Assembly (NCBI GenBank): GCA_048886185.1
Contig: JBHLKY010000038.1
Coordinates: 1-13,472, forward strand
Length of the DNA: 13,472 bases
Direction of reading: 5' to 3'
DNA from: Candidatus Hermodarchaeota archaeon
Lineage (GTDB): Archaea > Asgardarchaeota > Heimdallarchaeia > Hodarchaeales > Hodarchaeaceae
Each line of letters opens with the position of its first letter. The first letter of the stretch is position 1. Below are positions 1 to 13,472 of this stretch, piece by piece. The notes beneath the pieces were generated by a model. The model saw nothing but the letters and a program-made list of their open reading frames with translations. It was not told the DNA's origin and did no database searches. The translations under genes and the position numbers were made by a program.

Positions 1-29
1 TAAAATACTAAAGTCTGTAAAACCGCCCT

Positions 30-44
30 ATTAATTCAATTAAT
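30..44. promoter_or_regulatory. 7-1-7 inverted repeat ATTAATT-C-AATTAAT, candidate repressor operator upstream of the P-type ATPase
   Basis: Perfect 7-bp arms at 30-36 and 38-44, ending 5 nt before the RBS and 14 nt before the ATG. The arms are AT-only, so chance occurrence is possible. Confidence 0.35.
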
Positions 45-49
45 TATCT

Positions 50-55
50 GGTGAT
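50..55 (+). promoter_or_regulatory. Archaeal-type ribosome binding site GGTGAT
   Basis: GGTGAT lies 3 nt before ATG 59 and is complementary to the 16S 3' end AUCACCUCC. Confidence 0.55.
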
Positions 56-58
56 CAG

Positions 59-3028
59 ATGACCGATGTTGCAAGGTATTCAAATAATGGTTTAGGTCTA
101 GATGAGGTTTTTGAGCGCCAACAGCAATTTGGGAAAAATATTCTTCCTAGAAGAAAAAAACGAGCCCCTCTATCTATTTTTTTTGCCCAATTTAAAAATC
201 CCTTAATTTACATCATTACCATCGCTGCACTAATCTCGTTCATTCTAGAACAATATGAAGATACTTTGATCATTGGAGCAGTGATTCTTCTAGATACTGT
301 AATTGGTTTTTTTCAGGAAAATAAAGCTGAAAATACCATGGAAACATTACGAAATCTTTTGAAGCCTACAAATAGGGTTATTCGGGGTGGTAAAATTGAG
401 GAGGTTGAAACTATTGAGATCGTACCTGATGATCTTGTCGTTCTTCATCCTGGTGACAAAATTCCTGCTGATGGAACTGTTATTGAAACAGTAAATTTAT
501 CATTGAATGAGGCAATACTTACAGGTGAGAGTGAACCAATTTTTAAGAATCTAACAGACACAAACCGTGTTTTTATGGGTACTACGGTTATAGCAGGGAG
601 AGGAATTATGAGAGTTACTCAAACTGGAGTAAGAACTGAGCTGGGAAAAATAGCTCACTCTCTCTCTGAAATTGAGGACGAAAAAACCCCACTCCAGATG
701 AAACTAGAGGTATTTGGTAAAACACTTACTATGTTTGTACTTGCTATTAGTATTGCTATCTTTTTCACTGGAGTTCTTTTGAGTTATGATGTATTAGAAA
801 TGATCAGAATGGCAGTGGTTCTCGCCATCGCAGCGATCCCTGAAGGACTTATTATCGCTGTTACTATGATTCTGGCAATTGGAATGCGAAAAACACTCCA
901 ACGAAATGGTTTGGTGAAAAAACTTCTTACTGTTGAAACTCTTGGTTCTGTTACAACAATTTGCACTGATAAAACAGGTACACTTACTGAAGGGAATATG
1001 CAGGTTGTGAGAACTGATTTTAATGATGAAAAGATGGCCTATAACATAATGGTGCTATGTAACAATCAAGAGGATTCTCTTGAAATCCAACTCTGGGATT
1101 ATGTAAAGAACATGGGTTTAGATCCTGAAGAACTTACCAGATCCCATGCTAGGGTTTTTGAAATTCCCTTTTCTAGCGAAAACAAATATATGGTAACAAC
1201 AAATATAATTGACGGTAAAGAGATCAATTTAATGAAAGGTGCGCCAGATATTGTTATGAATATCTGTCAGCTTGAATCAAATGAAAAAAAGGAAATTTTG
1301 ACCCAAATAGATGAATGGTCAAGTTCGGGTTTGAAATTAATAGGTTTGGCTGCTAAAACTGAAGGTGAACTTAAACAATTAAATAATTACACTTGGAAAG
1401 GTTTGATTGGTATAGAGGATCCAATAAGGAAATCAGTAATTGAAGCTATTGCGTTATGTCGTCGGGCCGGTATTAAGGTAAAGATAATCACAGGAGATTA
1501 CCGGAATACCGCGATTAATATCGCTGCGAAATTAGGTTTATTCGTTGGCTCCGATCAGATTCTAGAGGGAATGGATCTAGAGAAATTCTCTGATGACAAA
1601 CTGGATGAGATTGTTGACCAAGTAGTTATTTTCTGCCGTGTTTCCCCTTTTGATAAGTTAAGAATTATTTCTTCTCTTCAACGTCGTGGTGAGATTACTG
1701 CAATGATTGGTGATGGTGTTAATGATGCACCTGCTCTTCGTAAAGCTAATATTGGTGTATCAGTTGGTGGTGCTACTGATGTTGCTCAGGAAACAGCCTC
1801 TCTTATATTATTAGATCATAACTTTAAGACATTAGTCGATGCTGTGGAGGAAGGACGAACTGTTTTCGATAATATCAAGAAGGTTGTTACATATGTTTTA
1901 TCAAATTCTTTTGCTGAAATACTCACCATCTTTGGAGCTTTTGTACTAGGATGGTCATCGCCATTGAATATTGCTCAAATCCTTTGGATCCATTTAATCT
2001 GTGATGGGCCATCCGATATAGCTCTTGGGTTTGAAAAAGCAGAAACAGGAATCATGGATGAACCTCCACGTAAAATAGAAGAAAATATTTTAGATTCTAA
2101 AGGGAAGTTCTTAATCGCTTCTATTAGTTCTTTTTCAGCCATCTTCTGCCTTCTAATTTTTGGGTATTTTCTTTCTATGGGAAATCCACGAATGGGCAGT
2201 ACTTTTGTCTTTGTTATCCTTGCGATTCAATCTTTGACTTATATCTTCTCGTTTAGAAGCTTAAGGCGATCTGTTTTTAAATCAGGTAACTTTTTAGAAA
2301 ATAAAGTACTGTTATTCTCAGTTATTCTGGGTATTTTTCAAATAATCCTAGGCTTGTATATTCCATTTTTTAGTGACCTGTTACAAGTTGAACCTCTACC
2401 TTTCTGGGGATGGGGAGTAATCCTCATTATTTCAATGATTATGATTATTACTGTAGAATTGGTTAAATTTATTGATAGAAAGGATCGCAAAACACCAGCT
2501 TACGAGTTAGTTTTCTCAAAAATCCATCAAATAGAACAGAAACTTTCCACAGTTCACAATCTCCATAATTTATCAGTTGATATCATGGAAGATAAAACCA
2601 TAATACAATTTCACTTTAAAATTCCAGCTGAAACGAGTTTAGAGGTAGCTCATGCAGTATCCAAAAGTCTAGAGGAGCAGATTGCAGAACAATTCCCCAA
2701 TTCGTTGAGAAATCGACTGGAAATCATTAGTCACATCGAACCTGAATATCTTCCAGCGAAGAAAGTACATCATCATCCTCAACCATCGATTACAGCGGAA
2801 ATTCGAGAGAAAATCCAATATGCAGCCAATAAGATTCCCCAAATCAAGAAATGGAGTTATAAAACAATTTTATTTGAGAAAGATATCATCTCATTATCTT
2901 TGACCATCTACTTATCAGGCACAATGAATATTGTATCTGTTCATAACATTAATAACGAACTAGAATCAATGTTAAAGACAAATATTCCAACTCTTAAACG
3001 ATGTATAATACATTCAGAACCTGTTTGA
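59..3028 (+). CDS. Type II (P2A-like) cation-transporting P-type ATPase with C-terminal tandem CDF-type (ZT_dimer-like) domains, 989 aa
   Basis: TGES (521), M4 AAIPEGL (E262), phosphorylation motif DKTGTLT (D304, nt 968), KGAP (K393), TGD (T478), GDGVNDAPAL and ~10 hydrophobic segments. About 180 aa of soluble sequence follow the last TM. Confidence 0.95.
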   Translation: MTDVARYSNNGLGLDEVFERQQQFGKNILPRRKKRAPLSIFFAQFKNPLIYIITIAALISFILEQYEDTLIIGAVILLDTVIGFFQENKAENTMETLRNLLKPTNRVIRGGKIEEVETIEIVPDDLVVLHPGDKIPADGTVIETVNLSLNEAILTGESEPIFKNLTDTNRVFMGTTVIAGRGIMRVTQTGVRTELGKIAHSLSEIEDEKTPLQMKLEVFGKTLTMFVLAISIAIFFTGVLLSYDVLEMIRMAVVLAIAAIPEGLIIAVTMILAIGMRKTLQRNGLVKKLLTVETLGSVTTICTDKTGTLTEGNMQVVRTDFNDEKMAYNIMVLCNNQEDSLEIQLWDYVKNMGLDPEELTRSHARVFEIPFSSENKYMVTTNIIDGKEINLMKGAPDIVMNICQLESNEKKEILTQIDEWSSSGLKLIGLAAKTEGELKQLNNYTWKGLIGIEDPIRKSVIEAIALCRRAGIKVKIITGDYRNTAINIAAKLGLFVGSDQILEGMDLEKFSDDKLDEIVDQVVIFCRVSPFDKLRIISSLQRRGEITAMIGDGVNDAPALRKANIGVSVGGATDVAQETASLILLDHNFKTLVDAVEEGRTVFDNIKKVVTYVLSNSFAEILTIFGAFVLGWSSPLNIAQILWIHLICDGPSDIALGFEKAETGIMDEPPRKIEENILDSKGKFLIASISSFSAIFCLLIFGYFLSMGNPRMGSTFVFVILAIQSLTYIFSFRSLRRSVFKSGNFLENKVLLFSVILGIFQIILGLYIPFFSDLLQVEPLPFWGWGVILIISMIMIITVELVKFIDRKDRKTPAYELVFSKIHQIEQKLSTVHNLHNLSVDIMEDKTIIQFHFKIPAETSLEVAHAVSKSLEEQIAEQFPNSLRNRLEIISHIEPEYLPAKKVHHHPQPSITAEIREKIQYAANKIPQIKKWSYKTILFEKDIISLSLTIYLSGTMNIVSVHNINNELESMLKTNIPTLKRCIIHSEPV
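2510..3025 (+). other. Two tandem cation-diffusion-facilitator C-terminal (YiiP/FieF-like) domains within the ATPase
   Basis: Domain 1 (LHNL...IQFHF...VAHAV...ISHIEP) aligns by eye with E. coli YiiP (AHDL...IQIHL...QAHMV...IIHQDP). Domain 2 ends SVHNI...IIHSEP. The linker contains HHH. Confidence 0.8.
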
Positions 3029-3164
3029 TCATTTTTCAAACCTTTTAAAAAATCCCCGATTACGTCTTCAATGAATCATTACTCTGCGAAGAATAAACCA
3101 AAATTGATGAAAACATTTAAAAAATTGGTAGACAATCCTAAAATCGAACAGAAGTATTTTTACT

Positions 3165-3899
3165 TTATTTTAGAGAGAGATGAAACTCATCATTTTGGCT
3201 GTTGATAGATACATTTTCAAGAATTACCGAGAGAGTCACTACTACTAAATATGATCCAACAAAGATAAGAACTAGAGAACTCACACTAAGAAAGCTAAAG
3301 ATCAAAATATCTGCATTATTCTTGTTGATAATTTTAATTGCAGCAATAAAGGCAATAATCATAGTAACCCATCCTAGAATAAATAAACAAATTTGAGCGG
3401 TCATCAAAAGAATAATATTTCCATTAAATTTGGTTATTATTATTTTCTTGCCATATACATTCGGAATATCTAAGGATAAAATGTATATAAAGCACGTTGG
3501 AAGTAGAATGACGAAAATTGAGAAACTAAATATAGGGAACAGTAACTCTTTCTCAGTAAATTCTAATAACGTCCCTAGGATTATCCATGAAAAACTGCAG
3601 AATATAATTCCCAATAGGCTCCCATAATAGATCCCATTTTGTCTTATTTGTGATGTGGATAAATTACTTTTTAGAAGGGTCATTCTCTGTACCCCTTTTT
3701 TGATAATAAATATGTTAAATGTAAGAAAAATAACGAAAGTACTGAGCGTGAAAATATATTTTTCAGTGAGTGAGACTAATGATGAGAATATAAAACGATA
3801 GAGAAAATTGAATATAAAAAATGAGACTAATACAATTATACAATGTATTACCACTTTGGGGTTGCTTGGAATCATAATACTATCTTTATTTTGTACCAA
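3165..3899 (-). CDS. Hypothetical integral membrane protein (~6 TM), 244 aa
   Basis: Open 244-codon frame with about six hydrophobic segments. TTG start has AGGTG 8 nt upstream. No family motif recognised. Confidence 0.75.
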   Translation of the reverse strand: MVQNKDSIMIPSNPKVVIHCIIVLVSFFIFNFLYRFIFSSLVSLTEKYIFTLSTFVIFLTFNIFIIKKGVQRMTLLKSNLSTSQIRQNGIYYGSLLGIIFCSFSWIILGTLLEFTEKELLFPIFSFSIFVILLPTCFIYILSLDIPNVYGKKIIITKFNGNIILLMTAQICLFILGWVTMIIAFIAAIKIINKNNADILIFSFLSVSSLVLIFVGSYLVVVTLSVILENVSINSQNDEFHLSLK

Positions 3900-3907
3900 A
3901 TAACTTA

Positions 3908-3912
3908 CACCT
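3908..3912 (-). promoter_or_regulatory. RBS AGGTG for the 3899 TTG start
   Basis: Plus strand cacct at 3908-3912 reads AGGTG on the minus strand, with an 8-nt spacer to TTG. Confidence 0.55.
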
Positions 3913-3972
3913 ACTTTGCAGTATATCTACAAAGATTAATGGGTGGATTATTTTTTCTTTTTGCTTTTAATG

Positions 3973-3987
3973 TTATAAAAACTTTGG
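3973..3987 (-). promoter_or_regulatory. Candidate BRE/TATA promoter (ccaaagTTTTTATAA) for the 3899 gene
   Basis: A purine-rich element followed by TTTATAA about 75 nt upstream of the start. Pattern match only. Confidence 0.3.
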
Positions 3988-4177
3988 TCTTCCCGCATCA
4001 CCTCAACGAAAAATCACCTGTGGCAATATTTTATCGTGTACACATGTTTTTCAATCCCTCCATGAATCCTGGACACACGATTGTACATACCAAAACTTTA
4101 ATTATTCTCAACTTTTTTTCTTCTTATATTATTCTTATTTTTCGGTTGGACTCCTCTTGCTGAATCATCCTCTCGCT

Positions 4178-5782
4178 ATGCGAAGTCTCATTCCTTCATT
4201 CCTGTGTATATTTTCACTCATTCTTATCATCATTCTTTCTGGTTGCATTCAACCTTTGGATCAGGAACAGATCCAGGAAAACATTCCTCCTACCGCTCCT
4301 GAGGTTCTTATCGAACCAGATCCCGCGTTCAGTAATAGTTCCCTCACATGTATTATCATTGTACCTAGTTATGATGCAGATAACGACACTGTCTCATACA
4401 ATTATGAATGGTTTCTGAATGGAAACTCCACGGGTTTAACAGGCGTCTTTGTATTATCGACTTTGACTTCAGTCGGAGATGTATGGGTATGTGTGGTTAC
4501 TCCCTACGACGGGACTGATTACGGTCCTCCTGGGAATGATTCTATAGTGATTTCACAAGTTGAAAGCCCTAGAAACACCCCTCCCTTGGCACCTACTGTT
4601 CTCATTGAACCTGATCCTGCGTACAGTGATGACACTCTTAGCTGTACAATTCTCGTTTCGAGCTATGATGCAGATAATGACACAGTTACTTATTTTTATG
4701 AGTGGTTTCGGAATGGGAGTACAACTGGTTTGATAGGGGAGACTGTTTCTCCTACTCAGACTTCCGTCGGAGATGTATGGGCATGTGTGGTCACCCCCTA
4801 TGATGGAACTGATTACGGTCCTCCTGGAAATGATACCATTGTGATTTCACAAGCTGAAGGCCCTAAAAATACCCCTCCCTCGGCACCTATTGTCCTCATT
4901 GAACCTGATCCCGCATATAGTAATGACACTCTTAGCTGTACAATCCTTGTTTCAAGCTATGATATAGATAATGATCCAATCACTTACTCCTATGAGTGGT
5001 TTCGGAATGGGAGTGCGACTGGTTTGACAGGGGAGACTGTTTCTCCTACTCAGACTTCCGTCGGAGATGTATGGGCATGTGTGGTCACCCCCTATGATGG
5101 AACTGATTACGGTCCTCCTGGAAATGATACTATTGTGATTTCACAAGCTGAAGGACCTGAAAACACCCCTCCCTCGGCACCTAGTGTCCTCATTGAACCT
5201 GATCCTGCATATAGTAATGACACTCTTAGCTGTACAATTCTCGTTTCGAGCTATGATGCAGATAATGACACAGTTACTTATTTTTATGAGTGGTTTCGGA
5301 ATGGAATTACTACTGGGTTAACAGGCGCCTCTGTACCATCAAATCAGACTTTGATTGGAGATGAATGGACATGTGTGGTCACTCCATATGATGGGCTTGA
5401 TTTTGGGCTTTCTGGAAGTGATAGCATTACAATTAAGGTCATTGTTTCGGGTACTTATAATCTCAATCCATCTATTTCTTTTATCTGTGCTTTTGGCTTG
5501 CTTGACTTACAATATACGCAGTTTATCTTTGTAGACTATGGTTCAACACTGGAAATCTGGCCAGCTATGAATGGTGAGGGGTATATGACGGGTTCTTCAG
5601 CATCAGAAGGCACTATAGATGTTAGTTTTTATTCGCCTGGATCCTGTTCTTATCTCTTCACCTTACAGGGGACTTTTATCGATAATGACACTTGGGAGGC
5701 GACATTTACAGTAGAATTTTCTGGTAGCACGTGTTTTGACTGTACTTCTCAATCGTGGCAAATCACAGGAACTAGAGTTTGA
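4178..5782 (+). CDS. Putative lipoprotein/surface adhesin with four Ig/cadherin-like repeats and a Cys-containing C-terminal beta domain (534 aa from ATG 4178; ORF track starts at TTG 4157)
   Basis: Signal peptide MRSLIPSFLCIFSLILIIILSG|C with lipobox LSGC (Cys at 4244-4246). Four 98-aa repeats, 14 N-x-S/T sequons and a ~115-aa C-terminal domain with 4 Cys. Confidence 0.85.
   Translation: MRSLIPSFLCIFSLILIIILSGCIQPLDQEQIQENIPPTAPEVLIEPDPAFSNSSLTCIIIVPSYDADNDTVSYNYEWFLNGNSTGLTGVFVLSTLTSVGDVWVCVVTPYDGTDYGPPGNDSIVISQVESPRNTPPLAPTVLIEPDPAYSDDTLSCTILVSSYDADNDTVTYFYEWFRNGSTTGLIGETVSPTQTSVGDVWACVVTPYDGTDYGPPGNDTIVISQAEGPKNTPPSAPIVLIEPDPAYSNDTLSCTILVSSYDIDNDPITYSYEWFRNGSATGLTGETVSPTQTSVGDVWACVVTPYDGTDYGPPGNDTIVISQAEGPENTPPSAPSVLIEPDPAYSNDTLSCTILVSSYDADNDTVTYFYEWFRNGITTGLTGASVPSNQTLIGDEWTCVVTPYDGLDFGLSGSDSITIKVIVSGTYNLNPSISFICAFGLLDLQYTQFIFVDYGSTLEIWPAMNGEGYMTGSSASEGTIDVSFYSPGSCSYLFTLQGTFIDNDTWEATFTVEFSGSTCFDCTSQSWQITGTRV
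4280..5434 (+). repeat. Intragenic tandem repeat, 4 units with a 294-nt period (starts 4280, 4574, 4868, 5162)
   Basis: Each unit reads N(T/I)PP-x-AP...L(S/T)C...YDxDND...YEWFxNG...WxCVVTPYDG. Identical nucleotide blocks: 4735-4836 = 5029-5130 (102 nt) and 4629-4716 = 5217-5304 (88 nt). Confidence 0.97.
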
Positions 5783-5869
5783 AGGAACCTAATCTAAATC
5801 ATATTGCTAGTAAACCCTTTTCTTTCTAGATAAGTGGGAGGAGAAAGATATTTGGGATTATTATAAAAG

Positions 5870-6790
5870 GTGGATGATAATTGTTTACTGAGAATTTTAT
5901 TACGAACAAAGTTGTTTCTAATGCAGGGTTTGACTTTTCAAGAGGAGTTTAATCTATTACAAGAAAAAAAATTCCTTTTACCTAATGATAAAATAAGTGA
6001 TATTAAATATGATCTATATGAACATAATATTTGGGCTGAAATATTTTGGCGGAGACGGAATATTCATGCCCAGAGAGAGGATCCAGAACTATCTTTCGTT
6101 TTTCAGCACAATCCCTCTACTCTACTAGAAATTGGAGCTGCTTATGGCAGGGTCTTAAGGAAGCTCATGGAATGGGAGGGAGTCAATACTCGTTCGATGA
6201 TGTTTAAAGGAATTGAAATATGTAAATATTTTAAACCATATTTTCAGCGTTACCAACTTGAATATCCCTCGTTACGAAAAGCTGAATTGATTTATGATAA
6301 TTTTCTTACCACATCTGGTTTAAAAGAGACTTCTTTTGATATCATTCTATTACCTATGAATACTTTGCCGAGCTTTTCTTATAACAGCTTAGAAACTCTT
6401 TTTACTTGCGTAAAAAAATATTTATCTAAAGATGGGATGTTTTTACTCTCTAATTACAAAATTCCAAACCAAACTCGATTGCGTGAGTTAATGAGTAGGA
6501 GCCAAGGCTATTCTGGTGAATTAGATTTAGAATTAGGATCAGGATTTATCGCATCAGAACACTATGACTTACCAGCAATTCAAACAGACTATGGCGCATA
6601 TATAGTTACTTATGTATGCTTTAATACTTTTTCTCGTAATTATGTTCTTGAAAAGAGAGAACTTATTCGATATACTCTAGAGTTTATTTTAAAACAAAAG
6701 CTTCAGAAAATAATTGAAGCTTGTGGTTTTTCGATCGAGATTTTCGATGATTCAAGCCATTCGTTTGTATATGGATTGGTTAAAACTTAA
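5870..6790 (+). CDS. Class I SAM-dependent methyltransferase, substrate unknown (start may be ATG 5921)
   Basis: Motif I LLEIGAAYGRV, acidic post-I residue (KGIEI), LIYDNF, FDIILL and LSKDGMFLL motifs, and a C-terminal IEACGFSI typical of the fold. Confidence 0.85.
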   Translation: MDDNCLLRILLRTKLFLMQGLTFQEEFNLLQEKKFLLPNDKISDIKYDLYEHNIWAEIFWRRRNIHAQREDPELSFVFQHNPSTLLEIGAAYGRVLRKLMEWEGVNTRSMMFKGIEICKYFKPYFQRYQLEYPSLRKAELIYDNFLTTSGLKETSFDIILLPMNTLPSFSYNSLETLFTCVKKYLSKDGMFLLSNYKIPNQTRLRELMSRSQGYSGELDLELGSGFIASEHYDLPAIQTDYGAYIVTYVCFNTFSRNYVLEKRELIRYTLEFILKQKLQKIIEACGFSIEIFDDSSHSFVYGLVKT

Positions 6791-7145
6791 TAATTTTATT
6801 CTACACATTACGAAATGACCAAACAGCCAAACCAAGAACAGAAAAAACAGGGATTCTTGTTGTTATGGTATTTCTTCTTCACCAATATATTCGCTACCAG
6901 TTCCATAGATCCAATAGTAGTTTTGAGTGGGAAGTCTTATTACATTAGAAAAATGATCAAACTTAGTTTTTGAAAATTGTCAATTGATTGTTAGTAAAAA
7001 CTGACACATTTTTAGATAATACTTTATCAAATAATCATGATTAGAACCAGATGTTTTTTGTGCAATCATATCCATATGCAATAAAAAGCCTTATTAGGAA
7101 TGAAAATGGTATTTCTCATTGTCATCATTTCGATGGAGAAAAATT

Positions 7146-7838
7146 ATGTCAAATAAGGTAATATTTATCTTGCTGAAAATATTTACAGTAGTTGCAGTAC
7201 TTGCTTTCATTAATGTACTATTAATCTTATTCTTTCCTGAAGTTTATATGACTACTAATTTCTCGATTACTCTTATATTATTTAATATCTTTATTGCTGT
7301 TGATAAAGCTGCTCAACCATTCCTTGTTTACGACCAAAAAGGTAAAAAAGCTAAAAAAGAGCTTTATAAAGCTCTTTCAATGTTCCTTCTTCTTTTTATG
7401 ATTCCCTTGATAGTTTCACTTCCCTATCTTGAATATTCCTTAATTCAAAAGATGATACTCTTTCCAGAGTTAACTTGGATGTTCTGGATTCTGGGTACCC
7501 TGATGATTATAATTGGAGGATTTTTGTTGTGTATAAGTCGGATTATTCTTGGCAGAGAGAGTTCAATAGTAATAGGGATTGAAAAAGATCATAAACTAGT
7601 CACCAAAGGACCCTATCACATCATTCGTCATCCTATTTATGTTGGAAGTTCATTTCTTTTCCTTGGCTATTCACTTTCATTTTCTAGTTTGATTTGTTCG
7701 ATTGTTATTTTATTAATTCTCGTGTTGTGGTTAAATAAAAGAATGACTTTAGAAGAGAAATTATTGATTGAAGCCTTTGGGGACGACTATCGCAATTATA
7801 TGAAGCATACAAAGCGATTGATTCCCTTTATTTATTAG
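7146..7838 (+). CDS. Isoprenylcysteine carboxyl methyltransferase (ICMT/Ste14/PEMT-like) membrane methyltransferase, 230 aa
   Basis: HKLVTKGPYHIIRHPIYVG and EEKLLIEAFGDDYRNYMKHTKRLIPFIY family motifs, multiple TM helices, and GGAGA RBS at 7135-7139 before ATG 7146 (ORF track starts at TTG 7119). Confidence 0.88.
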   Translation: MSNKVIFILLKIFTVVAVLAFINVLLILFFPEVYMTTNFSITLILFNIFIAVDKAAQPFLVYDQKGKKAKKELYKALSMFLLLFMIPLIVSLPYLEYSLIQKMILFPELTWMFWILGTLMIIIGGFLLCISRIILGRESSIVIGIEKDHKLVTKGPYHIIRHPIYVGSSFLFLGYSLSFSSLICSIVILLILVLWLNKRMTLEEKLLIEAFGDDYRNYMKHTKRLIPFIY

Positions 7839-8119
7839 TTTGTCAATATTTAGATTCTTATGCTGAACTTTATCTCTTGTCATTCTTTTTCTAATATGAT
7901 CCAGTGTGGCGTTGGCCCTCCCAAGTCATCAATAATTACTGGATATAATAACAATGGGGAAGCTCTCTTTGAATGTAGTCTTTTTCAAGATCACTTTGAC
8001 CCCAAAAAATTCATACTATCCAAAATTTGGTACAAGAAGTAATACACTGTTCTAAAAATTCTAATAACTTCATAAGTCTGTTCGAATCCATAGCATCATA
8101 AAAGAGAGGTATTCAAAGG

Positions 8120-8704
8120 GTGAACGGGTATGAAGAATTGAAAACAAGTGAAAATGTCCTGAAAAATCGTCTTTTTGCAGTTACTACTGGAGTTTCTCTG
8201 ATCATGCTAGTTATTCTTGTTCCTTTGCTTATCCAACTGATCTTACAAACAACTCCTCAAAGTGAGTTCATTGTATTTGAAGGATCAATGTTTTCATCTG
8301 ATGCAGGCATATCACATGGTGGATTTGAATGGACTGCTTCCTATACAGCTCGTTGGTCAATATCAAAGAAATTTTTTAACGGGATATTAAATTTAACCTT
8401 AGATAAAGGCTTAGGCTCACATTTTAACAATGGAGTGAATTCAGTTGAAATTCCTATAACAGATTTCTTTTTTAATGGATCAGCCATTAGTTTTATTAAT
8501 CAAGATTTTCAAGTTATACTGGATTTTGTTGAGTATGATACTATTTGGGGAGGAACGTATAATAATCAGTATATTGCGATTCAATCCTTAAATTCATCAG
8601 AGATTTGTGGTTCAATTGATCCATTGATGGTTCCAGGGTTTATTGAATGGTTCTATATTGAGCTGAGGTTACATCCGAATACTCAGTTATCATTTTTCAG
8701 TTAA
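8120..8704 (+). CDS. Hypothetical protein with a single N-terminal TM anchor and an extracytoplasmic beta-rich domain, 194 aa
   Basis: GAGGT RBS at 8106-8110 before GTG 8120. One hydrophobic helix (LFAVTTGVSLIMLVILVPLLIQLIL) and several N-x-S/T sequons (NLT, NGS, NSS). Confidence 0.75.
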   Translation: MNGYEELKTSENVLKNRLFAVTTGVSLIMLVILVPLLIQLILQTTPQSEFIVFEGSMFSSDAGISHGGFEWTASYTARWSISKKFFNGILNLTLDKGLGSHFNNGVNSVEIPITDFFFNGSAISFINQDFQVILDFVEYDTIWGGTYNNQYIAIQSLNSSEICGSIDPLMVPGFIEWFYIELRLHPNTQLSFFS

Positions 8705-8929
8705 TCTCTGAAATGGTCATCAAATTAATGATTATGTAATGAATACTTTGTAACTTGTTTTTAAGGAAATTATGACAATAATGAATTAGAACTAGATTGT
8801 AGGGAGTAAAAGTATTAAAGTTGGTGAAATAAAGAATTAAAATGAAAATCTTTTTTATTGGATATTAGGAACTTATGATGAGAAGATTGGCCGATCTGAG
8901 AATCGTTGAATGAACGTTAGGGAACCATA

Positions 8930-9436
8930 ATGAATTATAAAATCATATTAGCGGGAGATGAAGGAGTTGGGAAGACCTCTCTAGTCAATCGTTTTGTCCA
9001 TGGATTCTTAGCTGGTGAATACAAAGCAACTATAGGTGTTGACCTTTATACAAAACAGGTATTTGTTGGTAATTCTGAAGTAAATTTACAAATCTGGGAT
9101 GTCGCAGGCCAAACATCGTTTCGCCAATTCCGCCAAAGATTTTTCAGTGGTGCACGAGGGGCATTCTTAGTATTCGACTTAACGGTTCCTAAAAGTCTAG
9201 ACAATCTTCATACATCATGGATAGAGGATCTCCAAAACATCGCAGGGGATATTCCAGTAATTTTAATCGGAAATAAAATAGATTTAAGAGAATTGGTCGC
9301 TGTCTCACATCAAGATATTAACTATTTTTTAACCCACCATTCTAATGTTGAGGAACATTTCATTACTTCTGCTTTAACGGGTGAAAATGTAGAGAATGCT
9401 TTTCTTAAATTGACTTCGCTCATGAAACAGTCATAA
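8930..9436 (+). CDS. Rab-like small GTPase (Ras superfamily), 168 aa, no C-terminal prenylation motif
   Basis: G1 GDEGVGKTS, G2 ATIG, G3 WDVAGQ, G4 GNKID, G5 TSAL. RabF-like segments IGVDL, LQIWD, FFSGA and LVFDLT. Confidence 0.93.
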   Translation: MNYKIILAGDEGVGKTSLVNRFVHGFLAGEYKATIGVDLYTKQVFVGNSEVNLQIWDVAGQTSFRQFRQRFFSGARGAFLVFDLTVPKSLDNLHTSWIEDLQNIAGDIPVILIGNKIDLRELVAVSHQDINYFLTHHSNVEEHFITSALTGENVENAFLKLTSLMKQS

Positions 9437-9493
9437 ATAATCAAAAAACGGATTAAAGTACTTAGAGTTGAAATTGCTTTTCCGTCTTCCCTC

Positions 9494-9516
9494 GTCCTTA
9501 TCGGTAAAATAAGGAC
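9494..9516. other. Stem-loop GTCCTTAT-(7 nt)-ATAAGGAC; possible terminator or operator downstream of the GTPase
   Basis: Perfect 8-bp arms at 9494-9501 and 9509-9516. On the minus strand the stem extends with G-U pairs and bulges across ~9484-9527. Confidence 0.45.
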
Positions 9517-9812
9517 AAATTGGTGACTAATGTTTACGTCTGTACTTCTTCAGTCCTCACAATTCTGAGTATAGCTTTCATCAGGGCTTTTTATTAACAC
9601 GATATTCTTTAATTGGTATAAAGTCGTATTATAATCAATGTTTAGAGTTGTAGCTTCTATGTGGTTTTTACTCTGAGTTGATTACAATTCCTCATATTCA
9701 ACTTGTCCATTAAGAATTATTTCAGATAGTTCAAACAGGAATAATTAAATTCTTATTCGAAATGTTATTGCATTCTATTATAGTAATATCTTTAGTAGAA
9801 GGATTTGGACAG

Positions 9813-10793
9813 ATGAAAATAATAATTGTTGGTGGAACGGGATTTCTTGGTTACCACTCCTTACTCGAGTTTAGAAAAAAAGGGCATTCAGTAACCACAA
9901 TCTCAATACCTGATGTAGAACTAGGAGATTGGTTTCCAAAGGAAGTGGAGGTGAAGTATATAAATGTTTTTGAACAGGAGGAACGTGTACTTCAAGAATT
10001 ATTAAGTGGATACGACGTATTAGTGTATGCAGTAGGACCAGATGATCGTGTTACTCCTCCAGCCCCTGCTTATGATTTTTTTCATGAGAGATTGGTGAAT
10101 TCTTGTGGAAAGGTGGTTGATGCCGCACGAAACGCAGGTATTAAACGATGTATTGTTTTAAGTTCGTATTTTGCCTATTTTGATAGGATTTGGCCTGAAT
10201 TGAGGTTAGCAGAAAACCATCCATATATTAAATGTCGCGTAGAACAAGCAGAACGAGTTATACAAGCAGGTCAAGAAGAAATGGCTGTAATAATCCTTGA
10301 GTTACCCTATATTTTTGGAGCAATGCCAAGTAGAATTCCATTATGGAAAGAAGTACTACTTGATCGGATCCTGAAAATGAAAATAGTCTTCTTTCCAAAA
10401 GGAGGTACGAATATGATTGCAGTACAACATGTGGCAGAAGCGATAGTTGGCGCAGTTGAACGAGGGGAACATGGTCAGAGATATTTAATTGGAGATATAA
10501 ATTTATCTTGGAGGGATATGTTGAATATCATTTTTAACACTCTAGGAATGAAGAAAAGAGTAATTACAATTCCTACATTCCTTGCTGCATTTTATGGAAA
10601 ACGAATGAAGAAATTAGAACAAAAAGAGGGAAAAGAAAGTGGTCTTGATTTAGCTCGATTATTTCAAGATATACAGTCGAAAGAACTCTATTACGATCCA
10701 AGTGACACAGTGGAAAAGTTAGGATATAATCGATCTGGAGTACAGAAAGCAATTGAAGATACTGTTCGTGCTTGTTATCCTAATCGTTTTTGA
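9813..10793 (+). CDS. NAD(P)-dependent epimerase/dehydratase-like extended SDR (atypical YxxxR), 326 aa from ATG 9813
   Basis: N-terminal Rossmann motif MKIIIVGGTGFLG, plus VLSS, HPYIKCR, LELPYIFG and a GGTNMIAVQHVAEA segment. The ORF-track start at 9762 adds 17 residues before the Rossmann strand. Confidence 0.9.
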   Translation: MKIIIVGGTGFLGYHSLLEFRKKGHSVTTISIPDVELGDWFPKEVEVKYINVFEQEERVLQELLSGYDVLVYAVGPDDRVTPPAPAYDFFHERLVNSCGKVVDAARNAGIKRCIVLSSYFAYFDRIWPELRLAENHPYIKCRVEQAERVIQAGQEEMAVIILELPYIFGAMPSRIPLWKEVLLDRILKMKIVFFPKGGTNMIAVQHVAEAIVGAVERGEHGQRYLIGDINLSWRDMLNIIFNTLGMKKRVITIPTFLAAFYGKRMKKLEQKEGKESGLDLARLFQDIQSKELYYDPSDTVEKLGYNRSGVQKAIEDTVRACYPNRF

Positions 10794-10815
10794 GAAGTAA
10801 TCTCTAGTGAGTTGA

Positions 10816-10842
10816 GGAAAAAGAGAAAGAGATTTCTTTTGT
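10816..10842. terminator. Candidate bidirectional oligo-T terminator region between the convergent SDR and ABC permease genes
   Basis: Plus strand has TTTCTTTT at 10833-10840 and the minus strand has TCTTTCTCTTTTTCC. Both lie in the 88-nt convergent gap. Confidence 0.35.
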
Positions 10843-10881
10843 AGTAAATTCTGCTTTGTGCCCTTGTATTGTTGTACCCCT

Positions 10882-11790
10882 TTAGAATTGTGCTAGATTC
10901 CCTGTTTTTTTGGCTTGTGTAACTGTGTAATGAAAAATCCAAAGACCAATAATAGGAAAAGTTATTCCAAGGAAAATGACAAACAATATTTGGATATTAA
11001 CAAAGAGTAATGGATCAACTCCTAAGCTTTGATTGAATACCATCGCAATTTCAGTTATTGTATTTCCACTTATAGTTGATTTTACTAAGTCAATACCATA
11101 AGAAATTGGGAATAACAAAGATAATATGACTGCTGGTCCTAATAAACTTATTGGGAAGAACACTCCTGAGAAAATCATGAAAGTAAATTCTAATAATCCC
11201 AAAAGGGGTTGCATGGCTTCTTTTAGCCTTAATGCTAGCCCGGCAAGCGTAAAAGAAAGTCCTAAAGTTGAAATTAGTGTGAAAAATATATAGATCCAAA
11301 GAGAAAGGTTGGTTAGATCAATCTGAATATCACCTACAGCAAAAGTAACTATCAAATATGTAAAAGGAATGAATATAATATTCAAGATGATTGTATATGT
11401 CATCCGTGAAAACATATTTGCAAGGGTTGAAGAAGGAGAAAGGAAAATTGTTTCCAATGTACCTGTAATCTGTTCATTCCGAAGACTGTTCCCTACATTA
11501 TATATACCAGTAATTATGAAGTAGTAAATAATGAAGCCAAAAAAGATACTAGTTCCAGTAAAGGCGGTAGTTAATCCCACCTTACTATCTGTTGGAAGAA
11601 AGGCTTTCGCTGAAAAAGTAAAAAACAAGATAATTATTATAATTTGAATAAAATTCATTAAAAAAGCAATGGGGTAACGAAATTGGATTAAAATTTCCTT
11701 TTTAGACATTTTCAGCCATTGATACCAAAAAGATCCATTTGAACGTATGGGATGATCTGTAGAAAAGTTCGTATGCTTCAATTCTCTCAC
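10882..11790 (-). CDS. ABC-2 type exporter permease, 302 aa
   Basis: About 6 TM with the ABC-2 signature LRNEQITGTLETIFLSP and FSGVFFPISLL...LFPISYGIDL. GTG start lies 4 nt after the upstream permease stop. Confidence 0.9.
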   Translation of the reverse strand: MRELKHTNFSTDHPIRSNGSFWYQWLKMSKKEILIQFRYPIAFLMNFIQIIIIILFFTFSAKAFLPTDSKVGLTTAFTGTSIFFGFIIYYFIITGIYNVGNSLRNEQITGTLETIFLSPSSTLANMFSRMTYTIILNIIFIPFTYLIVTFAVGDIQIDLTNLSLWIYIFFTLISTLGLSFTLAGLALRLKEAMQPLLGLLEFTFMIFSGVFFPISLLGPAVILSLLFPISYGIDLVKSTISGNTITEIAMVFNQSLGVDPLLFVNIQILFVIFLGITFPIIGLWIFHYTVTQAKKTGNLAQF

Positions 11791-11794
11791 TTCC

Positions 11795-12676
11795 TTAATA
11801 GCTAGAAAAGCCCTCTCTTTTCTGAACGCTTTTTTCGACCCTTGTGAAAAACCAAATAGAGATCATGGGAATAAAGAAGGCAAATGCCAAGATTATACCA
11901 AAATCAACGTAAAAATTGACAAAATAATTTGCTTCAAATAAAACTGCTCTAAGGGCATTATTAACCCAAGTTAGTGGAAGAATTAGACTTAATAGCTGTA
12001 AAATAACAGGAAATACTGTAATTGGATAAAATACTCCTAATAAAAAGCTGAAGACCCAATTAACCACGGAAATTAGGGAATTGACATCTTTAAAGCGTAA
12101 AACAGCAGCACCAAAAATTAATGAAAGACCGAAAAGGGGGAAAACACCAATGACAAAAAGAAGAGCTGCTAGGATCAATGTCGGTTGAAGATATGCGCCA
12201 ATAGGAATAGCGAAAAGAATTGAACCTAGAATCAATGCGAATATGAAAGAAAGACCGTTTCTAACCATAACATAAAGTGAGGTTCCAGTCAATAGCCAAA
12301 TTCGATCTGTAGGGGTGGAGTAAAGAGTTTCTAGGGTTCCTTGCATCTGTTCTCGTCGTAACCAGTACCCAAAATTCCATAGTGAATTTGATACCAAGTT
12401 GAAAAATAACGTACCTAATAGTAAAAATCCAGCATAGTTTCCTGTCCCAGTTTTCGCTTCAAAACTTATTCGTGCACTTTCAGGAGATCCAGCTATAGCT
12501 GGTCCCATTAATATAGGGAGAGCTGCAAGCATAACTGGAGTTATGACTGACATCAATACTTGGCCTTTATACCGTCCATATGTCAGGAGTCGGGTAATGA
12601 ATACATCTCTGGTTATTTTTAAATTTGATCGGATATCTGGATTGTAGACTTTCCCCTCTGTAAAATATTTAATCAT
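11795..12676 (-). CDS. ABC-2 type exporter permease, 293 aa from ATG 12676
   Basis: LRREQMQGTLETLYSTP and LLGVFYPITVFP...LPLTWVNNALR. The ORF-track start at 12742 overlaps the ATPase gene; ATG 12676 lies 7 nt after its stop. Confidence 0.9.
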   Translation of the reverse strand: MIKYFTEGKVYNPDIRSNLKITRDVFITRLLTYGRYKGQVLMSVITPVMLAALPILMGPAIAGSPESARISFEAKTGTGNYAGFLLLGTLFFNLVSNSLWNFGYWLRREQMQGTLETLYSTPTDRIWLLTGTSLYVMVRNGLSFIFALILGSILFAIPIGAYLQPTLILAALLFVIGVFPLFGLSLIFGAAVLRFKDVNSLISVVNWVFSFLLGVFYPITVFPVILQLLSLILPLTWVNNALRAVLFEANYFVNFYVDFGIILAFAFFIPMISIWFFTRVEKSVQKREGFSSY

Positions 12677-12683
12677 AACGGCG

Positions 12684-13472
12684 TCACATCTTAATACTTG
12701 TGTCTGTTGATAAAGATCTCCCAGTTTTTTGAATAAACACATCTTCTAATGAGACTTCTTTCGGATTGATGAAAGAGATACGCCCCTTAAATTTGGTAAT
12801 GGTATCTAAAATTTGAGACATTCGCTGTTTTGCATCGTCCACAATAAGCGATATCTCTTCCTTATCACCCAAATTTATACACGCGGCTCGTTTCACGCCA
12901 GTAAGTTCTTGAAGTTCCTTAATAAGAAGTGTAAAATCTGGAAACATTCCTTCTATTGATATGATCTCATCTTGCTCTAATTCTTCTTTTAAAACATCTG
13001 GATGATCAAAAGCAATTTTTTCTCCATGATCAATAATCAAAACTTTCTCCTTACCATTATCAATCAATTCTTCAATTTCACTCATGATATGGGTTGAATA
13101 AAGAATTGTTTTCCCAGTTTGGTGTAATTGTTTCACGATTTTGCGTAAATCTTTTCCTCCCTGCACATCCATCGCAATTGTTGGCTCATCTAAAATCAAA
13201 ATTGGCGGATCCGATATGAGTGCACGTCCAAATGCAAATTTCATCTTTTGGCCTGAAGAATAAGTCTCAACAGGGCGATCTGCAAAGGAATTTAGACTCA
13301 TTAAATCAAGAATTGATTGAACACGATCTTTTGCTTCATTGGATGGGACATGGTACAAGGTTGAAAAGAATTCCAAATTCTCTCTTCCAGTTAATTTCCA
13401 ATAAAGTCCTCGTTCACCCATTAACATGGCTCCAATTGACGCTTTAATTTTATTTTCTTGATCAGGAGAATA
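12684..13472 (-). CDS. ABC exporter ATP-binding subunit, 5'-partial (frame open to the window edge)
   Basis: Frame stays open from 13472 (YSPDQENKIKASIGAMLMGERGLY...). Signature YSSGQKMK, Walker B ILILDEPT and H-loop STH are present; Walker A must lie outside the window. Confidence 0.93.
   Translation of the reverse strand, partial: YSPDQENKIKASIGAMLMGERGLYWKLTGRENLEFFSTLYHVPSNEAKDRVQSILDLMSLNSFADRPVETYSSGQKMKFAFGRALISDPPILILDEPTIAMDVQGGKDLRKIVKQLHQTGKTILYSTHIMSEIEELIDNGKEKVLIIDHGEKIAFDHPDVLKEELEQDEIISIEGMFPDFTLLIKELQELTGVKRAACINLGDKEEISLIVDDAKQRMSQILDTITKFKGRISFINPKEVSLEDVFIQKTGRSLSTDTSIKM

Follow-up and report, generated by a model that had tools for sequence, protein, structure and literature searches.

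A P-type ATPase that carries a tail of tandem CDF-type C-terminal domains (CTDs) is a conserved design, and apparently an undescribed one. The original prediction knew of no characterised P2 ATPase with such a tail, and we found no paper describing one. Full-text literature searches turned up no account of a CDF CTD on a P-type ATPase, an absence that is no proof, and a CTD of this type is not among the terminal regulatory domains of P-type ATPases in a recent review of the field (PMC10654040).

The fused gene and its junction

The window, that is, the whole stretch of 13,472 nucleotides that was analysed, derives from an Asgard (Hodarchaeales) archaeon and begins 58 nt 5' of the pump gene, at a contig end. 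Features are listed in Table 1.

Table 1. Features of the fused pump gene and of its upstream region (positions in the window, residues of the encoded protein)
Feature	Position	Strand	Residues and remarks
Whole gene	59..3028	+	989-aa P-type ATPase with tandem CDF-CTD tail; ORF and Pfam
Start and stop	ATG at 59, stop 3026-3028	+	
Shine-Dalgarno-like motif GGTGA	50-54	+	upstream of the pump gene
Pump core	59..2473	+	1-805; Pfam and catalytic motifs
M4 motif PEGL	839..850	+	261-264; E262 equivalent to SERCA E309
M5 motif LSNSFAEI	1898..1921	+	614-621; S617 at SERCA N768, E620 at E771
M6 motif WIHLICDGPSD	1985..2017	+	643-653; H645 at SERCA N796, C648 at T799, D649 at D800
CTD domain 1	2498..2743	+	814-895; alpha-beta-beta-alpha-beta; H836, H852, H865, H892, E894
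Linker, low confidence	2744..2794	+	896-912; conserved His pair H904/H906 (nt 2768, 2774)
CTD domain 2	2795..3025	+	913-989; H962, H985, E987, C982
AT-rich palindrome TTAATT-C-AATTAA	31..43	.	5' of the pump start; not part of the feature

The fusion of pump and tail is real and not an assembly artefact. Both parts lie in one open frame (59..3028) that has no internal stop. Logan contigs from two runs bridge nt 2474, one covering 2351-3100 with 0 differences to the window and the other 1973-2547, so that the junction near nt 2470, where a faulty join had been considered from the start, is sound. A tail-bearing pump is present in 7 of the 22 genomes of the genus (its own and 6 of the 21 others), with fused frames of 994-1017 aa. 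Across NCBI, JGI, ENA and Logan, the fused architecture amounts to 29 full-length protein clusters and occurs on dozens of independent metagenome contigs from these four sources; a contig scan with unspecific patterns outlined the range of the pump family but returned mostly tail-less bacterial relatives and 0 further fused loci. The position of the gene, 58 nt into a contig, could be invoked for an assembly chimera or for the read-through of two genes, a reading whose probability is negligible given the unbroken frame, the recurrence of the architecture and the contigs that cross the junction. A chimeric join is ruled out by recurrence across genomes and contigs together with the run contigs spanning nt 2474.

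The upstream palindrome had been named as consistent with a metal-gated pump, but it is not conserved. In the closest orthologue, whose protein is 91% identical, the left arm is absent and the right arm and the Shine-Dalgarno region are shared; more distant orthologues share nothing with it. As an operator the palindrome was rejected for this lack of conservation. No conserved operon, neighbours or regulator were found among five orthologous loci, and the neighbours of the pump gene in the window have no metal-related Pfam matches. No RNA data set was listed among those that carry the stretch.

The pump core and its ion pocket

By its sequence, the pump core is a 10-helix P2-like P-type ATPase of an uncharacterised family. 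The Pfam domains Cation_ATPase_N, E1-E2_ATPase, Hydrolase/Cation_ATPase and Cation_ATPase_C (residues 634-805) follow one another in the expected order. The catalytic motifs are intact (TGES 155-158, DKTGT 304-308, KGAPD 393-397, TGD 478-480, GDGVNDAPAL 551-560); DKTGT, TGES, TGD and GDGxNDxP, which mark the P-type ATPase superfamily (HAD-IC), are invariant in homologues, and the score of the protein with TIGR01494 is 314 bits against a cut-off of 62.3. The protein falls below the curated cut-offs of both P2A models, PMR1/SPCA (TIGR01522, 565.4 vs cut-off 798.3) and SERCA (TIGR01116, 468.5 vs 703.4), and four SERCA Ca-site residues are replaced. Nor is it a P1B heavy-metal ATPase by TIGR01525 (263.6 vs cut-off 346.25): Pfam finds no HMA domain in the protein, and a CPx-type motif is absent at the M4 equivalent, which reads IPEGL. 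The closest solved pump cores are LMCA1 (E 1e-140) and SPCA1 (E 1e-133), and an Atlas search returned generic Ca-ATPase clusters only.

In SERCA, the Ca2+-site residues are E309, N768, E771, N796, T799, D800 and E908. When these are mapped onto the pump via LMCA1 and SPCA1 alignments, E262, E620 and D649 are kept and four positions differ, N768, N796, T799 and E908 becoming S617, H645, C648 and S725. The pump shares the 10-helix layout, the M4 PEGL and the M6 Asp with the Ca2+(/Mn2+) P2A pumps LMCA1 of Listeria and SPCA1/PMR1, but has His for the M6 Asn, Cys where SERCA has Thr, LMCA1 Asn and SPCA1 Met, and an M5 Glu where both LMCA1 and SPCA1 have Ala; none of these pumps bears a CTD tail. 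The window protein belongs to a P2-like family that we define here by M4 IPEGL, M5 LS(N/D)SFAE, M6 WIHLICDGPxD and at least 53% identity over M5-M10. This 'WIHLICDGP' family forms one clade relative to outgroup pumps (SH-aLRT 100), and all 121 of the members examined have retained the His, Cys and Asp of M6. It is large and mostly tail-less, with members in Chloroflexota, Bacillota, Bathyarchaeia and Asgard; about 87 of 116 full-length members lack the tail. Since the M6 His/Cys pair is common to about 90 tail-less relatives, it is a family-wide trait older than the tail.

From this pocket we infer that the pump exports a cytoplasmic divalent transition metal rather than Ca2+. The retention of E262, E620 and D649 and the best profile and structure matches, which are to PMR1/SPCA- and LMCA1-type Ca pumps, would instead suit a Ca2+/Mn2+-type P2A pump, whose tail would then sense a different metal (cross-regulation) or be a neutral leftover of the fusion. 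We regard this as very unlikely, since every curated cut-off is missed (565 vs 798; 468 vs 703) and the exchange of N796/T799 for His/Cys extends to all 121 members.

Ligands, packing and origin of the tail

Profile and fold matches show that the tail is built from true CDF-type CTDs whose set of candidate ligands, resembling site C, is intact, as the original prediction had proposed. Normally, such metal-binding cytoplasmic domains occur on CDF metal/proton antiporters alone. It starts only about 8 residues past M10. On its own it scores 59.2 bits (E 4e-16) with ZT_dimer (PF16916) against a cut-off of 26.7, and in the whole protein this profile matches in two stretches after residue 805 (52.4 bits). 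Domain 1 alone (nt 2510-2743) reaches 38.5 bits, and domain 2 alone (nt 2804-3022) stays just below the cut-off at 24.2. AlphaFold2 models the tail as two alpha-beta-beta-alpha-beta domains, and Foldseek matches the model to the MamM CTD (target TM 0.85-0.90, rmsd 1.3 A) as well as to the CTDs of CzrB and CzcD. The protein is not itself a CDF transporter: Cation_efflux (PF01545) has no match in it, and TIGR01297 scores 22.5 against a cut-off of 82.35, on the tail only.

The E. coli YiiP site C is made of H232, H248, H283 and D285, with H261 contributed by the other protomer (PMC6465983). All five ligand positions are occupied in domain 1, where the codons of H836, H852, H865, H892 and E894 lie where they had been placed (nt 2564, 2612, 2651, 2732, 2738). 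The ligand spacings are 16/13/27/2 against 16/13/22/2 in YiiP; the claim that the first two are identical and that the third carries five extra residues is thus borne out. In phmmer, residues 833-896 align to the CzrB CTD with the His/His/His/His/Glu series matched and a 5-residue gap in CzrB, which indicates that the insertion in domain 1 is real. Across 12 fused homologues, with tail identities of 43-88%, none of these five residues varies. Domain 2 retains three of the five, with H962 at the H261 position and H985/E987 at those of H283/D285, and lacks the H232/H248 equivalents. Altogether 11 positions of the cassette are candidate ligands (8 His, 2 Glu and 1 Cys). Nearly every one of 24 pump tails and 19 CDF cassettes conserves them, at an overall identity to the tail of the window of only 24-47%. 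The tail presumably binds metal. It resembles the CTD of YiiP/FieF (E. coli, Shewanella) in the fold and the five site-C positions of domain 1. In contrast to YiiP/FieF, the pump has no CDF membrane domain and two CTDs per chain instead of one per protomer, only 3/5 ligands in its second CTD, the 5-residue insertion before the last strand, and a conserved His-x-His linker.

How are the two domains arranged? A complex prediction of domain 1 (D1), domain 2 (D2) and Zn scored 0.81, compared with 0.00 for the best of 3 controls, in a setting whose alignments (our own) and riding Zn differ from the tool's calibration; the score mark is reached by 58 of 80 solved complexes and by 2 of 110 mismatched pairs. 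Runs agreed in at least 95% of contacts, with partner pLDDT of at least 85. Among the contacts of lowest error are H892-H985, E894-H962 and H865-E987, which reproduce the cross-protomer geometry of YiiP site C, mimicking the H261' bridge in the model, and are reciprocal in their ligands. This score may stem from solved CTD homodimers that the model remembers. The complex model tends to favour an intramolecular D1-D2 pseudo-dimer with YiiP-like cross-domain sites over dimerisation of the pump, an option that had been raised at the outset.

Other packings would turn the tail into a structural or oligomerisation element, permanently loaded with metal and pairing D1 with D1' and D2 with D2', so that the pump is dimeric or stabilised and nothing is sensed. 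CDF CTDs do dimerise, three-CTD pumps exist in which the first CTD could do so, and AlphaFold2 single-chain models disagree on the domain packing, with a pTM of 0.68 with 12 sequences and of 0.49 with 43, the deeper alignment leaving the D1-D2 orientation unfixed. However, LMCA1 and SPCA1, the closest solved pumps, are monomers, the heterotypic model with its reciprocal cross-domain contacts far outscores its controls, and the loss of the H232/H248 equivalents from domain 2 fits an asymmetric pseudo-dimer. This reading seems unlikely to us, even though site C of YiiP has been described as being of very high affinity and possibly static (PMC6465983).

Sequence comparison also identifies the donor of the tail, which is the accessory domain 2+3 cassette of three-CTD CDFs and not a YiiP-type single CTD. 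The CDF P0016, which has three CTDs, is 47% identical to the tail over 174 aa of its domains 2+3, and the match includes the HHHP linker and the KRCIIH(S/T)EP end. More generally, domains 2+3 of uncharacterised three-CTD CDFs from Asgard and other archaea (P0016; Promethearchaeota P0021, MHA1729583.1) are the tail's closest relatives (47% / 34% identity) and share its 11 ligand positions, its linker and its C-terminal KRCxIHxEP motif; in them, a Cation_efflux membrane domain and a first CTD precede the cassette, whereas here it follows M10. In an ML tree, the 25 two-domain pump tails group together in one clade, which lies within the CDF modules and has P0016 as its sister. The proposal that the pump borrowed its tail from a secondary transporter therefore holds, with a different donor domain from the one envisaged. 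A three-CTD CDF from the same genome (C21) was rejected as the source because it is only 24% identical.

In a second group of pumps the tail has three CTDs; its identity is 42% to another CDF, P0058, but only about 25% to the two-domain tails. The ML tree sets the two tail types apart on starred branches, but an AU test does not reject a single clade for both (p 0.18), so the claim of independent origins rests on the pairwise identities. These suggest that CTD tails were captured repeatedly by pumps, which argues for a selected function; together with the strong conservation of the tail ligands, this apparent double capture speaks against a neutral leftover. The CDFs with the same cassette have a DD-ND transport quartet that lacks His, so that the sensed metal and the His-rich ligands do not point to one obvious ion. 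An all-oxygen/amide quartet of this kind would be well matched to a hard ion, for instance Mn2+, a point in favour of the Ca2+/Mn2+-type pump considered above. The pump tail also brings to light a widespread class of CDFs with three to five CTDs; we found no description of such CDFs in the literature.

A proposed mechanism and its implications

Based on these comparisons, we propose that the pump exports a transition metal and that a captured CDF CTD pseudo-dimer cassette gates it by cytosolic metal, an explanation that we hold to be somewhat better than an even bet. The sequences show what the domains are, that their ligands are conserved, that the fusion is real and that the tail came from CDFs; we infer metal binding, the gating itself, the identity of the metal, the direction of regulation, the substrate and the pseudo-dimer geometry. 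A pocket built from the M4 Glu, the M5 Ser/Glu and the M6 His-Cys-Asp would carry a divalent transition metal out of the cytoplasm. In an Asgard sub-clade, the pump has taken over a two-domain CTD cassette from a multi-CTD CDF antiporter, and the two domains, packed together, would reproduce the CDF CTD dimer within one chain. The result would be a complete YiiP-type binuclear site from H836, H852, H892 and E894 of domain 1 and H962 of domain 2, and a partial reciprocal site from H985 and E987 of domain 2 and H865 of domain 1, with H904/H906 of the linker as possible extra ligands. As cytosolic metal rises it would be bound by the cassette, which would close and stiffen; closure, relayed by way of the short connection to M10 or by contacts that the cassette makes with the cytoplasmic domains, would switch pumping on. 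The tail would act allosterically, as has been proposed for the CTDs of CDFs, and would be an analogue of the metal-binding domains in P1B pumps. Background on activation that depends on the CTD and on closure driven by metal is given in PMC10710835. Against gating, most family members (about 87/116 full-length) have no tail, and site C of YiiP has been argued to be permanently occupied and structural (PMC6465983), in which case the tail would be a static element.

The tail might instead collect metal and hand it over, as a chaperone or buffer supplying ions to the pump at its cytoplasmic entry without any allosteric switch, which we consider quite unlikely. The His-rich ligand set (8 conserved His plus Glu and Cys) would suit such a device, and in P1B pumps metal-binding domains at the N-terminus serve in delivery or regulation. 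However, the CTD sites of CDFs lie far from the transport path and are not known to pass metal on. The CTD fold is metallochaperone-like (PMC10710835), but the bridged binuclear site looks stable rather than of a transfer type (PMC6465983).

As a metal-gated pump, the protein would have parallels among known P-type ATPases. P1B ATPases (CopA, ZntA, plant HMA2/4) likewise couple primary transport of metal to a regulatory metal-binding domain, HMA or His-rich, at a cytosolic terminus (PMC10654040), but differ in membrane topology, in the CPx motif at the M4 equivalent and in the fold family and origin of the sensor. In P2B pumps (PMCA, ACA), calmodulin-binding autoinhibitory R domains are terminal extensions that set activity by the level of the transported ion (PMC10654040); these are short disordered peptides acting via calmodulin, whereas here a folded domain pair would bind metal directly.

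What would such a pump mean for the field? A bolder reading, which may be true but is less likely than not, is that WIHLICDGP pumps are a new class of transition-metal exporter on a P2 (Ca-pump-like) scaffold, and that the CDF multi-CTD cassette works as a portable allosteric metal switch, complete in itself, which a primary pump unrelated to CDFs has acquired on at least two independent occasions. As an intramolecular pseudo-dimer, the cassette would need no transporter dimer. Terminal regulatory domains are a central theme of P-type ATPase biology, from HMA domains and calmodulin-binding R domains to the tails of H+-ATPases. Gating of the pump by its tail would make the CDF CTD a transferable metal switch that is not confined to the CDF dimer, and the fusion would then offer a natural single-chain CTD 'dimer' in which site-C allostery can be studied free of homodimer symmetry. 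It would also point to the substrate class of a large and unstudied family of pumps, with His and Cys in the ion pocket, in anaerobic bacteria and archaea.

The pump-tail fusion and its neighbourhood

The fusion of a P-type pump to CDF-type CTDs is real. The M10/tail junction at nt 2474, which the original prediction had singled out for a chimeric-join check, is spanned by contigs from two sequencing runs. The fused architecture occurs in the window's own genome and in six of the 21 further species-level genomes in its GTDB genus, with open frames of 994-1017 aa where contigs are long enough. Across NCBI, JGI, ENA and Logan there are 29 full-length fused protein clusters, whose source names are Promethearchaeota, Candidatus Hodarchaeum mangrovi, Heimdallarchaeota and Lokiarchaeota. 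Fused pumps are already public under generic names, 'HAD-IC family P-type ATPase' and 'Ca2+-transporting ATPase' among them.

The core carries the full P-type ATPase set of Pfam domains (Cation_ATPase_N, E1-E2_ATPase, Hydrolase, Cation_ATPase and, reaching to residue 805, Cation_ATPase_C), and its catalytic motifs are all unbroken and invariant across homologues. The protein falls under every curated NCBIfam cut-off for named pump classes, and the solved structures nearest to the pump are LMCA1 and SPCA1. Downstream of Cation_ATPase_C, Pfam detects two stretches of ZT_dimer, the CDF transporter cytoplasmic domain. The isolated tail scores 59.2 bits against it (E 4e-16; cut-off 26.7) and, in agreement, has FieF, MntE and Mam CDFs as its top NCBIfam matches. 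AlphaFold2 predicts two alpha-beta-beta-alpha-beta domains and, between them, a low-confidence linker (mean pLDDT 79 and 85.5). Foldseek matches to the CTDs of MamM (target TM 0.85-0.90, rmsd 1.3 A), CzcD and CzrB bear out the proposed CDF CTD fold.

Five CDF site-C-type ligands had been proposed in the tail, with residue numbers and nucleotide positions that proved correct on re-check. A phmmer alignment of residues 833-896 with the solved CzrB CTD puts H836, H852, H865, H892 and E894 on the His/His/His/His/Glu of CzrB, and the expected 5-residue insertion is seen ahead of the last strand. In YiiP, site C is formed by H232, H248, H283 and D285 together with H261 from the neighbouring protomer (PMC6465983). 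All five candidate ligands are invariant in an alignment of 12 fused homologues with tail identities of 43-88%; the linker residues H904 and H906 and the domain 2 residues H962, C982, H985 and E987 show the same invariance.

No conserved neighbours were found among five orthologous loci, and no RNA run is listed for this stretch. An upstream palindrome, earlier read as consistent with metal regulation, is not conserved. Roughly 1 kb separates the PEMT/ICMT-family gene from the Ras-type GTPase gene downstream of it.

Features of the window and related loci
Feature	Location	Strand	Remarks
P-type ATPase with CDF-type tail	59..3028	+	989 aa; window's first gene
Lipoprotein-like protein	4157-5782	+	541 aa; no Pfam match; N-terminal hydrophobic segment then Cys; four tandem ~100-aa repeats; motifs EPDPAYS, SYDADND, YEWF, CVVTPYDG; G+C around gene 0.42-0.44 vs about 0.33 nearby
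PEMT/ICMT-family membrane methyltransferase	7119-7838	+	phospholipid or isoprenylcysteine carboxyl methyltransferase-like
Ras-family small GTPase	8930-9436	+	168 aa; PF00071, E 3.6e-42; typical Asgard eukaryote-like signature protein
Two adjoining ABC-2-type permease genes, then ORF running past window end	10882-13472	-
Multi-CTD CDF of own genome	L001:976-2394 (contig 21)	-	three ZT_dimer domains
Tandem-CTD proteins with no detected membrane domain	G004:C1:1519142-1519624; G002:C1:1476543-1477019		frames 261-281 aa

Pump family and ion pocket

Within the class, identity over M5-M10 is 73-100% for the fused orthologues and only 38-42% for the next pumps. A search of 5.8 billion proteins recovered a large family of tail-less relatives (~806-876 aa, 53-65% identity), with the source names Bathyarchaeota, Thermoproteota, Hermodarchaeota, the DPANN archaeon Tiddalikarchaeum, Chloroflexi and Anaerolineae; a genome-contig scan added many further records from Chloroflexota, Bacillota and Bathyarchaeia. 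The M6 motif WIHLICDGPxD, or a variant retaining its His, Cys and Asp, is present in all 121 proteins examined, tailed or tail-less, and M4 IPEGL and M5 LS(N/D)SFAE in nearly all of them. All 29 tail-bearing pumps fall inside one clade of 31 in the core tree (SH-aLRT 85). As His and Cys occur in M6 with or without a tail, and tailed pumps are confined to one clade, the His/Cys pocket predates the tail. These residues had been taken as fitting a metal-sensor tail; they are indeed present, but tail-less family members share them and they are older than the tail.

Nested in the 31-member clade are two tail-less DPANN proteins, P0191 and P0251 (Candidatus Tiddalikarchaeum anstoanum), whose position points to loss of the tail, perhaps following transfer to a DPANN archaeon. 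Their annotation as 'Copper-exporting P-type ATPase B' is unsupported by their motifs (M4 IPEGL and the family M5 and M6).

The pocket was mapped through LMCA1 and SPCA1 alignments to the SERCA sites in their established numbering: E309, E771 and D800 are kept as E262, E620 and D649; N768, N796, T799 and E908 correspond to S617, H645, C648 and S725. Three carboxylates with a His and a Cys suggest a borderline transition metal as substrate.

Multi-CTD CDFs and the origin of the tail

Where did the tail come from? A profile search that went exhaustively through 1.8 billion representatives returned 763 matches to it, with lengths of 460-520 aa in the majority of the top ones. In the proteins sampled from these, a Cation_efflux membrane domain precedes two or three detected ZT_dimer stretches (five in one protein), and the pump tail matches the second and third CTDs. 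The CDF P0016 shares 47% identity with the window's tail across 174 residues, a stretch that takes in the HHHP linker and the KRCIIH(S/T)EP motif at the C-terminus; the Promethearchaeota CDF P0021 reaches 34% and the own genome's three-CTD CDF only 24%. The 24 pump tails and the 19 CDF cassettes, or tandem CTD units, that were compared have an overall identity of 24-47% with the window's tail, yet they retain 11 candidate ligand positions almost everywhere. In the cassette tree, the 25 pump tails with two domains make up a single clade (SH-aLRT 98) positioned among CDF cassettes, with P0016 as sister (SH-aLRT 100). The transport quartet is DD-ND in the CDFs nearest the pump tail and HD-HD in the own genome's three-CTD CDF, and therefore no single sensed metal is indicated.

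CDF transporters in which three (up to five) ZT_dimer domains stand in tandem are widely distributed: besides the own genome's copy they include P0016, P0019, P0021, P0043 and many ~470-500-aa frames, and such frames make up most of the tail matches, found in 194 of 400 Asgard genomes. Tandem CTDs also occur with no detected membrane domain in P0042 (265 aa, three ZT_dimer stretches) and in the two loci tabulated above, possibly free-standing cassettes; the P0042 contig is 934 nt long and P0042 may be a fragment.

A second tail type is found in four pumps of 1063-1068 aa with three ZT_dimer domains. Along its whole length it matches the three CTDs of the CDF P0058 (42% identity, E 2e-67), it groups with P0058, P0142 and P0158 in the cassette tree, and its identity to the two-domain tails is only about 25%. 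These comparisons suggest two separate captures of the tail, or its replacement. The two-capture reading draws mainly on the pairwise identities, because a single clade of both tail types is not rejected by the AU test (p 0.18).

Possible role of the tail

What are the implications of such a cassette for the pump? Only about 8 residues separate M10 from domain 1. Domain 1 (808-900) and domain 2 (905-989) were modelled as separate chains with 43-sequence alignments and three Zn ions. The complex score was 0.81 (best of three controls, 0.00), passing a mark attained by 58 of 80 solved complexes and 2 of 110 mismatched pairs, a pass that may reflect likeness to already solved CTD homodimers and that was obtained with custom alignments and riding Zn, which depart from the tool's calibration. 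Contact agreement between runs was at least 95% and partner pLDDT at least 85. The lowest-error contacts include H892-H985, E894-H962, and H865-E987 and E987 neighbours; they are reciprocal, as in YiiP, where H261 completes the other protomer's site. According to the model, the pair would hold one complete binuclear site plus a partial one, in line with the H232/H248 equivalents being lost selectively from domain 2. For the single-chain tail, AlphaFold2 pTM varies with alignment depth (0.68 with 12 sequences vs 0.49 with 43), so domain packing without metal is not robustly predicted.

In CDFs, metal binding leads to CTD closure and higher transport activity (PMC10710835). By analogy, we propose that metal-dependent closure of the cassette would activate export. 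Alternatively, the tail may be a static structural or dimerising element, or a metal hand-over device. In the full-text literature searched, among it a 2023 review on the regulatory domains of P-type ATPases (PMC10654040), no P-type pump with a CDF-type CTD is mentioned and CDFs with tandem CTDs are not described, in keeping with the original prediction, for which no characterised P2 ATPase with this tail was known. Metal pumps that carry a metal-binding regulatory domain at one terminus are a known concept; what appears to be new is the type of domain, in an uncharacterised pump family.
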